DNA of 64,000 nucleotides from positions 1-64,000 of IMG/VR virus record IMGVR_UViG_3300017766_003354. The stretch is one strand, 5' to 3'. Position 1 is the first letter of the stretch. Each line of letters starts with the position of its first letter. Below, piece after piece: positions 1 through 64,000 of the stretch. Below the pieces are notes generated by a model. The model was not told where the DNA came from. It was given only the letters and a program-made list of their open reading frames with translations, and ran no database searches. The stretch is from a virus. The translations under genes were made by a program, and so were the position numbers.

Positions 1-103
1 CCGCAATTCTTCTCTTGGCCTTTTCGATTGTTCACCTGATTGTTTTTTGTTTTTCGGGTGATGTTGGGGTTTTCTGGTTTGCTTTTCTCGTGACAATCGC
101 CCT

Positions 104-337
104 TTGCACAAACCTCGCATGGAAAGAAAAAATCTCATGAGAAATCCCGCATACTTCGGACTTGACAAAAAGAATTCGCCAGAACTAATTCGCCAATTCC
201 ATCATGAAATCGCTTGGCTGGAAAACAAGTGTTTGGAAGTCGAGGAGCAAATGAAGAAACGGCCATCTAAAGTCAAGCATTTAAATGACCTAAAGCGCCA
301 AATTCAAGAAAAAAAAGATTGGCTGGCCAAGCCATAA
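104..337 (+). CDS. hypothetical coiled-coil protein (start probably at a downstream ATG)
   Basis: ORF track; stop inside repeat copy 1. Confidence 0.6.
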   Translation: MHKPRMERKNLMRNPAYFGLDKKNSPELIRQFHHEIAWLENKCLEVEEQMKKRPSKVKHLNDLKRQIQEKKDWLAKP

Positions 338-419
338 GCCACTGTAAATCAAGCACTTACGAAGTGGCGACCCCGTAGGGGTCCGCGAAACGTAACTCGT
401 TGAAAATCAAAGAGTTGTG
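333..419. repeat. 87-bp palindromic element copy 1 (arm-7-GACCCC GTA GGGGTC-7-arm)
   Basis: CATAAG-N17-CTTACG aagtggc GACCCCgtaGGGGTC cgcgaaa CGTAAC-N17-GTTGTG; flanked by AAGC/GCTT; stop TAA of ORF 104-337 lies in the left arm. Confidence 0.97.
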
Positions 420-480
420 GCTTCTGATAGATAGCTGTTAGGGTGTTCAAAAGAACCCCAAAAATAAATGAAAAAAAAGC

Positions 481-508
481 TTGGAATGGTGGGTGGAAAT
501 GGTAACTT
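481..508 (+). promoter_or_regulatory. sigma70-like promoter after repeat 1
   Basis: TTGGAA-N16-TAACTT. Confidence 0.5.
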
Positions 509-535
509 TCTTTCGTCAGCCAACCCCATACAAAA

Positions 536-805
536 ATGAAAAATCAAATCACCGCAACAATCTGGATTGAAAAAATTGACCCCGAACCCGACAACGTGCT
601 TGGCGAGTTCGAGGTTGACCTTGTGGGAGAATATCACAGGGAAGACAGGGGATCGCGGGGCGATTACGGCGTTCCCATGGAGCCGACCACGCCTGCCTAT
701 GTTGAATTTATTTCCGCCAAAGTTGACGGTGAGGAAATTGAGCTTGACAAATACGACCAAGAACGCGCTGAAATGGCCTTGTGGGAGGCTGTTTGTGAAG
801 ACTGA
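536..805 (+). CDS. hypothetical acidic phage protein
   Basis: ORF after promoter; protein-like composition. Confidence 0.75.
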   Translation: MKNQITATIWIEKIDPEPDNVLGEFEVDLVGEYHREDRGSRGDYGVPMEPTTPAYVEFISAKVDGEEIELDKYDQERAEMALWEAVCED

Positions 806-852
806 AAAATAAACTTGCGGGGGTGAAATTCCCCCGCTAACCTCCGAACATC

Positions 853-1011
853 ATGAAAAACAAATCAGAAAATTCGTTCGCCAACTACTGCGGCCAAACC
901 GTCGAAGTCCTTGACACCTACTCAACCGAACACGGGACTATTTCACTCGTTTCCTATAATGATGGGCGCGAGGAGGAACTGCCAACCGTTCGCCTTGACT
1001 TTCTCGACTAA
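853..1011 (+). CDS. small hypothetical protein (52 aa, not in ORF track)
   Basis: ATG 853, MKNKSENSFANYCGQTVEVLDTYS..., TAA 1009-1011. Confidence 0.55.
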   Translation: MKNKSENSFANYCGQTVEVLDTYSTEHGTISLVSYNDGREEELPTVRLDFLD

Positions 1012-1102
1012 CCCTATTTGACCCCGCACAGAAAAAACTTGCTATTTGATTCGAATTTAAATAAACTTTCGCCAACACCAACAACCAAAAGAAAAAAACA
1101 AA

Positions 1103-1318
1103 ATGTATTGCTCGCCAAACTACAAGTCAAAAAAGGAACTCAAGGAAGCCGTTGCCGCAGGAAAGACCGTCACGGTGTTTCAACCCAACGGTGATCTTTT
1201 CGGAGTGACCGCGCCGACGAACGGCAAGGTTGTCTTGGAGGGTCCGCACTATCCCCAGCCGCATAAATGGTATGCACAAGCGGTCGTTCAAGATGGGAAG
1301 ATTGTCAAGGTGAGTTGA
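1103..1318 (+). CDS. small phage protein (NYKSKKELKEAV...GPHYPQPHKWYA)
   Basis: ORF track; resembles a recurrent uncharacterised phage family. Confidence 0.75.
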   Translation: MYCSPNYKSKKELKEAVAAGKTVTVFQPNGDLFGVTAPTNGKVVLEGPHYPQPHKWYAQAVVQDGKIVKVS

Positions 1319-1423
1319 TAAGATCAAGCCGCTGATAATCCTAGAACCCTGCATCTGAAAGGAAGGTGAGGCTAGGAAATCACTTGAAACAGCGGGAATC
1401 TGCATTAGTGAACGGCAGAACCT

Positions 1424-1510
1424 CATAACTCGCTCATTCTAAGTCACTTACGAATGGGCGACCCCGTAGGGGTCCGTTCTTCGTAACTCGTTGAAAATAA
1501 AGGACTTGTG
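1424..1510. repeat. 87-bp palindromic element copy 2
   Basis: CATAAC-N17-CTTACG N7 GACCCCgtaGGGGTC N7 CGTAAC-N17-CTTGTG. Confidence 0.97.
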
Positions 1511-1547
1511 GCTTTCTAAGAAAAAAGACGAAAAAGAAAAGAATTGA

Positions 1548-1575
1548 TTGACTCTCAAGGGTAATCTGCTAAGTT
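1548..1575 (+). promoter_or_regulatory. sigma70-like promoter after repeat 2
   Basis: TTGACT-N16-TAAGTT with TG upstream of the -10 box. Confidence 0.7.
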
Positions 1576-1622
1576 CTCTTCAGTCGCCCGCAGTTAGGGC
1601 CAAACGCTAACCACTAAAAAAT

Positions 1623-2411
1623 ATGAGTCTGATCATCTGCAAACAAAAAATGAATTTTGAACAATTGCTTGGAATTCAAACCCCGCCCGCTACCGAATCG
1701 CATGTGCCAATTCCACACTCTTCACTTGTCAACTTGACCCGCGAGGCGATCAATCGCGCAGGCATGGAAATCGTTCAAGAGGAGCATGGCGTTGCTCGCG
1801 ATGGAATGAACTATTTTGGCGGCTTTGCCCTTCGAGGCGAGCTTGTCAACGCGGAAGATAAAAGGCTCGTTGTGGGGCTTAGAAATTCCCATCTGAAGCA
1901 ATTCGCCGCTTCAATTTGCATCGGTTCTTCTATGCTGGTTTGCGAGAATTTGCATTTTAGCAGTGATACAAAGCTGGGTCGTCGTCACACAACGAACATC
2001 ATGACCGACTTGCCGCGCATACTTGCTGATGCCGTTGGGCGTTGTGTTTCACAATGGCAAACAATTGGACAGCGTTTTGACGCTTACAAGGAAATTGAAG
2101 TTTCGCGTGATCGTGCCGCTGATTTGCTGATTGAATTAGCAGACGCGAAAGCATTGCCGCCCCGCGAAATTTATAGTGTCATGAATGAATTCCGCAACCC
2201 GCGCCATCCAGAATTTAAAGGTCAAACGCTTTATTCTCTCTTTAATGCCTTTACTGAGGAAATGAAGGGAAGCGACCTTTCGAAGTTGCCATATCGAACA
2301 ATGGCTTGTGAGTCGATTTTTGACAAGTTGGCGCGGTTTGTGCCTGCGGAGCCAATCATTCTTGACGCTTCGGAAGCTGATGAAAGCGAGCCATTGGTTG
2401 TGATTGGTTAA
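1623..2411 (+). CDS. DUF932/DUF945-like phage/plasmid protein
   Basis: PPATESHVPIPH, GLRNSH, LVCENL, RRHT, LYSLFNAFTE motifs. Confidence 0.7.
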   Translation: MSLIICKQKMNFEQLLGIQTPPATESHVPIPHSSLVNLTREAINRAGMEIVQEEHGVARDGMNYFGGFALRGELVNAEDKRLVVGLRNSHLKQFAASICIGSSMLVCENLHFSSDTKLGRRHTTNIMTDLPRILADAVGRCVSQWQTIGQRFDAYKEIEVSRDRAADLLIELADAKALPPREIYSVMNEFRNPRHPEFKGQTLYSLFNAFTEEMKGSDLSKLPYRTMACESIFDKLARFVPAEPIILDASEADESEPLVVIG

Positions 2412-3019
2412 TCTGGCGAATCGGAAACCCCGTCAGAAATGGCGGGGTTTCTTTCGCTAAACTCGACAACCTTTCGGCATAAGTCTAAAAATTCAGAATC
2501 AGACAATGCTCGTTTTGCTAGATTGACATCCTTGTGAACTAGGCGTATGTTTTCTGGCCGATTGCTTCCGCCCTTTGATTTAGCGACGATGTGATCGACA
2601 GAAATTGTTTCAGTCGTTAGCTTAACGCCAGTTAGTGCGCAAATTAACTTTTGCTTGTGCGCTATGTGGAACAAATCAATTGCCGTCAACCATTGATCTT
2701 TTGGAAAGAATCGGTTCGACATCTCAACCAACCTTTTAAACCTTCTTTTCGCCCTGCTTTGCTTTGAATTGGCTTTTAATTTTTCAGGTGAATTCTTATA
2801 TGCTTGCAACGAGCGGATTCGGTTCTTTTCCTTGTTAATTGGGCAAGCAGCGGCAAGTTTTCGTTTTTCTTTATATCTTTCTGGATTTCTCCAATTTTTA
2901 ATTGAAGTTAAACTGACATCAAATTTTTCTAAAGCTTTTGTTGCCCCATGCTCGCTTGCAAAATCTAAAATATCCTGCTTTTCAGCTTGCGTCCATCGTT
3001 TGTGATAATTGTTTGACAT
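2408..3019 (-). CDS. free-standing HNH homing endonuclease with N-terminal HTH
   Basis: CALTG...SVDHIVAKSKGGSNRPENIRLVHKDVNLAK; antisense within a cassette. Confidence 0.9.
   Translation of the reverse strand: MSNNYHKRWTQAEKQDILDFASEHGATKALEKFDVSLTSIKNWRNPERYKEKRKLAAACPINKEKNRIRSLQAYKNSPEKLKANSKQSRAKRRFKRLVEMSNRFFPKDQWLTAIDLFHIAHKQKLICALTGVKLTTETISVDHIVAKSKGGSNRPENIRLVHKDVNLAKRALSDSEFLDLCRKVVEFSERNPAISDGVSDSPD
2424..2451. terminator. intrinsic terminator hairpin
   Basis: GAAACCCCGTC agaaat GGCGGGGTTTC followed by T-rich tract. Confidence 0.65.
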
Positions 3020-3063
3020 GTCAACATAAATTACACTAAAAAATCTTTGTTTACCAAAAAAGT

Positions 3064-3150
3064 CATAAGTCGCTCATTTGCAACCACTTGCGAATTGGCG
3101 ACCCCTTCGGGGTCCGTCTTTTGTAAGTTGTTGGTTTTCAATAACTTGTG
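3064..3150. repeat. 87-bp palindromic element copy 3
   Basis: CATAAG-N17-CTTGCG N7 GACCCCttcGGGGTC N7 TGTAAG-N17-CTTGTG. Confidence 0.97.
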
Positions 3151-3175
3151 GCTTTAAAATAGTTAAACTTTTTTC

Positions 3176-3203
3176 TTGCTTTGTTCTTATAAAAGCTTAG
3201 AGT
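3176..3203 (+). promoter_or_regulatory. leaderless-type promoter after repeat 3
   Basis: TTGCTT-N16-TAGAGT-N6-ATG(3210). Confidence 0.65.
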
Positions 3204-3209
3204 TTCATC

Positions 3210-3533
3210 ATGTTCGCCACCACCGAAGAGATTCAACAATACGCCCGAATGACCTTCAAACAATACGGCTTAGGGGATCATAAGTTGGTTTTTCTTGACA
3301 AGCTGGATACTCCCAACCGTATCGGCCAAGCTAACCCATGGAAAAAAAAGATTGAACTTTCCCCAAAGGCTGCATCTAATTTCGCGCTCTTCCGCTTGGT
3401 GTTTCTTCATGAATTGGCCCATATTCTCCAATTCGCCCGCATGGGCGGGACGTATAAAGTGAATGGCCGAAATAATTTTCATGGGAAAGTTTTTCGCCAA
3501 GTTTGCAAGGAAATCGGAATTCCATGGAAATAA
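3210..3533 (+). CDS. SprT-like zinc metalloprotease
   Basis: FLHELAHI and NNFHGKVFRQVC motifs. Confidence 0.85.
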   Translation: MFATTEEIQQYARMTFKQYGLGDHKLVFLDKLDTPNRIGQANPWKKKIELSPKAASNFALFRLVFLHELAHILQFARMGGTYKVNGRNNFHGKVFRQVCKEIGIPWK

Positions 3534-3570
3534 AAATTGACAAACCATTTAAAAAGACTATCTTCTAGCC

Positions 3571-4083
3571 ATGGCCATTCACCACGAATTAGATCTTTCA
3601 GGCCGCGCCAACTCTCAAGGAGAAAACGCGGAGTCTCTTTTTGTTGAGTTGGCCAAAAAGCATGGCCACAAAGTTACGCCCGCGAATACCCATCAAGAAA
3701 GGGTTGAACATTGGGATTTTCTTCTTACGAAAGAAAAGAATTTGCGCGTTGAAGTTAAGAGCCTCAAAACTTTCGCCGTCTTGCATAATGGAAGAATGAC
3801 AAAAGACTTTCTTTTGATTGAATGGAAAGGCGTTTCTGGCCATGATGGTTGGATATGGGGTAAAGCTGATCTCATTGCATTCGAGCGCCAAGACGGCTTT
3901 TATATTGTCCCTAGAAAGACCCTTCTGGAACTTGGCGAGAAACTTTGTTCTCAAGAATGGGTTGACAGGCGCGAAGATATGCTTTACAAGCAATACGGAA
4001 GAAAGGACAGGGAAGATTGCGTTTCTGCCATTCTTTTGGGGGATATAATTGCAACAAGGAATTTCAGCTTTTGGAAGAAATGA
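3571..4083 (+). CDS. PD-(D/E)XK-type nuclease-like protein; paralog of 45863-46396
   Basis: HWDF...VEVK, LIEWKGVSGHDGW, ADLIAF, YGRKDRED. Confidence 0.7.
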   Translation: MAIHHELDLSGRANSQGENAESLFVELAKKHGHKVTPANTHQERVEHWDFLLTKEKNLRVEVKSLKTFAVLHNGRMTKDFLLIEWKGVSGHDGWIWGKADLIAFERQDGFYIVPRKTLLELGEKLCSQEWVDRREDMLYKQYGRKDREDCVSAILLGDIIATRNFSFWKK

Positions 4084-4274
4084 AAAACTTTACCTTTGGG
4101 GATTACCGTTTGCAGATCACTTGGCCCGAATTTAAAATCAGGAGTGATAAAAAAGGATTTGATTCTCACGTTTCTTTTCAAACGATAATTCGCTTAGGAA
4201 TACATGAAAATTTTTGGGTCTTTGGGGTTTCTGTTTTAGGTTTTGGCATAGGCATTGATTGGGAAAAGTCATAA
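4080..4274 (+). CDS. hypothetical protein
   Basis: ATG overlaps previous stop (ATGA); stop within repeat 4. Confidence 0.6.
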   Translation: MKNFTFGDYRLQITWPEFKIRSDKKGFDSHVSFQTIIRLGIHENFWVFGVSVLGFGIGIDWEKS

Positions 4275-4356
4275 CTCATTCATTCTCAACAAGTCGCGAA
4301 ATCGCGACCCCTTCGGGGTCCACAAAACGTAAGTCTTTGATTTTCAATAACTTATG
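4270..4356. repeat. 87-bp palindromic element copy 4
   Basis: CATAAC-N17-GTCGCG N7 GACCCCttcGGGGTC N7 CGTAAG-N17-CTTATG; contains the stop of the ORF ending at 4274. Confidence 0.97.
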
Positions 4357-4382
4357 GCTTTAATTTTAATTCACATTTTTAA

Positions 4383-4410
4383 TTGACTAAGCGGAAAAAA
4401 TTGGTATCTT
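4383..4410 (+). promoter_or_regulatory. leaderless-type promoter after repeat 4
   Basis: TTGACT-N16-TATCTT-N6-ATG(4417). Confidence 0.75.
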
Positions 4411-4416
4411 GTGGAC

Positions 4417-4542
4417 ATGAAAGCGAAACTCCTTGCCTACAAAAATCACAGAGCCATGCTTGATCCTTTTACTTCTTTTATTCTGGCGTTTTTCGGAACC
4501 GTGGCGCAAGAGATTAAAAAAACTTTGCCGAAATTGCCATGA
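4417..4542 (+). CDS. 41-aa hydrophobic peptide
   Basis: ATG 6 nt after -10 box; MKAKLLAYKNHRAMLDPFTSFILAFFGTVAQEIKKTLPKLP. Confidence 0.5.
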   Translation: MKAKLLAYKNHRAMLDPFTSFILAFFGTVAQEIKKTLPKLP

Positions 4543-4677
4543 AAATCAAAATCATCCTCCCACCAAAAACCCCGCGCATTCGCTTTGCCCCCGCAACTCT
4601 CCGCTTCCCTGACGCTAAGAAAAAAGAAGCAAAAAAAGCTTGCCGCAAGAATAAAAATCAACCAGAATAACCCCGCC

Positions 4678-5241
4678 ATGAAAAAAACATTTGCCAGACC
4701 ACATCCAGAAGGTAGTTTCCTCATTACCATTTCAACCGATGGTTGCGGTGGCCGCCCCTACTTTTCAATTACTGCCGATCTTAAATATAAAGGCGGCGGA
4801 TCATGTTGCGGGTGTATGCATAAAGACGTTTTAAAGGTTGCGCCAGAATTCAAACCTTTTGTTGATCTTCACCTTTCTAATCTTGACGGCATTCCAATGC
4901 ACGCCGAAGAAAATGGTTTCTATTGGCTCGCTAAGGCTGCGGGCATTCCACAAGAATATGGCCCAGATCAGGACGAAGAGACTTGTTTTACTTATCTTTA
5001 CGAACATCTCCGCACGGGATACGATGAAACAAAGTTGATTGTTGAGGCGACGAAAGCGATATACTCTGAAGGAAAGAAAAAGATAGCCATTCCTGAAGAA
5101 GTCTCCCAAAAATGTCGCGAGATGCAAGAAGCGCAAGGCGTTTTTGACGCAAAAGCTTTCTTCAAAAAAACAATTGAAGGAATGAAAGAACGCTGGAAAG
5201 GAGAAGCCGAATCAGCAATTTCTCTTCTCGAAAAGCTGTAA
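4678..5241 (+). CDS. hypothetical phage protein (PYFSITAD...CGCMH...LHLS..DGIPMH)
   Basis: ORF track, start reassigned to ATG 4678; stop within repeat 5. Confidence 0.8.
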   Translation: MKKTFARPHPEGSFLITISTDGCGGRPYFSITADLKYKGGGSCCGCMHKDVLKVAPEFKPFVDLHLSNLDGIPMHAEENGFYWLAKAAGIPQEYGPDQDEETCFTYLYEHLRTGYDETKLIVEATKAIYSEGKKKIAIPEEVSQKCREMQEAQGVFDAKAFFKKTIEGMKERWKGEAESAISLLEKL

Positions 5242-5323
5242 GTCACTAATACTCAAGGGGTCGCAAATGGGCGACCCCTTCGGGGTCCGCTTTTCGTAAG
5301 TCGTTGATAATGTGTGACTTATG
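5237..5323. repeat. 87-bp palindromic element copy 5
   Basis: TGTAAG-N17-GTCGCA N7 GACCCCttcGGGGTC N7 CGTAAG-N17-CTTATG; contains the stop of the ORF ending at 5241. Confidence 0.97.
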
Positions 5324-5349
5324 GCTTTCAAAAATAATAAAGAAAGTGC

Positions 5350-5377
5350 TTGCGCGGCTCTGAAAAAATGCTAGTTT
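5350..5377 (+). promoter_or_regulatory. promoter after repeat 5
   Basis: TTGCGC-N16-TAGTTT with extended TG. Confidence 0.6.
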
Positions 5378-5386
5378 GTCCCTGCC

Positions 5387-5683
5387 ATGCAAGACGAATA
5401 TATCGACACCAGAAAACCCCTTCACGCAAAAGCCTATTTGGCCGCAGCTTCCCATATTCTAAGCGGTTGGCCGCAAGAATGGAGTGCGGGAACGCTTGAA
5501 ATGGCTCTATTGACTGGCGACGAAGATATTCTCGCCAAAAAAGAAATGAAAGAAAAAATTCGCCTTTGGAATCCTATTAAGGCAATCTCCGCAAGTGATG
5601 ACACCGACCCCTATTTCAAGAGCGATGAAATGATTTGCGATTTGGCGGAAAGTTTTATTGACTTCTTGGAAGAAAACAAGTAA
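5387..5683 (+). CDS. hypothetical protein
   Basis: ORF directly after promoter. Confidence 0.75.
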   Translation: MQDEYIDTRKPLHAKAYLAAASHILSGWPQEWSAGTLEMALLTGDEDILAKKEMKEKIRLWNPIKAISASDDTDPYFKSDEMICDLAESFIDFLEENK

Positions 5684-5937
5684 GTTCTCTTCATGCGAGG
5701 GAAGGAACGCCCTCACAGAAAATGCCGATGGTGATGCCCTAGCGATAACCATGGAATACGGCGAGGTAAAAATCCTTAATCGGGGACAAATTTCAAAACA
5801 AAATAACCATGAAACACAATCTAATCACCGCCCTAATCCTTACCCCATTCATTTTTTCAATCTTTTTTCTTGCCATTAGAACAATCTGCTGCTACCTTCT
5901 CCCACGTAAGACAAACCAAACCAACACCGAAAACAAA

Positions 5938-6216
5938 ATGAAAAACACTACTGAACTCCGCAAGCTTATCCAATCCACAAACGGCAAATTCTTTTCTGTC
6001 GTCTTTCGCAAGAAGAACGGCGATATTCGTCGCGCCAATGGAAAAGACAAATATCTTCGGCTTCTTGCTGATTCTTCCAGTCCACGCGCTGGATTCAATG
6101 CTCTCGAAGGAACCGACCTTACTTCTTTTGTGGACCGCAATAAGGAGGGCTGGATTTCCGCAAGCGATGAACGGCTCGTCTCTTTCAAGTGTGGGGCAAT
6201 TGAAAAGACTTTCTAA
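5938..6216 (+). CDS. WYL/SH3-barrel-like small phage protein
   Basis: GKFFSVVFRKKNGDIRRANG motif; start reassigned to ATG 5938. Confidence 0.6.
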   Translation: MKNTTELRKLIQSTNGKFFSVVFRKKNGDIRRANGKDKYLRLLADSSSPRAGFNALEGTDLTSFVDRNKEGWISASDERLVSFKCGAIEKTF

Positions 6217-6250
6217 GGGTGGACATTGGTGAATAGAGCTTAAATGCTCG

Positions 6251-6290
6251 ATCCCTAACGGCTAGTGGTGGCCGTTAGGGATTTTCTTTT
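6251..6290 (+). terminator. intrinsic terminator abutting repeat 6
   Basis: ATCCCTAACGGCTA gtgg TGGCCGTTAGGGAT TTTCTTTT. Confidence 0.85.
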
Positions 6291-6292
6291 AT

Positions 6293-6379
6293 CATAAGTT
6301 CTTCATTTTAAAGGGCTTACGTTTGGCCGACCCCGTAGGGGTCCGTGTTTCGTAAGTCGTTCATTCTTAGTCACTTATG
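6293..6379. repeat. 87-bp palindromic element copy 6
   Basis: CATAAG-N17-CTTACG N7 GACCCCgtaGGGGTC N7 CGTAAG-N17-CTTATG; immediately preceded by an intrinsic terminator. Confidence 0.97.
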
Positions 6380-6405
6380 GCTTTTGAATTTTAATTGTTT
6401 TTCCG

Positions 6406-6433
6406 TTGACATGTCGGGCCGAAATGTTATCTT
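6406..6433 (+). promoter_or_regulatory. promoter after repeat 6
   Basis: TTGACA-N16-TATCTT with extended TG. Confidence 0.75.
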
Positions 6434-6463
6434 TTCGCCAGTTCGAAACACCAACACCAACAA

Positions 6464-6781
6464 ATGAAAATCACTAAAACACTAAATCGCCACTCTGTTT
6501 TCAGTTCATTCTTTCGCATCTTTGAAAGCGATCTTTCAATCTGTCAAGAATTCACAGAAAAACTGTCTGGAGAGAAGATTTCAAAGCAGTCGATCGCCCG
6601 CTTTGATTTGAATACAAAAAACCCAAAAGAAAAGGGATTTAAAAAAGTCACAAGAATTTCAACTTATGAAGTGGAACTTGGCGGAACAGAATTTTCTACT
6701 TTAAGCAAGCATAATCGACTATTTGAAGACTTCGGAATTAAAATTGGCGATAGCTTTTGGATGAAAGTTGAATTGGCCTGA
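6464..6781 (+). CDS. hypothetical protein
   Basis: ORF track. Confidence 0.7.
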   Translation: MKITKTLNRHSVFSSFFRIFESDLSICQEFTEKLSGEKISKQSIARFDLNTKNPKEKGFKKVTRISTYEVELGGTEFSTLSKHNRLFEDFGIKIGDSFWMKVELA

Positions 6782-6824
6782 ATTTAAATTGACAACCCCA
6801 TTTAAAAATCTTACTCTCTTGCCG

Positions 6825-7523
6825 ATGAAACTTCTTACCACAGCGAATACAAAAATCAAAAAGGGCGAAAAGCTTGGCTTCATGACTTTTGGAATCCATC
6901 TTGCGCCCGCTAAATTGTCTGGATTCAATACTTGCCCTAGTGCCTCGGAAGGGTGCGCGGCAGCGTGCTTGAACACGGCGGGCATGGGCGTTTATTCCAC
7001 CGTCCAATCCGCCCGCATTGCAAAAACCTTGCTCTTCTTTAAAGAGCGGGATTCTTTCATGTCGCAACTTGTGAAGGAAATCACTGCCGCAATAAAAAAA
7101 GCAGTGAAAAATGAAATGATTCCTTGCTTTCGTCTTAACCTTACTTCCGACCTTGCGTGGGAAAAAATCCGCCATAACGGCCAAACAATTTTTGAACTTT
7201 TCCCTGATGTTCAATTTTACGATTATACGAAAGTATATTCTCGCATGGCTTCTTTTCTGGCGGGCGAACTGCCGAAAAATTACCATTTGACCTTTTCCCG
7301 TGCGGAGTCCAATGAACTCGCGACAAGCGCCATCCTCGCGAGCGGGGGAAATGTTGCGGCGGTTTTTCGCGGTGCTTTGCCCGCGTCATGGAGCGGCAAG
7401 GCTGTAGTGTCTGGCGACGAATCAGACTTGCGTTTTAAAGACCCGCAAGGTGTGATTGTTGGGCTTGTGGAAAAGGGTAAAGCCAAAAAAGACACAAGCG
7501 GCTTCGTTCTGGAACCTCAATAA
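6825..7523 (+). CDS. GP88-family (radical-SAM-like Fe-S) phage protein
   Basis: CPSASEGCAAACLNTAGMG, RLNLTSDLAWE, QFYDYTK, YHLTFSR, GDESDLRF; leaderless promoter TTGACA-N17-TACTCT. Confidence 0.8.
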   Translation: MKLLTTANTKIKKGEKLGFMTFGIHLAPAKLSGFNTCPSASEGCAAACLNTAGMGVYSTVQSARIAKTLLFFKERDSFMSQLVKEITAAIKKAVKNEMIPCFRLNLTSDLAWEKIRHNGQTIFELFPDVQFYDYTKVYSRMASFLAGELPKNYHLTFSRAESNELATSAILASGGNVAAVFRGALPASWSGKAVVSGDESDLRFKDPQGVIVGLVEKGKAKKDTSGFVLEPQ

Positions 7524-7573
7524 TTAACCCATGGAAATAATCTTGGTAATTTTAATAATTGCGGGGTTTTTGA

Positions 7574-7777
7574 TTGGATACTTTGGAAATGAATAAAATT
7601 CGCACAATCTTAGAATCCCCGTTCGGTCAATTCCTTGTTGATGGCATTCACGAAAACGGCAAAGTCCAATCCCTTGCTGTTTATCCGATCATCTCTGGAA
7701 TAGTTGGCGAGTCGATAAGCACAGACGAAAACAACTGGCAAGAACTAATTGAAAAACTTGAAAATTTACTGAAATGA
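7574..7777 (+). CDS. hypothetical protein
   Basis: ORF track. Confidence 0.6.
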   Translation: MDTLEMNKIRTILESPFGQFLVDGIHENGKVQSLAVYPIISGIVGESISTDENNWQELIEKLENLLK

Positions 7778-7971
7778 AAAAAGGCCAATCAATTACCGCA
7801 AAAAATGGAAAACTCCGCATTAAATATGATCCTGAATGGAGTCCTTCAATGCCGTTTTGCACCTATGAGAACGGGACGGCTGGCCGTTCTTTTGGGAGTC
7901 TGACCGCCGCAACGAATTACTTTTCAAATAAAAATGGACAAGTAAATCATCGCTGGTCAGACTTTAAATAA
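7774..7971 (+). CDS. hypothetical protein
   Basis: ATGA overlap; stop abuts repeat 7. Confidence 0.65.
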   Translation: MKKGQSITAKNGKLRIKYDPEWSPSMPFCTYENGTAGRSFGSLTAATNYFSNKNGQVNHRWSDFK

Positions 7972-7975
7972 AAGC

Positions 7976-8062
7976 CATAACTCACTCAAAACCAAGGAGT
8001 CGCGAATACGCGACCCCTTCGGGGTCGGCCTTGCGTAAGTGCTTAAAAATGAGAGACTTGTG
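7976..8062. repeat. 87-bp palindromic element copy 7
   Basis: CATAAC-N17-GTCGCG N7 GACCCCttcGGGGTC N7 CGTAAG-N17-CTTGTG; upstream ORF stops at 7971. Confidence 0.97.
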
Positions 8063-8088
8063 GCTTTTGATTTTTAATTAAAAATAGC

Positions 8089-8116
8089 TTGCGGGTTTGG
8101 CTCTTTGTGATAACTT
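8089..8116 (+). promoter_or_regulatory. leaderless-type promoter after repeat 7
   Basis: TTGCGG-N16-TAACTT-N6-ATG(8123). Confidence 0.7.
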
Positions 8117-8122
8117 ACTCGC

Positions 8123-8335
8123 ATGTCCGACACCGCCACCGTCTTAGATACCCCAGAAAAAATCCAAATGTATAGACTTCTTGCTATTCGCTCAGGCTTG
8201 AAGCTCGAATTGCTTGGCATGCGCCACTCGCGCAATGCAATCTTTAATGCAGCCAAACAAATCACAGGCAAGAAAACAAGAATTGCCTGTTTGGCCATGA
8301 TTGAAGAAAGAATCGAAAAACTGCAAAACTCATGA
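8123..8335 (+). CDS. hypothetical protein
   Basis: ORF after promoter. Confidence 0.7.
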   Translation: MSDTATVLDTPEKIQMYRLLAIRSGLKLELLGMRHSRNAIFNAAKQITGKKTRIACLAMIEERIEKLQNS

Positions 8336-8832
8336 ATCCAGCATCCGCAAAAACTTCAGTCAACCAAGTTCCCTTTCTTCACAAGTGGATCGCCCGCTCG
8401 TATCAAAGCCGAGGGAAACACGTTTTTGATTTCGGGGCAGGGAAAGAAGGAAAGGTCGATGAATTCATGAAACAAAAGGAGTTTGGGTATTGGCCTTATG
8501 ATCCTTTCAATCGCTCGCCACAAACAAATAATCTTTCTCTTGCTGCTTTGCCAGCTTGTGATTTTGTCCTTTGTTCAAATGTCTTGAATGTTTTGGAAGA
8601 CCAATATCTTGAAACGGTGATTGATGAGCTTTCCGCTTTTGCTTTTGCGACCAAAGCAAGGGTTTGCTATGTGACAGTTTACCACAAATCCAGCCTCCCG
8701 AAAAACCGCCAAGTTGGCGATCACTTCCAGCGAAATGAGCCGCTTGATTGGTATAAAGAAAAGCTGGAAAAGAAGTTTGATGTGGTAATTAAGAATGGCA
8801 AGGTTTTGATTTGTTTACTTGCCAAGAGCTAA
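8332..8832 (+). CDS. class I SAM-dependent methyltransferase-like protein
   Basis: VFDFGAGKEG (motif I), YDPFN, DFVLCSNVLNV. Confidence 0.75.
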   Translation: MNPASAKTSVNQVPFLHKWIARSYQSRGKHVFDFGAGKEGKVDEFMKQKEFGYWPYDPFNRSPQTNNLSLAALPACDFVLCSNVLNVLEDQYLETVIDELSAFAFATKARVCYVTVYHKSSLPKNRQVGDHFQRNEPLDWYKEKLEKKFDVVIKNGKVLICLLAKS

Positions 8833-8836
8833 AAGC

Positions 8837-8923
8837 CATAACTCGCTCGGGATCAGCGACTTACGAATCGCTGACCCCGTAGGGGTCGCCCAAACGTAAC
8901 CCCTTGATTCTCAACAACTTACA
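8837..8923. repeat. 87-bp palindromic element copy 8 (last in window)
   Basis: CATAAC-N17-CTTACG N7 GACCCCgtaGGGGTC N7 CGTAAC-N17-CTTACA; upstream ORF stops at 8832. Confidence 0.97.
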
Positions 8924-8980
8924 ACTTTTCCCTCGCCACTGTTCGCCCGCACACCCTAACAGTTAGAATCACCCAACACA

Positions 8981-9012
8981 AAAAAAGCCACCCAACTAAG
9001 GGCGGCCTTCTT
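8981..9012. terminator. bidirectional terminator at the convergence of + and - blocks
   Basis: AAAAAA GCCACCC aactaa GGGCGGC CTTCTT. Confidence 0.65.
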
Positions 9013-9282
9013 ATTAAGCCAGACTATTAAGAACTTGGCCGAAAAACCTAATCCTCAAACTCAGAAAAATCAACATCCTCCACATCAAGAGAAACCTCAA
9101 GCATCCCTTCCTTTATTTGATAATCAATGACAAAAACTTCATCTCGATTGACATCGGGATCTAAGACGGCAAAAACTGCTTCATATATTGAACTTAATCC
9201 TAAAGAATCAGGGATATCAATACAGACAGAAACATAATCATTCGCGTCTTTATTATCAAAGAGGTATTTCTTGTCAATCATA

Positions 9283-9720
9283 TTAGAGAAGGGTAAAATA
9301 TTCGTCATTGCCATCAAAAACTTCTTTTGTTGTATTAAAAAGCGCGGGCGCATAACTTTGCCCCATAAAATAATAAGAATCAGAACCATAATCCACACAC
9401 ACCAGACCAAACTGGCCCCCAAGACCAAAAATCATATAAATCCCGCCGTCTTTGTGTTTATACTTTTGGCCGACTTTTAGCCGCTGGGCGTCGATTTGGG
9501 CTTCGATTTCGGAGACTTTATTTTTTGCCTCTTGAAGCTGTTCTTCGAGAGGAAGCGAGACTGTTTCAAATCGGCTCATTTTGTAACCAGTAGAAATGCC
9601 ATTGTCATTTGTGATACGATAATGGTTTTCATTGATCACTTCAATGACTTCATATTCTTTCCCAATGGTGAGCTTTTCTCCATAAGGAAGGCGGTCATTA
9701 TTAATGCATTTTACTTTCAT
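9283..9720 (-). CDS. SH3-like + coiled-coil + KVG.KY.H repeat-family protein (paralog A)
   Basis: LTIGKEYEV...PLEEQLQEA...KVGQKYKHKDGGIY. Confidence 0.8.
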   Translation of the reverse strand: MKVKCINNDRLPYGEKLTIGKEYEVIEVINENHYRITNDNGISTGYKMSRFETVSLPLEEQLQEAKNKVSEIEAQIDAQRLKVGQKYKHKDGGIYMIFGLGGQFGLVCVDYGSDSYYFMGQSYAPALFNTTKEVFDGNDEYFTLL

Positions 9721-10868
9721 ATTTTTATTAGTTGCGGAGTGAGAATATTAAGGGCGGTCTAATTCACTAGGTTGTTTCACGGCAAAATCTTCTAGTAGAG
9801 AATAAAGGTCGTGCCGATATGGAGAAACGGCCAAAAGCTTCTTCGCTTGAAAGAGTTGCCATTTTGTGTCACCGTCTCTATCTTCGCGGCGGCGGGCAAG
9901 AATGAATCGGGTGATCCCTTTGGCATCGACAAGAATTTCGAGGCGATTGGTGATCAGTTCGTGGGCAATTAGTTTTTTCATGGCAAGAAGAAGGTAATAT
10001 TATTAGCCCAAGAAGTCAAGTTAATCTTCACAAGAAGCAACAATTTCCCCATTAGGCAAAACCCAACCCTCGATTTTTGTATGTGGGTGGCTGATTGGGG
10101 TAGTATGGGGACACCAAAAACCAAGAATATCTTTTTCTATACTGGCGGCCCGATCATCATAATAGGCATTGCATTCTTCCAAAGCAGCAAAATCATCCGC
10201 CAACTCTTCAACATACTTTCCTTCGAAGCGGTATTTGTTCATGGCCAAAAGATACTATATCTATTAAAGAGAGTCAAGAAATATCAGGATAAGACTTTCG
10301 CCGCTCTGTTTCTGCAACTACCCCATCCTGATAATCATAAAGCATTCTAGAAGCGTTAAGAAGGGCGGCGGCCATATTTGCAGTAGATAGATTATCAAGG
10401 CTCTCATCTGTCATAAGCCAACCCGCCACATAGTCTTGGAAGTCTTGTTTGGTTATTTTGATTTTCATGCGAGAGGAAGGAAGAGGCTTTATTAAAGAAT
10501 GTCAAGAAATAATAGCCGCAAGAATGCCAAGCATTATAAGCCCAAGAATCAAAAACGGACCAAGGTTGTGTGGATCAGTCATAGGGGAAGGGTGGTTTGC
10601 TTATTAAGATCTTTTCAAAAAAACCGAGGTCAGATACCAAATCCCCGCCATCTGCACAAACGTTACATTCGGGACAACAGGAAAAACCACAGCAAGCGCA
10701 TAATTCCAGCAAAGATACAAAACAAAAACAACTGTTGAAAGTCCAACAAAGAGCCCCAAATACTCAGCCAGAACTTCGGTCCAAGTCTTTTTTGCGGGCT
10801 TCTGTTTTAGAATTGAACGATATAGATTCAACTCTTCTTGATCACTCTCTGATAGGTTTTCGGGCATA

Positions 10869-11303
10869 TTAATCAATTTTGGTAAAATACTGGTGATGAT
10901 GGTAGAAAGCTTCATCAATTGTATCGTGCAGCTCCTTAGTATAAGACTTTCCATTCTCTTCTCCATCATAACAGATGAAAGTATATTGACCATTTATTTC
11001 GACCAGAATGTATTTGCCTCCGTATGTATGATGATATTTGTCTCCGACTTTTGGGGCTTTGAGTTCTTGTAGTTCCTTATTAAGGTTGTCTAGGAGATTT
11101 TGGGCTTCTTGAATTGCATTTTCTTTTTCTTCGATTGGAGAAAGGGGAAGAAGCTCGACCCTCCACTTATACATTCCAACCAAACCATTGGGAGTTGCCA
11201 AATCATAAAACTCACTGCATCCATATTTTTTAGAACAGTCGTGGACTTCCACTATTGTTCCTGCTGGGATGTTTTGGTATTCTTCTAGTAGTTTTGCTTT
11301 CAT
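10869..11303 (-). CDS. paralog B of the same family
   Basis: SPIEEKENAIQEA...PKVGDKYHHTYGGKY; start ATG 11303. Confidence 0.8.
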   Translation of the reverse strand: MKAKLLEEYQNIPAGTIVEVHDCSKKYGCSEFYDLATPNGLVGMYKWRVELLPLSPIEEKENAIQEAQNLLDNLNKELQELKAPKVGDKYHHTYGGKYILVEINGQYTFICYDGEENGKSYTKELHDTIDEAFYHHHQYFTKID

Positions 11304-11304
11304 T

Positions 11305-11766
11305 TTAGTTGATTTTTGTGAATTTGTATTCGAAACATGCAAAGATATCCTTAATTTCTTTTGTAAAATGGCTATAGGGCAAGCCCAAAGCTCTTTCTTT
11401 CCCATAATAACAAATAAGAGAGAAAAGACCATTCATTTTGACCACAAGATATTTATTGCCCGCCTCATGTTCATACTTATCTCCTACCTTGGGGGCAGAG
11501 AGATCGGCCAATTCTTTTTCAATAGACGAAATTTGTTTTTCGAGTTCTTTGATGGTGCTTCGGGCTTCTTGAATTTGGCTTTTCTTTTCTTCGATTGGAC
11601 TAATATTGTCTGGCACAATAACAAAATCATCGTATATCAAAGAAAACTTCCATTCATCTCCGTCTTTAGCGATGACTGTAATGTGATCTCCCTCCTTTTT
11701 AAGAACGTCATAAGTCTTTCCCCGTTCCCGAAGGCAAGTGTCACTTCCTAGATATGTTACTTTCAT
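11305..11766 (-). CDS. paralog C of the same family
   Basis: SPIEEKKSQIQEA...PKVGDKYEHEAGNKY. Confidence 0.8.
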   Translation of the reverse strand: MKVTYLGSDTCLRERGKTYDVLKKEGDHITVIAKDGDEWKFSLIYDDFVIVPDNISPIEEKKSQIQEARSTIKELEKQISSIEKELADLSAPKVGDKYEHEAGNKYLVVKMNGLFSLICYYGKERALGLPYSHFTKEIKDIFACFEYKFTKIN

Positions 11767-11784
11767 GTGTTTTGTTATTAAAGG

Positions 11785-12033
11785 TTAGCCGACAACTCCA
11801 TCATTCCATTTTCCAAGATAGACAACCCCATCATTCGGATCTTCATCCTAAGCATACATAATATCATAAAGCCCGCCATCTTTTACAAGAAGAGAAATAT
11901 TCAACCAGTCTGTAGGATCAATACCATTAATAGATACTATCGTTCCATCTGTATATAGGCATTTCTCGAATTGAATTGGCTTCTTTTGTTCGGTAGTAGC
12001 AGTGGGGTCGAAAAGGTTTACGATTTTGGTCAT
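11785..12033 (-). pseudogene. hypothetical gene with an in-frame TAG at 11848-11850
   Basis: frame continues ...DIMYA*DEDPNDGVVYLGKWNDGVVG to TAA at 11785. Confidence 0.5.
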
Positions 12034-12808
12034 GCGCGGAGTTTAGTTGGTTTTTGGGGCTGTGTCAAGGTGTTTTTCTCTATTTTAGCAAAGTTTTATA
12101 GGGTTTTGGGGCTAATTATAAAAAGTTTTCTCTGTTTTTAGGTTTTGGTTTTATCTGGGCTGGGGCGAAACAACACTATTTGCCAATATCATGCTAAACT
12201 TTTTAGTATTTTTAGCTATTATTTGAGAAATTTTATGTTATTTGGGGGCTGTTTTGATCGATTTGAGGCGATTTGAAGCAGTCCAAAAAAGAGCCAATTT
12301 GGTTTTATTTGGGTTTTTCTTTGTTTGATTTTCGGGACAGCGTGCGCTGTAGCCCTACTGCTGTATAGGATTTTTGAGTTTACTTGTATTTTGCAAGTAT
12401 TATTTGGGTATTGAGAGCGCGTGCCAGATCCAGAAAAACAAAGAAAAAACCAACATTTCAAAAATAGAATTTCAAATTCAAATCATCTTTCTTATCTCTC
12501 TTATTATCTCTCCCTATATTAAACCCTATAGCCTTCTATTAGAGAAAAAGAAAATAGAATAAAGGAAACCCTATATTCTATAAGGGTTCCAGACGATTCG
12601 GCTGAGAGAAATTCTACCCATTATTTGTCACAGGTTGAAGAAAAAAAGAGTCGAGGAATAAGGCTATACAATCTAAACACAAGAAGCCCCGAAACCCTTC
12701 GGCTGGTCTCGGGGCTCCCCTTTCCTCCATTACAATGAATATTAAAAATCAGCCAGTCTTTGGGGATAATGAAGAAGTAATAATTAAATTACTAAATTAT
12801 AGCCCCAA
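12034..12808. other. long AT-rich non-coding gap, candidate replication origin
   Basis: no credible ORF; local T/G to A/C skew switch; three AAACCCTATA copies. Confidence 0.45.
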
Positions 12809-13222
12809 TCACTTCCCATAAACCCTCACAATGCTTTCGTTGAGTGGGTTAGGAACATTTTTAAAACCAACTTCTGGATGTTCTTTCCTACAATCCCGCA
12901 TAAACTTATCAAAATCTCTTTCCGAATTACAGGCCCAAATTCCAGACCACTTTTCAGGAGCATCTTCCTTCCATCCGTAAACTTGCCAAAACTCCCTCAT
13001 ATCAGCCTTACCAGTGTAGAGAAAAGACTTGATAAAAGAAGCTGCTCGATCTGTTTCATAATCGACACAATAATAGACTTTAGAAGCAAGCTTTCCTTTT
13101 GCAGGCAGAATGACTTCGACCTCGCTTCTGGAACGTTTGAGGATCTTAACTTTTGTTTTGTCGAGCTTTTGGCCCAGCTTTTTCTCGATCTTGGATTTGA
13201 AAGAAACAATGGAGTATCTCAT
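12809..13222 (-). CDS. hypothetical protein
   Basis: ORF with leaderless promoter TTGACT-N17-TAAGAT-N6-ATG. Confidence 0.8.
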   Translation of the reverse strand: MRYSIVSFKSKIEKKLGQKLDKTKVKILKRSRSEVEVILPAKGKLASKVYYCVDYETDRAASFIKSFLYTGKADMREFWQVYGWKEDAPEKWSGIWACNSERDFDKFMRDCRKEHPEVGFKNVPNPLNESIVRVYGK

Positions 13223-13727
13223 GGGCGGATCTTAATTGAATTTTAAATCAGAGTCAAGATATTACCACCGAAAAGATGCACAATCATATCCGCATTCATA
13301 TTTATATTCTCCGAATTGCTCAATAAAAGCCAAAAATCCTTCTTTTTCTTCCCAATACAATGAGGATCTCATTTTGTCCTTCTTGTTGGTGACGGTCCGA
13401 CCAACATATTCATCAGCAGGATGAATAATTAGGTTTTCCTTGGCGCAAATTTGTTCGATTAGCTGGAATACTTCTGGAGTCATGAGGGGATTCTGTATTT
13501 AAATTCGGGTTCTGTCAATATAATTCAATATTATATTTTTCCGCCAGATCGTGACGATAGCGATCAAAATCAACAAAACCATTAAATTCGTCCCTCAAAA
13601 CCCACTGTCCATCAAGAAGGCTCCCACTAGGAGAACTCCCATATTCTCTGGCCATGTGCCATCCGTTTTCGGAAATATATTTGGTGTCTGAAACTGATTT
13701 CATTTTCATGGCGGCATTCTATTTTAA

Positions 13728-14069
13728 TTATTCTCCCTTGTCAATATGTTTTGCGGCCCAATGTCTCACAAAGTCCATTCTCGCTTTGTTTTCGAAGCAG
13801 TTGCCCGCCGTGCATTCGTCCATATACTCTCCTACATCAGTGTTGAAGGGGTAGTCATCTTTGAAATTATCATAGAACAAGTTTGCTTTTCCGTAATATT
13901 CTTTGTTATAAGCCCAATATGACATATTACTGCAAAGCCCGAATAATGGAGTAAAAATTTTGTTTCTGTTCTCGGCAGGGACTTCCAATTCTTTCAACAG
14001 GTCAAAACAAAAAGCCGCGATCATTTGTTTGTCGGACTTTGGGAGATTTGGTTTTAGGTATCTTTTCAT
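13728..14069 (-). CDS. hypothetical protein
   Basis: ORF with upstream TTGACA promoter. Confidence 0.7.
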   Translation of the reverse strand: MKRYLKPNLPKSDKQMIAAFCFDLLKELEVPAENRNKIFTPLFGLCSNMSYWAYNKEYYGKANLFYDNFKDDYPFNTDVGEYMDECTAGNCFENKARMDFVRHWAAKHIDKGE

Positions 14070-14107
14070 AGCGGAAATATATTAAAAATCAGTGAGCCTG
14101 TCAATAT

Positions 14108-14566
14108 TTAAATAACAATCAGAATCCTAGAAATCTGATTAAGTATTTCTATTTTTATTTGCTGTTGGCTGAGTCTTGGTTCGTATGTTCCTTTGCGATC
14201 CCCATATCCCCAATAATTGCCAGAATAATAAGCCCGTCCATCTTTTGTTTTTTGAACGCAGGGATTATATTTTCTTTGAATTAATGCTGCTTCTTCGTCA
14301 AATGATTGCCCGTCGGGCTCACAATCCCAAGCTTCGGCTACGTTCTCATAACCAAACTTGAAAGCAAGATCCAACAATTCTTTCTCTTTTTTGGATTGGA
14401 TTTTTCTGCTTTTGTCCCAATTGTGGCCCCAAACATCATTATTATTGCTGCGATTAGAAAAAGAAATGCCCACATACTTCCAAGTATTGTCTCCAATATT
14501 TTGAAATTGGTAGATTTCTATTGAAGTGTCTGAGACTTGGTGCTGGATTTTGATTGATTGATTCAT
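14108..14566 (-). CDS. hypothetical protein
   Basis: ORF track, co-oriented and tightly packed. Confidence 0.7.
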   Translation of the reverse strand: MNQSIKIQHQVSDTSIEIYQFQNIGDNTWKYVGISFSNRSNNNDVWGHNWDKSRKIQSKKEKELLDLAFKFGYENVAEAWDCEPDGQSFDEEAALIQRKYNPCVQKTKDGRAYYSGNYWGYGDRKGTYEPRLSQQQIKIEILNQISRILIVI

Positions 14567-14782
14567 AATCAGCCTTCTACAATAACAACAGACTGCCTAA
14601 TAAATTCTCCCGAAAATAGGGTTGTTTTGTCGTCTTCTTCCCAAGAATAAGAATTAATTTCTCCTTTTTGAATGTCTTTTATGTCTTGGATTGCCCTCTC
14701 TTTAAGCTCGGGAGATACGTTGCGAGACAACATCTTTAGCACGAATTCTCCTAGTTGTGGGTGTCTGATGGTGATTTTCATA

Positions 14783-15157
14783 TTAATTTTCTATGATTGC
14801 TTCTGCTACTTGTCCGTGATACCAAGGACTCACATATATTTCCTCACCTTTCTCCATAGCGCAAGCAAATTGTTCGAAACTTTCTCCAATACCATCTGAC
14901 CATTGGCCTTGAGTATAATCGATTAGTTCTTTCAATTCTTCTGGAAGAAGGGGCTCTTTGGCAGAATATTCGGTGAGGGTATAAAGCTCTCCATTCTCAA
15001 CAACAAACTTCATATACCCACTTTTAAGTTTATAAGCGAATAGGTAATCGCGATAATCAAGATATTCAACGAAATCTTCCTGATAGTCAACTCCATGCAA
15101 GATATTGACGTTTTCAGCGTTATGTTCGCCGCTTTTAGCTTTGATTGTTATTTTCAT
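14783..15157 (-). CDS. hypothetical protein (YTQGQWSDGIGESFEQ motif)
   Basis: ORF track. Confidence 0.75.
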   Translation of the reverse strand: MKITIKAKSGEHNAENVNILHGVDYQEDFVEYLDYRDYLFAYKLKSGYMKFVVENGELYTLTEYSAKEPLLPEELKELIDYTQGQWSDGIGESFEQFACAMEKGEEIYVSPWYHGQVAEAIIEN

Positions 15158-15925
15158 TGTTTTATTGGAATGTGATTGCGTCCCAAAAATGTAGCAGTCT
15201 TTGGGTATCTGTTAACTCTGGATTTCGAAAAGCGAAAACCGTCAAAGCCACCGAAAAATAAAGACAGATCCCAAAAATGATGGCTGCGATTGAGCAAAAG
15301 ATCCAGTCTTTTATATTTTTTGTGCTCATGGGAAATTGTGGTATTTTATATTGCTTTTTTTAGCTGCTTTAAAGAGATGGTCGAGAAAATATTTTGCTTC
15401 TTCTATGGTTTTGTAAGCCCTAGTCTGCGATCCAAAAGGTCCAGCAAAAGAAAAGTGGCACCAAAACCCCAAAACCCGTTTTTGTGGATAGAATCTTACT
15501 TCTCCACCTGAGAATTGTTCTTCTTTGATTCTTGTTTTCATTTTATTTTTCTAAAATAAAGATTTGTAATTCGGGCAGGCTTTCGTTAATCAGGCTGGCC
15601 CAAGCTTCATCTTGGGCTTTAGGAATTGTTCCTTCGTTATATTCCTTTGAGTCTCGGATAACCGCTTCACACAGTTGTTGTAACTTTTTTGTATCTAAAG
15701 GTGATTTCATTTTATCCTCCTGTTTTAATTCTGCGGGGCTTTACTTTTTTTTGCTTGCAGGGACCAAATAATTGCTTTCTGATAGTATCCAACGTTTCAC
15801 TCATTGAGTCAAGAAACATTTGGCGCTCTTCTGGGGTCCATTCCCGACGTTCGGGTTTTGGATTGGGGTTAGCCTTGCGCTGTTCGAAGGTTCCTCTGTT
15901 TTTTTGCTTGGCCCATGGTTTTGTT

Positions 15926-16225
15926 TTAGTAAATTGACTCCGAATACAATCTCTGGCCCCATTCTGGATAGTGAAAGAGCAGTTGTCCAGCTTTTTCTGC
16001 AATAATATATGCGTCTTCTCTGGAATACCACTGTCCCCACTGGTCGATGAATCCTTGCTGGAATTCTCCCCATTTTTCTCCTTCTCTGATCTGAGCCCTC
16101 ATTGTATTATCCCAATGGCGCGGCCCAAGAATTAATCGGCCTGAAGTTTTGTGCTTATTGGCGGCACAAACGATTCTTGATTGGGGCTTAATCAGGTTGT
16201 TCTTTTGCCAGTAGTCTTCACTCAT
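15926..16225 (-). CDS. hypothetical phage protein (IVCAAN...GPRHWD...QGFIDQWG...LYSE)
   Basis: recurrent phage small-protein motif pattern. Confidence 0.75.
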   Translation of the reverse strand: MSEDYWQKNNLIKPQSRIVCAANKHKTSGRLILGPRHWDNTMRAQIREGEKWGEFQQGFIDQWGQWYSREDAYIIAEKAGQLLFHYPEWGQRLYSESIY

Positions 16226-16327
16226 AAATTTTCCTTTCCAAAAAAGACTCTACAAGAGCCCCAACATGTCGTCAAGGATCAAGTGCCACAAATTAATCAA
16301 AACGCCGAGAAATCGCTTTATATAAAC

Positions 16328-16630
16328 TCACAACGCCCTGAATTGGCGAATAGAGTCGTCGTATTTTTTTTGTTCTTTTTTTCTCTGCTTGAACAGTTCG
16401 GCATCATAATAAACCTCAAATTGATCATCTCCTAGACGATCATCAATCCAAATAGGAGCACCAAAAAAGTAATCCTGCGATCTAAAATAGTTGGCGGCTA
16501 CGCTTGAACTCTTTTCGCACTCGTCTCTTAGCCTCTGACGCATCAAAGAATTGCAGAATATGCCCAAAAGAGGTTTTTCTTTTGGCAACCGCAGTCTTGC
16601 GGCATCCATTGCTTCTAGGAGATTGTCCAT
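16328..16630 (-). CDS. hypothetical protein, paralog of the N-terminal part of 21404-22168
   Basis: MDNLLEAMDAARLRLPK...FFGAPIWIDDRLG. Confidence 0.75.
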   Translation of the reverse strand: MDNLLEAMDAARLRLPKEKPLLGIFCNSLMRQRLRDECEKSSSVAANYFRSQDYFFGAPIWIDDRLGDDQFEVYYDAELFKQRKKEQKKYDDSIRQFRAL

Positions 16631-17640
16631 TAGAGTTTTGAGATTTGAGTCTGAAACCACCTTGCCGCTTTCTTAGAGACTGCTGCGCCGAATTCTTTTC
16701 GGGAAATATCAGAGGCTCGAATTGAGTCTCCTTCTTCTTCCCACGCATCATCAATTAGCAAACAAATAAAGTTTTTGATGTTTTGCGGCACCTTGTCTTC
16801 CTCGCATTTTACAACCTTGTCGAAGATTTGGGCCATTCTGTCTTCATGGCAGTAGGTCTCGACGCACTCTTGAATGGAATCAAGACGTTGAACGTCAACG
16901 GTTGGCATCTTTTTGATCTTGAACTCGGAATGTCGAGCGTCTTTAATTTTAAATGCCATGTCAAATCCAAACTGTCCAGCTTGAGAAGCCACAAAACCTT
17001 CTCCTACGCCCGAAACACCGAAAGTCTTAGCGAACGGACACTCTAATCCAATTTGATCGGCCCACACGCTCATTTGGTCGATCATTTTGTCTGGGCGATT
17101 TAGATCGACTTCAAATTCAAAAACTGGAGCGCGATTAATGTGATAGATCCCCAATTCTTCATTGCGAATTTCTGAAGAGTCAATCCATTCAGAAGAATCG
17201 TCCTCAAAGATCAACTTCGCGCCAAAAACGATCATCATTTTGGGCAATTGATTCATTGCGACCCCCTTTTGAATCGACCCTCCCGCCCACTCGGAAAAAA
17301 TAACACAATGTTTTACTCCATCAACGAACTTATCTTTAATCTTGTCAAAAATTTTGTGTCCATCTTTATATGCAAAGTGCGCGGAACCCGCGTTGTCTTT
17401 AACTTCGTCAATAATGTTTTCCCTAGACTGAGCGTAAAAAGAACCATCTTTAGAGAACACCAAAGAAAAATTAGTCCCATGGATTTTGCAACGACCGACA
17501 AATTTTAAGATAGGCCAGACAGCAGGCTCTTGGTAAATGGGATTTCCGTCTCCATCTTTCCCTGCATAAGAAAGACGTAATTTTAAATCTCTCAAAACCT
17601 GATGGTATTGACGGATCTTAGGGAACGAGTAATGCTTCAT
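16630..17640 (-). CDS. rnl2: RNA ligase, Rnl2 family
   Basis: KIHGTNF (motif I), QSRENII, FSEWAG, GEGFV, FKIK. Confidence 0.85.
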   Translation of the reverse strand: MKHYSFPKIRQYHQVLRDLKLRLSYAGKDGDGNPIYQEPAVWPILKFVGRCKIHGTNFSLVFSKDGSFYAQSRENIIDEVKDNAGSAHFAYKDGHKIFDKIKDKFVDGVKHCVIFSEWAGGSIQKGVAMNQLPKMMIVFGAKLIFEDDSSEWIDSSEIRNEELGIYHINRAPVFEFEVDLNRPDKMIDQMSVWADQIGLECPFAKTFGVSGVGEGFVASQAGQFGFDMAFKIKDARHSEFKIKKMPTVDVQRLDSIQECVETYCHEDRMAQIFDKVVKCEEDKVPQNIKNFICLLIDDAWEEEGDSIRASDISRKEFGAAVSKKAARWFQTQISKL

Positions 17641-18655
17641 TTTGATTCTGTTGTTGGTTGCGCGTTAGTCTCCATTTTTTTCTCGCTAATGTCAAGGGAA
17701 ATCGAGAAACTTCCAATTGATATTCTTGTTGTAAGAAATCGCAAATTTTTTGCAAAGACACCCCTTGTTCAAAAAGCTCTTCGCACTTTAACCTTACTTC
17801 ATTGTTGATTTTCTTGCGCAAATCTACTCGGTCTATTAGGCTGTTCTCAAAAGCTAATTCAAACCGTTCTTTTTTGCGTGACAAAGAAAAAGAGTTTTCG
17901 CTATCTGCATACAGCCATTCATACATTTTTCTTATTGATTCTTTTGATTCGCAAGTGATGGCGGTTGACGCTGATATTTTCGAGTAATTATATTTGTGTA
18001 GTTTGACGCCCGACTTTTGATAGATTAAATCAATAAAATCTTGAGCCACTTCTTTATTAACGCAGAGAGAGAAAAAATAGTTGTGCCTTGTCTTGTTGGA
18101 CTGAGTGGTTATACATCCATCCCCATCAAAATACCCTCTCATAAAATGATTGCTATAAGGACCATAAGCAACTGGCGGCAATTTAAAATTATAGGTTTTA
18201 TTCGGAATAACCCCATTATTTATAAGGTCTTCCCCCATCGTGTTGTTCCTAATGTCCACCCTACAATAAAATCCATCTTTGTTTTTAGGGGTTTTCTTGG
18301 AATAGAAACGGATATTCCCATTAAACTCCAGTTCTTTTTTTAAAAATTCCAAAAACTCAACATCTTGTTGTTGTATTTCCACCCTCAAGTTCCACGCTTT
18401 CTTTTCGAAACGAATACAGCCATCAGCAGATAAAAACCCTAAAATATATGCTTGGTTTGCACACTCTTTTTTAAAATAATCTTCGTTTAGACTGAACTGC
18501 TTGCCCCCTCGCCATTTGACATGAGGATTCTTTTTGATCCAATAACGAAGCTTTATGAGGTCTAAGGAATAAAAGTTAGCTAGGTCTTTTAACTTTTCAT
18601 AGTTATTGTATTTGTCTATGATTTCTTTTTGAAGTGTTGGATGTAGGTTTCTCAC
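17618..18655 (-). CDS. LAGLIDADG homing endonuclease (double motif)
   Basis: AYILGFLSADGCI and FMRGYFDGDGCI. Confidence 0.92.
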   Translation of the reverse strand: MRNLHPTLQKEIIDKYNNYEKLKDLANFYSLDLIKLRYWIKKNPHVKWRGGKQFSLNEDYFKKECANQAYILGFLSADGCIRFEKKAWNLRVEIQQQDVEFLEFLKKELEFNGNIRFYSKKTPKNKDGFYCRVDIRNNTMGEDLINNGVIPNKTYNFKLPPVAYGPYSNHFMRGYFDGDGCITTQSNKTRHNYFFSLCVNKEVAQDFIDLIYQKSGVKLHKYNYSKISASTAITCESKESIRKMYEWLYADSENSFSLSRKKERFELAFENSLIDRVDLRKKINNEVRLKCEELFEQGVSLQKICDFLQQEYQLEVSRFPLTLARKKWRLTRNQQQNQNEALLVP

Positions 18656-19626
18656 CTAAATCTTTACACCAAATAACTAAAAGATTCCTCTTTTTGGAGA
18701 AAAACCAATGTAAAACAATTCATTTATAATGTCAAGAACTGTCAAGAACGAAAGCCAATAATTAGCCCCGCGATGATTAGAATAACAAGAACTATTTCAT
18801 TCATTTGTTTCTCCTAGCCACTTGCTAAGGGAATCCCTTAGTTCTTGAACGTCTTTGCGCTCTAATAGGAAATCAAAGCAATTGTAAATGCTATCCTCTG
18901 AGATATGAAACCCCAAAAGATTTGGTTCGTCAGGGAAACCAGTTACCCAAAAATCATCGTCACCGTCTTGTCGATTAAAGATTTCCATTAGACTTCCTCT
19001 TGAAAAAAATCAAATTGTTCGTCCCAATCCCCCGATTCTATTTCTAAGGGAAAATTTTCGGGGTCTTCCAAATGAAGACTCTTCCAGTATTTGCAGAAAG
19101 CTTCGAGCTTTTCTTTTTGCTCGTCGGAGAATTCCATTATGGTCTTTTTCATGGGCGAATTTTAATTCGGATTAGAGATGGAGTCAAGGCAATTATTCCT
19201 CAATTACTTCCTTTATCTCGCTTTTAAGAACAATCGTTTTGCCAGCTAAAGATCCCCCACAAATATATTCAATATCTATTAAACAACAATGACCAGCATC
19301 CATGTAAACCTTCCCTCGCCCGCTTCCTGCGGCTACCAAATCAAAGAGAATGGTTTTTCCTGTCAAATCTTGTTTGTTAAGGTTTTTCATGGATTCAAAA
19401 GTTCCCCAAAAATAAAATCAATATTGTTATCCTTGAGCGCCCGCAGATGCCCGATTTGACTCATCAACCAGAGACTTTCATCTACGTAACCTCGTTTGAG
19501 CTTGCGGAGTTCTTTGGTTTTCTCTTTAAGAAGCCAGCAGGTAAGGCTCCAATCACGGTGACAAAGTTTTGCGTTTACTGGCGGGAATTTTGAAGTAGGA
19601 GAGATCATTTTTTTGTTGTTGGAGTT

Positions 19627-20274
19627 TCAAGCAATGCTTTCGTGATATTCCATTGAATCTTCGAAAGGACTATAAGAAGGAAGAGAAGGTTCGATTACAT
19701 CGTTTTCCAGTCTTCCACTGTATTTCGTCCACAGCATCAAATCAATATCAGCGATTGACATAAAAGGAAAATCCAATTTCGCCAAATACAAGAATTTACT
19801 TTGGAGTTCGAGATACTTTTTGATACTAGTCGGCGTTTGCTGTGGAGCGTCAACCCCCTTGTCGCGCAGATACTTCATAAGATGGCAATCCAGAACCGCC
19901 AACTCGATATTCGGGCGAGAGTGAAGGAGGAAGAATGAGGCAGATTTTGGCCCGATCCCGTGGATATTCATCAGTTGCTCCAATGTCGCAGTCCGCAAAT
20001 CAAGGCTAAGAGATTCAACAATGAAGCGAGTAATACGAGTATAATTTCCTGACTTGGCCGCAACCAAAGAATTACGAATGCCGTTTTCTCCAAGGGTTGC
20101 CAACCACTCGAAAGGAGTGCAATTATTTCTTTTTGCTTGACCAAAAAGCTTCGCAATAACATGAGCAGCAAAGTCTGAGTTCTTGCCCGCTACCACACAA
20201 CTGAAAATCCAAAAGCTTTGCAATTCTGAATCAGTGCGGGAGAAGTTGGTGATGTTCTTGGGGTCGATTTGCAT
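19627..20274 (-). CDS. HhH-GPD DNA glycosylase/AP lyase (8-oxoG glycosylase-like)
   Basis: LMNIHGIGPKSASFFLLHSR, AVLDCH, DIDLMLW; start reassigned by leaderless promoter. Confidence 0.8.
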   Translation of the reverse strand: MQIDPKNITNFSRTDSELQSFWIFSCVVAGKNSDFAAHVIAKLFGQAKRNNCTPFEWLATLGENGIRNSLVAAKSGNYTRITRFIVESLSLDLRTATLEQLMNIHGIGPKSASFFLLHSRPNIELAVLDCHLMKYLRDKGVDAPQQTPTSIKKYLELQSKFLYLAKLDFPFMSIADIDLMLWTKYSGRLENDVIEPSLPSYSPFEDSMEYHESIA

Positions 20275-21403
20275 GAGCGGAGTGTGATTTAAAATTGCCC
20301 TCTTGTCAATATTTATTCTACCAATAAAGTCGGACGCGAGTTTCTTCCCATTTTTCGGTCGGTTGTTGGATGAATAAATTTTCCACTGTGCTTTCAAAGC
20401 ACCCGCCAGTGAGTTGCGGGTGAGGTTCGCAGCTATCGCCATCTGTGGATGCCGTGCAGGTTACTTGTATGTCTCCATACTCTTTCTTAGTGCGTTGGAG
20501 GTCTTTGATTAGTTTGCTGATTTTCATGAGCGGAGAGTAATTAAAATTCCACCGCCAGTCAAGAACTTTTGGCCAAAAACTCAGAAATCCTCCTTACTTG
20601 AGCAATCCCAAACCACTGAGCCAACGCACTACCAATAAAAAAAGCATCATCATCAAAATCATCCCCATAAACAAAAACAGTAGAATTCTCTAGCCTTCCC
20701 ACGAGTTCTGGCAAAGATTTTGTCACGTTTCTGGCAATAAGAACATGACAGAGATTTTTAATCGAAGCATCCGAAGACGCTGCGCCTGCCGTAAAAATGA
20801 AACCTTTCTTTTCGGCGTATTTGGTTAGTTCTTCTTTAGTAATTGGCTGGATATTCATTTTTCCCACTTTCCTATTGTCTTGACTAAAGCCTCAAGTAGT
20901 TCAAAAGAATCGGCAAAAAGCAAATCACAATCACTAACCAAAGCATTGCCTACTTTATTTTTCTCGCATTTGCGGGAGACAATCGTTCGCAAATTGTTGA
21001 TCCACTTGACGCGCAGTTCGGTCGAATTGATTAGTTTATTTCGAGCGTCTGCCAATTCATTCAAATCATTGTTAAGGCTCGGCAAACTATCTTGGAGTCC
21101 ATCGCTAGGATCAACTCCAATTAAATTTCTAATATTCGTCCACCCTAGAACCTCGCAGACTGCTGTAATTTGAGAATTAATAGTCATTTTTCTAGCAAAT
21201 CATCAATAATAGAATATAAATGGTGTCCAAATTTAGGAACTAATTTCCCCTTCCATTCCCGACTTGATTGTTTCCAATCAATTTCATCGTCGCTCTCCCT
21301 TCGAACTGCAAAAATCGCTCCCAACATTTTCAATTCGTCTTCATTGAATTCGAGAGTAAAAGTTCGTGCGGTCTTTGGGGTTGTTTCGGTTAGTTTCATG
21401 ATT

Positions 21404-21865
21404 TTATTCGTGTGTTTCGAGTAGAAGAAGATATTCGGCCAAACGATATTTATCTTTCAAGCTTCCTTCTTTTAGGTCGCTCATGTTATGCCTCAAATCA
21501 GCAACCTTAACGATTTCAACCAGAGGATCATAATGGCCTTTAATTTTAACAATATAATGAAGATATGTTTGCCCTTCAACTCTTGTCAAGTATTCCAGAG
21601 AATTAGCATAATAATCGCCGAATTCTTCTCTGATTTCTGCTTTTGTTGTCTCTGGATTGGAAGATTCTTCAATTGCATCATGAAAAATTGCCAAAACATA
21701 AAGATCATCTAAAAACTTCTGTTCTGTGATTCCTCGCGATTTGGCAATCTGTTCTGCGATTTCAGCCACAGCCACAGGATGACTAATATAAGGTTTCCCG
21801 TCTTTGCGAGTTTGGCCGAAATGATAGAGTTCGGCATAACCTAGTGCTTTTTGGCGAATGTTCAT
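21404..21865 (-). CDS. HD-domain small alarmone hydrolase (Mesh1/SpoT-like)
   Basis: HFGQTRKDGKPYISHPVAVA, FHDAIEE, VKVADLRHN; own leaderless promoter. Confidence 0.85.
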   Translation of the reverse strand: MNIRQKALGYAELYHFGQTRKDGKPYISHPVAVAEIAEQIAKSRGITEQKFLDDLYVLAIFHDAIEESSNPETTKAEIREEFGDYYANSLEYLTRVEGQTYLHYIVKIKGHYDPLVEIVKVADLRHNMSDLKEGSLKDKYRLAEYLLLLETHE

Positions 21866-22168
21866 GTGCGGATTGTATTTTAAAAAGTGGATTATGTCAA
21901 ACTTATTCTGTTCTTTTACTCTTTCTTTCCAGAGTTTTGGGCAATAATAGGCTTCTGCATATTTTCCCAAACGCGAATCAACAATAATCGGCGCACCATA
22001 GAAGCAATTCCCATATCCAAGATGTTCTCTCGAATTAGTAGAAAAAGAAGTCTCGCATTGTTTTCTCAACTCTTGTTCGGCTGCTGGACTACAGGCGATT
22101 CCAACAAGAGTTTTGCTTTTAGGGAGAAGCTTTCTTGCTTCGTCCATGGCTTTTAAAATAGATTCCAT
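21404..22168 (-). CDS. in-frame fusion of a hypothetical domain with the HD hydrolase
   Basis: no stop between the N-terminal paralog domain and the HD domain. Confidence 0.55.
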   Translation of the reverse strand: MESILKAMDEARKLLPKSKTLVGIACSPAAEQELRKQCETSFSTNSREHLGYGNCFYGAPIIVDSRLGKYAEAYYCPKLWKERVKEQNKFDIIHFLKYNPHMNIRQKALGYAELYHFGQTRKDGKPYISHPVAVAEIAEQIAKSRGITEQKFLDDLYVLAIFHDAIEESSNPETTKAEIREEFGDYYANSLEYLTRVEGQTYLHYIVKIKGHYDPLVEIVKVADLRHNMSDLKEGSLKDKYRLAEYLLLLETHE

Positions 22169-22699
22169 TACTTTGCTCCAATTTTTCCAACTCCTTCGCA
22201 CCTTGGACACTTATGCTGTCCAGAAACCCGACCAGCAAAAGCTGTCACAAGTCCAGACCCCCGACAATCTGGGCATTCGAGCCTCACTTTGAAGGGGAAT
22301 GGGATGATATTCTCTATTTCAATTTCGTGTTCTTCTTGCATACTTTTGTGTGCGTTCGTTCAAAGAGACTCTCGCCAGCGGCGTATCTGGCAAGAGCGTC
22401 GTATTTTTGCCGCCAGAAGTCAAGAATAAAATAACTTGCCATCCCGAGAATTACAATTAATGAGGCTTTTTTCATGGGTCGTCTTCAAAAAATGCGTGAA
22501 TGCAAGCTACAATAGCGGCAGCGGCGATTATTAATCCAACAAAAGAAAAAAATGCCAATCCTATTGTTTCCATTACCTTTTCCCACACTGATTACAGAAT
22601 GCGCCAGATCGATGAAACATAATTTTGCCTCCACACTTTGGGCAAAAGCCCAGAAAAAAGCAAAACTTTTTCCAATAATAGTTCCACCGATAGCCCAAT

Positions 22700-23422
22700 T
22701 TAAGAATTAAATTCTTCATACTTTTGGATAATTTTAGTGAATGCTTCTTTAGAGAAGGGTGTGTCGTTAAGGGTAATCGAACCATCAGACCAGAAAAATC
22801 CCTTATTTCCAAGAATCGAAAAAGATTCTTGGGTCTTTCGTTCGACCAAATCGAATTCGCTAAACCCACTATTAATCGTATATTTCCCCTCAAGAGTCCA
22901 CTGTTCATTCACCCAGCTTCCGTCGTCCATCAAATATTGCCCTACCACGGGATAAGTCGGATCATCAGAGATGGCAAAAAGTTCCACTTCCAGTCCTTTT
23001 CTCGTTTTATAGCTTTTGGTGATATCAATTGTGCTCGGCGCAACAGAATCAGCTACAAGTTCAAAACGATTTGGCTTGTAATAGTGTTGGAGCGGGTCTT
23101 TTGATCCATCCAACTTAACTTGAATATTCCCATACTGATTAACATGAGTTACCATATACGTATAACCGTGGCAAAGAGATTCTGAGTCTTGAGAATTGAT
23201 GCACTTAATTTTTTGGCCGATTTTCATATTGTTTTCTTTGTTTTTAGTTGTATTTGTTAGAATGAAGAAGTCAGCATAATAGGGTGCGCCGTCTTGTGCG
23301 ACTGTAATTACTGGTGTATTTCTGCCACACCAAGTTGGCTCATAAGAGAAGACTTGATATTCCTTGCCAAGGACAAGCCCAGCATCCAATTCAACACATG
23401 TGATTTTGTCTCCGATTTTCAT
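22700..23422 (-). CDS. tandem SH3-like repeat protein (related to 9283-9720)
   Basis: MKIGDKITCV...LVLGKEYQV and MKIGQKIKCI repeats. Confidence 0.75.
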   Translation of the reverse strand: MKIGDKITCVELDAGLVLGKEYQVFSYEPTWCGRNTPVITVAQDGAPYYADFFILTNTTKNKENNMKIGQKIKCINSQDSESLCHGYTYMVTHVNQYGNIQVKLDGSKDPLQHYYKPNRFELVADSVAPSTIDITKSYKTRKGLEVELFAISDDPTYPVVGQYLMDDGSWVNEQWTLEGKYTINSGFSEFDLVERKTQESFSILGNKGFFWSDGSITLNDTPFSKEAFTKIIQKYEEFNS

Positions 23423-23694
23423 TGATTTGTTTCTCTGTTTAGAATTTGTTCTGCTTGTTCTTGAGTTACTGCGGTGAAGCCTTTAACACCCCATTGGTTA
23501 TTACTAGGGGGATAGTAGCAGGGTTCTACCCAATTGTTTCCCCTCATGATGCCATTGTGGCTTTGAATTTCAATAACTTCCCAATTTTCGCGGCCAGTAG
23601 TTCGGCTGATGCCTTTAGCGATAGCCCAACCGTCTTTTTCTTTGACGATTGTGAAGTCGTAGCCGTTTTTGGCGTATTTGGTGAGAGGTTTCAT
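23419..23694 (-). CDS. hypothetical protein
   Basis: ORF with leaderless promoter. Confidence 0.7.
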   Translation of the reverse strand: MKPLTKYAKNGYDFTIVKEKDGWAIAKGISRTTGRENWEVIEIQSHNGIMRGNNWVEPCYYPPSNNQWGVKGFTAVTQEQAEQILNRETNQ

Positions 23695-24964
23695 GGGCGC
23701 TAGTTTAGTTAAAATTGGCGGTCTGTCAATTCCAATTTTTAAGAATCAACGAAACTAGAGAAATAATCGCTTTAATCGCGAAAGAACAAAAAATAATAAA
23801 AGGGACGGCATAACCCCAAAAATCCCAATCAATATATTTGTCAATAGTGGAAACATAACCAAAAAGCCATCCTAACCCCATACATGCGAGAAAAGAAAGG
23901 CAGAGTATCAACATTTGTGCGTCGTTCATGTGCGGATTATAGATAAAAGGTTAAGTCTGTCAATATTAAAAGTTCTGAGAAAGAAGAAGACAAAGATTAA
24001 TCGCCCCAGCGGCAACCGCAACCAAAACAATAAGAATAAAAATAGGGCCAATGACTTCTCCCTTGTCTTCTGCCATTGCATATCCGACAGACACCCCAAA
24101 AAAAAGAGTGACGAGGAAAAGAACGGATGTAATAATTATTTGAGCTTCGTTCATTTGATTATTTGTTTTTCTTTCAGATAGTGGATGATTTCGTCTTGCT
24201 GGGCATGAGTGTGCCATTTTTTGGCAACTTGTCGAGCAGAAACTACATTGTGGCCATAATATTTTCGGATAAAAGACCGATGGAAAACGCATCCAGTCCG
24301 CTCAAAAAAGATGGAAGAATTTGTCTCAGTATAGCGATCTGCAATTAGGGGCATTTTTTAACAATAGCTTTAAGTAAACAATTTCGCCATTTGCTTTGCG
24401 CAGATCAACTTCTAAATTATCTCGATCCGCTATCAGCATGGCATTTTGAGGCTCTAATACGAGCACTTTCATACGAGCTTCTTTATTTTTTTGTTTTTCT
24501 TCCTCTAGTCTTTCTTGTAGGAATTTATTTTGAGACAAATAAATATCGCAATCAGTCTCCAATTCCTTAATTTTTATCTTCAAAAAAGGAACACAAGTGC
24601 AATGAACTTCATCATTCGGGCGCTCGTCCATGATGGATTTAAATGAATCTTCTATTTCTTGTTTATAGTCGCGCAATTTTTTTTGAGATAAACCGTGCAT
24701 AACTCCACTCTACTAGAGCGAGGAAATTTGCACAAATATTGGCCCGCTTCAGAGGGAACTTTGGTTGTCCAGTTAATTTTCATTTATTCGTAGCTTTTTC
24801 TATTTAACCACTTAACCTCAGATTCTAGTTGTTCGACCTTGGTTTCTAGGGCTTTAATCGTATTATCATAGCGATCAGTGATCCATTCGATTAAATTGAG
24901 TTCTTTTGGGGTAAAAGAAGATTTAGAGTATAAGTCTTGCCTTTCTTGAGAATTCATATTCTTT

Positions 24965-25912
24965 TTAGTAGTCGGAGATTTTTGATTTAATTAGTCCGTA
25001 GTCTTTGTAGAGGTCGGAATCGACTTTAGAGAAAAGGTAATCGTATCCTACATCAGAATCTCGAAACACTCTGCCGTCGTTATCCCAATTTTCGCCAATC
25101 AAAGAATACAGTTTTGTCTCGATTTCCTTGTCTTCGGCAGTCTCAACAATAAATCCATTCAGTCCGCACTCTGCATAATGACATCCTTCATTCCAATCCT
25201 CGCGATTTTTAAGAAGAAAATGTCCCAACCTCAAATACTTATCCTTCTCCAGAACCTTGTCAAGCAATTCTTCCCAATCAAAGTTTCCGTATTTTACTTG
25301 CATACGGGCTAATTCCATTAGATCTTCCTTAGCTTTGACTTTTTGAGCCTCTTCTTTTTCGGCCTTTTCAATCGCCGCGATTAAAGTCTTATATTCTTTC
25401 AAGAGACGATCTTCGGTGTCTTTTAATCCTCTTTTAGCCATATCATAGCCATCAGAAAAACGAAGCATCCGATCCATATCAGAGACATAACCAGCACTTT
25501 TTGTTATGCTTTGTTTGGTGCGGTGTCTAGTCGTAGGATATTCATAAACAGTATAAGTGGGAGAAATCCCAATAGTATTCATGAAATCGCTGATTTTCTT
25601 TCTTGTGGCTAGGTTGTTTTCGATTGCTGGCAAATTGTCTTTGTGAATTGATTCAATTTGCGCCAACCTTTCTGCCACGGCGGCCTTGGCGTTAGCATAA
25701 GCAGACTCAACGTGATTGCGATATGCGGGCGTAAAGGAGGAATAATTTGATCCTTTAAAATATCTAGAAAGTTCTGCTGAAATGCTATTGCCAAGACTCT
25801 TTATTTCCATAATCGTGCCGACCTCATTTCTGACAGTGGCAAGATTTTCGAGGGCTTTGTCGATTTGTTTTTTCGCTTCGTTGAGCGAGTATTCGGCGGT
25901 TCCGTATTTCAT
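24965..25912 (-). CDS. hypothetical coiled-coil protein
   Basis: 315-aa ORF with upstream TTGACT promoter. Confidence 0.85.
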   Translation of the reverse strand: MKYGTAEYSLNEAKKQIDKALENLATVRNEVGTIMEIKSLGNSISAELSRYFKGSNYSSFTPAYRNHVESAYANAKAAVAERLAQIESIHKDNLPAIENNLATRKKISDFMNTIGISPTYTVYEYPTTRHRTKQSITKSAGYVSDMDRMLRFSDGYDMAKRGLKDTEDRLLKEYKTLIAAIEKAEKEEAQKVKAKEDLMELARMQVKYGNFDWEELLDKVLEKDKYLRLGHFLLKNREDWNEGCHYAECGLNGFIVETAEDKEIETKLYSLIGENWDNDGRVFRDSDVGYDYLFSKVDSDLYKDYGLIKSKISDY

Positions 25913-25943
25913 GGGAAAATTGTTGTCTTTTTAGTAGCAAAAG

Positions 25944-26480
25944 TCAAGGAACAAATTGACACAAATATTCCTGCCTCCAAACAGGCTCTTCGCAATTTCT
26001 CCACTCTGCAAAAGGTTTATCAAAGCAAATATACGACCGATATTTTTGAACAATAGAAAAGCTATCGAACTTAGGCAATTTACGGCAATTCTTATCTTCG
26101 CTGATTGCAATAGCAAATTCTGTCAACGGCCCATCTGGCACCATAGAAAAATCAACGTGATCCCGACACCAGAGAATAAAAGCATAAGAAAAATGAGGAT
26201 TCATACCCCGAATCAATCGCTGATTTTCCAACTCAATAGCGTGGTCGATCAGCCAACGCATGTTTGATTTTGTTTTTCTAACCCATAAACTGCAAGGATG
26301 ATTCCAATAAGAATACTTTCGGGGAGTCCCTTTTTGAGTATGAGGGGCATCCTGTAAATCCTCCAAAGAAAAACAATTTGCTAGCATTTGGGCGCTTTCT
26401 AATACCATTTTGTTGCAGTGAGAATCGCAAAGCATAGATGCTGCGATTTTACTATCTGGATGAACGGCAAAAATATTCAT
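25944..26480 (-). CDS. pyrimidine-dimer DNA glycosylase-like protein
   Basis: MNIF...DSHCNKMVLESAQML, NHPCSLWVR...NMRWL, YRSY...K. Confidence 0.8.
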   Translation of the reverse strand: MNIFAVHPDSKIAASMLCDSHCNKMVLESAQMLANCFSLEDLQDAPHTQKGTPRKYSYWNHPCSLWVRKTKSNMRWLIDHAIELENQRLIRGMNPHFSYAFILWCRDHVDFSMVPDGPLTEFAIAISEDKNCRKLPKFDSFSIVQKYRSYICFDKPFAEWRNCEEPVWRQEYLCQFVP

Positions 26481-26521
26481 TGTAATAAGCAGAAATTAGA
26501 GTTCTAGTGTAATATTTTTAT

Positions 26522-27397
26522 ATGAACGTAGTTTACGGAATAAAATGCAGTGTTAATGGCAAATATTATGTTGGATCATCCACCAACGTCAAGGAAAGAA
26601 TGTGCCGTCACAAGAAAGATTTACGGCGTGGGAATCACCATTCACGCAAACTCCAGAGAGCGTGGGATAAATATGGAGAAAACGCTTTTATTTTTGAAAA
26701 ATTAGAGGTCAATATTCCTTACGAGGAATTGGTCGCCAAAGAGCAGTTTTGGATGGACAAATTAAACAGTTATCATGATGGTTATAACGGTTACAGAAAA
26801 TCTACTCCATGCCCATCCGAATTTCGAAATGGAATGTGGGGCAAATGTCCAGCGAACAAGGGAAAACCAAACCCTAATAGAAGACCAGTAGTAAGCTATG
26901 ATTTGATGACTGGAGAAGTTGTTTCTTTTGAATCCGTTAATAGTGTATCCAAATTAATGAATATCGGCCCTCAATTTTTAAGCTGCATCACTTTGAAAAA
27001 AATTCACCAAAAGAAAAGCTCTGTATTTGTGGGTAAATTTTGGTTTTACGAACAAGATTTTTGTTTAGAAGAATTAAAATTGCGATTTGAATTCAAAAAT
27101 AAACCCCATGGACTTTGCGGGTATAAACGCCCATTAGAAGAATGTGAGAGAATATCTGAGAGGCAAAAAGGGGTTCGCTTTTCTTCCGAGCGTAAGAAAA
27201 ATCAATCTTTGGCCAGACAAAAACTCATTAATGGAGGTTATGGCGTTTGTCCAGTTATGCGTAATGATGGGCAAGTTTTTTCTTCTATTAGAGAGGCTGC
27301 GAGAGCTATAGGCGCGGATTCTTCTGGGGTGTCTCACGTTTTGTCTGGAAAAATAAAAACTTGCAAGGGATTCTCTTTTAAATACGCAAATTCATAG
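26522..27397 (+). CDS. GIY-YIG homing endonuclease with NUMOD1 repeats
   Basis: VVYGIK...YYVGSS...R...H...L..G.HH...LQRAW.KYG; FSSIREAAR; antisense to neighbours. Confidence 0.92.
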   Translation: MNVVYGIKCSVNGKYYVGSSTNVKERMCRHKKDLRRGNHHSRKLQRAWDKYGENAFIFEKLEVNIPYEELVAKEQFWMDKLNSYHDGYNGYRKSTPCPSEFRNGMWGKCPANKGKPNPNRRPVVSYDLMTGEVVSFESVNSVSKLMNIGPQFLSCITLKKIHQKKSSVFVGKFWFYEQDFCLEELKLRFEFKNKPHGLCGYKRPLEECERISERQKGVRFSSERKKNQSLARQKLINGGYGVCPVMRNDGQVFSSIREAARAIGADSSGVSHVLSGKIKTCKGFSFKYANS

Positions 27398-28265
27398 CGG
27401 AGAATAACTAATACAATTCAAGGTTGTCAAGCGCAAAACCTTATCCTGATCCCCAAACTTTTCTGTCCACTCTTTTAGAATGGCGTTTTGTTTTTCAATA
27501 TAGGCGACCATTCTTTTCATGTCTCCATGATTCGGTTGGCGCTCTCTCAAAAAATTCATCAAGTTTTGCGGCTCTGATTCATGATATTCTTCTTCTTCGT
27601 CCAACCACCAAGCAGTAATTGTATATTGAGAATGAGGCATAAACTTATAAAGACGATGCCAGTGAGTATGGCACATGTGATGCTGGCGATGGTTGCCAAC
27701 TTCTTTTCCGTTCTTTTCGATACGGTAGTTTGTGACGTTTGCAGAGGTCATGGTTTTTTAGCGTATTTGAAATGTCCGCGAAGATGCTCTCTACAACGAG
27801 GGCAAAGAAGATAAGTCGATTCTGTCCATTGTCCAGCACTATCTCGAATATGTGCGGGCTTAGAAAGGAAATCAACATTAAAAAGACAATATCCGCATCT
27901 TTGCTTTGTTTCTAAAAAAGGATATTTTTTCTTCAGTTCTACTGAAAGACGAACATTGAGGGCGTTATGCTCAAAAAAATCCAAAAGAGGTTTCAGATCT
28001 TTTGCCAACTGTTTTTCGTCAATTTCCATGTGGATAATCTACTTTAAATCTCCCTTTTTAACAACAGAAATCGTTGTCTCTTCGCGGATTATTTTAGTGT
28101 TGGAACTTTTGTTCGCTTTGAGCCAAGCTTGTGTTTCTCTTAGCTTTTTTAAAGAGCGCGATTGTCCGACCTCAATTTCTTGCCAGTTGTAAACCTTGCT
28201 TGGTTTGCCATCCCTTCGTGGAATGGGCAGAAGATCGCGCAATAGGAGAATATATTTGGTAGTCT

Positions 28266-28553
28266 TCACTTGTCAAACGCACGGCGATTCCCAGAAGCAA
28301 AAGACCTCCGCGCATCTCGACGCTTCTTGCGTTGATTCTTAGAGAAATCAATTTGATGCATCTTGGGTTGGATTGGACGCAGGAATTTGATATCCATATC
28401 GTCATAACTCATCATTGGAATGTTTTCGATCATATACGTAGTTTCTGGTTTGTTTGTAGAATATTGTTCTCCCATTGTGGCTATTGCTTCTACAGAAGCA
28501 GAACCAGCAATAAGAGAAGAAGTGGCTAAGAAGGGAAGTTTCATCGGTCCCAA
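28266..28553 (-). CDS. small basic-tailed protein, paralog of 30090-30260
   Basis: NQRKKRRDARRSFASGNRRAF. Confidence 0.6.
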   Translation of the reverse strand: MGPMKLPFLATSSLIAGSASVEAIATMGEQYSTNKPETTYMIENIPMMSYDDMDIKFLRPIQPKMHQIDFSKNQRKKRRDARRSFASGNRRAFDK

Positions 28554-29146
28554 CGGTCAACAGTTTGGCTCGCGATAATAGCTACCGCCAATAAAGAAGA
28601 AAAGATCGCTGGAATATAAATAGCTCCGCTCCCTAAGTGTGGCCACAAAGAAGCTGCCCACCAAGAAGAAGCGCAAAAGGCCCCAATCAAAAGAGATAAT
28701 GTAATTTGTGTCATGTCGGGGCGAGTTTATTTTATTTTCGAGGCTCTGTCAATAAGTTTTTACCAGAATCTTTCTATAAAGACTTCTTTTTTCTCTGGCT
28801 TTAAGCCCCAATCGCTACCAGTGAAAACAGAAATCCATTCTCCAACATACTCAGCCTCAGAACACTCTAACTCCTTACAACGAGGAAGTTTGTCGTAAAG
28901 TTTTTTCAATTTTTCGACTTCCCCCTCTAAAAAAGCATTTAAAATCGCTTCTTGGCGCTTTAGTTGGGCTCCCTTGAAGCAGGATTTTAGTCTCTTTTGT
29001 TCGGCTTCTACGTCAAAGTCGAAGACTTCTGTGGTTATTCTGGTAATTTGCACGCCGCAAATATGCCTGCTTTTCAAAAATTGTCAACCTAATTCTCAGT
29101 CTTAATCGGCGGCGGAACATCATACTGTTCAGTCGAACACCCCGCA

Positions 29147-29584
29147 CTAAAAAGTAATCCGCAAATTACCAGCACTCGTATAATCCTTGAGAAAAACATA
29201 TTTTTGATTTTGTGGTTCTATTACTAGCCAATCATGCCCATTATTAGTTTTAACCCCAACTAAATTTAACATGTGTTCACCTTGGGCTATACCGAAGGAA
29301 GTCCGAAGGTTCGTTACTTGCATGACAGCAACAGCCACAGCCGCCCGTTCTTTAAGCTTTAAACCTGCTTCTCTGAGCCTTGCGGCGAATTCGTGGGCAA
29401 AATCGTCACAATCGAAACGCTCGCCTGAGAACGTCATTCCTCGACTCTTTAAATACCCACCAAACCAAGGCAAAAATTCCTTAGTCAAATAATTAAAAGA
29501 CGGCAAAACATAAAGCGAATCCGAACATCTTACGGAAGACGCTTTGCCCAAGTCTTTTTTTACTTGACTATGAGTTAAAGTCAA
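29147..29584 (-). CDS. cysteine-protease/transglutaminase-like fold (MOA lectin C-terminal-like)
   Basis: FDCDDFA, HMLN, IEPQN catalytic pattern. Confidence 0.65.
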   Translation of the reverse strand: MTLTHSQVKKDLGKASSVRCSDSLYVLPSFNYLTKEFLPWFGGYLKSRGMTFSGERFDCDDFAHEFAARLREAGLKLKERAAVAVAVMQVTNLRTSFGIAQGEHMLNLVGVKTNNGHDWLVIEPQNQKYVFLKDYTSAGNLRITF

Positions 29585-30089
29585 TCGACTTCGTTGGTGA
29601 GGTTTTTAGTGGGATTGCCCGAAATAGCCGCAACATTTTGACTATGCATTTGCTCAACAGTCAAAACTGGAGTTTGTGGACGGTTAAGGGGATTTGGGCT
29701 ATCGGGGGAAATAGCGCAGCTAGAAAGAAGAAGAATTGCCGCAAGAATTAAATTTTTTAGAGTTTTCATATTGTTTTTTACACTTGTTCGAGTTTATAGA
29801 TGCTGTTTTGGGTTGTGAAAAGGGTGAAATCTGGTCCTTCATTAACCTCAACAATGAGACTGGAAGTGAAAACACCCAAACACTGAACACCATTCCGATT
29901 ATCACGAAACATTCGAAAAATTCTATCTTTTTCTGGCCAATCAATGACTTGGCCTTCGACATAATATTCAACAGGTGGCGAAAATCCATCGGCTCGACTC
30001 ATATTTGAGCGATATTCTTCGATGGAAGAAGCAGATTCGGCTGAAATCGTTTCGGGGATTGCAATTTTTGTGAGTCGGTATTTCATATT

Positions 30090-30260
30090 TTAGCGATTAA
30101 ATGCTGAACGATTGCCAGCCGCAAATGCTCGGCGGGCCTTTTTGCGGTTTTTACGCTGACTACGAGGGAATGCGATTTTTTCTACTTGGGTTGGCTTGCG
30201 CTTATAGAAGTCAACCGAGTCTTTAACGTCTGCGTTGCTCATTGGAATGTTTGAAGTCAT
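30090..30260 (-). CDS. small basic protein (56 aa, not in ORF track)
   Basis: SQRKNRKKARRAFAAGNRSAFNR; upstream TTGACT. Confidence 0.55.
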   Translation of the reverse strand: MTSNIPMSNADVKDSVDFYKRKPTQVEKIAFPRSQRKNRKKARRAFAAGNRSAFNR

Positions 30261-30303
30261 ATTTTTGTTTTATATTGAAATCGCAGAGAGTCAAGAAGAA
30301 AAA

Positions 30304-30816
30304 TCAAAGACCCAGCAACTTTTGCTCTTCTTCAGTCAATTTACTTTTGGCGTGAGCAACGGCAAGTTGGTGAGACATGATGAATTTGTTGATTGTGATT
30401 GGTTCTTTTTTAGACAGGAGGTAAAAATTATCTTCGCCGTCTTTAATTAAAAACATTTTCCGCAAACTGTGATTTGCCCCATCGTTCAAGATTTTCAAAA
30501 GTTCCTCGTCTCCAATGTAATATTGCGTCTTGTCAAATCCATTGACGTATGAATAATCCTGATAGCAATCGACGACTGTATAAGCGGGACAATTTCCAAG
30601 AACGCTTTTCTTGCTTACTTCTTTCGAAAAAACATAAATTAGTTCGTCAAATTTGATAACCTCGATGTTACTGATGTAGGAATATCCACGTAAATTTGCC
30701 GCTTCTGGAGAACCTGCCGCTGCTGCGCGAATTGGATAATAAGCAAGAGCATCTTTGCTGGCTGTATATCCGTCTGTAGAGTGGACTGCGTAGATTGTTT
30801 GTTTTTCTGCCTTCAT
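30304..30816 (-). CDS. hypothetical protein
   Basis: start reassigned by TTGACG-N16-TATAAT-N7-ATG. Confidence 0.8.
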   Translation of the reverse strand: MKAEKQTIYAVHSTDGYTASKDALAYYPIRAAAAGSPEAANLRGYSYISNIEVIKFDELIYVFSKEVSKKSVLGNCPAYTVVDCYQDYSYVNGFDKTQYYIGDEELLKILNDGANHSLRKMFLIKDGEDNFYLLSKKEPITINKFIMSHQLAVAHAKSKLTEEEQKLLGL

Positions 30817-30900
30817 GGCCGCGATTATAGAGAAAGACGGCAAAACGTCAAGAAAAAAGAAAAAAATTGACAAACCCAAAAATCCCTGTAGGTTTACGGC
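30817..30900. promoter_or_regulatory. back-to-back divergent leaderless promoters at the strand switch
   Basis: - strand TTGACG..TATAAT; + strand TTGACA-N16-TAGGTT-N6-ATG(30901). Confidence 0.8.
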
Positions 30901-31092
30901 ATGCGAAAGTTCAAAGTGACATTCACGCTTTACCACGAATCATTCGGCGGATATGACCATTGCGATGGAGAATGGGACTGTATTGTAGAAGCGAGAGGCG
31001 AAAAATCCGCCATTAACGCCGCAATCAAGAAAATCCCTTGGGGTCATTGGGTAGGAAATAAATATGGAGAAAGAAAGGTGGTGTGGCTATGA
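30901..31092 (+). CDS. hypothetical protein, paralog of 32224-32418
   Basis: LYHESFGG.DHCDG shared. Confidence 0.75.
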   Translation: MRKFKVTFTLYHESFGGYDHCDGEWDCIVEARGEKSAINAAIKKIPWGHWVGNKYGERKVVWL

Positions 31093-31742
31093 TTCGCAAA
31101 ATCCCAGCCTCCCACCTTCGAAGAATGAGGTTTTCTAAAATTGCCTGTTTTTGGAGCTTGGGGCTTTTTGAACACGGGGCATTTTTGGCTGGTGGGCCTT
31201 TGAGGACTTTGATTTCAGACGAAGAGGTTTCGGATTTTGATGTTTTCTTTTCTTGGTTGTCCCCCATCATCACTCCCGAGAACCAAAACCCTTGCCTCGA
31301 AATCCCTTTAGAACCCGCCGCCCCCGAAATTCCAAGCTATTCGAACGTCGAAACAATCAAAAGAAAGCTCGAAAGAGAAAAATTCAAACTCATTTTCTCC
31401 TGCCCCGAAGGAAAAATGTTTTCCTATAAGAAGGGTGATATGAAAATTCAATTGATTCTTGAAATCGCTGATCGTCCCCAGCAAGTAATCGAACAATTTG
31501 ATTTTAATGCGTGTTGTGCGGCATTTGATGGAGAGTATTTTTATTACTCCAAAAACTTTGTTCGCGATGTAAAAACAAAGAAACTTTCAATCAATCAAAT
31601 CTCCTACCCTGCCGCGACCATCAAGCGCATGGTCAAGTATGCTGCCAAGGGATATAACATTAATGATGCTTGTGTAGAATTTATGCAAGAAGTATCGGGG
31701 GCTATTTTTCAGGAGGAAAATTTGAGGCTGTATATTGATTAA
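31089..31742 (+). CDS. nucleotidyltransferase (CCA-adding/poly(A) polymerase head-like)
   Basis: FLAGGPLR, SDFDVFF, FDFNAC, RMVKY..KGY. Confidence 0.75.
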   Translation: MIRKIPASHLRRMRFSKIACFWSLGLFEHGAFLAGGPLRTLISDEEVSDFDVFFSWLSPIITPENQNPCLEIPLEPAAPEIPSYSNVETIKRKLEREKFKLIFSCPEGKMFSYKKGDMKIQLILEIADRPQQVIEQFDFNACCAAFDGEYFYYSKNFVRDVKTKKLSINQISYPAATIKRMVKYAAKGYNINDACVEFMQEVSGAIFQEENLRLYID

Positions 31743-32223
31743 TTTTATGAAAATATTTGTTTCAACAAACTTAAACAGTAAAATCCGCTTTAAAATAACC
31801 CCTTATGGTAAAACTCTGCCAGAGGTTGAGCCTTATTTGAAAACTTTTTCTAAAGACGAAGACGGGTTTTATTCAACAGAATTGTGGGCTTTTGCTTCTA
31901 TTTTTGGGCCAGAACTGTATAACGGTTGCGTAATTCCAGTAGAAACAAGTGTTGAAATTGAAATAAATTCTTGACTCTCCCGCCAATTTAAATAAACTGC
32001 CGCCATGAAAGACCGATACTCTGTAGGATTTAAAGATCCCGAAACCCGTTGCGCCGCAACTGAACTTTATCCAGAATTGACTCCAATTGTTGATAATCGG
32101 ATGTTCGTGAATGGGAGTGTTATTGCTTTTTGTCTCTCAAAATATGAGGCCGAAGTTCTGGCCGAAAGGTTGCAACTTTTGGAGGACTATAAGGACCGAG
32201 GTTTTCCAGTAGAGAAGTAAATT

Positions 32224-32418
32224 ATGACTAAATATCAAATCTCCTTTCTTCTTTATCACGAATCTTTCGGTGGTCGCGATCACTGTGATGGGTGGCATGA
32301 TTTTTTCGTCAACGCAAAGAACGAGAAACTAGCTATTGATAAGGCTAAAAAATTGGTCCCTTTTGGTCATTGGATTAAGGATACGACTGTTTTTAACAGA
32401 GCAAAGAAAAACTCATGA
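32224..32418 (+). CDS. hypothetical protein, paralog of 30901-31092
   Basis: LYHESFGGRDHCDG. Confidence 0.7.
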   Translation: MTKYQISFLLYHESFGGRDHCDGWHDFFVNAKNEKLAIDKAKKLVPFGHWIKDTTVFNRAKKNS

Positions 32419-32882
32419 ACGAAGAAAACGAAATCGAATATTCTGTATTTGTTAAACGCTGCTATGATGGCAGGGACCGAGACAATTACCCTAAGACTTA
32501 TGTCGCAGAAGACTATTTAATTTCTGCCGACTCTCTTGACAATTTGTATGAGAGAATGGCAAAAGAATACGTCGATTGGAAGCTAAAAGGAGAAAAGAGA
32601 ATCAAAGTTACTCCATCTTGGTCAGACGACCCGCACGATCTTGACGGTTATTTTGTTGAATTTGGCGATATTCATGTCATTATTGAAGAATATTCTGAGG
32701 CCAAAATGAAAGCCACCGAAACTTACAAAAATAAAGCCCAAACTCGCGACGAATTTCTGGCCAAACAAAAAATCCTAGAAGCGGCAAAAAAGAAAGCAGA
32801 ACAAGAACGCTCTAAAAAATACAAAGAACAACAAGAAAGAGAAGAATATTTGAGACTCAAGAAAAAATTCGAAAAACAATGA
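32415..32882 (+). CDS. hypothetical protein with C-terminal coiled coil
   Basis: ORF track. Confidence 0.75.
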   Translation: MNEENEIEYSVFVKRCYDGRDRDNYPKTYVAEDYLISADSLDNLYERMAKEYVDWKLKGEKRIKVTPSWSDDPHDLDGYFVEFGDIHVIIEEYSEAKMKATETYKNKAQTRDEFLAKQKILEAAKKKAEQERSKKYKEQQEREEYLRLKKKFEKQ

Positions 32883-33131
32883 AAATTCGCCCAAACGGTC
32901 TGCATTGGTGGTTTGGCATCTCTAATGAAAAAGATGTAAATGGCAGACTAATTGTTTGGCCGAAGTGGCATGTTGTCCACTGTTGGTCTGAAAAACGAGA
33001 AGGGTATGCTACAGGAGCACATTTTGAAAACACCATGAACCAACGTGAAATGGTTGATGGTGTTTGGGGTGAAGAAATAATTCCTCCAAAAATACCTTGA
33101 CGCGAACCCAATTTTAAATTACTCTCCCGCC

Positions 33132-34067
33132 ATGCGAAACCAAGTCTTTGACGAAATCATTGGGCAATCCTCCGTTATCTCTACGCTTTCCCTTTATCTG
33201 GATGCGTTCAAGGAAACGGAACGTCTGCCATTCATTAACTTCCAAGCATCGCGAGGATCTGGAAAGAGCCATATTGCCCGCGCATTCCGTTCTGGTCTGC
33301 GCCGTAAAGATGGATCGAAGGTTCCCATGCTTGAAGTAAACTGCGCCTCCATCAAGGGGACTAATCAATTTTTCGAGCAGATTGTCCCTATGTGGGTTAA
33401 TAACGATGCCTTGCTCTTCCTAGACGAACTCCACAACTGTCCCAAAGGACTACAACAGATTTTTCTCTCTCTTTTTAATGTGGATCGCTCTCCGATTCGT
33501 GAAGTAACGCATGAAGGAATTCCTTATGTTTTCGATTTTACCAAGATTTCCTTCTTGGGAGCGTCCACTGACCACCAACGACTTGTAGAACCATTGCGTG
33601 ATCGTCTCCGCAATATTGCCCTAGAAGAATACACTCCTGATCAACTCTTCGAAATCTTCCTTAATAACCTCGAAAATCGAGTAAATATTGAAGCCTCAGC
33701 CAAACCAGCAATCATTTCAACCTTCAGGGGAAATCCCCGTGATGCTGTCGTGAAGGCCGAAGACCTCAAGACTTACATTGCGGCCCAAAGTTCTAAAAAT
33801 ATTTGTGAGGTTGGCTGGGACGCCTTCTGTAGAACGATGGGGATTCTTCCTTTGGGACTTAGTTTTTCGGAAATGCAGCTAATTAAAGCTTTGGGTAAGA
33901 ACGGAGATTGTTCGTTGAATATGCTTTCTTCGGTTACGGGGTTTGAACGTTCTGCCATCCAAAATGACTACGAAAAGCTTCTTTTTAGGAAGGGGTTGCT
34001 GGTCGTGGATTCCAAGAGGAAATTAACGGCTGATGGCGTCAGGTTCTACCATCAATATTGCAAATAA
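33132..34067 (+). CDS. ruvB: RuvB-like Holliday junction branch-migration AAA+ ATPase
   Basis: FDEIIGQ, RGSGKS (Walker A), LFLDELH, PLRDR, RGNPR, YE..L...GLL...R.LT..G. Confidence 0.85.
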   Translation: MRNQVFDEIIGQSSVISTLSLYLDAFKETERLPFINFQASRGSGKSHIARAFRSGLRRKDGSKVPMLEVNCASIKGTNQFFEQIVPMWVNNDALLFLDELHNCPKGLQQIFLSLFNVDRSPIREVTHEGIPYVFDFTKISFLGASTDHQRLVEPLRDRLRNIALEEYTPDQLFEIFLNNLENRVNIEASAKPAIISTFRGNPRDAVVKAEDLKTYIAAQSSKNICEVGWDAFCRTMGILPLGLSFSEMQLIKALGKNGDCSLNMLSSVTGFERSAIQNDYEKLLFRKGLLVVDSKRKLTADGVRFYHQYCK

Positions 34068-34106
34068 TATATTGACACCCACTCCAAATTAAATTAACCT
34101 CCGCTC

Positions 34107-34529
34107 ATGCAAATTATAAATCAACTAAACGACACAGACTTTGTAATCCGCGTGCAACCGAAGAAAAGAAACGGAACGCACATTGTAGTCGCCCATGATT
34201 ATGTCAACTTTTTTGGAGAAATGGGTCTTTATACAGATATAGACGTTTACAACAAATCAATTACAGGTCCAAACGCTTTATGCTCTAATGTCGTTAGCGT
34301 TCCTATGAATGTTCAGGTTCCTATTCGTTCTTTTGTAAATGGAATTCTTCCTATGTTGAACGAGTACAAATATTGTCAAAAAGAACACGCAGACAGTTAT
34401 TCCTTACATGGCCACAACATTACTTTCTATAGGGAAGACGGCGTAAAAATGATTACAGTCTGCGAAAAAGGCGAAGAACCTCAGACCATAACTTATTCTC
34501 TATACGAAAAACTTAATCAAAAATCATGA
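34107..34529 (+). CDS. hypothetical protein
   Basis: leaderless promoter TTGACA-N17-TAACCT-N6-ATG. Confidence 0.75.
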   Translation: MQIINQLNDTDFVIRVQPKKRNGTHIVVAHDYVNFFGEMGLYTDIDVYNKSITGPNALCSNVVSVPMNVQVPIRSFVNGILPMLNEYKYCQKEHADSYSLHGHNITFYREDGVKMITVCEKGEEPQTITYSLYEKLNQKS

Positions 34530-34956
34530 AAACTGATATTCAATTCGACACCGACGCTACTACAGGCGACGATTGCGTTATTCTTTTTGCCGCTTCGGGA
34601 TCTAAAGAAGCTATTCGAGAAAAACTTCTCTTAATGGCTCTCGAAATTAACGACGAGGAATACCCAAAACCAATCCAAGGAATAATTTCTTCTTTTTCTT
34701 TAACTTCTCACGTAATTACTCCAATCTGGGGAGGAAAAGAATATTAATATGTGGCCATTCAAGAAAAAATTCTGGAAAGAAATCAGCCGCGAATATTTAA
34801 GGACAGAGTATGATTCTTTTTATTCATTTGATGATTACTTTGAAGTTTACGCCATTACTTACCAAGACATCAATTCCGACAAAAGGAAAATAAAAGAAGT
34901 ATGGATATTAAAAGAAACTCCTTGACAGAAGCTCGAATTTTAAATACCCTTCGGCC

Positions 34957-35214
34957 ATGAAATTCTAAATCAGCTACGACGAAAACGGCAACCCCGCTTA
35001 TGTAACCAAAGATACTGGTTTTTGCCTTTCTAGTGGTCCTTTTCGACCAGAAGAAGACGGCTGGATGCTTGATCAACTCGATCCCATGGACTTCCCCGCA
35101 ATTCAAACTGGCAGGGATATGGAATATCTTGTGGCCGAAGTAAATAGTCTTCGCCGCCAACTTTTCCACGAAAAACAAACGAGCGGCCTCTATCGCAATT
35201 CAGTGGGATTTTAA
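34957..35214 (+). pseudogene. hypothetical gene with TAA at codon 4
   Basis: promoter TTGACA-N17-TACCCT-N6-ATG; MKF*ISYDENGNPAYVTK... open to 35214. Confidence 0.55.
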
Positions 35215-35701
35215 TCTTGACAGGCAACTAACTTTAAACTACTCTACGCACATGAACAACTTCCTCTCTCCCAAAAGAGACTCTGCTAATAATACACAAC
35301 CATTCTCTTGGTCTTCTCGCAATGGTTCTCAATTTTATTGTGACAGAAAAGACTTTGGTTCGAAAATCTTTGTCTCATGTTCTCCAGAAAAGAAAGAACG
35401 ACTGAGCCAAGATATTGCCGAAATGATTGCTATGCACGCTCTTGAAATTTGGCCAACCCTTAATGGATTTTCTGGATATGATTGTTTAAACTTTGAATTC
35501 TCAGAAAAAAGCTTGACAGCAACGGAAATTTAATTCAACCTACGCCCATGAAAGCAACACTAATAATTGACGGCGAAACCTTCGAAGCTGAAGGCTGGTC
35601 TTTCGAGGAAGCCATGCAGGAGCTCGGGCGCAAGGCTAAGCTAATCAAAAAGAGCGAAACAATTAAAATCCTAAGCCCCGCTCAACTTCAGGGCGCGGAA
35701 C

Positions 35702-35950
35702 ATGTCTAATATTATGGAAACACAAACAAAGCGCGGGCGCGGACGCCCCAAGGGCAGCCATTCATTCCAATTGGTAACTCTGTCTGAACTAATGGCTAAA
35801 TGCGGTCCAGATACTCAAATTCCAGTTGGCCGATTGTGGCTCAACGGACGAGAAAAGCGCCAAGAAATCAGTGTGACGATTCCTGTCGTTCCCTCAGTTG
35901 AGGCTCCAGCGCCAGAAGATACAGTTGAAATGACTCTAATTATTGACTAA
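35702..35950 (+). CDS. AT-hook DNA-binding protein
   Basis: KRGRGRPKGS. Confidence 0.65.
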   Translation: MSNIMETQTKRGRGRPKGSHSFQLVTLSELMAKCGPDTQIPVGRLWLNGREKRQEISVTIPVVPSVEAPAPEDTVEMTLIID

Positions 35951-36362
35951 ATGCAAACACTAATTTCTGCAATTGAAGAATCGGAAGATTCTACTGAAAT
36001 TGATGCCATGTTTTGCATCCTGCGGGATCGAAAAATTGGAATTAAAAAGAAACTCCTTTGCCTTGCCTTGATTCTTGGACTAGAAGACTCAGAAGTGGTC
36101 AACGAAGCTCCGAAAGATGCAAACGGCAGAATCCTTGATCATCAATCTCGGCATATCATCAGCGAATCCCTAGTAAAAGCCTCACAAAAGAACAAAAACT
36201 AATGCACTACGAAGTAAGGACAGAGAAAGGCGGATGGCGCGGTAATTACGACTGCTCCTATAACAAGGAGAACCAGCCAACCCCGCTGGCACAAGCGATC
36301 ATCAACGCGAAATCACATTTTGGTTATGTGTTTTTGGTGGATGGTGAAAAGGAGGAGCAGGT

Positions 36363-36581
36363 ATGGCCGAAGTAAAAATCGAAAAAGGAATCTCCATTCC
36401 TACTCGGTGGGTGGCGCAAGAGACTCTAAGCAAAATGAAAGCTGGAGATTCTGTTGTTATCAATATCCAAGATCAGGGTATTTGGCGTCACGCTTCTCTT
36501 CAGTTGCGCCATAAAATTACCACACGAAAAATTTCGAAGAGACAACTGCGACTGTGGAAACTTGATTATGCAAAAAATTAA
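36363..36581 (+). CDS. small DNA-binding-like phage protein (KIEKGI.IP family)
   Basis: KIEKGISIP...MKAGDSV. Confidence 0.7.
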   Translation: MAEVKIEKGISIPTRWVAQETLSKMKAGDSVVINIQDQGIWRHASLQLRHKITTRKISKRQLRLWKLDYAKN

Positions 36582-36777
36582 AATCGAAAAGGGTATCCCT
36601 ATTCCTGAAAGCAAAAAGGGCGAAATCGTGCAAATTTTATCAAAAATGGTAAAAAATGATTCAGTTTTGATTCCTAGAAAGAAAGAAGTCCTTTGGAGGA
36701 CTACGGCATGGAAATATGGGATTAAAATTGCTGGTCGTAAAGAGTCAGAGCAAGAGTGCCGTTTGTGGAAAGTTTAA
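36568..36777 (+). CDS. tandem paralog (KIEKGIPIP family)
   Basis: KIEKGIPIP...MVKNDSV...RLWKV. Confidence 0.7.
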   Translation: MQKIKIEKGIPIPESKKGEIVQILSKMVKNDSVLIPRKKEVLWRTTAWKYGIKIAGRKESEQECRLWKV

Positions 36778-37012
36778 GACAATGAAAGAAAAATTCTTTG
36801 CTGTTATCAAAGCCTCTGATGGTCGGTTCGAAGTAATCGACCATCCTGATAAACTCTGCGGCTATCGGCCAAAATCGGTTTATCTGTTTGGAAACGCCGT
36901 ATCGTCAAAAGAAGAAGAATTGAGGGACAGGGCCAGAGTCCTTTATTACTATTGCGACGACTTTCACGAAATTCGTTGATTTTAATTCTCTGGTGTAATA
37001 TAATTTAGAGAC

Positions 37013-37345
37013 ATGCGAACCATCGTAAAGAAAACCATAATCCTCGAAACTAAAAGGCACGATTTTGACAATGAGTTCGCTTATGTTGAGATCTGGACCA
37101 ATAATCACCTGAAAGACAATTACTTTGCTGAAAAAGAATCTCTCTTTTTAGACGGTTCCCTGAAACCCAAGGCGAAGAAATACTTTTATTCTCCATTCTA
37201 CGGCGAAGAAATCGAAAAAGAAATCAAGCCAGTAAAGTTGGAAAAGTTCCAGTGGTTTGATAAGCTTTACTACTTTGATGAAGAAGGTGAGATTGTCAGG
37301 ATTGATGGGGTAAAGGCTGAAGACATTGAGTATTCACTGAATTAA
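37013..37345 (+). CDS. hypothetical protein
   Basis: ORF preceded by GTGTAA motif. Confidence 0.7.
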   Translation: MRTIVKKTIILETKRHDFDNEFAYVEIWTNNHLKDNYFAEKESLFLDGSLKPKAKKYFYSPFYGEEIEKEIKPVKLEKFQWFDKLYYFDEEGEIVRIDGVKAEDIEYSLN

Positions 37346-37663
37346 AAAATGACAGAATACTTTGTTCAAGCAGCGTGGAATCAGCACGAAGTCACAGACA
37401 CCCAAACTCCAGTAAAGAAAAAAGCAATTGAAAGATATACCTCTCTTTGCGAAGAAAATCCTTACACAAAATTTAAAATTGTTAAGCGAACCATCACAGA
37501 CGAAGTAATTGCCGAATCTGAAGATGCCAGACAAGCGAGATTCGATTTTGTTTCTTGAGCCGCAATTAAAATTGCGAACCTTGTAAAAACTACTTGACCC
37601 GCGAATAAGACTGCGTTAGTCTCTTCGCACGGCGACGTTCGCCGCTCTTAAATTGCTAAAAAT

Positions 37664-39586
37664 ATGAAAATTGTTAATTCTGCTTCTCCATTAATCGTCT
37701 CTGAAGGCTTTGATGATAACGTATCTATCATGGATATGACTTCTGAAGCTGCTCTCGAAATGACGCGCCATCTTCGTGATACGGTCTATACTAATAAGGA
37801 ATTGGCTGTGGTCCGCGAATTGGGGACTAATTTGTTAGACGAACATTGCCTACACAATATTGATAAAAATGGAGAAATCGGAATCCGCGATATCAATGGA
37901 CAGTATGAGTTTTTTGCCCGCGATTTTGCCAAGGGGTTGAGCGAAGAAGGGGTTAGAAAAATCTTCGGAGCATACGGAAATTCCCAAAAAAGGCACACGA
38001 ATGTTGCCAGCGGGATGCTTGGAATTGGCTCAAAAAGTCCATTTAGTTATTCTGACACATACTATGTTATCTCATATTTCGGCGGTCAGAAAACCACTTA
38101 TACCCTTGCCTTGGGTGGTGACGAGAATGGTTCTTCCAATGGTTTTATTTATAAGACTTTCTCTGAGCCGACAAACGAAACTGGTCTGGAAGTAATCGTC
38201 CCAATTAAAAATTGCGACGTTTCCAAATTCAGTAACGAAATTCGTAATTTTGTGCATTTCTCTCCACATAAGATTATCTGTAATATTTGTGGTATTGAAT
38301 CGGAGCCTTATCCTATCGCTATTCAAGAAACTCACGATGGAATTGATTTTACTCTTTTTGCTGGTCATAGTTCACATCGTTCTGAACTGGCGAGATTGCA
38401 AATGGGTGGAGTTCAATATGAAGACTTTAACCTGCCAGAAGGGTTTAGAACAAAGGATAATCATACTCTTGTTGTCAATGTTCCTATCGGTTCTATGACG
38501 GTGGCTATGTCACGCGAATCCTTCCACGCAACACCCTCAAATCAAAATTTCAAAGCCAAAATCTCCCGCATTCTGGAAGAAATGACTCAGCGAGATTTTG
38601 CCGCTCTAAAGACAAAGCCTTTGAAGGACTTTATTGACGAAAATCTTGGAGAGCTTCATGTCAACAAGCAGGTCGAGGGATCTATTTTTAAAACCCGCAT
38701 CGCTCATGTTTATCCTGAAACGTGGAAAGTAATTGGTAATCTCTCATACATCGACTGCGGCACGGTTGTTCAAAAGAACAATAAGCCTCTGCTAATTCTA
38801 ATTCCTGATAACAAGGCAACCGACCACTGGAAATCCAAGCTTCGCGAATTTGCTAGGGCGAATGGTCAAAGTTATTATATTGCTTGTCATCACGAATTCC
38901 TTGGATTAACGCCAGAAGGGAATGCTGAAATCAATCAATATTTCCATCCGATTGGAATCAAGTCTCTAAAGTTTCCGAAGACAAAGAGGACAAAGAGTTA
39001 TGCGGTTTATAACAAAAAATCCCGCGAAGGAAGTTTTAATGCGATTGGCTTCGCTAATTGTCTGCGGACCCATTATTTTAATCTGCCAGAAGAAACCGAC
39101 GAACAAAAGATAAAAGAATGGATTGATTCTGAAAAACAGAAGGCCATTGCTACAAAAGACTCAACAAAGCTAAACAAACTGGCAATCACCGTTAGTTCTC
39201 CGAGCCGTTATACTTCTTGGTCCTGCGCTTCGGAAGAATTGGCCCAGCATATTGAAGATTTGGGGCTCTTTGTGACAGGTCGTGGAGAATATTCTAAGCA
39301 CGTTCAACTGTGGGCTACAGAGCAGGCTACCGCTCAAGCAAAACAAAACAAAATCAAAACGGCCCTAAAATCTTGGGCGACTTTTCATCCTCGCACAGTC
39401 GAGCTTGTTAAGAAGGATAAAAACGCAGAACGACTGAATAAATTCTGGGAAGCTGTAATGGCTGAGAAGACCACAAGAACCAAAATCTTCTCTCATGTTC
39501 AATCCTCCTACGAAAACTACTACGGCAACAAAAATAAATTGACAAGAGCAGAATTACGGGCTATTCTCAAGCTACAAAACGCCTAA
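37664..39586 (+). CDS. rIIA: rIIA-like protein (GHKL ATPase N-terminus)
   Basis: VYTNKELAVVRELGTN, RDFAKGLS, GMLGIGSKSPFSY, SRE; adjacent to rIIB. Confidence 0.85.
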   Translation: MKIVNSASPLIVSEGFDDNVSIMDMTSEAALEMTRHLRDTVYTNKELAVVRELGTNLLDEHCLHNIDKNGEIGIRDINGQYEFFARDFAKGLSEEGVRKIFGAYGNSQKRHTNVASGMLGIGSKSPFSYSDTYYVISYFGGQKTTYTLALGGDENGSSNGFIYKTFSEPTNETGLEVIVPIKNCDVSKFSNEIRNFVHFSPHKIICNICGIESEPYPIAIQETHDGIDFTLFAGHSSHRSELARLQMGGVQYEDFNLPEGFRTKDNHTLVVNVPIGSMTVAMSRESFHATPSNQNFKAKISRILEEMTQRDFAALKTKPLKDFIDENLGELHVNKQVEGSIFKTRIAHVYPETWKVIGNLSYIDCGTVVQKNNKPLLILIPDNKATDHWKSKLREFARANGQSYYIACHHEFLGLTPEGNAEINQYFHPIGIKSLKFPKTKRTKSYAVYNKKSREGSFNAIGFANCLRTHYFNLPEETDEQKIKEWIDSEKQKAIATKDSTKLNKLAITVSSPSRYTSWSCASEELAQHIEDLGLFVTGRGEYSKHVQLWATEQATAQAKQNKIKTALKSWATFHPRTVELVKKDKNAERLNKFWEAVMAEKTTRTKIFSHVQSSYENYYGNKNKLTRAELRAILKLQNA

Positions 39587-39862
39587 AAACATGACAGACG
39601 CAGAAAAATATTGGTTCGACCAAGGAATAAAAGTGGGAAAAAAAGCAACCTCTCATCCAGAACAACTGATTCAAGAAGAATGGGATAAAGATATGCAAGA
39701 ATGGGCGGGCAATACTAGTCATTTTAATAACTTTTTTGTTGACTTTCTGGCTTTTGCCGAGGGAATAAAAAAAGGCTCAACCTACTACAAAAATCATTGA
39801 CAGACTCAACTCATTTGCTATAAAGCTCTCGACACAAAACAACACAAAGAAAGAACAATACA

Positions 39863-40867
39863 GTGCAATACATTTTAGGAACAAACGGTTTTACCTTCTT
39901 TTTCAAGGGGCGTCCTAAGCAGATCGCCAAGGGAACCACTCAATACGCCAAAATTCTCAAAGCCTTTGATTTGCCCGCAGATCAGCAAGATTCGGCCATT
40001 TGTGATATTCTTGATGGTGATAAGGTCGCAGTGAAAGAAGCAGAACTTGCGGGATTCTCTTTTGATGGCGGGACTGTTAAAATTGACAACGAGGTTTTGC
40101 CTGATGTTTTGGCGCGAAAGATTGAGTCTCTGAAGAAAGAGGGTTTGCCAATCACCTTATTTCTCCCATTCTGGCGCGAACTTAGGCAAAATCCAGACTA
40201 TGCAGTAGTCAATGATCGCGGGCTTTATGACTTTCTTTCTTATCGTGAATTGCCCGTCAGCGAGGATGGCTGCATCATTTCTTATCGCGGAGTTCAAAAA
40301 GATTACTGGTCACGTAGCGGTAATCCAGCTACCAAAGTCATCCAAGGAAAGACCAATAAGAGCGGCCAAATTTTTAATGGAATTGGAGAAGTTATTGAAA
40401 TTGTTCGCAATCAAGTAACTACTGATCGTTCTGTCCATTGTCATGCTGGATCATTGCATATCGGATCACTCAAATACGCAAAAGAATGGGGAGATCGAGT
40501 AATTGTTGTTAAAGTTAATCCTCGCGATGTTGTTTCTGTTGCAAGTGATTGTGAGTGTCAAAAATTGAGGGTCTGTAAATATGAAGTCATTGGAGACTTA
40601 GAAGAGGAAATTTTGGCCCCTATTACCGATTCAGTTGGCAAGCCAATCGAAGAACAAACAAAGAAAGAAGCAACTGCATTCCAAGAGCGCATTTCTAATT
40701 ACCTCAAAAAGAAAGCCTCGAAAAACTGGCATCAAGTGGATGTAAAATCCATCCAAAACATCTTTAGCCCCGAATACCCTAATAAGAAGCGGGTTTTGGC
40801 CGCTCTTGATTCTCTTGGGTATGTTTGGAAAAACGATTCTCTGAGTGGAGAAATCGTGTATCTGTAA
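39863..40867 (+). CDS. rIIB: rIIB-like protein
   Basis: FW..L.QNP, LYDFL, DGCIISYRGV, C..GSLHIGS..YA, VKVNPRDVVSV..DC...KLRVCKYEV. Confidence 0.88.
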   Translation: MQYILGTNGFTFFFKGRPKQIAKGTTQYAKILKAFDLPADQQDSAICDILDGDKVAVKEAELAGFSFDGGTVKIDNEVLPDVLARKIESLKKEGLPITLFLPFWRELRQNPDYAVVNDRGLYDFLSYRELPVSEDGCIISYRGVQKDYWSRSGNPATKVIQGKTNKSGQIFNGIGEVIEIVRNQVTTDRSVHCHAGSLHIGSLKYAKEWGDRVIVVKVNPRDVVSVASDCECQKLRVCKYEVIGDLEEEILAPITDSVGKPIEEQTKKEATAFQERISNYLKKKASKNWHQVDVKSIQNIFSPEYPNKKRVLAALDSLGYVWKNDSLSGEIVYL

Positions 40868-42200
40868 CCGAAAACCCAGCGGGGCGGGAAACCGCCCCGC
40901 ATTCTATCATGAATCAAGAACAAAGAAACCAAATCACAGAAAAACTTCTGCTAGCTCGCACCCGAGTCCAGAATCTTTTTGCCCAACAAGATGATATTGT
41001 TGCTGCGGTTATTGAAGAATTGGGGCTAAAGAATGCCTCAGAAGTCCTTGCCCGCTCTTATATTGAAAAAAGGGTGGATGAGAAATGGCTGATGAATGAT
41101 TTGAATCAGTTGCTTTTCCTTCTCTCTGACCTTGACGCATGAAAAGAAAATTTCGGATAATCAAAAAAACAAGGAGAACTTCGTTTGGGCCTTTCGATGG
41201 ATACGTAATCCAAAAACAGAAAAATTTCTCTGGTCGATTAATTTGGGACGATCTAGAATTAGATGAAAAAAAATATTATAACAGTTTGGAAGCAGCCGAA
41301 TCTGCTCTTACAAATTATATAGAGCCCCCAAAACCAAGCTTCGAAGTAATCAAAGAATATGAATTCTAAATTTAAAATCAATGAGCCAAAAAACAATAAT
41401 CCGCCATACCTGCGATCACTGTGGCAAAACGCAGGAAGAAGAGCAAACCAACTGGCTAAACACTGGAGGCCCGAAAAACTGGTCAGGCTGGGACATTAAA
41501 CAAAAAGGAACAGCTTCTTGTTTCTACGGAACAATGGGGCAATCTGTTGAATTTTGTTGTTATGATTGTGCAATTAAATGGATGAAAGAAAAAATCGAAT
41601 GGCAGCTACTAACGACATAACAAACGCAGAAATCAAAACTTCCGCTTATTCCGATCAAGGTCGAGTCAATCATGACCGCATATTTGCAAAGAAATCCGCT
41701 TATGAATGGATGGAAGACGAAGATGGGTTTTATTGGGTTAAAAATTTCAATGGCTGGGATTGGGATGATGGAGTGACCATGGAGACTCCTATTTCTTACC
41801 AAGAATTCCAAAAACGACTCCAACACTGCATAGTTATGTGGAAAGCTCCATTTCGATAAAAATATGAAAACAAAAATCAACCCCGCATCAATCTCCCTAG
41901 AACTCGACGGAGTGACTCATATTTTGTCTCTGGACAAGGCTAAAGAAGTAGTCGCCGCTCTGGGAAATGAAATCGAGGCCATCGAAGGAAAGCCTCAAAT
42001 TTCAAAGGACTTGCTTAAAGAATACGAAAAATACAAAAAAGAAAAAGAACGCCAAAATCCTTATCCAATTTGGCCAACACCTCTTCCTCCATATAACCCT
42101 CTGCATCCTCCGACATGGAATCCTATGTGTGATCCTAAAGACCCTTCTTATCCTCATATCTACTGCGGCCAACCAACTTCAACTTGCAATACACAATAAA

Positions 42201-42752
42201 ATGATCAACAAAATCTTTTGGGACATTGACGAAACCCTAATTTATACCTCCCTTCATCCCCCAGAACAAGAACACATTTTCTTTTCTATTGATGAAGATA
42301 TTTATTATACAATCGTGCGGCCCTGCGCAAAACGATTGATCGAATTCTCGCGAGAACTCGTAGGAGAAGAGAATGTTTTTATTCTTACCACTTCCACCCG
42401 AGAATATGCCACTAATGTAAATCGATTGGCCTTATTTGGATTTAAAGACGTTCAAATTTGGCCTCGCGAAGATATCCAGAAGCATTACTATCCCACAGCT
42501 TACGGCGGTCAGGGTGTTATTCCCCATGCTTTTGCTGATCCAGAGAATATTCTAATCGACAATCTTCCTCCGCGTTATAATGACGCAAAAATTGGAATGA
42601 TTGGAATCGGCCAAACTTACCACGAAAGGTATTTCCAATGTCGAGATTATTATGGCATTGATTTTCCGAATGATCCTTTTGAAAATGATGTAAAGAAATT
42701 TCTTACTAATTTGCACGAATATGAAACCACAAAAACTATATTCACTGACTGA
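42201..42752 (+). CDS. HAD/FCP1-like phosphatase
   Basis: FWDIDETLI, VRP, LTTSTREYA, LIDN. Confidence 0.75.
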   Translation: MINKIFWDIDETLIYTSLHPPEQEHIFFSIDEDIYYTIVRPCAKRLIEFSRELVGEENVFILTTSTREYATNVNRLALFGFKDVQIWPREDIQKHYYPTAYGGQGVIPHAFADPENILIDNLPPRYNDAKIGMIGIGQTYHERYFQCRDYYGIDFPNDPFENDVKKFLTNLHEYETTKTIFTD

Positions 42753-43584
42753 TTTGCTGGATTATTTTCTCGGCACTCAGGGAAAAGAAATTTGGGAAGT
42801 CCGAACGGAAATCAAAGACTGGTTTTCGGACAACTATATTTGGGAGGGAGACGTTCGAGTTTGCGAACTGACGAATTACCCATATTCTAATTTTTCAGAA
42901 AAAAGCGATGCTATTTGCGCTTTTTGTGAATCGTGTCTTGAGGAATTCGGGATGTCTGATTACGAAATCAAGCCACTTGAGCCTTGTGGTGGATGGAAGT
43001 TTTTAAAAATCGTAGTAAACTAATATGACAAACAAACAAAAATTTATACTGACCAACGACGAAGACGGCCATTGGTATATTATCCCCGAATCTAAAAAGG
43101 ATGAATTCGACAACTGGCTGGACCTCGTTTATTCTGAAGAGGCCGATTGCGGAGATATGCCAGAATGGGCAAAATGCATTGACGGCCCGCACTCTATTAT
43201 CATTCATGAATATTCTGAAGTGTAAAAGCTTCTAGTGGATGATTTTAATTCAGACAGGCCAGACTACTCAAAAACCGACAAAATTATAATCTCTATTCTT
43301 GGCGCGGTGTTCTTTTTTTTCATTTTAGCTTGAATTGTTGGAATTTTTGGGTAAGTTTTTGGCATGAAGTTACTCAACCCAAATACTGGAGAATTAGACG
43401 CCGCTCTTGCTGAATATCGGTTCTTTATAGATCAGCATTGTCGATGGGTCGATATTAAGCTTTTGAGGTCACTTTTATCTCTTGTTTATTTGGGATTTTG
43501 CGATGATACTATTTTTTGGATTCAAGATGATCAATTAAATTGCGAGACTATTTCAAAATTCAAAATCATATTTCCCCTGCAAAA

Positions 43585-43989
43585 ATGAAAATATCAGAAC
43601 TCATTACCCTCCTACAACGCTATCAAGAATTAGAAGAGAAGAAGGCTCATCCTGAAGATTTAGAATGTGTGATTCCAATTCAAGGTTTAAGCGGCTCTCA
43701 TTCTAAAATCAAAGGTATTGCTATTGGATTTGATTGGCATAATGGTCAGTTGCTTTTTTGCCCCGAGAATAGCTTGAATACCATAGATTCAAGGTTGTTT
43801 GACTTTTATCAAAAAGAATACTTGCGAAAGAATTCTAACTTTGCTAATGTCTGTCTAAGCAAAACAAAAGTCGCTCGGTATAAAAAGAAAGAACAGGAGT
43901 TTGCCCGCCAATGGGAAGCAGAAAATTGGCTATGGCAACAACTGCAAGAAGATGAAAAACAAGGAAAAATCAAAAACGAAATCTCATGA
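43585..43989 (+). CDS. hypothetical protein
   Basis: ORF track (start ATG 43585). Confidence 0.7.
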   Translation: MKISELITLLQRYQELEEKKAHPEDLECVIPIQGLSGSHSKIKGIAIGFDWHNGQLLFCPENSLNTIDSRLFDFYQKEYLRKNSNFANVCLSKTKVARYKKKEQEFARQWEAENWLWQQLQEDEKQGKIKNEIS

Positions 43990-44609
43990 AAAAACTACTA
44001 AGCCTACTCCTTATTTCCCAACTAAACGCTCAAGTTGAGCCTGTCAGGGAATTTAAAATCTATTCGTCCGATAATGTGGCAAATTTTGGCGAACCCGTCT
44101 TTTCGGGCCATGTCCCCAAGAGTAAAATTAAAGATTTCCTTTCTTTCGTTGTCTCAAATAAGGATACTATTTTACCAGTTAATCCTATTCCAGACCCCGT
44201 GATTCCTCCGACACAAGTTCCTGCTTTGCCTTTCGTAATCGCTTGGACGCCCCATATTGAGCCAAATGTCAGCTATCGAGTCACCTACTGGCAGACAGGA
44301 AAACCAGAAATCGTCCTTAATACGCCCAAAACTAAAGTCTCTGTTGAGGGTCTGGTCGCTAATACCGATTATTTCTTTAATGTTCGATCTATTAGTTCAT
44401 CGGGTTTGGTGGGTCTTCCTACAGCGAATTTAACTTATAGACAAGATTCAGCCATTCTTTCAATGCCAGTTCTTCTCCCGACAGAAAAACGTAGGATCAT
44501 CAATGTGCTCATGTCAACAGACGGTGGAACTACTTATAACTCAATCGGCAAAGTAATTTACCCAAAAATTACGGGACAAAAATACAAAACTTTAATTTCA
44601 GAAGAATAA
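43986..44609 (+). CDS. secreted fibronectin type III domain protein
   Basis: signal peptide MKKLLSLLLISQLNAQ; W..P...YRVTY...VEGLVANTDYFFNVRS. Confidence 0.7.
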   Translation: MKKLLSLLLISQLNAQVEPVREFKIYSSDNVANFGEPVFSGHVPKSKIKDFLSFVVSNKDTILPVNPIPDPVIPPTQVPALPFVIAWTPHIEPNVSYRVTYWQTGKPEIVLNTPKTKVSVEGLVANTDYFFNVRSISSSGLVGLPTANLTYRQDSAILSMPVLLPTEKRRIINVLMSTDGGTTYNSIGKVIYPKITGQKYKTLISEE

Positions 44610-45319
44610 TGTATAAATTTCGCGACAATCGAATTGTCCTCATTGGAGACACCCACTCTACTGATACCACTTATGAAATCTTGAATCTTCGGATTCCAGA
44701 GGGTTCAGATGTTGTTCATATTGGAGACGGCGGGTGGGGCTTCGGAAAGCCAGAATATGCGCTTGATAATGCCCGTTCTTGGAAAGAGCGAATAAACAAA
44801 CTATGTGTGAAATTAGACATTCGGCTTTTTCATCTAATTGGCAACCATGATAATCCCGCCATTTGGGAATTGCCTTCTACCGAAAATCTCATTTTCGTAA
44901 AGTCGGGAGAAGTCGCGGAGTTTCCTAATGGCAAAAAAGTTCTGCTTGTCGGTGGAGGAATCTCCGTTGATAGGTATTCAAGAAAAAAGGGAGAATCTTA
45001 TTGGATTATGGAACATACTCCATATATTAATCCAGTAGAGAAAACCAATTTTGTTTTTTCTCACGACTGCCCCGATAACTTTAATCACCCAACTGCGACA
45101 CTCCCGCGCTCTTATGGATGGTATGTAGAAAGAGATCCAACTTTAATGGATGATTGCGTTGCCCAAAGAGAAAACATGGCGAGAATCTGGCGAGAAAGTG
45201 GCGCAAAAAAATGCTTTTATGGTCATTTTCACAACTCAAAACTAGAAACAGTAGGCGAAGTTGTTGCTAGGTGCTTGGATATTAATGAGTTGTATGAGTT
45301 TAACGCGAACGAACAATGA
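44609..45319 (+). CDS. metallophosphoesterase
   Basis: GDTH, HIGD, GNHD, SHDCP, GHFH. Confidence 0.88.
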   Translation: MYKFRDNRIVLIGDTHSTDTTYEILNLRIPEGSDVVHIGDGGWGFGKPEYALDNARSWKERINKLCVKLDIRLFHLIGNHDNPAIWELPSTENLIFVKSGEVAEFPNGKKVLLVGGGISVDRYSRKKGESYWIMEHTPYINPVEKTNFVFSHDCPDNFNHPTATLPRSYGWYVERDPTLMDDCVAQRENMARIWRESGAKKCFYGHFHNSKLETVGEVVARCLDINELYEFNANEQ

Positions 45320-45862
45320 AGATCTACTACTACGAATACTCTGACGACCGAATCGACTGGTGGAAGGGTTCTCTTTCTTGGTCTGTGATGAATTGTATTG
45401 ACATGGCTCAAAAGCAGCCCTATCCTTGGCGCATCATGGAATTTGAAATGTCAAAAATTTCAAAACCTGTGAAGGAATCGGAAATCCAAGAAGCTTTAAG
45501 AGATTTGGCTATTTTTAACACCCTTTTTATAAACAAAACAAACTAAATGCAAATTAAAATCGACCAAAACGACATCTTCGATTATGTAGTAGGAAATTCC
45601 AACTACGATCCAATCGAAAAATGCATCGATCCTCTTCTTTTTGAAGTCTTCGATACTTCAATCTATGACAGAAAGCGAAAAGAATTCCTTATTCAAAATG
45701 AAGAATATAAAAGTTTCTGTTCTCAAGTTTCTAATCTACGGCGCAACGCCTCGACAATGAATAGATCCGAAGTTATTAAAATTTGTGCCGAGCTAGCAGA
45801 AATCGCGCCGTCTCAAGTGAACTTGGTTGACATTCTAACATACGAGTGATAGTGTAACCATA

Positions 45863-46396
45863 GTGATGATCAGTAATATAGCTAAAAATTTAAGTTCGCA
45901 TCAACATATTAATATGTCAAGGTTTGTAGGAGAACACGGTCAAAGGAAATACTACGATTCATGTCGAACTGCGGGTCTAGACATTAAAAAAACAGGAAAA
46001 AAAGACGACATTAATCATATCGATTTCGTTGTCGATGGGAAAACCGTTGATGCCAAGGGCCTCAAAAAAACGCATAAAAAGGGCCAAATTCTGGTAGAAA
46101 TTAAGAATGTTCAGGGGAAAGATGGCTGGTGTTCTAAGTCGGGTCCTGATTTTGTGGCTTTTGATTTTGGGGCTTTTTTTCTCCATGTTAAGAATTCTGA
46201 CCTTTTATCTTTGGTTAATCGAAAGTGTGACCTCAAGAAAATCGTTTTGAAGGCCGACGACGCTCTCTATAAGGGATATTCTCGCAAAGATCGAGACGAC
46301 TTAATGACAATTGTTAGTCTAACAGATGTTATCAAAGAGTGTGAACATTGGTTTTTGCCGTCTGAGCCTTTTCACGAACCTTTCCGACTTTTGTAA
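45863..46396 (+). CDS. PD-(D/E)XK-type nuclease-like protein; paralog of 3571-4083
   Basis: HIDF...VDAKG, VEIKNVQGKDGW, DFVAF, YSRKDRDD. Confidence 0.7.
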   Translation: MMISNIAKNLSSHQHINMSRFVGEHGQRKYYDSCRTAGLDIKKTGKKDDINHIDFVVDGKTVDAKGLKKTHKKGQILVEIKNVQGKDGWCSKSGPDFVAFDFGAFFLHVKNSDLLSLVNRKCDLKKIVLKADDALYKGYSRKDRDDLMTIVSLTDVIKECEHWFLPSEPFHEPFRLL

Positions 46397-46592
46397 TTAT
46401 GGCTTATCTTTCACGAAATTGGTGTTCTTTCTGCAAAGCAGACGCCCATCATATAAATAATAAATGTAGCATTTGTGCAGACCGAATAATGAAAGAAAAG
46501 TGGCTCCTTTGGAACGCTCTTGATACAGACACAAAAATTAATCAACTGCTAGAAAGAATCGAAAAACTCGAAGCTGGACCTCCTAGATATTC

Positions 46593-47117
46593 ATGAATCT
46601 ACTAAAAAATACAATTGTTTATTTGGCTGGCGCTCTTGAAAACGCCACTGACGGAGAAAGTTGGAGAAACAGGCTTGCCCCTCAGTTAGAAAATCTGGGA
46701 GTCAAAGTTTTAGATCCAACAAAGCAAATGTTTTTTGCTCAATCCGCCGAAACTCCAGAAATTCGCGAGCAATTAAAAATCTGGAGGCAAGAAGGGAATT
46801 TTTCAGCCATTCATGATTTCATGAAAGAAGTAATTCGGCGTGACTTGAGGGCTGTTGATATTAGCACCTTCATTGTTTGTAAGTTGGAACCCGATATTCC
46901 TAGCTTTGGCACAATTCACGAAGTAGTTGTAGCTGCGACACAAAGAAAGCCTCTCTTGTTTATACTAGAAGACAAAAAAAAGATGCCGCTCTGGTTAATC
47001 GGAATGGTGAACATGGATTATGTTTTTGATTCTGAATGGGGGCTATTGACTTATTTAAAACTCGCTAATGACGGCCTGATTAAGCTCGACACCAAGTATT
47101 GGAAAATTTTGGCTTGA
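46593..47117 (+). CDS. nucleoside 2-deoxyribosyltransferase-like protein
   Basis: VYLAGA..WR, VLDP, RDL..VD, SFGTIHE. Confidence 0.75.
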   Translation: MNLLKNTIVYLAGALENATDGESWRNRLAPQLENLGVKVLDPTKQMFFAQSAETPEIREQLKIWRQEGNFSAIHDFMKEVIRRDLRAVDISTFIVCKLEPDIPSFGTIHEVVVAATQRKPLLFILEDKKKMPLWLIGMVNMDYVFDSEWGLLTYLKLANDGLIKLDTKYWKILA

Positions 47118-47148
47118 CAGTTCTTCGCTGTTGAAATAGTATTGCGGC

Positions 47149-47820
47149 ATGGCGAGTTCAAAAATAATTTGTATAGGTGATGTTCATGGAGAGCTAGAAA
47201 AGCTCAAATCTCTTTTCAGTAAACTACAATTTACAAAAGAAGATACAATCATTTTTCTTGGTGACTACATTGATCGCGGGAAAGACAGTAAGGGAGTAAT
47301 CGATTTCATCATTTCTCTAAAAGACAAATGCAATCTAATCACTCTCAAAGGCAACCACGAATCCTTCTTCCTTGAAACTCTGAAATATCCATCAGGCAAG
47401 ATGGCCGATTCTTGGATGATGAATGGGGGAATGAAGTGTCTCGAATCTTATGTCCCAATGGATAAATGGGATTCTCAAGATCCAGTTGAAGAAATGCAAA
47501 AACTCCATGGCGAATTTTTCGGAAATCTTCAATTGACTTATGAAACCGAAAACTTTATTTTTGTTCATGGTTATCTTTCTCATGAGCTTGATTTAGAAGA
47601 TCAAGAAGAGTTTTTGTGTCTTTGGGGTCGATATACAGATATTTGGCCTCATAAGTCAGTAAAGACCGTTGTTTGCGGTCACTCTATTCAAAGAGATGGG
47701 CCAACAAACGGAGGATTCAAAATATGCATAGACACAGGATCTTTTAAATCTGAAGGTTATATTACTGCTTTTGTCATTGAAGATCAAAAATCAAAATTTG
47801 TTGACAGTAGAAAACAATAA
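47149..47820 (+). CDS. Ser/Thr protein phosphatase (PPP family)
   Basis: GDVHG, GDYIDRG, GNHE, FVHG, CGH, IDTG. Confidence 0.9.
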   Translation: MASSKIICIGDVHGELEKLKSLFSKLQFTKEDTIIFLGDYIDRGKDSKGVIDFIISLKDKCNLITLKGNHESFFLETLKYPSGKMADSWMMNGGMKCLESYVPMDKWDSQDPVEEMQKLHGEFFGNLQLTYETENFIFVHGYLSHELDLEDQEEFLCLWGRYTDIWPHKSVKTVVCGHSIQRDGPTNGGFKICIDTGSFKSEGYITAFVIEDQKSKFVDSRKQ

Positions 47821-48031
47821 AATATATGGAGCAAAACCCTGATAATTATCATACCCATGCACTCGAAGACTATTCTTGGGAGGGAAGTCTTACGCTCCAA
47901 ACATTTCCGCCGAATGTCGGCCACTTTGAATTTTCTCAAATTCCAGACTTTAAAATTATGGTCAACAAAATGCCGTCTTTGTGGTTTAGGTTTTGGGTGA
48001 GGTTTTTCTTTAGGGCTAAATTTATTAAATC

Positions 48032-48388
48032 ATGAAACAACTAATACTTTCTCTACTTCTCTAGTCTCTAATCTGCGCCCAAGAATACCATGCAAGAGTT
48101 ACTTACTACTGGACTGGTCACATTACCTCCTTGGGAAAGAAACCAATCGCAGGAAAGACCATTGCTGTTGATCCAAAGGTCATCCCGTATGGGTCAAAAA
48201 TTCATATCCCACGTATGGGAAAGACGTATATTTCTGGAGATACTGGCCCAGCCGTTGTATCCAAAACCGCTTCCAAGGGAAAAACAATTGTAGTCGATAT
48301 TTATTGCTCTTCAAAAGCAGAAGCCCAAAAGCTTATTAAAAAATACCCAATGTATATGAAAATCAAAGTAGAGAAACCAAATCAATGA
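48032..48388 (+). pseudogene. 3D-domain (MltA-like) cell-wall enzyme with in-frame TAG in the signal peptide
   Basis: IAVDPKVIPYGS, DTG, VDIY; MKQLILSLLL*SLICAQ (TAG 48062-48064). Confidence 0.65.
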
Positions 48389-48807
48389 ACGAATTCCGAG
48401 AAATCTTACTAGTAGGAGAATACGCTAATGATGGCAAATTATACCCAGCAGCAAAAATCGTCTCCAAAGAGCCTATTGATTTTAATGTAATTTGGCTTGC
48501 TGGCATGTGTGTTACGGTATATGATACTTTCGAATCGAGTCTCGAAGAAGATAAAAAGCCCTTATTTTATAAAGCTTTTAATGAAGTTTTCCAAAACATG
48601 ATGGAAACCCGCGATAAGTATTCTTTCAAAGTAGCGGAAGTTCCCAAAAATGAGCCTTGAATCTTTCACCGTAGGATGCTCGATGATCCTGTATTTTATC
48701 ACTGGATCAAGCTTCGCCTTTCGAGGAGAATTTTCGTGGGCGCTTGTCTGGTATGCTTATGGGGTTGCTAATTTAGGGCTAATTTTGGCCGCAAAACAAT
48801 AAAAAAT

Positions 48808-49323
48808 ATGACAACACACTACGAAAAAATGCGTTCATTTTGCACTTCTTGGACTGACGACCATATTAAAGGGTTCTTTGGGTGGAGTGCTGATGAATAT
48901 GGGTTTCTAAGTAATTTCCATCGCTGCGATGTAGTCTTTGAAGGAGAGCTTTACCCTTCTTCAGAAAACGCATATATGGCGGCAAAAACAACCGATGAAA
49001 ATATTCGAATTAAATTCCAAGACTGGAACTTTTCTTCTGCTGAAGCTAAGAAATTGGGACAGTCTATTCAATTGAGACCCCATTGGGAAGAATTGAAGTT
49101 GGAGATTATGAGTTCTATTGTAGAAGACAAGTTCCGCCGCAATTTAGATATCCAACAAAGGCTTTTAGATACTGGCGATAAATACTTGGAAGAAACAAAC
49201 TGGTGGAATGACCGATTTTGGGGTGTTGACTATCGCAGTGGCGAAGGAGAAAATCACTTGGGCAAAATTTTAATGAAAGTAAGGAAAAAGATCCGAAATG
49301 AACTACAAGAAAGAACAATTTGA
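48808..49323 (+). CDS. NADAR family protein
   Basis: FLSNF, SSENAYMAAK, AKKLG, KF..N..L..LL.TG...LEE...DRFWG...GENHLGKILMKVR. Confidence 0.9.
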   Translation: MTTHYEKMRSFCTSWTDDHIKGFFGWSADEYGFLSNFHRCDVVFEGELYPSSENAYMAAKTTDENIRIKFQDWNFSSAEAKKLGQSIQLRPHWEELKLEIMSSIVEDKFRRNLDIQQRLLDTGDKYLEETNWWNDRFWGVDYRSGEGENHLGKILMKVRKKIRNELQERTI

Positions 49324-49438
49324 CTTCCGATTGAAGCACCTATATTCTGAACTCCGAGCAGCAAACCTCGGTGATAAGCATTTTTGGGTGCATCAGATTA
49401 ATTTGTTTTTAGATTCAGCACCGAAATTTTAAAAAAAT

Positions 49439-49612
49439 ATGAAAGACGAAGAAAAAATAGAAATACTGGCCGATCTTCTTAATCAATGTCTTGAGTGTTG
49501 CAACCAAGAACGAAGTTTCGAAGTGAAGGGAATAATTGATGGCAAATTTGTTGTTGCTTTTGATATTGTTGAAATTAAAGAAGACGATTATATTGGATTC
49601 GCTGGATATTAA
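49439..49612 (+). CDS. small hypothetical protein, paralog of 55721-55933
   Basis: LLNQCLECCNQERSFEVKGI...FDIVEI...GY. Confidence 0.6.
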   Translation: MKDEEKIEILADLLNQCLECCNQERSFEVKGIIDGKFVVAFDIVEIKEDDYIGFAGY

Positions 49613-50395
49613 AATTATGAAACCAAAACAATCGCCCTTATCTTTCGTTGAGAGCGGCAAATATTTGCCTGAATTTATGCGAGATTTTCACGATCAAAAA
49701 AATCTCTTTAAACTGATTCACAATACCTATTCTCAAGACAACAAAAACGCTAACTTATATCCTGACTGGATTAAAGCTCATTGTTATACGATTGATTGGT
49801 TTTTGTGGTTTATGGGTCAAAGGGGCTATACGCTTCAGAAAAATAGATCGAATGTCGAATTTAAGCCTTTGCTTTTGAAATAATATGGACAACTTGAATG
49901 ACTTAGAACAAATCCTCGATACGATGATTTCCAAGCAGAAAGAAAAGAAGACAAAAACTTTTGTTGCCCGTTATAAGGGGAAAAACTTGATAATGCGCTC
50001 TGGCAAAAGTAGTTGGAAGCAAACAAATTACGCCAAATCTTCAATTATTCAGCATTTTTGCGGCCCTGAAAGGCGTTATGTTTATCCTGTAGATTGGAAT
50101 AAATTGGGTGAAACCGCAGAAGACCGTAAAAAAAGAAAAGAAGAATTCCGAAAAAAGCTTTTTGAATTGATTGAAATTGTAGAATTAACAGAATGACAAC
50201 AAAACAATTAAAACTATCTCTTGATTTGGAAGTTCTTGAATATGCAATCGAAATTTGTCAACTCAGCAAGAGTAACCTTAAAAAAGACGGCTGGAATGCC
50301 GCTTGTGAAAATATTGAGTGTTTTCTCCAAGCGGCAAAAGAAAGATTGCAAATGGGCCTTGATCTTCGGGATTATGCCGTGACTCAATAATTAAT

Positions 50396-50968
50396 ATGAA
50401 CGCAGTAACCGCAAACACAAAAACAACTTTGCTTCTTAATAATGCTTGGCAGCCAATTACGGTTGTCACGGCACGGGCGGCATTTCAGCATTTGCACAAG
50501 AGAAGAATCTCTGCATTGGATAAAGACAGCAATATCTTTCATTCTTTGGACTCTTGGAATACTTTGGGGGTTTATTACGATGATCAGCCGTTTCTAAGAA
50601 GTGCTCATGCTGCTTGGCCGATTCCTACTGTAATCGTAGTAAATAGTAAATTCTTCAGAAAGCCGAAAAAGAGCAAACTAACTCTTTTTGATCTAGCGAA
50701 ACTGTGCGATTATACTTGCCAGTATTGCTTTGAAAAGTTTCCGATCAAGCAATTAAGTATTGACCACGTAAACCCTCGATCACGCGGAGGCGAAGACACT
50801 CATGATAACCGCGTGCTATCGTGTGTGCGCTGTAATCGCGCAAAAAGTAATTTTACTCCATGGCTAGATAAAAACGGCAAAATTCCAACCCCACCGTCGA
50901 TCCCCGCGTTGATGTTGAATGCGGAAAAAATTCGTCCCGAATGGAATAGTTTTGTGAATAATCATTAA
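50396..50968 (+). CDS. HNH endonuclease (McrA-like/HNH_5 type)
   Basis: TLLLN..WQPI, P.VI, CQYC, SIDHVNPRSRGG...N.V.SC..CN..K. Confidence 0.88.
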   Translation: MNAVTANTKTTLLLNNAWQPITVVTARAAFQHLHKRRISALDKDSNIFHSLDSWNTLGVYYDDQPFLRSAHAAWPIPTVIVVNSKFFRKPKKSKLTLFDLAKLCDYTCQYCFEKFPIKQLSIDHVNPRSRGGEDTHDNRVLSCVRCNRAKSNFTPWLDKNGKIPTPPSIPALMLNAEKIRPEWNSFVNNH

Positions 50969-51116
50969 TTTATTGAATTTTATTTTTCCCATTTGATAAT
51001 CCTGTGTAAGAAACAAAGAACATGCGATATTTTATTTCAACACTCTGCCCGAAATCCGCCCAAAATTGGGAGGATGGAGTGTAAGTTGGGGTCAAATAAA
51101 GTTTTCTTCTTTTTGG

Positions 51117-51143
51117 CCCAGCACTCAAAACGCTGGGTTTTTT
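51117..51143 (+). terminator. intrinsic terminator after a 20-codon mini-ORF
   Basis: CCCAGC actcaaaac GCTGGG TTTTTT. Confidence 0.75.
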
Positions 51144-51172
51144 GTTAATCTGAAAAATTTCTCAAAAACAGG

Positions 51173-51200
51173 TTGACAAAATCCGAAAATCAAGTAAGTT
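51173..51200 (+). promoter_or_regulatory. promoter heading the tRNA array
   Basis: TTGACA-N16-TAAGTT. Confidence 0.7.
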
Positions 51201-51217
51201 CCTCTCAGACAAAACAA

Positions 51218-51410
51218 ATCCGCTCGCAAGACGAAAGTTTTAAGAGTGGCCGTGACGGTGGAAATGGTTCGGCCCCACCCCTTGAGGTTTAAAAAGCCTT
51301 CGGGATCGAGATTTTCTCTGGCAATCTTTCCGCTTGCCAATCGAGGAGCCATCCTTGAGAAAGTTTTATTCTTCTTGAGTCTTCACAAATTCGAAGAAAA
51401 GACAGCGGAT
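51218..51410 (+). ncRNA. candidate structured ncRNA at the 5' end of the tRNA array
   Basis: ATCCGCT/AGCGGAT closing helix, internal hairpins, no credible ORF. Confidence 0.4.
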
Positions 51411-51533
51411 CGGTTTTTGGCTCTTGACAATAGCTGGTGATTCGGCAACGATACGGAACCTTAGCGAACACTGGCGGAACTAGACGAATTAATCACTCGT
51501 TATAACTGCTGGTTAGTAGCTTAAATTTTCAAT

Positions 51534-51608
51534 GGTGCTATAGTTTAAAAGTAAGAACTCCTGACTTTCAATCAGAGGATCTCGGAGCGTTACCGAGTAG
51601 CACTTCCA
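51534..51608 (+). tRNA. tRNA-Glu(TTC)
   Basis: cloverleaf, GGTGCTA/TAGCACT, CCA; atypical T loop. Confidence 0.85.
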
Positions 51609-51616
51609 TTTTTTAT

Positions 51617-51692
51617 CAGGGTATGGTGTAACTTGGTAGCACGATACATTTGGGATGTATTAGTTTCGGCTCAAATCCGAATATCCTGACCA
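51617..51692 (+). tRNA. tRNA-Pro(TGG)
   Basis: cloverleaf, CCA. Confidence 0.9.
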
Positions 51693-51705
51693 ATTTATAA
51701 ATTCA

Positions 51706-51881
51706 GACAAAGGGGCAGTTCGAATCTGCGGTATTCCTTGAGGATATAAGGTGTAATGGATGCACGTTGTCGCAAATTCTTGAGGATCGGTTCGATTCCG
51801 ATATTGGTGTAACGGTAGCACGCAAGCAACACCCTAAGAACGGTTCGATTCCGTATAAATAGTGTAACGGCAGCACGGGGG
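51706..51881 (+). ncRNA. three tandem circularly permuted tRNA-elbow (T-arm then D-arm) modules
   Basis: GTTCGA T-arms at 51715, 51786, 51840, each followed by a GTGTAA.GG..GCAC D-arm and closed by its own short stem. Confidence 0.7.
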
Positions 51882-51892
51882 CAATTTTCAAT

Positions 51893-51969
51893 AGCGCGGA
51901 GGACAAGAAGGTTAGTCACTAGGCTCATAACCTAGGTTCTGGTGGATTCGAGCGCCACCTGCGCAACCA
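51893..51969 (+). tRNA. tRNA-Met(CAT), 1:72 mismatch (initiator-like)
   Basis: CTAGG CT CAT AA CCTAG, CCA. Confidence 0.8.
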
Positions 51970-51977
51970 TTTTCAAT

Positions 51978-52053
51978 TGGACAGCAAGCATATAAGTGTG
52001 CAAGAGTCTCATACGCTCTCATCGTATCGGTGCAATTCCGATCTGTCCTACCA
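51978..52053 (+). tRNA. tRNA(CAT) Met or Ile2
   Basis: AGAGT CT CAT AC GCTCT, CCA. Confidence 0.8.
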
Positions 52054-52153
52054 ATTTTCGCTGCATATCAATAAACGAATTCGCGATTAGTTTTTTGAGA
52101 AGGTGGAATGGGTTGGGCTAAAGCAAATGACCAACCGCAGCGATTAATTCAAA

Positions 52154-52206
52154 CGCCTCCTGCTGGCTAGCGCATCGGGATCATGACCTGATATGGGAGG
52201 CGACCA
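52154..52206 (+). ncRNA. 53-nt T-armless mini-tRNA-like RNA with CAT loop and ACCA end
   Basis: CGCCTCC/GGAGGCG-ACCA; TCGGG AT CAT GA CCTGA. Confidence 0.55.
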
Positions 52207-52219
52207 ATTTATACATCTT

Positions 52220-52288
52220 GAAGAAGACTGGTTCGAATCCAGCGCAACTACCCGTAGGTGGGCGCGTAGTGTAATGGCAGCACACTTC
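52220..52288 (+). ncRNA. single permuted tRNA-elbow module (YrlA-like topology)
   Basis: GAAG-aaga-CTGGTTCGAATCCAG-hairpin-TAGTGTAATGGCAGCAC-a-CTTC. Confidence 0.65.
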
Positions 52289-52300
52289 TATTGTTTTTAT

Positions 52301-52383
52301 GTGAGTCTAAAGCTAGTGGCTCTAGCAAGAAGTCTGTAAAACTTCTCCTTCGGGGCGAGGATCGAAACCTCAGACTCACACCA
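52301..52383 (+). tRNA. tRNA-Tyr(GTA)
   Basis: cloverleaf with variable arm, CCA. Confidence 0.85.
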
Positions 52384-52530
52384 CTTTTTGCTAAAGCATC
52401 TTTGGCTTGATGCTGTCCCACAGGACTATATCGCATAACCTACGAACAAAGGCCAAGTTCTATAGGGGTATAGCGGGAAACCCGATCAAGTCGGGTGAGG
52501 CGGTTCAATTCCGCAGGCAAAATTTTTAAT

Positions 52531-52605
52531 GGCCCGTTCGTTTAGTGTAAAGGACCGCGTGCTTCTAACGCGCAGACAGAGGTTAGATTCCTCTACGGGC
52601 TACCA
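52531..52605 (+). tRNA. tRNA-Arg(TCT)
   Basis: cloverleaf, CCA. Confidence 0.9.
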
Positions 52606-52611
52606 ATTTAT

Positions 52612-52699
52612 GGAACATTAACCCCTGAGCTTGGGGCGTGTCTTGGAAAGACAATGGCGGCTGAAAGGTCGTGGGCTTGGAGTGCTCAGTGTTCCTCCA
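52612..52699 (+). tRNA. tRNA-Ser(GGA)
   Basis: long variable arm, CCA, atypical T loop. Confidence 0.75.
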
Positions 52700-52704
52700 C
52701 TTTT

Positions 52705-52795
52705 GGATTGTTAATTCAGACGGCTCTGAACGCTGTTTCGAAAGCAGTTGGTTCCGCAAAAACGGGATAGGGATCGACCCCCTAGCAATCCTCCA
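52705..52795 (+). tRNA. tRNA-Ser(CGA)
   Basis: long variable arm, CCA. Confidence 0.8.
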
Positions 52796-52797
52796 AT

Positions 52798-52889
52798 GGG
52801 TAATTTATCGCAACGGCTTGCGACTCTGCTTTGAAACCAGATGATGGGGTTAGTAGCCTCATAGGGATCGACACCCTAGTTGCCCTCCA
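52798..52889 (+). tRNA. tRNA-Ser(TGA)
   Basis: long variable arm, CCA. Confidence 0.8.
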
Positions 52890-52987
52890 CTTTTAGCCAG
52901 TAAAACCGTCAAAAAAGTCATTGACAAAATCGTGACAAGCGACTAGGATTGTGGCGCAACGCAAGACTAGCTGGTTAATTCTTCAAA

Positions 52988-53064
52988 ACACCATCAGACT
53001 GTGGGCAAGTCGAGAACCCTCCAAAAGTTCTGCTTAAAGGATTCGATTTCCTTGTGGTGTGCCA
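52988..53064 (+). tRNA. tRNA-Trp(CCA)
   Basis: cloverleaf, G73, CCA. Confidence 0.85.
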
Positions 53065-53072
53065 ATTTTAAT

Positions 53073-53143
53073 GACCTGATGATGTAACGACAGCATACTG
53101 CGCGGGAGCGTAGAAGAGGGGCTAGAATCCCCAACGGTCGCTA
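53073..53143 (+). ncRNA. tRNA-like RNA with the anticodon loop replaced by a GGGA tetraloop (pseudo-tRNA or decoy)
   Basis: D arm ATGT..GCAT, CTGCGC GGGA GCGTAG, T arm GGGG CTAGAAT CCCC, ends GCTA. Confidence 0.55.
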
Positions 53144-53152
53144 ATTTTCAAT

Positions 53153-53237
53153 GGGCGTGTGAGAGAATGGTTATCTAGCGGTCTTTTAAACCGAGGGCGA
53201 AAGCCCAACGTGGGTTCAATCCCCACCGCGCCTACCA
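53153..53237 (+). tRNA. tRNA-Lys(TTT) with long variable arm
   Basis: GCGGT CT TTT AA ACCGA; GGGC GAAA GCCC arm; CCA. Confidence 0.85.
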
Positions 53238-53243
53238 ATTTTA

Positions 53244-53330
53244 GCAAGTGTGACAGAATGATCATGTATCCGTCTCTTAAACGGCAGAGAGAAATCTCTA
53301 ATGTGGGTTTGAATCCCACCGCTTGCACCA
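53244..53330 (+). tRNA. tRNA-Lys(CTT) with long variable arm
   Basis: CCGT CT CTT AA ACGG; AGAG AAAT CTCT arm; CCA. Confidence 0.85.
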
Positions 53331-53341
53331 AAATTTTTCAT

Positions 53342-53431
53342 AGTATAGTGGCGGAATTGGAAGACGCGCTCGCCTGTTAAGTGAGAGTTCCGAAAGGACA
53401 CCTGTAGGATCGTGGCCTACCTATACTGCCA
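53342..53431 (+). tRNA. tRNA-Asn(GTT) on a Leu-like class II body
   Basis: GTGGCGGAATTGGAAGACGC D region, long variable arm, G73, CCA. Confidence 0.8.
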
Positions 53432-53437
53432 ATTTTT

Positions 53438-53513
53438 CCTGTCTGAGCAAGTCTGGTGATTGCGCTTGGTTGAAGCCCAAGTTAATCGTGTTCGATCCAC
53501 GGAGACAGGACCA
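53438..53513 (+). tRNA. tRNA-Phe(GAA)
   Basis: CTTGG TT GAA GC CCAAG, CCA. Confidence 0.85.
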
Positions 53514-53635
53514 TTTCAATGAGCGGCGTATGACAGCCTTTCAACGCTTAAATCATATCTGCGTTGGAGCCCAAGAAAATAAGCTGAATAACTACGAGGT
53601 ATCCCGCTCACCCTTTTCTAGCAAGTGTCGCATAG

Positions 53636-54133
53636 TCATTTGCGTTTACCTGAAAACGTCAAAGTTTGCGAATGACAATTTGGACAAAGAAACCTTAAAT
53701 TACTCAAGCGATTATCATTATTAATTCCATTGATGTGATCTAATTGTAGAGAAAGCGGTTTATTATTGTAGGTTCCTTGATTGCCGCATTCAGCGCATTC
53801 ATACTTCCAACCAAAATCTTGTAATAAACGACTTTTTATATTGTTGCCACTAACATAAGAAGAGTTTTCCACAAAAATATCTTCATTGTCTCGCTTGTTA
53901 ATTGGGCTTAACTTCTTTGCTTGTTCTTGTTTAAAGTTCTTCTTGTTGGCAGTAAAAAGAGTTAAGTCAAAATTTTCTTCCTTGATTCGTTTTTTAATTG
54001 TCCTGTGGTTTCCATTATAACCACCAAAACCTAATTTCTTTAAAATTTCGACAATAGACGAGCTTTCATTTAATAACCTTTGAAAATCATCGAAACTCGT
54101 TGTCCACACTATACTTTTTCTCGTAATCTTCAT
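53636..54133 (-). CDS. HNH homing endonuclease in the tRNA array
   Basis: CAECG...LQLDHINGINNDNRLSNLRFLCPNCHSQT; start ATG 54133. Confidence 0.92.
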   Translation of the reverse strand: MKITRKSIVWTTSFDDFQRLLNESSSIVEILKKLGFGGYNGNHRTIKKRIKEENFDLTLFTANKKNFKQEQAKKLSPINKRDNEDIFVENSSYVSGNNIKSRLLQDFGWKYECAECGNQGTYNNKPLSLQLDHINGINNDNRLSNLRFLCPNCHSQTLTFSGKRK

Positions 54134-54174
54134 GTGGTATATTACACATAAAGACACAATACGGGACTTTTCAT

Positions 54175-54250
54175 GCGTCATTCGCCTAATGGTATGGCAC
54201 TTCGCTTCCAACGAAGAACAGCATCAGTTCGATTCTGATATGGCGCACCA
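54175..54250 (+). tRNA. tRNA-Gly(TCC)
   Basis: cloverleaf, A73, CCA. Confidence 0.9.
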
Positions 54251-54253
54251 ATT

Positions 54254-54438
54254 TTCTATCAAAACCCTGAAAAGGTGGCGAAGTTTGTAAGCCAGTCATG
54301 GAAAGGCGCTAGGTGGGTCAAAGAATAAAGTTGGGAAACCTTAATCGGCGTGAAACCCGAACGTGCCTAGTAGCCCATGCGGAGTCACTATCTAAACCTC
54401 ACTCTGTCAAGAGTAAGTTGCGGACTCTATTGATAGAA
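54254..54438 (+). ncRNA. ~185-nt unknown multi-helix RNA
   Basis: TTCTATCAA/TTGATAGAA closing stem; CATGG/CCATG, CTAGG/CCTAG, GAGTC/GACTC helices. Confidence 0.55.
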
Positions 54439-54445
54439 TTTTTAT

Positions 54446-54522
54446 CCGAGAGTAGATTTAACTGGCAAAATCCCTCCCTGTGAAGGAGCCTAATGCGGGT
54501 TCGACTCCCGCCTCGCGGACCA
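54446..54522 (+). tRNA. tRNA-His(GTG), A73, no encoded G-1
   Basis: CTCC CT GTG AA GGAG, GTTCGA T loop, CCA. Confidence 0.85.
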
Positions 54523-54588
54523 TTTCTTTCTTGACAGTCGATTGGACGCCTCTTAATATGCGAACCAGCCAATCGCTTCCCTTTTAAT

Positions 54589-54765
54589 ATGAACACCCCA
54601 AACAACAAAGCCCTAGAAGTGCGCCGAACAAATCAAAAATTCCGCCGACTTTTCAATAGCTCGAAAGACATTGGGGGCAAGCTTTCTTCTTTGCACGTCA
54701 ATCGCGCCCATTGGGGCTCTGGATACAGTAAAAAAGACTTGCCAAAAGATTCGGATATGCAATAA
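54589..54765 (+). CDS. 58-aa basic hypothetical protein in the tRNA array
   Basis: ORF after TTGACA-N17-TAATAT promoter. Confidence 0.5.
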   Translation: MNTPNNKALEVRRTNQKFRRLFNSSKDIGGKLSSLHVNRAHWGSGYSKKDLPKDSDMQ

Positions 54766-54772
54766 TTTCAAT

Positions 54773-54845
54773 CGGGGTGGAGCAGTAAGGTAGATGCAAC
54801 CTGCTCATAACGGGTAAATAGCGGGTTCGAGTCCCGTCGCCCCCA
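54773..54845 (+). tRNA. tRNA(CAT), 1:72 mismatch, CCA not encoded
   Basis: ACCTG CT CAT AA CGGGT; GCGGG TTCGAGT CCCGT. Confidence 0.8.
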
Positions 54846-55200
54846 TTAAGCTCGTATCATGTATTTCCATGTGGCAATTAGAACAAAGAAGATCACATTT
54901 CTTAAACTCCAACAAAATCTTCTCCCAGCCTTGATTTGATAATTTTCTCAAATCTAAAGTAAAAGACTTTTCTTTTGGATTCCTATGGTGAAAACATAAA
55001 GCCCTCAAGCTTTTTGAGTATCCACAAATTTGACATCCTCCACCAGACATTTCAATCAAAAGCCTTTTTCTTTCGTTACCTTTTTTGTTTTGGTTTGCGT
55101 AATTTTGATGGTTCTTATTGGATAAGTGATTTTTACATTTTTGAGAACACCATTTTCTTTGACCTCCAGTTAATTCTTTATTACAGTTTTGACAGTTCAT
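54805..55200 (-). CDS. HNH endonuclease with N-terminal Zn finger; 3' end overlaps the tRNA antisense
   Basis: CQNC...WCSQKC; CQICGY...LCFHHRNP..K..C.LLCSNCH. Confidence 0.88.
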   Translation of the reverse strand: MNCQNCNKELTGGQRKWCSQKCKNHLSNKNHQNYANQNKKGNERKRLLIEMSGGGCQICGYSKSLRALCFHHRNPKEKSFTLDLRKLSNQGWEKILLEFKKCDLLCSNCHMEIHDTSLMGATGLEPAIYPL

Positions 55201-55252
55201 ATTAAATGATTACACTCAGATTATGAATATAGTCATAATCTTTTATTTTTAT

Positions 55253-55332
55253 GCAGCAGTATTCCCTCTCCCTACGAAGGAGGTGAAAGGATAATTGGAT
55301 ACATGTAGGTTCGATGCCTATCTGCTGCACCA
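55253..55332 (+). tRNA. D-armless tRNA-Arg(ACG)-like RNA
   Basis: GCAGCAG/CTGCTGC-ACCA, TCTCC CT ACG AA GGAGG, T arm, ~7-nt D replacement, long variable region. Confidence 0.7.
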
Positions 55333-55342
55333 ATTTTCAAAT

Positions 55343-55418
55343 GGCCCTATAGCTGAGTAGGATTTAGCACATGCTTGATAAGCGTGAGACACAGGTTCAA
55401 TCCCTGTTAGGGCTACCA
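55343..55418 (+). tRNA. tRNA-Ile(GAT)
   Basis: cloverleaf, CCA. Confidence 0.9.
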
Positions 55419-55498
55419 TTTTTACTTATTACGAAGAATCTAAAATAGCTGGCATTGTGACCGCTTGAAGTAGTCGGTAGTAAGTAACTAATTTTTAT

Positions 55499-55592
55499 GG
55501 GTCATGGGGCTGCTTGGGGTGGCCATCTCACTTGCAATGAGAAGACATATCGAAAGATATACAGTTGGGTTCAAATCCCAAATGATCCACCA
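55499..55592 (+). tRNA. tRNA-Ala(TGC) with long variable arm
   Basis: G3:U70 present; ATATC GAAA GATAT arm; CCA. Confidence 0.88.
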
Positions 55593-55602
55593 GTTTCAAA
55601 AA

Positions 55603-55678
55603 GCATCGTTGGCTCGACTGTTTAGGCGGGTTCCTGCAAAGTTCCTTTAAGGGGGTTAGATTCCCTCACGATGCTCCA
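55603..55678 (+). tRNA. tRNA-Cys(GCA)
   Basis: U73, CCA; anticodon stem has T-T mismatches. Confidence 0.82.
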
Positions 55679-55720
55679 ATTTTCTCTTGACTTTCTCTGT
55701 TCTTTTGCTAAAAACAAAAC

Positions 55721-55933
55721 ATGACAGCAGAACATCTACAAGAACAAGACGAAATGCACGAAGCGCAGAAACAACAAGTGATCATCGAATCTCTTTCTTC
55801 TCTGCTAAGTGAATGTTTAGAATCAATGAACCAAGATAACTCGTTCAAAGTTCTCGGTATTGAAAATAACAAGTTGATTGTTGAATTTGATATTGTGGAA
55901 ATTGATGATGAGTTTATGTTTCAAGGATATTAA
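55721..55933 (+). CDS. hypothetical acidic protein in the tRNA array
   Basis: ORF with TTGACT promoter; paralog at 49439. Confidence 0.7.
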   Translation: MTAEHLQEQDEMHEAQKQQVIIESLSSLLSECLESMNQDNSFKVLGIENNKLIVEFDIVEIDDEFMFQGY

Positions 55934-56042
55934 TTTCAAATAATGAGCGCCCAAAAGCAAAACGGACTATTTGTGCATCTAGGCACAGGATCGGGGTCTT
56001 GGCGACTTACTCGCCAGTAGTATTGCTCATTGCCTTTTTAAT

Positions 56043-56116
56043 GGGGGATTGATGTAATGGTAGCCTGACTGATTTACATTCAGTTTGCGGGGATTCGACT
56101 TCCTCATCCCCTACCA
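56043..56116 (+). tRNA. tRNA-Val(TAC)
   Basis: cloverleaf, CCA. Confidence 0.88.
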
Positions 56117-56124
56117 ATTTTTAT

Positions 56125-56209
56125 GGTAACGAAGCCGAAGTGGTTTCAGGCGCTACCCTGTCAAGGTAGGAACGAAAGTTCATAGCGAGTTCGATCCTCG
56201 TCGTTACCG
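56125..56209 (+). tRNA. tRNA-Asp(GTC) with variable arm
   Basis: CTACC CT GTC AA GGTAG; GAAC GAAA GTTC arm; G73. Confidence 0.85.
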
Positions 56210-56219
56210 CCCTTTTCAT

Positions 56220-56297
56220 GCATCAGTATGCTATTGGTATCGCAGCAACGTCGAGAGCGTTGTGTTTTTGTCGGTTCGACTCCGATCTGATGCACCA
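56220..56297 (+). tRNA. tRNA-Leu(GAG), short variable loop, C33
   Basis: CAACG TC GAG AG CGTTG; CCA. Confidence 0.75.
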
Positions 56298-56306
56298 AAT
56301 TTTTAT

Positions 56307-56391
56307 CGGCGCGTGGGTTAATCGAGAACGGCAGATCACAGATACTTAGAATATCTGACCCTTGGAGGTTCAATTCCTCTCGCGCCGACCA
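56307..56391 (+). tRNA. tRNA-Leu(TAG), enlarged D loop, no variable arm
   Basis: CAGATA CT TAG AA TATCTG; CCA. Confidence 0.8.
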
Positions 56392-56398
56392 TTTTTTA

Positions 56399-56480
56399 CG
56401 GCATGTGGGTTAATCGGGAATAGCAGACTACACTTACTCAAAATAAGTGACCCTTGAAGGTGCAAGTCCTTTCATGCCGA
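56399..56480 (+). tRNA. tRNA-Leu(CAA), paralog of the previous tRNA
   Basis: CACTTA CT CAA AA TAAGTG; CCA not encoded. Confidence 0.78.
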
Positions 56481-56491
56481 CTTTTTTTAAT

Positions 56492-56577
56492 GGTATAGTG
56501 GATAAGCGAAATTGGCGACAAGCGAAAGATTTAAAATCTTTTATCCTCTGTGGGTTCGAATCCCACCTATACTACCA
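56492..56577 (+). tRNA. tRNA-Leu(TAA)
   Basis: AAAGA TT TAA AA TCTTT; GTTCGAATC; CCA. Confidence 0.82.
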
Positions 56578-56583
56578 ATTCAT

Positions 56584-56669
56584 GGATCGTAAATCAACAA
56601 GGCGTTGACTCTTCCTGCTAAGAAGGTGGAGGTTTAAAAAACCTTTCAGTTCAAATCTGATGCGATCCT
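56584..56669 (+). tRNA. tRNA-Ser(GCT)
   Basis: long variable arm; CCA not encoded. Confidence 0.8.
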
Positions 56670-56706
56670 CTCTTCCCTCTCTTGACTCATTCGTGTAAAG
56701 AGAAAT

Positions 56707-57117
56707 GTGACTGTAAATGATAAAGGAAATATTGGGTTGACTAAAGTAATGTCTGATTTAACTGAAAAGGGTTATTCGGTTTTTTTACCGATAGCAGATA
56801 CTAGTTGCGTAGATTTAATTGCGGCTGACGAAGGAATGAATATAAAAAAGATACAAATTAAATATCGCAAAGTTAATAAATTCGGAGTGATTTGTGTTCA
56901 AACTCGCTCTGTTGTCAACGGAAAAAGTATCCCCATTCCTTTAGAACAAATTGATCTTTGGGCTATCTATTGCCCCGATACAAAGCAAATTTATTATTTA
57001 TCTTCTGATATTTTGAAAGGAAAGTCTGTTCTTTCTTTGCGGGTAGATAAAGAAGTAAGAAAATGCGAACAAACAACTTTCGCAGACCAATTCACCGATA
57101 TTAAGAAAGTTTGGTGA
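56707..57117 (+). CDS. PD-(D/E)XK homing-type endonuclease (group I intron-associated family), free-standing
   Basis: KGNIG...L..KGYSVFLP....VDLI...KKIQIKY...IDLWAIYCP. Confidence 0.85.
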   Translation: MTVNDKGNIGLTKVMSDLTEKGYSVFLPIADTSCVDLIAADEGMNIKKIQIKYRKVNKFGVICVQTRSVVNGKSIPIPLEQIDLWAIYCPDTKQIYYLSSDILKGKSVLSLRVDKEVRKCEQTTFADQFTDIKKVW

Positions 57118-57143
57118 TTGTCATTAAAACTTTAAATTTCCCA

Positions 57144-57217
57144 GCCTTCATAGTTCAATGGTAGAACTTCAGTTTTGTAATCTGAAAACCCCAGTTCGAT
57201 TCTGGGTGTCGGCTCCA
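57144..57217 (+). tRNA. tRNA-Thr(TGT)
   Basis: cloverleaf, CCA. Confidence 0.88.
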
Positions 57218-57223
57218 CTTTCT

Positions 57224-57297
57224 GGTCTATTCGTCTAGTGATAGGACTCTCCCCTCGTAAGGTAGAAGCGGGTGTTTGATCCACCCATAGACCTCCA
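57224..57297 (+). tRNA. tRNA-Thr(CGT)
   Basis: cloverleaf, CCA. Confidence 0.78.
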
Positions 57298-57303
57298 GTT
57301 TTA

Positions 57304-57382
57304 GCGAATGTCGCATAGTGGCCTATTGCACTACATTGCCAATGTAGAATAAACGCAGGTTCAAATCCTGTCATTCGCACCA
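57304..57382 (+). tRNA. tRNA-Gly(GCC)
   Basis: cloverleaf, A73, CCA. Confidence 0.9.
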
Positions 57383-57390
57383 ATTTCAAC

Positions 57391-57465
57391 GGACCATAAG
57401 CTTTGATGTTGAAGCCCTTCTTGGTATGAAGGAAGAACGCAGTTAGAATCTGCGGTGGTCCTCCA
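57391..57465 (+). tRNA. tRNA-Thr(GGT)
   Basis: cloverleaf, CCA. Confidence 0.82.
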
Positions 57466-57517
57466 CTTTCTAGAAATTTTCTGTTGACTCATTGATAAAA
57501 ATCCCTATACTGCTGCC

Positions 57518-58723
57518 ATGCAAGTAATAAAAAACATCCCTGTCTGGGGAGAAGTTCAAGAAAATGCGGTTGATCAAATGGCTAACGCTCTTAATTGTGG
57601 AGCTTATAAGGCTGCTTTGATGGGGGATCATCATTTGGGCTATTCTGTTCCTGTAGGGGGAGTTATCGCTTATAAGAATGCTATTTCTCCTTCTGGTGTT
57701 GGATTTGATATTGCTTGCGGCAATAAAGCAGTTCTTACTGATGCTTTTCTTCCTGACGTTCTTCCATTTATTGAAAAAATAATGGATGATGTTTTTCGCA
57801 ACATTTCTTTCGGAATTGGAAGAGTTTCAAACTCAAAACATATTGTTGGTCAAAAAGACCCAAGTGATCACCCCTTGTTTAATGACGAAGCTTGGAATAT
57901 TCCTGCAATTTCTGGATACAAAGACTTGGCCCGAAATCAACTAGGAACAGTTGGTTCTGGCAATCACTATGTTGATATATTTGCCGATAATTTTGGTCGT
58001 ATTTGGATTGGAGTCCACTTTGGTTCTCGCGGATTAGGACACAAAACAGCTTCTCATTACATTAAAGAAGGCGGTGGAACAGACGGAATGTTTGTTAATC
58101 CTGTTGTTCTTGATGCTGATTCAGAATTGGGTAAAGAATATATTGCTGCAATGAATCTTGCTGGACGATATGCCTATGCTGGTCGTGATTGGGTTTGCGA
58201 AGAAGTCGCTCGTATCTTGGGGGCTAATATTTTAGACTCTGTTCATAATCATCATAACTTCGCTTGGCTCGAAAACCATGAAGGAGAAGATCTGTGGGTA
58301 GTCCGCAAAGGAGCAACTCCAGCTTTCCCAAATCAAAAAGGATTCGTTGGAGGAACGATGGGCGAAAATTCTGTAATCTTAGAAGGAATTAATCATCTAG
58401 AATGCAAAACTTCTTTATATTCTACTGTCCACGGAGCAGGTCGCGTTATGTCACGAACTGAAGCTGCGGGCAAATCAAAATGGAAACAAGGAAAGAAAAC
58501 CCGTATTTCTGAAGGCAAAGTTTCTCAAGAAATGATGAATGATTGGATTTCTAAAAAGGGAGTCTGCCTTCGTGGCGCGGGGGTTGATGAATCTCCTCAT
58601 TGCTATAAAAGACTTGACGAAGTTCTTGAAGCCCACACAAATACAATTAAAATCTTACATAGTCTGACTCCTATCGGTGTCGCAATGGCAGGAAATGAAG
58701 TTTTCGACCCATATAAAGATTAG
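57518..58723 (+). CDS. rtcB: RtcB 3'-phosphate/5'-OH RNA ligase
   Basis: DHHLGY.VPVGGV, VGFDIACG, LGTVGSGNHY, VHFGSRGLG, HNHHN, VRKGATPA, HGAGR, DESP..YK. Confidence 0.95.
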   Translation: MQVIKNIPVWGEVQENAVDQMANALNCGAYKAALMGDHHLGYSVPVGGVIAYKNAISPSGVGFDIACGNKAVLTDAFLPDVLPFIEKIMDDVFRNISFGIGRVSNSKHIVGQKDPSDHPLFNDEAWNIPAISGYKDLARNQLGTVGSGNHYVDIFADNFGRIWIGVHFGSRGLGHKTASHYIKEGGGTDGMFVNPVVLDADSELGKEYIAAMNLAGRYAYAGRDWVCEEVARILGANILDSVHNHHNFAWLENHEGEDLWVVRKGATPAFPNQKGFVGGTMGENSVILEGINHLECKTSLYSTVHGAGRVMSRTEAAGKSKWKQGKKTRISEGKVSQEMMNDWISKKGVCLRGAGVDESPHCYKRLDEVLEAHTNTIKILHSLTPIGVAMAGNEVFDPYKD

Positions 58724-58742
58724 TCTAGTTAAAACACCCATA

Positions 58743-58795
58743 GCCCCGCAGCTTTATTCTTCTACGGAGGATTAAACGCTCGCGGGGCATTTTTT
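58743..58795 (+). terminator. terminator-like hairpin after rtcB
   Basis: GCCCCGC...GCGGGGC ATTTTTT. Confidence 0.65.
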
Positions 58796-58845
58796 ATTGA
58801 AAATTCAATAAATTTCGGGTGTAAGAAAGGGTAGTTCTCCTTAAA

Positions 58846-59358
58846 ATGACTTCCCCCGAATTAAACGACATAATCATTACTGTTGCCTCTCAACTTCTTA
58901 TCGTTGGAACTGGATTAATCGCGGCTTATTTTAAATTGCGATCAGAAGTCCAAGCAAAAATCAGCGAAGTCAAAACTCATACCGATGTCACCCTTCAAAA
59001 ATTAAATGGAATGTTGACTTACGTTATCCATTCCTTTGACCGTCCTGCTTGGATTAAAATTGCCACGCAGAGACAAGACGGAGAAGTAGAATTTAGAATG
59101 CTAGAGTTGAATGACTTATATACCGAAACATTTGGGATTTCTCGACACGACTATTTGGGTAAAACAGATTTAGAAGTTGGATGGGATAAAGCGACTTCTG
59201 AAAGAATGAGGAATCACGATTTGCAAGTTTGGGCTTCTGGAGAACCAGCAACTTTTGAAGAGCAAGTTTCTGGAAACAATCTTAAATTCCGAAAAATTCG
59301 TGTTCAATCTCCAAACGGAACTTTAAAAGGTGTTATGGGATATTGCGTGAATTCTTGA
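58846..59358 (+). CDS. membrane-anchored PAS-domain protein
   Basis: N-terminal TM; PAWIK...N..Y..FG....YLGKTD..W......D..V...G....FEE...K.......GVMG. Confidence 0.7.
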   Translation: MTSPELNDIIITVASQLLIVGTGLIAAYFKLRSEVQAKISEVKTHTDVTLQKLNGMLTYVIHSFDRPAWIKIATQRQDGEVEFRMLELNDLYTETFGISRHDYLGKTDLEVGWDKATSERMRNHDLQVWASGEPATFEEQVSGNNLKFRKIRVQSPNGTLKGVMGYCVNS

Positions 59359-59399
59359 TTTTATCTTGACAATAGAAGGCTTCAGAAGTAAAAACAAGT

Positions 59400-59933
59400 A
59401 TGACAATTTCCTCATACTCCAATTCCACTTTCTCTTATAGAGACGATTCTGGAAAAGATATTTCTGTTAAAAATCCTACTGAAGAGCAGCGATCCTTACT
59501 TCTTGAAATCTGCACGAATCAAGACGAAAAATGGAAGAACCCAGAATACGACCTTCATGCGCTTTGGCATTCTATTCCTCAATATGAAAAAGGAATGGGA
59601 GGCTATGTTTATAGCGGCCTTCTCGAAAAATGGGCCGAAGATAAACCCCAAGTAAAAACCTTTAGGTTCGATGATGCTATGTTCATGGGCTCTGTAGGAT
59701 TTCTTATTCCTAGCGCCAATAAGTATGAAAAAATGGGTCTAAACGTAATTCTTTGCCCGCAATGTGGAGATCCTTTTGATTTCTTCTGCTACCCTTCTCA
59801 CCTTGAGTCTTTGTTGAAAGCTTTTGGATCTGCGGAATATGATCTTCGAGAAATCCCAGATAGAGATAATAGCTCCCCAATTTTTTTAAAACACGAAGAG
59901 CTGAAGGCTAAACTTCTCAAGACAATCCAATGA
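59400..59933 (+). CDS. hypothetical protein (CPQC)
   Basis: ORF with TTGACA promoter. Confidence 0.75.
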   Translation: MTISSYSNSTFSYRDDSGKDISVKNPTEEQRSLLLEICTNQDEKWKNPEYDLHALWHSIPQYEKGMGGYVYSGLLEKWAEDKPQVKTFRFDDAMFMGSVGFLIPSANKYEKMGLNVILCPQCGDPFDFFCYPSHLESLLKAFGSAEYDLREIPDRDNSSPIFLKHEELKAKLLKTIQ

Positions 59934-60366
59934 AAAAAACTCTCTCGTTGAGCCGCGAAGACCTTTCGCAGTCCAAAAAGAATCTGCCATTTGAGGAAAT
60001 TAAATTGGCGGATTTTGTGGCTATTTTTCACTTGACTGTTGATTATGATAAGGTTATCTTCCGAGACGGCAAGCAGGAAAAAACCCTAAAAAACAAATGA
60101 AAATTCGAGCTTTTCAAAATGTCGAAGTAGAAATCTCTAAATCTACACGAAAATCCTTGGCTCTGGAATATTTTTTAGAGAAAATGGATTGGAAATTGGA
60201 ATATTTTATTTCTGAAGACGGATTTGTAAAAGAAAAAAAAGCTTTGCATTCTTCTCATTCTTTTGAAATGGAATCTTGTGTCCGAATAGCGAGAGAAGTA
60301 GATCATTCTGTGGCCGCCGTTCTTCCCGTTTTATTAGCTACCCCTTAAACCAGTGTAAAGTTCAGT

Positions 60367-61020
60367 GTGAACAAAAAAAACCTCCTCAAAAAATGTTCCC
60401 CAAATTTTGTTCTCTTTTTTGAGTGGGCGGAAGAATACCTCCGAAAGAACAATAAAAAAATTATAATTGTCAACGCTCGAAAAATAAAATTCGACGGAGG
60501 TTTTTGCGGAGGCTGGTGCGACGGTAAAGAAATTGTGATCGCTGGCAGGGGGCTCTTATTTGAAGAAACTTTTGTTCATGAATTCTCTCACATGATGCAG
60601 GCTATTGAAAAGTCTCCATTTTGGACAAAATCAACTACATTTTGGGATGATCTAGAGAAACAAGAGATTAATATCCAATCTTGGAAATCTGTAATTAAAA
60701 TTATTGCTTTAGAAAGAGATTGTGAAAGAAGAGCTTTGGCGCTATCTAAAAAATGGGAGTTATTCGATAACGAGATTTACGCCCAAAGAGCTAATATTTA
60801 TTTGTTTTACTATCATTTGGTTTTTCTTAGAGGAGAATGGATTGACTCTACTGGCCTTTATAATTCTCCGCAATTGAACAAATTGATGCCAAAAACTCTA
60901 GCCCCAATGTCTGCGCTTGAGGCTATTAATATGGATTTGATGGTTATTTTTGACCAGTGCGTGGGAAAAAAGAGAAAAAAGGGTAAAAAAAACTTGCCAA
61001 AGCCCGCCACTTTATCGTAA
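60367..61020 (+). CDS. zincin-like metallopeptidase
   Basis: FVHEFSHMMQ...LERDCE. Confidence 0.7.
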   Translation: MNKKNLLKKCSPNFVLFFEWAEEYLRKNNKKIIIVNARKIKFDGGFCGGWCDGKEIVIAGRGLLFEETFVHEFSHMMQAIEKSPFWTKSTTFWDDLEKQEINIQSWKSVIKIIALERDCERRALALSKKWELFDNEIYAQRANIYLFYYHLVFLRGEWIDSTGLYNSPQLNKLMPKTLAPMSALEAINMDLMVIFDQCVGKKRKKGKKNLPKPATLS

Positions 61021-61029
61021 AATCCGCCC

Positions 61030-61551
61030 ATGTCAGTATATTTTCTAGGCTGCGCCCATTTGGGGCATAATAATATTGGAAAGTTTCGGCCCTTTGTTAA
61101 AGACGGGTCAGACAATATTGATCTAATTCAAGAAGATTGGAATAGAACAATCAATAAAAAAGATCTTATCTTCTGCCTTGGCGATGTTGCTTTTTCTAAA
61201 GAAGGTTTAGATGTTATTGGAAATGCAAAAGGCAGAAAGGTCCTTATTGGAGGAAACCATGATAACCTAGTGTCTTTTCAAGATAAATGCGCTGTCTTTG
61301 AGGAAATCCATGGGATTCTCCGATATAAAAAAATGTGGCTAACTCATTGCCCCATTCACCCAGATGAAATGAGAAAATGTATTGGCAACGTCCATGCTCA
61401 TATCCATAGTCACAAATTAACGGTAAGGAACTGGTATGGAAGAAAAATTCCAGACAAAAGGTATCTTAATGCTTGTGTTGATGTCGTTTATCCAAAATAT
61501 CGGAATGTTTTCCTGACTTTAGATCAAGCAAAAAACCATTTCAATCTGTAA
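61030..61551 (+). CDS. calcineurin-like metallophosphoesterase
   Basis: GCAHLGH, LGDV, GNHD, LTHCPIHP, NVHAHIH. Confidence 0.88.
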   Translation: MSVYFLGCAHLGHNNIGKFRPFVKDGSDNIDLIQEDWNRTINKKDLIFCLGDVAFSKEGLDVIGNAKGRKVLIGGNHDNLVSFQDKCAVFEEIHGILRYKKMWLTHCPIHPDEMRKCIGNVHAHIHSHKLTVRNWYGRKIPDKRYLNACVDVVYPKYRNVFLTLDQAKNHFNL

Positions 61552-61576
61552 AACCATTTACGTGTAAATAAAAAAT

Positions 61577-61966
61577 ATGAAACAAAAATTTCTAATCTCC
61601 GAAGCTTCCAGTAAAGCCGCGCTTGAAGATGCTAAAAACTTCAACCTCTCAGCTACACTAGAGAAAGAAGACGATCAACTCTTTATTGCTTACGAATCTA
61701 AAGCTTATTGCGACACGCCAACTCCTCCAGCTAATCCTACTTGGGATGATTATTATGCTTTGTCAAAAAGTATGTATTCTGAAATGCAGTATCAGATGAA
61801 GTGGATTAGAGAAGATTATCAATATCTTTCTCAGGCTTTTCGTGATCATGAAGTCGGCCATTTGCCAAAAATTTTGGACGGCGGTAAAATGCAAGCGGCG
61901 ATTGATACTTTGGGAATGGGGGACTCGTATCAAGTCCGCAAAGCGGATGTTTATGTTCAATACTAA
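61577..61966 (+). CDS. hypothetical protein
   Basis: ORF preceded by GTGTAA. Confidence 0.75.
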   Translation: MKQKFLISEASSKAALEDAKNFNLSATLEKEDDQLFIAYESKAYCDTPTPPANPTWDDYYALSKSMYSEMQYQMKWIREDYQYLSQAFRDHEVGHLPKILDGGKMQAAIDTLGMGDSYQVRKADVYVQY

Positions 61967-61990
61967 TCAAGGCAAATAATCCAATACTCT

Positions 61991-62024
61991 AAAAGCGGAT
62001 GGCTTAATTGCTGTCTGCTTTTTT
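61991..62024 (+). terminator. intrinsic terminator
   Basis: AAAAGCGGATGGC ttaatt GCTGTCTGCTTTTTT. Confidence 0.7.
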
Positions 62025-62038
62025 GTGTAATATTTGTT

Positions 62039-62725
62039 ATGGATTATAAGAAAATTCACGACTCTTTAATTGAAAGAGCTAAAAATAGGGTAATCGAAGA
62101 ATATACAGAAAAGCATCACATTATTCCAAGATGCATGGGAGGAGGCAACGAAAAAGAAAATATTGTTCGCTTGACTCCCGAAGAACATTTCTTGGTCCAC
62201 CAATTGCTGATAAAAATATATCCAAACAATCACCGACTAACTTTTGCGGTTGATATGATGTGCGCTAGTAGCAGTAATCACAGCGGGCGTAGGGTAAATA
62301 ACAAAAGATTTGGGTGGTTGAGAAGAAGGGTATCTGAATCTCTCAAAAAAGAAAACATTGACCCTCAGACGCTTATTGCAAGATCGAACTCTTTAAAAGG
62401 AAGAATAATTTCTCCAGAAGCAAGGGCAAAATTGTCAGAAATAAACAAAAAAGAAAATCTTAGCCCAGAAACCTTGGCAAAAAGAGCTAAAGCAAACGAT
62501 GCGCGAAAAGGAAAAAAATTATCTGAAGAAACTAAAATGCGAATGTCTGCTTCGTCCAATCGAAAAAGGTCAGTCTTTCAATATTCAAAAGATGGAGAGT
62601 TTCTTCGGAAGTGGGATAGTCTTACTGACGCAGCAAAAGCCGTTGGAATTCCTGTGACGAATATATCGGCCCACATTCGCGGAAGAGGTTTTTCTGCGGG
62701 AAATTCTTTATGGAAGTATGTATAA
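62039..62725 (+). CDS. HNH homing endonuclease (MobE-like) with NUMOD3/NUMOD1
   Basis: YTEKHHIIPRCMGG....NIVRLTPEEHFLVHQLL; SEETK; WDSLTDAAK. Confidence 0.92.
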   Translation: MDYKKIHDSLIERAKNRVIEEYTEKHHIIPRCMGGGNEKENIVRLTPEEHFLVHQLLIKIYPNNHRLTFAVDMMCASSSNHSGRRVNNKRFGWLRRRVSESLKKENIDPQTLIARSNSLKGRIISPEARAKLSEINKKENLSPETLAKRAKANDARKGKKLSEETKMRMSASSNRKRSVFQYSKDGEFLRKWDSLTDAAKAVGIPVTNISAHIRGRGFSAGNSLWKYV

Positions 62726-62783
62726 CTGAATCGTCAAAAAAAGCAGAAGTTTACGTCACCTACTAAAGAAACTCAAAAAAAAG

Positions 62784-62809
62784 AAGCCCGCCAATTACGG
62801 CGGGCTTTT
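62784..62809. terminator. bidirectional terminator
   Basis: AAGCCCGCC aattac GGCGGGCTTTT. Confidence 0.8.
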
Positions 62810-62819
62810 GTTTGAATAA

Positions 62820-64000
62820 TTAGTATTTCAGCCATTGAGTCGCTCCGTTCGATGTAACGGTTATACTTTGATATTGTCCAGTAAGATCCACGCTTGAAAC
62901 TCCCTCAATGTTGTCTCCTGCTTGCGCAGAAAGTCTAATAATATCCGCTGTCGCATCGGTTTTTTTGAGTTTGTATGTCTTCCCCGCTGCGCTAGCAGCC
63001 AATGGTAAAACAAAATTAATTGTTCCTGCTCCTCCTATCCCATATAAAGCCGAGTCAGTCAATTTTATTGTATAAGTGCCAGATACAGCGGCTTGTATTT
63101 TTGGGTAATAATCAAAGCTTTGGCTTCGAATAGTTTCATCTTCTACTAGAACTATTCCGAGTTGATAAATATCGACAGTCCCATGACCCAAAAAATTACA
63201 CCATATCTCCATCGTAGATCCGTTTGCAGCGTTAGAGGTAGTTATAATCGGAGTCGTAAGTGTTCCCTCAAAACTTGTCAAATCTAAAGAGTTTTCTGCG
63301 GGGAATCCCGAATTTTGGGACGTTTGTGCTATAGTCCCAAGATTCGCGATTACATAAAAACTAATATTGGAAAATCCAGACCCTTTAATTCTAGCTACAA
63401 CTCTATATTTTCGTCCAGAAATAATTCCTTGTGTAGCTAACGGAACTTTAAGGCCAAATGCCCCGAAACGGTCACTGCCAGTTACGACTATTCTTTGCGC
63501 AATTTGGTTATTAGCATCTACAATTTTTGAATAAACAGCGGTATTACCTGCTGCGTTCGCCGCTGCTGTCCAACTTGTAGGAATGTTCCCACTATATCCA
63601 GAACCACTAACCGCAGAACTTCCTGTGCAATAAGGGTTGGCTGTGATCCAAGCCGCATCACTAGGCATCGGAATTGGAATAGAAGATTTAGAAATTAAAT
63701 CGTCAATCTCTACGGCGACCGCTTCTCCCAATGTTTTTGCCCCGAGGGTATTTGGATGAAGCCCATCTCTAAAATATCCAGTTGTGGGGACTCCCGCCGT
63801 CTTCAAAATTGCTGGATATGGAATCCACTTAATGCCCAGAGCCGCAGCGTCAGCTTCATTAATCGCATTTACGTTGTCTGCTTGTGTTGTTTGTAGCCCA
63901 GCATCGAATGCAGTAAATCTTGGCAAGATGGCTACAGCAACAAGCTTCGAAGGGTGTATCCCTCCCGCAATCAACTCTTCCCACAATGCTCTTCGTCGGG
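62820..64000 (-). CDS. partial (5'-truncated) SGNH-hydrolase/carbohydrate-binding tail-associated protein
   Basis: DGLHPNTLG (SGNH block V), CBM-like middle, LP.A....GK....KK C-terminal beta module. Confidence 0.65.
   Translation of the reverse strand, partial: RRRALWEELIAGGIHPSKLVAVAILPRFTAFDAGLQTTQADNVNAINEADAAALGIKWIPYPAILKTAGVPTTGYFRDGLHPNTLGAKTLGEAVAVEIDDLISKSSIPIPMPSDAAWITANPYCTGSSAVSGSGYSGNIPTSWTAAANAAGNTAVYSKIVDANNQIAQRIVVTGSDRFGAFGLKVPLATQGIISGRKYRVVARIKGSGFSNISFYVIANLGTIAQTSQNSGFPAENSLDLTSFEGTLTTPIITTSNAANGSTMEIWCNFLGHGTVDIYQLGIVLVEDETIRSQSFDYYPKIQAAVSGTYTIKLTDSALYGIGGAGTINFVLPLAASAAGKTYKLKKTDATADIIRLSAQAGDNIEGVSSVDLTGQYQSITVTSNGATQWLKY

Follow-up and report, generated by a model that had tools for sequence, protein, structure and literature searches.

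The window analysed here is a stretch of 64,000 nucleotides (IMG/VR record IMGVR_UViG_3300017766_003354, positions 1 to 64,000) from an uncultured phage genome of 146.8 kb, for which a 123-bp terminal overlap of the record indicates a circular assembly. At its left end, eight copies of a palindromic element alternate with small genes (Table 1). The sequence-only reading had placed eight indel-free copies here, and eight 121-nt stretches indeed align gap-free, with the arms at the predicted positions. The central motif GACCCC-NNN-GGGGTC occurs eight times in the window compared to 0.06 expected, and none of 100 shuffled sequences reached eight. The array was also suspected to continue upstream of base 1, which it does by exactly one copy, ~700 nt before base 1 of the circular genome (core at genome position 146202). 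A profile built from 49 copies, with which a scan of the complete genome had been proposed, returned these nine sites and none elsewhere up to E=1. In three copies the upstream stop codon TAA lies within the left arm, and in two it lies 4 nt ahead of the arm (7969-7971 and 8830-8832), both as read initially. Altogether, the nine elements divide the phage early genes into self-contained units, and most copies are followed by a host-type promoter.

Table 1. Coordinates of boundary elements, candidate promoters and cassette genes in the window
Feature	Position	Strand	Remarks
Boundary element 2 of 9	333..419	.	core 369-383, loop GTA; upstream ORF stop TAA 335-337 in left arm
Candidate promoter, weak	481..508	+	TTGGAA-16-TAACTT; core+112
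Boundary element 3	1424..1510	.	core 1460-1474, loop GTA; CGTTCTT next
Candidate promoter	1548..1575	+	TTGACT-16-TAAGTT; core+88
DUF932 family cassette gene	1623..2411	+	58-61% identity to array copies of relatives; neighbours differ there
HNH endonuclease gene	2408..3019	-	inside cassette 2, opposite strand
Boundary element 4	3064..3150	.	core 3100-3114, loop TTC; CGTCTTTT next; upstream gene is the minus-strand HNH gene
Candidate promoter	3176..3203	+	TTGCTT-16-TAGAGT; core+76; ATG 6 nt past -10
SprT-like cassette gene	3210..3533	+	cassette order relative to DUF932 swapped versus relative L020
Boundary element 5	4270..4356	.	core 4306-4320, loop TTC; stop TAA 4272-4274 in left arm
Promoter-like site	4383..4410	+	TTGACT-16-TATCTT; core+77; ATG 6 nt past -10; also in consensus scan
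Boundary element 6	5237..5323	.	core 5273-5287, loop TTC; stop TAA 5239-5241 in left arm
Candidate promoter	5350..5377	+	TTGCGC-16-TAGTTT; core+77; ATG 9 nt past -10
Boundary element 7	6293..6379	.	core 6329-6343, loop GTA
Promoter-like site	6406..6433	+	TTGACA-16-TATCTT; core+77; also in consensus scan
GP88 family (PF17338) cassette gene	6825..7523	+	70-74% identical in 16 related loci
Boundary element 8	7976..8062	.	core 8012-8026, loop TTC; upstream stop 4 nt before arm
Candidate promoter	8089..8116	+	TTGCGG-16-TAACTT; core+77; ATG 6 nt past -10
Last cassette gene	8332..8832	+	weak methyltransferase-like match
Boundary element 9, last	8837..8923	.	core 8873-8887, loop GTA

Each element is a rigid nested palindrome of ~90 nt (87-96 nt), in which four related arms, CRTAAGTYGTTGA and its complement, form two 29-nt palindromes that flank an invariant 15-nt hairpin, GACCCC-(GWA/TWC)-GGGGTC. 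The 12-nt core stem is identical in 85 of the 86 unique copies, the exception being one G-for-A change, across phages that share just 40-50% identity in their core proteins. The inner arms ACTTAC/GTAAGT are also nearly invariant across deeply diverged phages, whereas the spacers between them vary by lineage. The 17-nt spacers (N17) had been thought to drift freely, which proved incorrect: in relatives these positions form the distal halves of palindrome arms of 13 bp (TCGTTGA-NNN-TCAACGA), and the pattern persists in the right-hand N17 of the window's copies. The outer arms read CATAAG and the inner ones CGTAAG, a difference that is mirrored about the centre of the element and not tied to one strand, and the 'S' positions of the arms show no mutual compensation. 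The core loop is limited to GWA/TWC, with counts relative to transcription of 27 for TTC, 21 for TAC, 20 for GTA and 17 for GAA. As the loop is present in both orientations, no RNA loop identity is selected. The near-identity of the core stem and the restricted loop exceed the constraint that a terminator would require.

Two further hairpins lie close to the elements. Upstream of boundary element 6, GGGGTCGC is able to pair with GCGACCCC as an alternative hairpin, and a separate 15-bp terminator-like hairpin at 6250-6283 sits just 5' of boundary element 7.

In five of the eight copies that precede a gene, a -35 hexamer starts 76 or 77 nt past the core start, always followed by a 16-nt spacer and a -10 hexamer of the form TAnnnT, resembling a sigma-70 promoter. 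A 26-nt AT-rich tract, such as GCTTTTGATTTTTAATTAAAAATAG, separates the right arm from the -35 hexamer. A consensus scan also found two of these five register-fixed sites; a simple promoter score did not separate the sites from background, and the call is based on the fixed register together with the hexamer pattern. The distance from element to -35 depends on the lineage, being +53 or +77. Several first cassette genes appear to be leaderless. Boundary element 9, placed where the cassettes and minus-strand genes converge, has no GGCTTT and no promoter behind it.

In eight of the nine copies, a basal stem (AAAGCCATAA/TTRTGGCTTT) leads into a terminal GGCTT(T). Four cores were called terminator-like by a scan, and the T-run directly past the core is missing in about half of the window's copies. 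In one subgroup of relatives, termed group A (30 unique copies), the core is followed by (G/A)TTT(T/C)G, and the T-run side is the coding-strand side wherever the gene direction is clear. The predicted folding energies of the elements range from -24 to -43 kcal/mol (z -2.7 to -6.2). The copies in the window fold best into a single interrupted hairpin of ~100 nt, built of basal, middle and apical stems; this form and an arrangement of three hairpins both give ~86% pairing, and the latter only marginally beats shuffled sequences. The share of paired cells is 86.2%, compared to 85.0% after shuffling, indicating almost no covariation. RNAalifold on the genome's own nine copies returned the long hairpin with 0 compensatory pairs, and no element matched an Rfam 15 covariance model, whether scored at the gathering threshold or up to E<=1. 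For the L014/L026/L028 subgroup together with this genome, the spacer pairs include 22 G.U and 1 A.C. In the outer hairpins of group A, with two basal pairs excluded, the sense strand has 77 G.U and 11 A.C, where the orientation of group A is partly defined by the T-run itself. This sense-strand excess was rejected as a proof of RNA structure: the right hairpin and the spacers show it, whereas the left hairpin is reversed, with A.C over G.U.

About 20 contigs of related uncultured phages carry arrays of this element, at the same genomic position, with up to 11 module copies in a single locus of a relative. The phage collection contained nothing close to this genome, and a metagenome scan added one more distant relative (L164); cassette variation was analysed in relatives at 40-70% protein identity to it. 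In these relatives, entire cassettes have been lost, replaced or rearranged, and the junctions fall within the element or next to it, in agreement with the original proposal that the elements bound gene cassettes. L033 lacks a 1,083-bp segment of L020 that spans one element, and the missing segment starts and stops at almost matching offsets within two neighbouring modules spaced 1,122 bp apart. One cassette replacement is bounded at +48/-100, and a second has its junctions at +22/-28, inside elements. 'Empty' tandem elements 96 bp apart are also present. One homologous intergenic space, flanked by the same two genes in both phages, carries the element plus promoter in L036 and a plain GGGGGC-TTTC-GCCCCC hairpin in L038, a replacement without target-site duplication. 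The expectation that gene order varies with breakpoints at the repeats held in part: 27 of 115 de-duplicated homology-block ends in relatives fall within 60 nt of element centres, compared to 15.4 +/- 3.6 expected (P about 0.002), whereas a first, stricter count gave no enrichment at the element (17 of 124 versus 17.3).

This organization resembles the promoter-early stem-loop (PeSL) cassettes of T4-type phages, in which a stem-loop terminator, an AT-rich tract and a sigma-70-like promoter are located at indels, and for which homologous recombination between repeated modules has already been described (Arbiol et al. 2010, PMC2839356; Comeau et al. 2014, PMC4122927). The breakpoint pattern in the relatives likewise fits ordinary homologous recombination between repeated modules. 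The sequence-only reading had aptly pointed out this resemblance. In both systems an intergenic C/G-run stem-loop is followed by an AT-rich tract and a sigma-70-like early promoter, many repeats occupy a region of small accessory genes, and the repeats coincide with the sites where related phages differ by cassette indels, replacements or displacements; no dedicated recombinase is known for either. However, the element is a rigid 87-96-nt nested palindrome, compared to the simple G(n)-loop-C(n) hairpin of PeSLs, and several first genes here are apparently leaderless, whereas PeSL genes have a Shine-Dalgarno site. Moreover, the element sequence is conserved across a whole phage family that is not T4-type by its structural proteins. 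The genome has rIIA/rIIB-like genes, but none of the five large ORFs scanned beside the terminase and tape-measure genes has a PHROG or Pfam match. The carrier is not assigned to the T4-type myoviruses, and the element is classed as PeSL-like in its working, not as a T4-type PeSL. To our knowledge, the only documented cases of PeSL-type modular shuffling are T4-type phages, and their hairpins are simple. The PeSL logic recurs in the present unrelated, uncultured phage family, as putatively insulated promoter-gene-terminator units with a portable conserved linker. This linker is far more elaborate than the PeSL hairpin and has an invariant sequence.

The element shares other features with intrinsic bidirectional terminators, namely a GC-rich hairpin with a T-run behind it, a basal stem bracketed by an A-run/T-run pair (AAAAGCC...GGCTTTT) and the position of the last copy between convergent genes. 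It is far longer and more complex, however, with an invariant core, and about half of the window's copies lack the core-adjacent T-run. The N4 virion RNA polymerase recognizes template-strand hairpin promoters with a 5-7-bp stem and a 3-nt loop in the early region. The present array also places a hairpin of this stem and loop size in the early region, with a GNA-type loop on one strand, but its promoters are sigma-70-like and the loop occurs in both orientations. An N4-type hairpin promoter was rejected: the largest ORF (2,051 aa) is the tape-measure protein, and neither a virion RNA polymerase nor a giant polymerase-like ORF was found.

We propose that the repeat is probably a PeSL-type terminator/insulator and early-promoter module, which doubles as portable homology for recombination. 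The module would run from the nested palindrome through the AT-rich tract to the sigma-70-like early promoter and a first gene that is often leaderless. Transcription of the upstream cassette would enter the palindrome, whose RNA may fold as the long interrupted hairpin or as three hairpins, end or attenuate transcription and shield the 3' end, so that each cassette is expressed separately. Because the ~90-250 bp module is repeated, nine times here, the general recombination of the phage could cross between copies. Such crossovers would delete, insert, replace or reorder entire cassettes with their regulation intact, and a dedicated recombinase would not be needed.

Among the alternatives, the element might serve chiefly as the DNA target of a symmetric, sequence-specific phage or host protein, a dimer or tetramer by which the early promoters are turned on or off in concert. 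The invariant core favours such a protein-anchor role, which the sequence-only reading had also put forward. Docking would take place on four GTAAGT-type half-sites and the GACCCC/GGGGTC dyad, the palindrome reflecting protein symmetry instead of folding. The nearly invariant core and inner arms beside lineage-specific spacers, the indel-free geometry in fixed register with the promoter, the mirror-symmetric arm difference, the free loop orientation and the uncompensated 'S' positions all agree with such a site, and column conservation accounts for the pairing without covariation. On the other hand, no candidate binding protein was found, the distance to the -35 hexamer shifts between lineages, and promoterless elements exist, both as the last copy here and as the tandem 96-bp copies. 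The T-run polarity of group A and the G.U excess in the spacers point to a strand-specific role, likely at the RNA level, and in L038 a plain terminator hairpin stands in for the element. We regard a protein site as a real possibility, though an unlikely one. RNase III-type cutting takes place at intergenic sites of the T7 early region. By comparison, the element might be an RNA processing and stability signal, cleaved by a double-strand-specific RNase of this type as an interrupted hairpin in long read-through precursors and leaving a protective 3' hairpin. Its best fold as a single hairpin, the G.U bias on the sense strand of the group A outer hairpins and the apparent constraint on the right half past the T-run are consistent with this. 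Nevertheless, each cassette has its own promoter, so processing would be unnecessary to separate the messages; the left hairpin shows the opposite bias, covariation is absent and no Rfam family matches. We regard RNA processing as very unlikely.

The 'undescribed' integron-like system of the sequence-only reading was not confirmed. As a dedicated recombination or mobility site, the element would be integron attC-like, REP/RAYT-like or a self-inserting, MITE-like selfish palindrome. Like attC sites, it is an imperfect palindrome at cassette boundaries, and the tandem empty copies, the junctions inside the element centre and the presence or absence of element and promoter in L036 and L038 would suit mobility. 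However, a search of the complete genome, suggested in that reading, found no tyrosine recombinase (PF00589, including IntI-type integrases), no serine recombinase and no Y1/HUH transposase (PF01797). The element lacks the RYYYAAC/GTTRRRY ends of attC and is fixed in length, whereas attC varies; each cassette bears a candidate promoter, whereas integron cassettes are promoterless. REP/BIME elements with RAYT are unlike it in having a PF01797 partner and being dispersed in a cellular genome, while the element had 0 matches in 185,579 prokaryote species genomes and its copies are restricted to one array per genome. The L036/L038 difference is, moreover, a replacement. An identity as integron, REP or transposon was rejected, given the missing recombinase or transposase and the absence of the element from cellular genomes; we regard a mobility site as most improbable. 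A search of other phage families for the same arms around a different centre gave only chance single matches among those listed.

Within the favoured terminator-promoter module, the invariant core still suggests a sequence-specific factor. The PeSL authors left the question of a dedicated factor open (PMC2839356, PMC4122927), and the invariant core offers a concrete 47-bp probe for it. The core, ACTTAC-N8-GACCCC-GWA-GGGGTC-N8-GTAAGT, might be the target of a putative factor conserved in the phage family that actively drives cassette exchange or loop inversion, which we consider quite unlikely; it could be a nuclease or junction resolver with structure and sequence specificity, acting on an extruded hairpin or cruciform. 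Such a factor would make the array a genuine phage 'cassette platform' instead of a set of passive homologous linkers. The array may also be one instance of a general phage design, in which palindrome-bounded early-gene cassettes serve to exchange genes for host takeover and anti-defence.

The window contains eight copies of the palindromic core GACCCC-NNN-GGGGTC, against 0.06 expected by chance. A gapless alignment of eight 121-nt stretches bore out both the copy number and the arm positions given by the sequence-only reading, whose details on stop-codon placement at the left arms were also correct. The window covers the initial 64 kb of a 146,905-bp virus record whose ends overlap by 123 bp, a sign of circular assembly. 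A ninth element, with its core at genome position 146202, lies ~700 nt before base 1, in agreement with the earlier prediction that the array extends upstream. Scanning the whole genome with a sequence profile of 49 copies recovered these nine sites and no other match up to E=1. Beyond this genome, the element was found in 35 loci on ~20 viral contigs, with up to 11 copies per fetched locus, and a metagenome scan added one further relative; none was found in 185,579 prokaryote genomes.

The layout derived from 86 unique copies consists of four 13-nt arms, all related (CRTAAGTYGTTGA and its complement) and paired into two 29-nt palindromes, one on either side of the central hairpin GACCCC-NNN-GGGGTC and at constant spacing from it. 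The "N17" formerly taken for a free spacer is thus the distal part of these arms, which has decayed on the left side in this genome. Conservation is highest in the central stem and the inner arms ACTTAC/GTAAGT, and the CTTAC...GTAAG pairs in family loci have the standard centre in 75/75 cases among the matches listed. The core loop is limited to TTC, GAA, GTA and TAC, except that one outlying copy, itself doubtful, has ATC/GAT. Relative to transcription, all four loops occur in either orientation (TTC 27, GAA 17, GTA 20, TAC 21), indicating that the loop flips and that the sole duplex allowed is G-W-A/T-W-C. Some related loci (L033:2817-3023, L015:7385-7495 and L040:10273-10383) carry two to three complete tandem elements at a spacing of exactly 96 bp; these copies enclose neither genes nor promoters and often lie at the convergent end of the array.

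A -35-like hexamer starts at core+76-77, counted from the core start, in five of the eight copies with a downstream gene. Each is preceded by a 26-nt AT-rich tract and followed by a 16-nt spacer and a TAnnnT -10, and two of the five promoter-like sites were also called by a promoter scan. An ATG lies 6-9 nt past the -10 in four to five cassettes, lacking a Shine-Dalgarno sequence, which suggests that these first-gene messages are leaderless or nearly so, a property that could offer a clue to the host. The -35 (TTGTCAAGAAAAA) directly adjoins the right arm in some relatives. The first module has a motif ACGACTTGTCAAGAAAAA with a 9-bp palindrome CTTGTCAAG around the -35 (genome 146,318-146,335); this motif is common to distant relatives (e.g. 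L014:6180-6195), where it directly touches the element.

Features of the array, in window coordinates
Feature	Position	Strand	Remark
Element cores	369, 1460, 3100, 4306, 5273, 6329, 8012, 8873		GACCCC-NNN-GGGGTC
First-gene starts near -10	3198-3212, 4405-4419, 5372-5389, 8111-8125		without Shine-Dalgarno
Copies with potential alternative pairing	4291-4320, 5255-5287, 7994-8026		
HNH endonuclease gene	2408-3019	-	antisense within cassette 2, adjoining the DUF932 gene
GP88-family protein	6825-7523		PF17338, E 4e-50; contains a cysteine cluster

The element could act as an RNA structure or as a protein-binding site. The window copies are predicted to fold best into a single long hairpin with interruptions (folding energies of -24 to -43 kcal/mol, z-scores of -2.7 to -6.2), with similar values on both strands. 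Across 49 copies with assigned orientation, ~86% of cells are paired in the three-hairpin form and likewise in the long-hairpin form; shuffling leaves 85-86%, so that the pairing stems from arm conservation, with minimal covariation. The sequences show signs of strand polarity. In the group A subgroup of relatives, 30 copies carry (G/A)TTT(T/C)G after the core, and this T-run lies on the side that corresponds to the coding strand wherever gene direction is clear. Spacer pairs in this genome and the L014/L026/L028 subgroup comprise 22 G.U versus 1 A.C, and the right hairpin is G.U-rich. The left hairpin has a mirror bias, so the difference between outer and inner arms mirrors around the centre of the element and does not depend on the strand. 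Furthermore, one homologous intergenic site holds a plain GC hairpin in L038 and the element with its promoter in L036, a replacement which argues that the element does the job of a terminator. Core invariance across deeply diverged phages exceeds the needs of a terminator, and leaves room for a putative sequence-specific factor.

Among the four copies with a TTC loop, three have (GG)GGTCGC(G/A) as the left inner arm in place of CTTACG; this variant arm is able to pair with GCGACCCC, and the resulting hairpin is incompatible with the central one. The predicted alternative resembles an anti-terminator/terminator arrangement, and is adopted in the minimum-energy fold of copy 5273.

Since no closely related genome was available, cassettes were compared within the wider family, where they differ in presence and order, with junctions at or near the elements. 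Compared to L020, L033 is missing 1,083 bp that extend across one element; the two ends of this segment fall at near-equivalent offsets of adjacent modules, which lie 1,122 bp apart. The same pair differs by one replacement bounded at +48/-100 of element centres, as well as by additional tandem elements and more missing cassettes. In a replacement between L038 and L036, homology stops at +22 and resumes at -28, within elements, and the loop differs across the junction. L020 and L019 form a mosaic: patches of genes have diverged, and the elements lie in the 100%-identical blocks that separate them. The order is o853, DUF932, SprT, o5387 and GP88 in this genome, and o853-like, SprT, DUF932 and GP88 with o5387-like in L020. 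A first count of homology-block ends at elements, redundant and strict, gave no excess (17/124 versus 17.3); the de-duplicated, permissive count gave a modest one (27/115 versus 15.4 +/- 3.6, P ~0.002), with a deficit just upstream of elements (5 versus 17.1). The phage genome encodes no tyrosine recombinase, serine recombinase or Y1 transposase.

The system had been regarded as undescribed; however, the module fits, at the sequence level, the published description of the promoter-early stem-loops (PeSLs) of T4-type phages. These comprise a stem-loop terminator, an AT-rich tract and a sigma-70-like promoter, cluster in plastic regions at indels, and have been proposed to move by homologous recombination and mini-circles (PMC2839356, PMC4122927). 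In contrast to PeSLs, the stem-loop here is an elaborate rigid palindrome of invariant sequence, the carrier family is not T4-type, and the messages of first genes seem leaderless. Readings as an integron, REP, N4-promoter or CRISPR system each break down on a defining feature.

No close cultured relative of this phage was found. It encodes rIIA/rIIB-like proteins, RNA ligase, RtcB, 18 tRNAs, DNA polymerase, a Lon-like protease, ribonucleotide reductase, large terminase and a tape-measure protein of 2,051 residues. The terminase and neighbouring genes share 40-50% protein identity with those of relatives, whose array adjoins the same terminase block. All array genes are on the plus strand except the HNH endonuclease gene, a possible homing-type insertion and an additional potential cause of local rearrangement. 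A WYL_2-like gene at 5938-6216 counts among the conserved genes of the array, together with DUF932 and GP88. The last element has no promoter and lies where the array converges with minus-strand genes. Immediately before the array, genome 138,300-146,050 (L048:1372-9126) holds ~20 small, mostly overlapping plus-strand ORFs and no elements, an operon-style layout as opposed to the cassette-style array; a strong hairpin GCCCCGCAGG...CCTGCGGGGC, with TTCTTTT after it, closes the block just 5' of the first element. Among array proteins, GP88 is the most conserved, with 70-74% identity in 16 related loci versus ~50% for terminase, and a paralogue occurs in some relatives; DUF932, at 58-61% identity, also exceeds terminase.

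Follow-up and report, generated by a model that had tools for sequence, protein, structure and literature searches.

The window analysed here is a stretch of 64,000 nucleotides, positions 1 to 64,000 of IMG/VR record IMGVR_UViG_3300017766_003354, which is a complete virus sequence of 146.9 kb that carries terminal repeats. Sample names and the source run indicate a freshwater origin. The DnaE-type polymerase of the phage shares less than 31% identity with that of any GenBank phage and, judged by its sequence, the phage is a new lineage without named relatives; a locus search based on the polymerase returned one relative, at 41%. A plus-strand operon whose last gene encodes an HNH protein (50396-50968, +) is separated from a tRNA array by the compact regulatory cassette described below. 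The array opens with a tRNA-Glu gene with anticodon TTC (51534-51608, +) and counts 18 tRNA genes under ARAGORN defaults and more with relaxed settings and Rfam, about 30 tRNAs in all; the tRNA set of the phage includes tRNA-His. An RtcB RNA ligase gene follows directly after the array (from 57518).

The cassette begins with a sigma70-like leader promoter, P1 (50973-51000, +), composed of TTGAAT, a 16-nt spacer, and GATAAT, with a scan score of 9/12. In the relatives described below, the HNH gene often runs into the -35 box of P1, and the compound layout of promoter and downstream motif (TTGAAA, 16-17 nt, TAnnAT, 3 nt, GTGTAA) recurs in L104, L112, L124, L102, L206, L243, L098, L460, and L461. 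The GTGTAA box itself, which the sequence-only reading had placed at 51004 and which direct reading locates at 51004-51009 (+), lies 12 nt upstream of the leader ATG and is conserved before the leader in relatives. The motif is under-represented in the genome, with 54 copies against about 94 expected, and 26 of the 54 sit 11-30 nt, mostly 14-17 nt, upstream of the start codon (ATG) of a long ORF. A sigma70-family protein with a Sigma70_r2 match is encoded at genome positions 136770-136910. GTGTAA is the gene-start motif of this phage and is probably recognised as a promoter element by the sigma factor that the phage encodes. A role as a Shine-Dalgarno substitute was considered and rejected in view of that sigma factor and of the -10 box of P1, which would put the start site of the host polymerase inside the motif. 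The leader thus carries a host-type promoter together with a phage gene-start signal at the spacing seen before real genes, which supports its expression as a gene. Between GTGTAA and the ORF, the relatives have an A-rich untranslated stretch of 9-12 nt without a Shine-Dalgarno sequence, an absence that is normal here, as such sequences precede 8% of the long ORFs of the phage versus 9% of random positions.

The leader ORF (51022-51084, +) consists of 20 codons and a TAA stop, and its peptide contains 19 kinds of amino acid, with Ser occurring twice and His absent, exactly as first read from the sequence. An intrinsic terminator follows at 51115-51143 (+), with an 8-bp stem (51115-51122/51132-51139; core CCCAGC/GCTGGG), a 9-nt loop, and a T-run at 51138-51143. 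The terminator already proposed at this place is therefore present, its stem starting at 51115 and its T-run ending at 51143; a simple terminator scan missed it because that scan permits loops of at most 8 nt.

Beyond the terminator lies a second promoter, P2 (51173-51200, +). The sequence-only reading had posited a sigma70 promoter at this point, and the proposal holds for the -35 element, which is an exact TTGACA and belongs to a box, GTTGACAAA, that is invariant across all members of the family; after a 16-nt spacer, the -10 element of the window (TAAGTT) is weak and falls below the threshold of the promoter scan. The -10 element reads TATAAT in L099/L107 and TATAGT in L102, L206, and L243. 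In relatives, P2 starts 24-25 nt after the terminator. P2 lies downstream of the terminator and ahead of the first tRNA, which allows expression of the array in the absence of read-through; it is apparently an unconditional, basal promoter.

The segment from 51201 to 51533 (+), a spacer or tRNA-precursor 5' leader, had been described as a structured, ORF-free region of about 300 nt, a description that does not hold up on either count. The fold of 51200-51533 has a z-score of -0.93, with 17 of 100 shuffles as stable (the other strand gives +1.55), and both strands of the region contain mechanical ORFs, 39-75 aa in length. The segment is instead a variable mosaic of modules shared patchily with relatives, among which its length ranges from 69 to 361 nt. 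One module, 51414-51532, recurs in other metagenomes and in L460, and all members of subfamily A end the spacer with a conserved AAATTTTCAAA-like stretch right before the first tRNA. Rfam returned nothing in the leader or spacer; a search of 49000-59000 at E values up to 1 gave tRNAs only, and the related loci L098, L102, and L104 had no match beyond tRNAs.

The cassette is not peculiar to this phage. It heads the tRNA arrays of at least 10 diverged relatives in a common order: sigma70-like promoter, GTGTAA, an ORF of 20-21 or 31 codons, antiterminator, terminator, and second promoter. A protein search with RtcB led to a 73% relative, L098, a syntenic 137-kb NCBI contig that reads HNH gene, GTGTAA, 21-codon ORF, stop, alternative arm, terminator, GTTGACAAA, tRNA-Glu, 25 tRNAs plus a tmRNA, and RtcB. 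A pattern made of the terminator 3' arm and the P2 box, searched in IMG/VR and JGI metagenomes, recovered L102, the L104 group (L104, L112, L124, L138, L150, L208, and L219), L206/L215, and a second subfamily, B (L099, L100, L106, L107, and L140), whose ORF is unrelated and 31 codons long and whose array opens with tRNA-Gln. In the subfamily A relatives, tRNA-Glu is always the first gene after the cassette. The pattern had 126 matches, 17 of them with a same-strand tRNA gene within 1.5 kb, and exactly these 17 carry the mini-ORF. L243 was recovered by a second pattern, and synteny of the upstream HNH gene adds L460, L461, and L464. Two further loci with the HNH gene, a promoter, and tRNAs, L463 and L467, lack the leader cassette, and in both P2 stands alone before the array.

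The 80 RtcB-based IMG/VR loci showed neither synteny nor common leader DNA; a pattern of T-run and P2 yielded no new members among the IMG/VR matches listed, and the pattern of terminator and P2 yielded none in GTDB genomes. A nucleotide search of phage GenBank records with 50396-51700 gave no match, and IMG/VR contained no exact copy of a 29-mer taken from the leader. Among the matches to a GTGT...ATGMGATATTTTA pattern, a recurrent 30-residue candidate was discarded as the C-terminus of a longer gene, and the others were mostly chance.

Within the family, the mini-ORF proves to be conserved. The ATG is kept in every sequence of alignment A2, and the frame and the position of the stop codon are kept across all members, at least 10 diverged relatives among them. 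The distance from the stop codon to the 3' arm of the terminator is 46-50 nt in every member, including the 31-codon subfamily and L464.

The RNA downstream of the stop codon can adopt two alternative pairings. The antiterminator hairpin (51085-51122, +) is built from a 5' arm at 51085-51096, which begins 1 nt past the stop codon, and a 3' arm at 51112-51122, which contains the 5' arm of the terminator. That the 5' strand of the terminator could pair alternatively with upstream sequence had been proposed from the sequence alone, and folding bears this out: the minimum-energy fold of 51004-51150 pairs 51085-51096 with 51112-51122, forming the antiterminator and no terminator (-42.2 kcal/mol, z -2.67). 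When the nascent RNA is folded as far as the 5' arm of the terminator, the antiterminator forms in 8/8 lineages, at -9.7 to -16.4 kcal/mol, and the corresponding terminators range from -11.7 to -16.9 kcal/mol; the values for the window are -11.4 and -12.0 kcal/mol, respectively. Measured as duplexes against shuffles, the terminator has z-scores of -4 to -5 in all members and the antiterminator -1.2 to -3.1 in most.

Two additional elements involve the coding sequence of the leader. An outer helix (51028-51098, +) pairs ORF codons 3-6 (51028-51039) with the post-stop segment 51087-51098 and would compete with the antiterminator as long as the ORF carries no ribosome. It appears, involving codons 2-6, together with the terminator in the ribosome-free, full-length minimum-energy folds of 8/8 sequences. 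It is the least secure of the helices, with weak duplex z-scores; on A2, 86.7% of its cells are paired and 3 pairs have changed on both sides. A hairpin inside the ORF (51040-51082, +; codons 7-20) has the densest covariation, with 7 of 14 pairs changed on both sides, and is a candidate RNA polymerase pause hairpin.

Folds in which a ribosome masks part of the leader, with a footprint size taken from general knowledge, link these structures to ribosome position. With the stop codon in the A site, the terminator is predicted in 8/8 sequences. With a stall at codons 4-8, the antiterminator is predicted in 6/8, the exceptions being L098 and an L124 variant, in which the terminator stays the minimum-energy structure despite the stalled ribosome. 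Antitermination by stalls at codons 12-15 assumes that the outer helix cannot close around the ribosome.

Covariation was assessed on MAFFT alignments of 8-11 sequences, four of them close relatives, with structures derived from one member. On alignment A2, the terminated conformation is 85% paired, versus 35-48% for slid controls, with 10 pairs changed on both sides, and the antiterminator is 87.5% paired, versus at most 65%, with 2 such pairs. On alignment A3, the antiterminator is 80.4% paired, versus at most 64% when slid (3 pairs changed on both sides), and the terminator 86%, versus at most 59% (2 pairs). The covariation score of the antiterminator was reached by 0 of 500 shuffles on A2 and likewise on A3. 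Compensatory changes in the terminator replace G-C by A-U in L460 and L461, and C-G by A-U in L099. In L460, terminator column 48 of A3 is a G, and its alternative partners, column 24 in the antiterminator and column 70 in the terminator, are both C, where most other members have T. Such a joint change at columns 24/48/70 is what a switch between two states would be expected to leave in an alignment.

How often chance would assemble 19 kinds of amino acid in 20 codons, a question that the sequence-only reading had raised, can be answered in several ways. Across all six frames, the 146.9-kb genome contains 125,450 windows of 20 residues free of stops; the leader is the sole one with at least 19 kinds, and it is also unique among the 54,011 such windows of the 64-kb stretch. 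An independent-residue model reached its variety in 0 of 2 million draws, and 0.005% of nucleotide shuffles of the ORF attain 19 kinds. No amino acid is used more than twice; the clustered cognate codons typical of classical attenuators are absent, and the bias runs in the opposite direction.

The relatives can be compared with a shuffle expectation of 12.7-13.1 kinds (sd 1.44) for 20-21 codons and about 15.4 kinds for 31 codons. With its 19 kinds in 20 codons, the leader of the window is accompanied by those of L098 (19 kinds in 21 codons, Cys missing), L460 (18 in 21), L461 (17 in 21), the L104 group (16-17 in 20), L102 and L206 (each 16 in 21), L243 (15 in 21, which is not significant alone), and the L099 group (19 in 31, Leu missing). 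L464, with 12 kinds in 21 codons, is average (P 0.83). The expectation that homologous leaders keep one of each amino acid is thus borne out in part: nine lineages have 15-19 kinds, and the ordinary composition of L464, with only 12, makes "one of each" a tendency rather than a rule of the family. The missing amino acid varies (His in the window, Cys in L098, Leu in L099) and does not track the tRNA set, as the phage of the window possesses tRNA-His.

The other two frames of the same leader DNA encode 10-16 kinds. The excess of variety is thereby confined to the frame of the ORF, and neither base composition nor RNA structure accounts for it. The peptides themselves have diverged, with 4-14 of about 20 positions identical between lineages, and the N-terminal residues aside, they have no conserved hydrophobic or charged pattern; the N-terminal codons also form an RNA helix. 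For the window and L098, which differ at 11-12 positions, a simulation of neutral drift predicts about 13.3-13.4 kinds, compared with the 19 seen (P < 1e-4). The same test gives P of about 1e-3 for L460 and L461, and the step to the L104 group fits drift (P 0.29). By this comparison of sequences, the variety of amino acids is selected and actively kept in several lineages, rather than inherited.

A natural question is how the leader relates to the tRNAs encoded behind it. The arrays following these leaders are near-complete, and that of L098 covers all 20 amino acids. The array set contains 19/19 of the amino acids in the L098 leader and, with relaxed tRNA calls, 12/12 of those in the L464 leader, figures with little test power, as near-complete arrays make any leader set trivially a subset. 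Under strict wobble, the leader codons readable by the phages' own tRNAs number 15/20, 20/21, 17/21, and 18/21, and the match of codons to anticodons is not significantly above a usage-weighted background of 0.69-0.81 (P 0.07-0.39, again with little power given near-complete arrays). The evidence fits the sensing of host tRNA depletion and that of general decoding capacity alike, and the leader may monitor host tRNAs, phage tRNAs, or both.

A full-text literature search turned up no account of an attenuator that precedes tRNA genes in a phage. Phage tRNA arrays are now seen as an answer to mismatched codon usage and to tRNA-cleaving defences, among them PARIS, retrons, and type III CRISPR effectors (PMC12409363, PMC12916289, PMC13462974).

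Considering the conserved architecture, the alternative pairings, and the composition of the leader together, we estimate a probability of roughly 60% that the phage tRNA array is headed, as the sequence suggests, by a ribosome-mediated (leader-peptide) transcription attenuator. The element most likely senses general decoding capacity, adding read-through from P1 to the output of P2. The leader translation, footprint geometry, pausing, conditional read-through, and physiological signal that make up this mechanism are what we infer from the arrangement of the parts. Transcription would begin at P1, at the GTGTAA element, or at both, and the 20-codon leader would be translated as RNA polymerase proceeds. 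A ribosome that reaches the stop codon would cover 51085-51096 and prevent its pairing with 51112-51122, leaving the terminator to fold and to end the transcript at about 51143. A ribosome delayed within the leader would leave that segment free, and the antiterminator would form first, allowing read-through past P2 into the tRNA genes. Where no ribosome is present, pairing between the first part of the ORF and the post-stop segment may restore termination. P2 would meanwhile provide basal, unconditional transcription of the array. Most members use a different amino acid at each codon, so read-through would rise when nearly any charged tRNA runs short or when decoding is slow in general; the genes downstream encode tRNAs, the very molecules that a ribosome on the leader consumes.

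The sequence-only reading had envisaged a leader peptide that samples nearly every tRNA species, senses the depletion of any host tRNA through ribosome stalling, and switches on read-through into the array. Conservation, covariation, the position of the stop codon, and the frame-specific variety support the part of that proposal that concerns a switch governed by ribosome position. The part that makes read-through the gate has to be amended, as P2 frees the array from dependence on read-through alone. Within the array, and again ahead of rtcB, there are further promoter-like sites, and the reach of the attenuator may therefore stop at the first block of tRNAs. A more far-reaching version is possible, and we advance it tentatively, as less probable than its negation: the 20-codon leader with its 19 amino acids would act as a global gauge of charged tRNA, and late in infection, once the phage sigma factor replaces host sigma70 and P2 falls silent, the leader would become the sole entry to the array, turning on tRNA synthesis exactly when tRNA-cleaving host defences or starvation stall ribosomes.

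Leader-peptide attenuators are familiar from amino-acid biosynthesis, as exemplified by trpL, hisL, leuL, and pheL and by the multivalent leaders thrL and that of ilvGMEDA. The present cassette resembles these amino-acid operon attenuators in having its own promoter, a short leader ORF, and mutually exclusive antiterminator and terminator hairpins between which the position of a ribosome is predicted to decide; a third pairing that ends transcription in the absence of translation and a hairpin that pauses the polymerase are possible further likenesses. It differs from them in that its leader has no run of codons for a single amino acid and instead shows near-maximal variety (19 kinds in 20 codons), in that it controls phage tRNA genes rather than biosynthetic enzymes, and in having a second promoter after the terminator and no Shine-Dalgarno sequence. 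Attenuation by leader peptides has also been modelled (PMC1183508).

Two other leaders respond to the state of translation. The Bacillus subtilis bmrCD leader is a ribosome-mediated attenuator that senses translation inhibition (PMC4191407), and the mef/mel leader is a macrolide-responsive attenuator (PMC4335068). As in these, a stall anywhere in the short leader favours the antiterminator, and the signal is the state of translation, not one metabolite. Unlike these, which respond to ribosome-targeting drugs and control resistance genes, the cassette has a tRNA array as its output and a composition that is apparently selected for variety.

T-box riboswitches are tRNA-sensing leaders of aminoacyl-tRNA synthetase and amino-acid genes in Gram-positive bacteria. 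The present element is predicted to share with them the coupling of tRNA charging to a choice between antiterminator and terminator before translation-related genes. A T-box binds one uncharged tRNA directly and without leader translation; the element described here, in contrast, has no T-box or other Rfam match.

If the attenuator reading is true, a leader that tests nearly every amino acid gates the transcription of tRNAs, which amounts to a feedback loop on translation capacity and extends the classic logic of attenuation beyond single amino acids to the tRNA pool as a whole. The case contributes a pan-amino-acid leader before a near-complete array, and with it a family in which selection on leader composition can be measured. 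That family contains its own natural controls, namely, L464 with its ordinary composition and L463 and L467 without the cassette.

Among the alternatives, one treats the terminator as the end of the HNH operon and the open frame as chance. It is in keeping with a terminator about 150 nt past the HNH stop codon (50968) and with upstream genes on the same strand. Yet a conserved promoter intervenes between that stop codon and the ORF, the frame and stop are preserved even in the subfamily of unrelated sequence, and no other window of the genome, among the 125,450, matches the composition of the ORF, so that we consider this explanation highly improbable. On the comparative sequence data a plain operon terminator is excluded, leaving two readings that each deserve some weight, both of them unlikely in our estimation. 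In one, the cassette is a stand-alone small gene that yields a short RNA, a micropeptide, or both, acting in trans, and the alternative pairing affects only the folding or stability of its own RNA. A promoter of its own, an efficient-looking terminator, and a P2 that comes afterwards would suit such a gene; RNAs and peptides derived from leaders act in trans elsewhere (PMC7298713, PMC7968998), and in L461 the leader ORF follows a 57-aa ORF as the second cistron. The poor conservation of the peptide, lacking any maintained hydrophobic or charged pattern beyond its N-terminal residues, argues against a trans-acting product, as does the confinement of the cassette to the heads of tRNA arrays; moreover, the fixed spacing of 46-50 nt and the overlapping arms are needed by an attenuator and not by a simple gene.

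The other reading, to which we give about the same small weight, retains the attenuator hardware and changes what it reports: the coupling of ribosome and polymerase, as affected by ribosome availability, host shut-off, inhibitors, or a sigma switch, rather than the supply of tRNA. The variety of the leader would in that case only guard against sensitivity to a single amino acid, or would have no role. L464, which keeps the architecture with an ordinary composition, speaks for this possibility, as do leader codons that are not specially matched to phage anticodons and folds that are most simply read as termination with a ribosome at the stop codon and read-through otherwise. The compound promoter of P1 and GTGTAA suggests use that depends on the stage of infection, and antibiotic-responsive leader attenuators such as bmrCD act alike (PMC4191407). 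What weighs on the other side is that frame-specific variety has been maintained through heavy turnover in at least four lineages, which is hard to explain if composition is irrelevant, and that the genes under control are tRNAs.

Among sequencing runs, the stretch is present as a whole only in its probable source run, and contigs from four other runs match fragments of it only. A 151-nt DNA contig falls on the cassette, covering 50996-51144 with 6 differences.

The hexamer GTGTAA, a copy of which precedes the 20-codon leader ORF (51022-51084, +), is overall rarer in the phage genome than expected, and a genome-wide count nevertheless finds 26 long ORFs whose start codon it precedes by 11-30 nt, mostly 14-17 nt. 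Copies in the window lie at 26507, 45852, 58819, 61562, and 62025 on the plus strand and at 3036, 29783, 54147, and 55215 on the minus strand. Its placement despite this rarity, together with a phage-encoded sigma70-family protein (L476; genome positions 136770-136910), suggests that GTGTAA serves as a one-box promoter for the phage's own sigma factor, from which transcripts would have almost no leader. In L461, a complete relative of 147.7 kb, the promoter/GTGTAA is separated from the leader ORF by a 57-codon ORF whose N-terminus is lipoprotein-like (L461:3067-3280); the leader ORF begins 8 nt past the stop codon of this 57-codon ORF and is thus a second cistron.

Across the whole genome, the phage genes lack Shine-Dalgarno sequences, which precede 8% of its long ORFs compared to 9% of random positions, and are instead preceded by A-rich sequence. 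In contrast, the tRNA promoters are of the canonical sigma70 type, a combination that narrows the range of possible hosts.

The last ~120 nt of the spacer between the leader cassette and the first tRNA (51414-51532) are also present, 95-99% identical, on contigs from two further metagenome runs, in both of which the preceding sequence differs, and a related module is found in L460, another relative. In every subfamily A relative, all of which have tRNA-Glu as the first gene after the cassette, a short AAATTTTCAAA-like stretch (51523-51533 in the window) immediately precedes this tRNA. The stretch may serve as a processing signal or constitute a small RNA module.

Default ARAGORN identifies 18 tRNAs in the array; relaxed settings and Rfam yield ~10 further tRNAs (51693-52530 and 53153-56670), including Met (two), Tyr, Ser (three), Cys, and Val (two). 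The gap at 51693-51890 holds tRNA-like T-arm and D-arm fragments. Two wastewater libraries that carry an RNA-Seq label but are flagged as probable DNA provide short contigs spanning 51746-51895, in which 1 and 4 letters differ, and also tRNA-Pro. Among relatives, the 137-kb contig L098 encodes tRNAs for all 20 amino acids and a tmRNA within its array (L098:6448-6795; 95 bits), and the L102 array contains a match to YrlA, a Y-RNA-like family, that at 38 bits falls short of the gathering score of 69 (L102:8454-8577).

Directly upstream of the leader region lies an HNH-domain gene (50396-50968; counterpart at L098:1806-2414). Because its place ahead of the tRNA array is conserved in eight IMG/VR contigs (L460-L467; 53-81% identity), some of them from relatives devoid of the cassette, it appears to be a fixed part of the tRNA region and not a roaming homing endonuclease. 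An RNA ligase gene adjoining a LAGLIDADG endonuclease (16630-18655), a NADAR-domain gene (48808-49323) that lies 2 kb ahead of the leader, and an RtcB gene directly after the array (57518-58723) collectively point to a phage that invests heavily in repairing RNA and in counteracting defences based on RNA or ADP-ribose.

What the first reader, a model, noticed from the sequence alone, without database searches (positions are those of the whole stretch)
51706..51881. Triple tandem circularly permuted tRNA-elbow RNA with no anticodon and no acceptor end
Seen: three consecutive modules (51706-51771, 51779-51826, 51832-51881). Each runs closing stem, short purine linker (AGGG/AGG/AAGA), T arm with TTCGA loop, short linker or hairpin, D arm (GTGTAA.GG..GCAC), closing stem. 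The closing stems differ in sequence yet all pair (GACAA/TTGTC, CTTG/CAAG, CCCT/GGGG). The T-before-D order is the reverse of tRNA and matches the tRNA-mimic domain of bacterial YrlA Y RNAs. A concatenated trimer without an obvious Ro-binding stem is not a form I recognise. Inference: a multivalent elbow decoy for host tRNA-binding defence nucleases or sensors, co-transcribed with the tRNA array.
Basis: partly seen in the sequence, partly recalled or inferred. Interest (0 to 1): 0.78.

Follow-up and report, generated by a model that had tools for sequence, protein, structure and literature searches.

The report
Tandem Ro-less tRNA-mimic RNAs in phage
A lake phage carries four back-to-front tRNA "elbow" RNAs, three of them in a row, among its tRNA genes; they match the tRNA-like part of the Y RNAs that other phages encode next to a Ro60-like protein, but this phage has neither that protein nor the RNA's usual protein-binding handle.

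Summary
Positions 51706-51881 contain three adjacent modules, each ordered closing stem, T arm, D arm, closing stem. A fourth module lies at 52220-52288. A covariance model of this architecture finds only these four sites in the complete 146.9-kb phage genome.

About 30 other uncultured phages carry the same module. Its closing stem covaries, Rfam has no match, and I found no true copy in 185,579 prokaryote genomes.

In most relatives the module sits inside a ~105-nt RNA with a 7-bp terminal stem and a C(A/C)GCAA motif. That RNA lies just upstream of a DUF2828+DUF7788 gene, and I show this protein has the Ro60 fold. The family is therefore a phage Y-RNA-like (YrlA-type) tRNA mimic. This scan had already noted the family on other DNA.

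This case is unusual:
- It has no terminal stem or handle.
- The genome has no Ro60-like gene.
- Three copies stand in tandem, in an array that ends at RtcB.

My best reading is a set of stand-alone, non-chargeable tRNA-core mimics, excised with the tRNAs, that bind a tRNA-elbow-recognising factor. The decoy function is untested. I class it as a new variant of a known kind.

The parts
51706..51771 (+). Module M1. Closing stem 51706-10/51767-71, linker AGGG, 4-bp T arm 51715-29 (loop TTCGAAT), bulged acceptor-like hairpin 51731-47, AAG, D arm 51751-65, G26.
   Evidence: all pairs standard; R1 43.3 bits. Re-permuted, it is called a tRNA at ARAGORN's 95% threshold.
51772..51778 (+). Linker GCAAATT between M1 and M2. 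It contains the GCAA core of the motif that is invariant in the Ro60-linked relatives.
   Evidence: GCAA occurs 4 times in 203 nt against 1.1 expected, shuffle p about 0.007.
51779..51826 (+). Module M2. Closing stem CTTG/CAAG, AGG, 5-bp T arm 51786-51802, ATTG, D arm 51807-21, G26. It has no acceptor arm.
   Evidence: R1 58.1 bits.
51827..51831 (+). Linker CAACA between M2 and M3. Together with the M2 closing strand it reads CGCAAGCAACA.
51832..51881 (+). Module M3. Closing stem CCCT/GGGG, AAGA, 4-bp T arm 51840-54, ATAAATA, D arm 51862-76, G26. It has no acceptor arm. It is followed by CAATTTTCAAT, the spacer that follows the tRNAs of this array.
   Evidence: the MFE of M3 alone is the proposed fold; 55.6 bits.
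52220..52288 (+). Module M4, not in the original finding. Closing stem GAAG/CTTC, AAGA, T arm 52228-42, 10-bp acceptor-like hairpin capped CGTA 52243-66, TA, D arm 52269-83, A26.
   Evidence: 49.6 bits; its MFE is the proposed fold; re-permuted, it is called a 72-nt tRNA at ARAGORN's default threshold.
51617..51692 (+). tRNA-Pro(TGG), 13 nt upstream of M1. It has the same D-stem type (GTGT..GCAC). Its 3' processing would set the 5' end of the trimer RNA.
57518..58723 (+). RtcB RNA ligase gene at the 3' end of the tRNA array. Context only, not shown to interact with the modules.
   Evidence: PF01139, E 3.5e-64.

Best explanation
The trimer and the fourth module are stand-alone copies of the tRNA-mimic domain of a phage Y-RNA-like family. 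Each module is a circularly permuted tRNA core. A T arm and a D arm can form the tRNA elbow, using G18G19 with U54U55C56 and, in three of the four modules, U8 with A14. A 4-5-bp helix closes the module in the position of the anticodon stem. There is no anticodon loop and no free acceptor end, so the RNA can be neither charged nor decoded.

Inferred steps:
- The modules are transcribed with the tRNA array.
- They are released as a ~200-nt three-elbow RNA, plus a separate M4 RNA, when the flanking tRNAs are processed.
- They work without Ro60, by occupying a host or phage factor that recognises the tRNA elbow and core. The tandem copies raise the number of binding sites.
- The setting (an attenuator-controlled tRNA array ending in RtcB) suggests a role in the conflict over tRNA damage and repair.
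For: Shown:
- The anatomy and its uniqueness in the genome.
- Re-permutation yields an ARAGORN tRNA call.
- Across 26 sequences, all 5 closing-stem pairs show changes on both sides. The covariation score is 0.43 against at most 0.10 for slid partners, and 0 of 500 shuffles reach it.
- Within this genome the four closing stems differ in sequence yet all pair.
- The family appears virus-restricted. About 33 true IMG/VR contigs carry it. The strict pattern gives 0 hits and the relaxed pattern gives 7 hits in prokaryote genomes, all 7 being ordinary tRNA-Gln genes.
- Most copies sit in tRNA arrays on the tRNA strand at tRNA-like spacing.
- Relatives carry the module in an RNA with a covarying 7-bp terminal stem and an invariant GCA (GCAA in at least 90% of the 18 sequences).
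- That RNA lies immediately upstream, on the same strand, of a DUF2828+DUF7788 gene. The gene is present in 11 of 38 module loci against 1 of 80 control loci.
- The 13 best PDB matches of the protein's predicted fold are all Ro60/TROVE structures.
- Handle-less modules occur in genomes without a Ro60-like gene: here (100% complete) and in L035's phage (100% complete). This argues that the tRNA-like domain can act alone.

From the literature: YrlA's tRNA-like domain is modified by TruB and DusA, so it engages tRNA enzymes (PMC4201824). Phage Ro60 with its Yrl RNAs binds host PNPase (PMC12135203).
Against: - No expression, end-mapping or binding data exist.
- Thermodynamic folding does not favour the modular fold: -31.9 against -45.9 kcal/mol, with z-scores near 0.
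- No close relative of this phage was found. None of the 80 RtcB-relative loci was a close relative, and only one (L062) has a weak module-like hit. Selection on this particular trimer therefore cannot be measured.
- M1 has A instead of U at position 8 and a G.G at the end of its T stem. Its hairpin looks like a partial duplicate of the 5' part of M2, which could mean decay.
- The binding partner is unknown.
- RtcB is not a general companion of the family. It is absent from 6 other module-bearing records.
Confidence: 0.5

Rival explanations
1. It is a polyvalent Y RNA for a host-encoded Ro60 or Ro60-like protein. The GCAA-containing linkers act as minimal protein-binding sites. The RNA would then load several host Ro60 rings, or host PNPase, so the phage hijacks host RNA surveillance without encoding the protein.
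For: GCAA occurs 4 times in the 203-nt trimer RNA, always at module 3' ends or in linkers, against 1.1 expected (p about 0.007). GCA is invariant, and the following A at least 90% conserved, in the Ro60-linked relatives. Ro60 mainly contacts one strand of the Y RNA (PMC4201824). The Yrl RNAs of phage phiLo bind host PNPase (PMC12135203).
Against: There is no 7-bp terminal stem, and the motif lies 2-3 nt from the closing stem instead of about 25 nt upstream. A four-letter motif is weak evidence. The host, and whether it has Ro60, is unknown. Other handle-less modules (L125, L035) have no GCAA beside them.
Confidence: 0.15
2. It is an evolutionary relic. Former Y-like RNAs lost their handle after the phage lost its Ro60-like gene, and they persist as neutral, slowly decaying passengers in the array.
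For: The complete genome has no Ro60-like gene. M1 is the most degenerate module (43 bits, A8, G.G mismatch, duplicated fragment). Predicted stability is low.
Against: Four copies keep all elbow nucleotides and have different but complementary closing stems. M2 and M3 score as well as many Ro60-linked copies (58 and 56 bits). The same handle-less form recurs in independent phages (L016, L035, L125). Phage genomes usually purge useless DNA.
Confidence: 0.15
3. It is a cis-acting element of the polycistronic tRNA precursor. The compact tRNA-like knots would block exonucleases, guide RNase E, P or Z, or help the many odd neighbouring tRNAs to fold. They would have no trans-acting role.
For: The modules lie at tRNA-like spacing, and the tRNA-type spacer CAATTTTCAAT follows M3. 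The array is full of non-canonical tRNAs that might need help. No promoter or terminator lies inside the region.
Against: Homologues that lie next to a Ro60-like gene away from any tRNA (L027, L041, L010/L025) argue for a trans-acting RNP role for the family. Three copies in a row are not needed for punctuation.
Confidence: 0.1
4. The modules are decayed head-to-tail tRNA genes, or a chance juxtaposition of the T arm of one tRNA and the D arm of the next.
For: Tandem tRNAs are a known false positive for YrlA models (PMC4201824). Weak R1 hits of 20-35 bits elsewhere are exactly that.
Against: The gap between T arm and D arm is only 4-7 nt in M2 and M3, which leaves no room for two acceptor strands. 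The closing stems pair in all four modules and covary across the family. The architecture recurs in about 30 phages and is absent from cellular genomes.
Confidence: 0.03

Closest known systems
YrlA Y RNAs of bacteria and mycobacteriophages (Rfam RF02553; Chen et al. 2014, PMC4201824)
   Same: A circularly permuted tRNA-like domain with the T arm first, then an optional closed acceptor-like stem, then the D arm, closed by a stem in the anticodon-stem position. It cannot be charged. It is often multi-copy and processed from one precursor.
   Different: There is no match to RF02553 even at E up to 10. There is no GNCGAA motif. The genome has no Ro60 gene. M2 and M3 have no acceptor-like stem at all. 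Three copies are fused head to tail. The RNA is embedded in a tRNA array.
Phage 'handle' Y-like RNAs (7-bp stem + C(A/C)GCAA + permuted tRNA core) beside DUF2828/DUF7788 Ro60-like genes. Noted earlier by this scan and re-derived here.
   Same: The same permuted core with near-identical T and D arms, the U8 equivalent, the one-base position 26 and a 4-5-bp closing stem (R1 43-58 bits). The same location in phage tRNA arrays.
   Different: The window's copies lack the terminal stem and handle. The complete genome lacks the Ro60-like gene. The copies are concatenated.
Thermus phage phiLo Ro60 with Yrl1 and Yrl2 (PMC12135203; PDB 9KOP, 9L5Y)
   Same: Phage-encoded Y-like RNAs in tandem. The Ro60-like protein of this module's relatives matches 9KOP and 9L5Y best.
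   Different: The phiLo Yrls were defined by a stem-bulge-stem with a CGAA motif, with no tRNA-like domain reported. In phiLo the protein is present, here it is absent.
Circularly permuted tRNA genes of Cyanidioschyzon merolae and some archaea (established knowledge; reviewed in PMC4090602)
   Same: In the gene, the 3' half (T arm) precedes the 5' half (D arm).
   Different: Those genes encode complete tRNAs, including the anticodon loop, and are matured through a circular intermediate into normal tRNAs. The modules here have no anticodon loop, and two of them have no acceptor stem.

Membership tests
YrlA (Rfam RF02553) | T arm before D arm, closed by a helix in the anticodon-stem position (permuted tRNA-like domain) | tested here: met
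   Re-permuted M4 and M1 are called tRNAs.
YrlA (Rfam RF02553) | Scores against the Rfam covariance model (gathering score 69 bits) | tested here: not met
   No YrlA hit on the modules at E up to 10. A search of the whole genome gives only 10-12-bit T-arm matches elsewhere.
YrlA (Rfam RF02553) | GNCGAAN0-1G motif near the 5' end (presumed Ro60 contact) | tested here: not met
   No GNCGAA in 51650-52320.
YrlA (Rfam RF02553) | Encoded within about 4 kb of a Ro60 (TROVE) gene on the same strand | tested here: not met
   No TROVE, DUF2828 or DUF7788 gene in the complete 146.9-kb genome.
YrlA (Rfam RF02553) | [quoted passage not shown] | tested here: inconclusive
   Present in M1 (bulged, 6 bp) and M4 (10 bp with 2 mismatches). 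Absent in M2 and M3, which have 4-7-nt linkers.
YrlA (Rfam RF02553) | Bound by Ro60/Rsr, and pseudouridine and dihydrouridine added by TruB and DusA | not testable with these tools
   Needs immunoprecipitation and modification mapping.
Phage handle-type Y-like RNA beside DUF2828/DUF7788 Ro60-like genes | Permuted T/D core with a covarying closing stem | tested here: met
   R1 43-58 bits. Covariation shown.
Phage handle-type Y-like RNA beside DUF2828/DUF7788 Ro60-like genes | 7-bp terminal stem followed by C(A/C)GCAA | tested here: not met
   No terminal stem encloses any module. Only bare GCAA occurs in the linkers. The genome-wide handle scan gives chance-level hits and none in the array.
Phage handle-type Y-like RNA beside DUF2828/DUF7788 Ro60-like genes | Ro60-fold protein gene downstream or elsewhere in the genome | tested here: not met
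   Positive controls were found in G001, G003, G004 and G009.
Canonical tRNA | Acceptor stem with a free 3' end, anticodon stem-loop, and D before T | tested here: not met
   ARAGORN and Rfam tRNA give no call on the native sequence, even at ARAGORN's 90% threshold.
Permuted tRNA genes (C. merolae type) | Both halves of a complete tRNA, including the anticodon loop, at the termini | tested here: not met
   The closing stems abut 5-7-nt linkers or tRNA spacers. No anticodon-loop halves are present. M2 and M3 lack acceptor strands.

The most novel reading that the evidence does not exclude
The tRNA-like domain of Y RNAs is a functional unit in its own right. This phage uses it, freed from Ro60 and multiplied, as a multivalent decoy or sponge for a host factor that docks on the tRNA elbow. 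Candidates are a tRNA-directed defence nuclease or sensor, or the partner that host Ro60-YrlA particles normally recruit. An even bolder variant is that the elbow-only modules complement in trans the elbow-less, T-armless mini-tRNA encoded 14 nt upstream of M4.
Probability: 0.15. Interest if true: 0.85.

Novelty: new variant of a known kind. Interest (0 to 1): 0.58.

Why it matters
The role of the tRNA-like domain of bacterial Y RNAs has been open since 2014. Complete phage genomes (this one and G007) that keep this domain while lacking both the Ro60-binding handle and any Ro60-like gene are natural separation-of-function cases. They suggest that the domain has its own binding partner, and the trimer is a ready-made bait for finding it.

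The work also ties a widespread phage RNA family that Rfam does not hold to a Ro60-fold protein currently filed as DUF2828/DUF7788. It adds one more component to the tRNA array and RtcB toolkit that phages use in conflicts over tRNA damage.

Tried and rejected
- Rfam at gathering and at E up to 10 found nothing but tRNAs on the window, on L013 and on L062. RF02553 on the whole genome gave only T-arm noise.
- blastn of the region, and of a typical relative, against 50,697 phage isolates gave no match.
- I searched for close relatives through RtcB. Of 80 loci, most have no tRNA array next to RtcB, and only one weak module-like hit appeared (L062). No relative carrying the trimer was found, so covariation within the trimer could not be measured.
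- Exact tandem patterns (T-D-T and D-T-D) found only L035 in viral contigs and one 1.8-kb metagenome contig, L125.
- Thermodynamic support is absent. The region and the single modules fold no better than shuffles.
- A link to RtcB as a general partner is rejected, because 6 other module-bearing records lack RtcB.
- I looked for a fixed neighbouring tRNA, such as a CAT anticodon. The neighbours vary.
- phmmer of the DUF2828/DUF7788 protein against PDB sequences, and BLASTP against the TROVE protein of L014, found nothing. Only the fold comparison showed the Ro60 relationship.
- The handle scan of the whole genome gave chance-level hits only.
- An attP or integration-site reading is rejected. 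There is no integrase nearby, and the T arms lack the acceptor 3' strand.
- Complex prediction was not used, because it does not take RNA.

Full report
**Setting.** The window is the first 64 kb of a complete 146,905-bp IMG/VR phage genome with direct terminal repeats. A tRNA array runs on the + strand from 51534 to 57465. ARAGORN finds 18 tRNAs in it, and Rfam adds several more. The array ends at an RtcB ligase gene at 57518-58723 (PF01139, E 3.5e-64). HNH and PD-(D/E)XK endonuclease ORFs are interspersed. No promoter-like or terminator-like site lies between about 51000 and 52760 on the + strand.

**Checking the observation.** There are three units, each ordered closing stem, 3-4 purine-rich bases, T arm (loop TTCGAAT or TTCGATT), linker, D arm (GTGTAAYGGNWGCAC), one base, closing stem.
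- Written out as helices, every pair is a standard pair. M3 has one U.G, and the hairpin of M1 has one bulge.
- The signature GGTTCRAWTCC-N(4-34)-GTGTAAYGG occurs 3 times in the window and never in 100 shuffles.
- One of those hits is a fourth module at 52220-52288. It has a 10-bp acceptor-like hairpin capped by CGTA.
- A covariance model (R1) built from these and related sequences finds exactly these four sites in the whole genome, at 58.1, 55.6, 49.6 and 43.3 bits. The next best hit scores below 18 bits.
- No tRNA finder calls them.
- I opened M4 in its hairpin loop and capped its closing stem with any 7-nt loop. ARAGORN then returns a 72-nt cloverleaf at default settings. M1 does the same at the 95% threshold. 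The native sequences give no call even at 90%. "Circularly permuted tRNA without anticodon loop" is therefore literally correct for M1 and M4. M2 and M3 have also lost the acceptor arm.
- Thermodynamics does not help. The modular fold scores -31.9 kcal/mol against an MFE of -45.9, and z-scores are near zero.

**Relatives.** An exact-pattern scan of IMG/VR found 38 contigs, of which about 33 are true modules and 3 are clear chance hits. A relaxed pattern added two more.
- Nearly all lie inside tRNA arrays, on the tRNA strand, about 40 nt after one tRNA and about 25 nt before the next.
- The same patterns gave 0 hits (strict) and 7 hits (relaxed) in one genome from each of 185,579 prokaryote species. 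All 7 are ordinary tRNA-Gln genes with a chance upstream match.
- Phage isolates in GenBank gave no blastn match.
- On a MAFFT alignment of 26 distinct modules, the closing stem has changes on both sides at all 5 pairs and 86% of its cells paired. The covariation score for the whole 13-pair structure is 0.43 against at most 0.10 when partners are slid, and no shuffle out of 500 reaches it.
- The module is therefore a conserved, structured RNA that appears virus-restricted, and not a decayed pair of tRNAs.

**What the family is.** In most relatives the module is the apical part of a ~105-nt RNA.
- A 7-bp terminal stem covaries: AGGATGC/GCATCCT, AGGTTAA/TTAACCT, AGGATAG/CTATCCT and others. RNAalifold recovers this stem unaided.
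- The stem is followed by a C(A/C)GCAA motif, in which GCA is invariant and the following A is at least 90% conserved across the 18 aligned sequences.
- In at least 9 loci the next ORF downstream, on the same strand and often within 100 nt, is a ~475-aa protein with Pfam DUF2828 + DUF7788. In L014 it is a TROVE protein.
- An HMM of this protein hits 11 of 38 module loci against 1 of 80 control loci, the controls being the RtcB relatives.
- Three more module-bearing records encode it 5-20 kb away.
- Its AlphaFold model (pLDDT 72) has a helical N-terminal part and a vWA domain with an invariant DxSGS motif. Its 13 best PDB matches are all Ro60/TROVE structures: phage phiLo Ro60, D. radiodurans Rsr, and Xenopus and human Ro60, with E values from 1e-8 to 7e-5 over the full length.

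This matches the published picture of a Y RNA: a terminal stem, a conserved single-stranded motif, a tRNA-like domain, and a location just upstream of Ro60 on the same strand (PMC4201824; PMC12135203). Rfam's YrlA model does not detect it. After deriving this I found that earlier agents of this scan had described the same [quoted passage not shown] family on other genomes. So the family is not new to the scan, and my result is an independent re-derivation.

**What is special here.**
- None of the four modules has the terminal stem or handle.
- There is no GNCGAA motif.
- The complete genome has no TROVE, DUF2828 or DUF7788 gene by Pfam models or by my own HMM.
- Three modules are fused with 7-nt and 5-nt linkers.
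- Handle-less modules at tRNA-like spacing also occur in L016, in L035 and as a tandem dimer in L125. L035's genome is 100% complete and has neither a Ro60-like gene nor RtcB.
- The handle-less, Ro60-less form is therefore a recurrent subclass. The triple tandem is so far unique: T-D-T and D-T-D patterns found only L035 and L125.
- The four closing stems differ (GACAA, CTTG, CCCT, GAAG) yet each pairs. This argues that the copies have been maintained since duplication.
- The hairpin of M1 contains a near-copy of the 5' part of M2 (TTCCTTGAGGAT against TTCTTGAGGAT), a trace of the duplication history.

**Mechanism.**
- Shown: the anatomy, the homology, the covariation, the genomic association of relatives with a Ro60-fold protein, and the absence of that protein here.
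- Inferred: co-transcription with the array and release by tRNA-end processing; folding into three independent elbows; and action by binding a factor that recognises the tRNA elbow and core.

Because YrlA's tRNA-like domain is a substrate of TruB and DusA (PMC4201824), and phage Yrl RNAs bind host PNPase (PMC12135203), such engagement is plausible. The partner is unknown.

A second possibility is that the GCAA-rich linkers recruit a host Ro60-type protein. GCAA occurs 4 times against 1.1 expected, p about 0.007. A relic or a purely cis-acting role cannot be excluded without expression data or close relatives.

**Verdict.** I class it as a new variant of a known kind. Its interest is moderate to high because it isolates the tRNA-mimic domain of Y RNAs from Ro60.

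Noticed in passing
window 51893-51969 and 51979-52053: Two tRNA-like genes with CAT anticodon loops (CTCATAA, CTCATAC) directly after the trimer. ARAGORN and Rfam both miss them. They have odd features: a 1:72 mismatch or an extra base before CCA, a 3-bp D stem, and a TGCAATT T loop with no GG in the D loop. Read by eye only.
   Followed up: no
window 52154-52206: A 53-nt T-armless mini-tRNA-like gene with a 7-bp acceptor stem CGCCTCC/GGAGGCG, ACCA and anticodon loop ATCATGA. It lies 14 nt upstream of M4. It has the parts the elbow modules lack.
   Followed up: no
window 52301-52384: A tRNA-Tyr(GTA)-like gene with an 8-bp acceptor stem and a long variable arm, missed by ARAGORN and Rfam. Read by eye only.
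   Followed up: no
L102:10001-13740: In a 239-kb phage contig the RtcB gene is followed about 1.3 kb downstream, on the same strand, by a DUF2828/DUF7788 Ro60-like gene (HMM E 6e-90). This is a phage counterpart of the bacterial rsr-rtcB linkage. No R1-type module lies within 10 kb.
   Followed up: partly
L029:1816-3121 (same in L031): A module with the same GAAG/CTTC closing stem as M4, preceded by CGCAAA, lies 17 nt after a reverse-transcriptase ORF (RVT_1, E 2e-17) and about 30 nt before a ribosome-binding site and ATG. It is not in a tRNA array.
   Followed up: no
L125:568-690 (minus strand): A 1.8-kb metagenome contig carries a tandem dimer of near-identical handle-less modules (GAAG/CTTC and GGAG/CTTC closing stems), 19 nt upstream of a tRNA-Met(CAT).
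   Followed up: partly
L062:6189-6271: A weaker module-like element (29.6 bits, 6-bp closing stem GGCGGG/CCCGCC, imperfect T stem) lies between two tRNAs in an array that, as here, runs into an RtcB gene (60% identical).
   Followed up: partly
window 7897-7966: A 9-bp stem AGTCTGACC/GGTCAGACT encloses a 47-nt loop that begins G-CCGCAA-CGAA, just after a terminator-like hairpin. It resembles a handle-only Y-like hairpin, but the genome-wide scan shows such hits are near the chance level.
   Followed up: partly
window 51731-51747 versus 51775-51786: The acceptor-like hairpin of M1 contains TTCCTTGAGGAT, a near-copy of TTCTTGAGGAT at the start of M2. This quasi-palindromic repeat also drives the competing MFE helix.
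   Followed up: partly
L005:8707-9166; L014:5489-5882; L022:4240-4692: Module-bearing arrays in other phages also hold a GOLLD RNA (225 bits) and phage tmRNAs. L022 has a suppressor-type tRNA with anticodon TTA.
   Followed up: no
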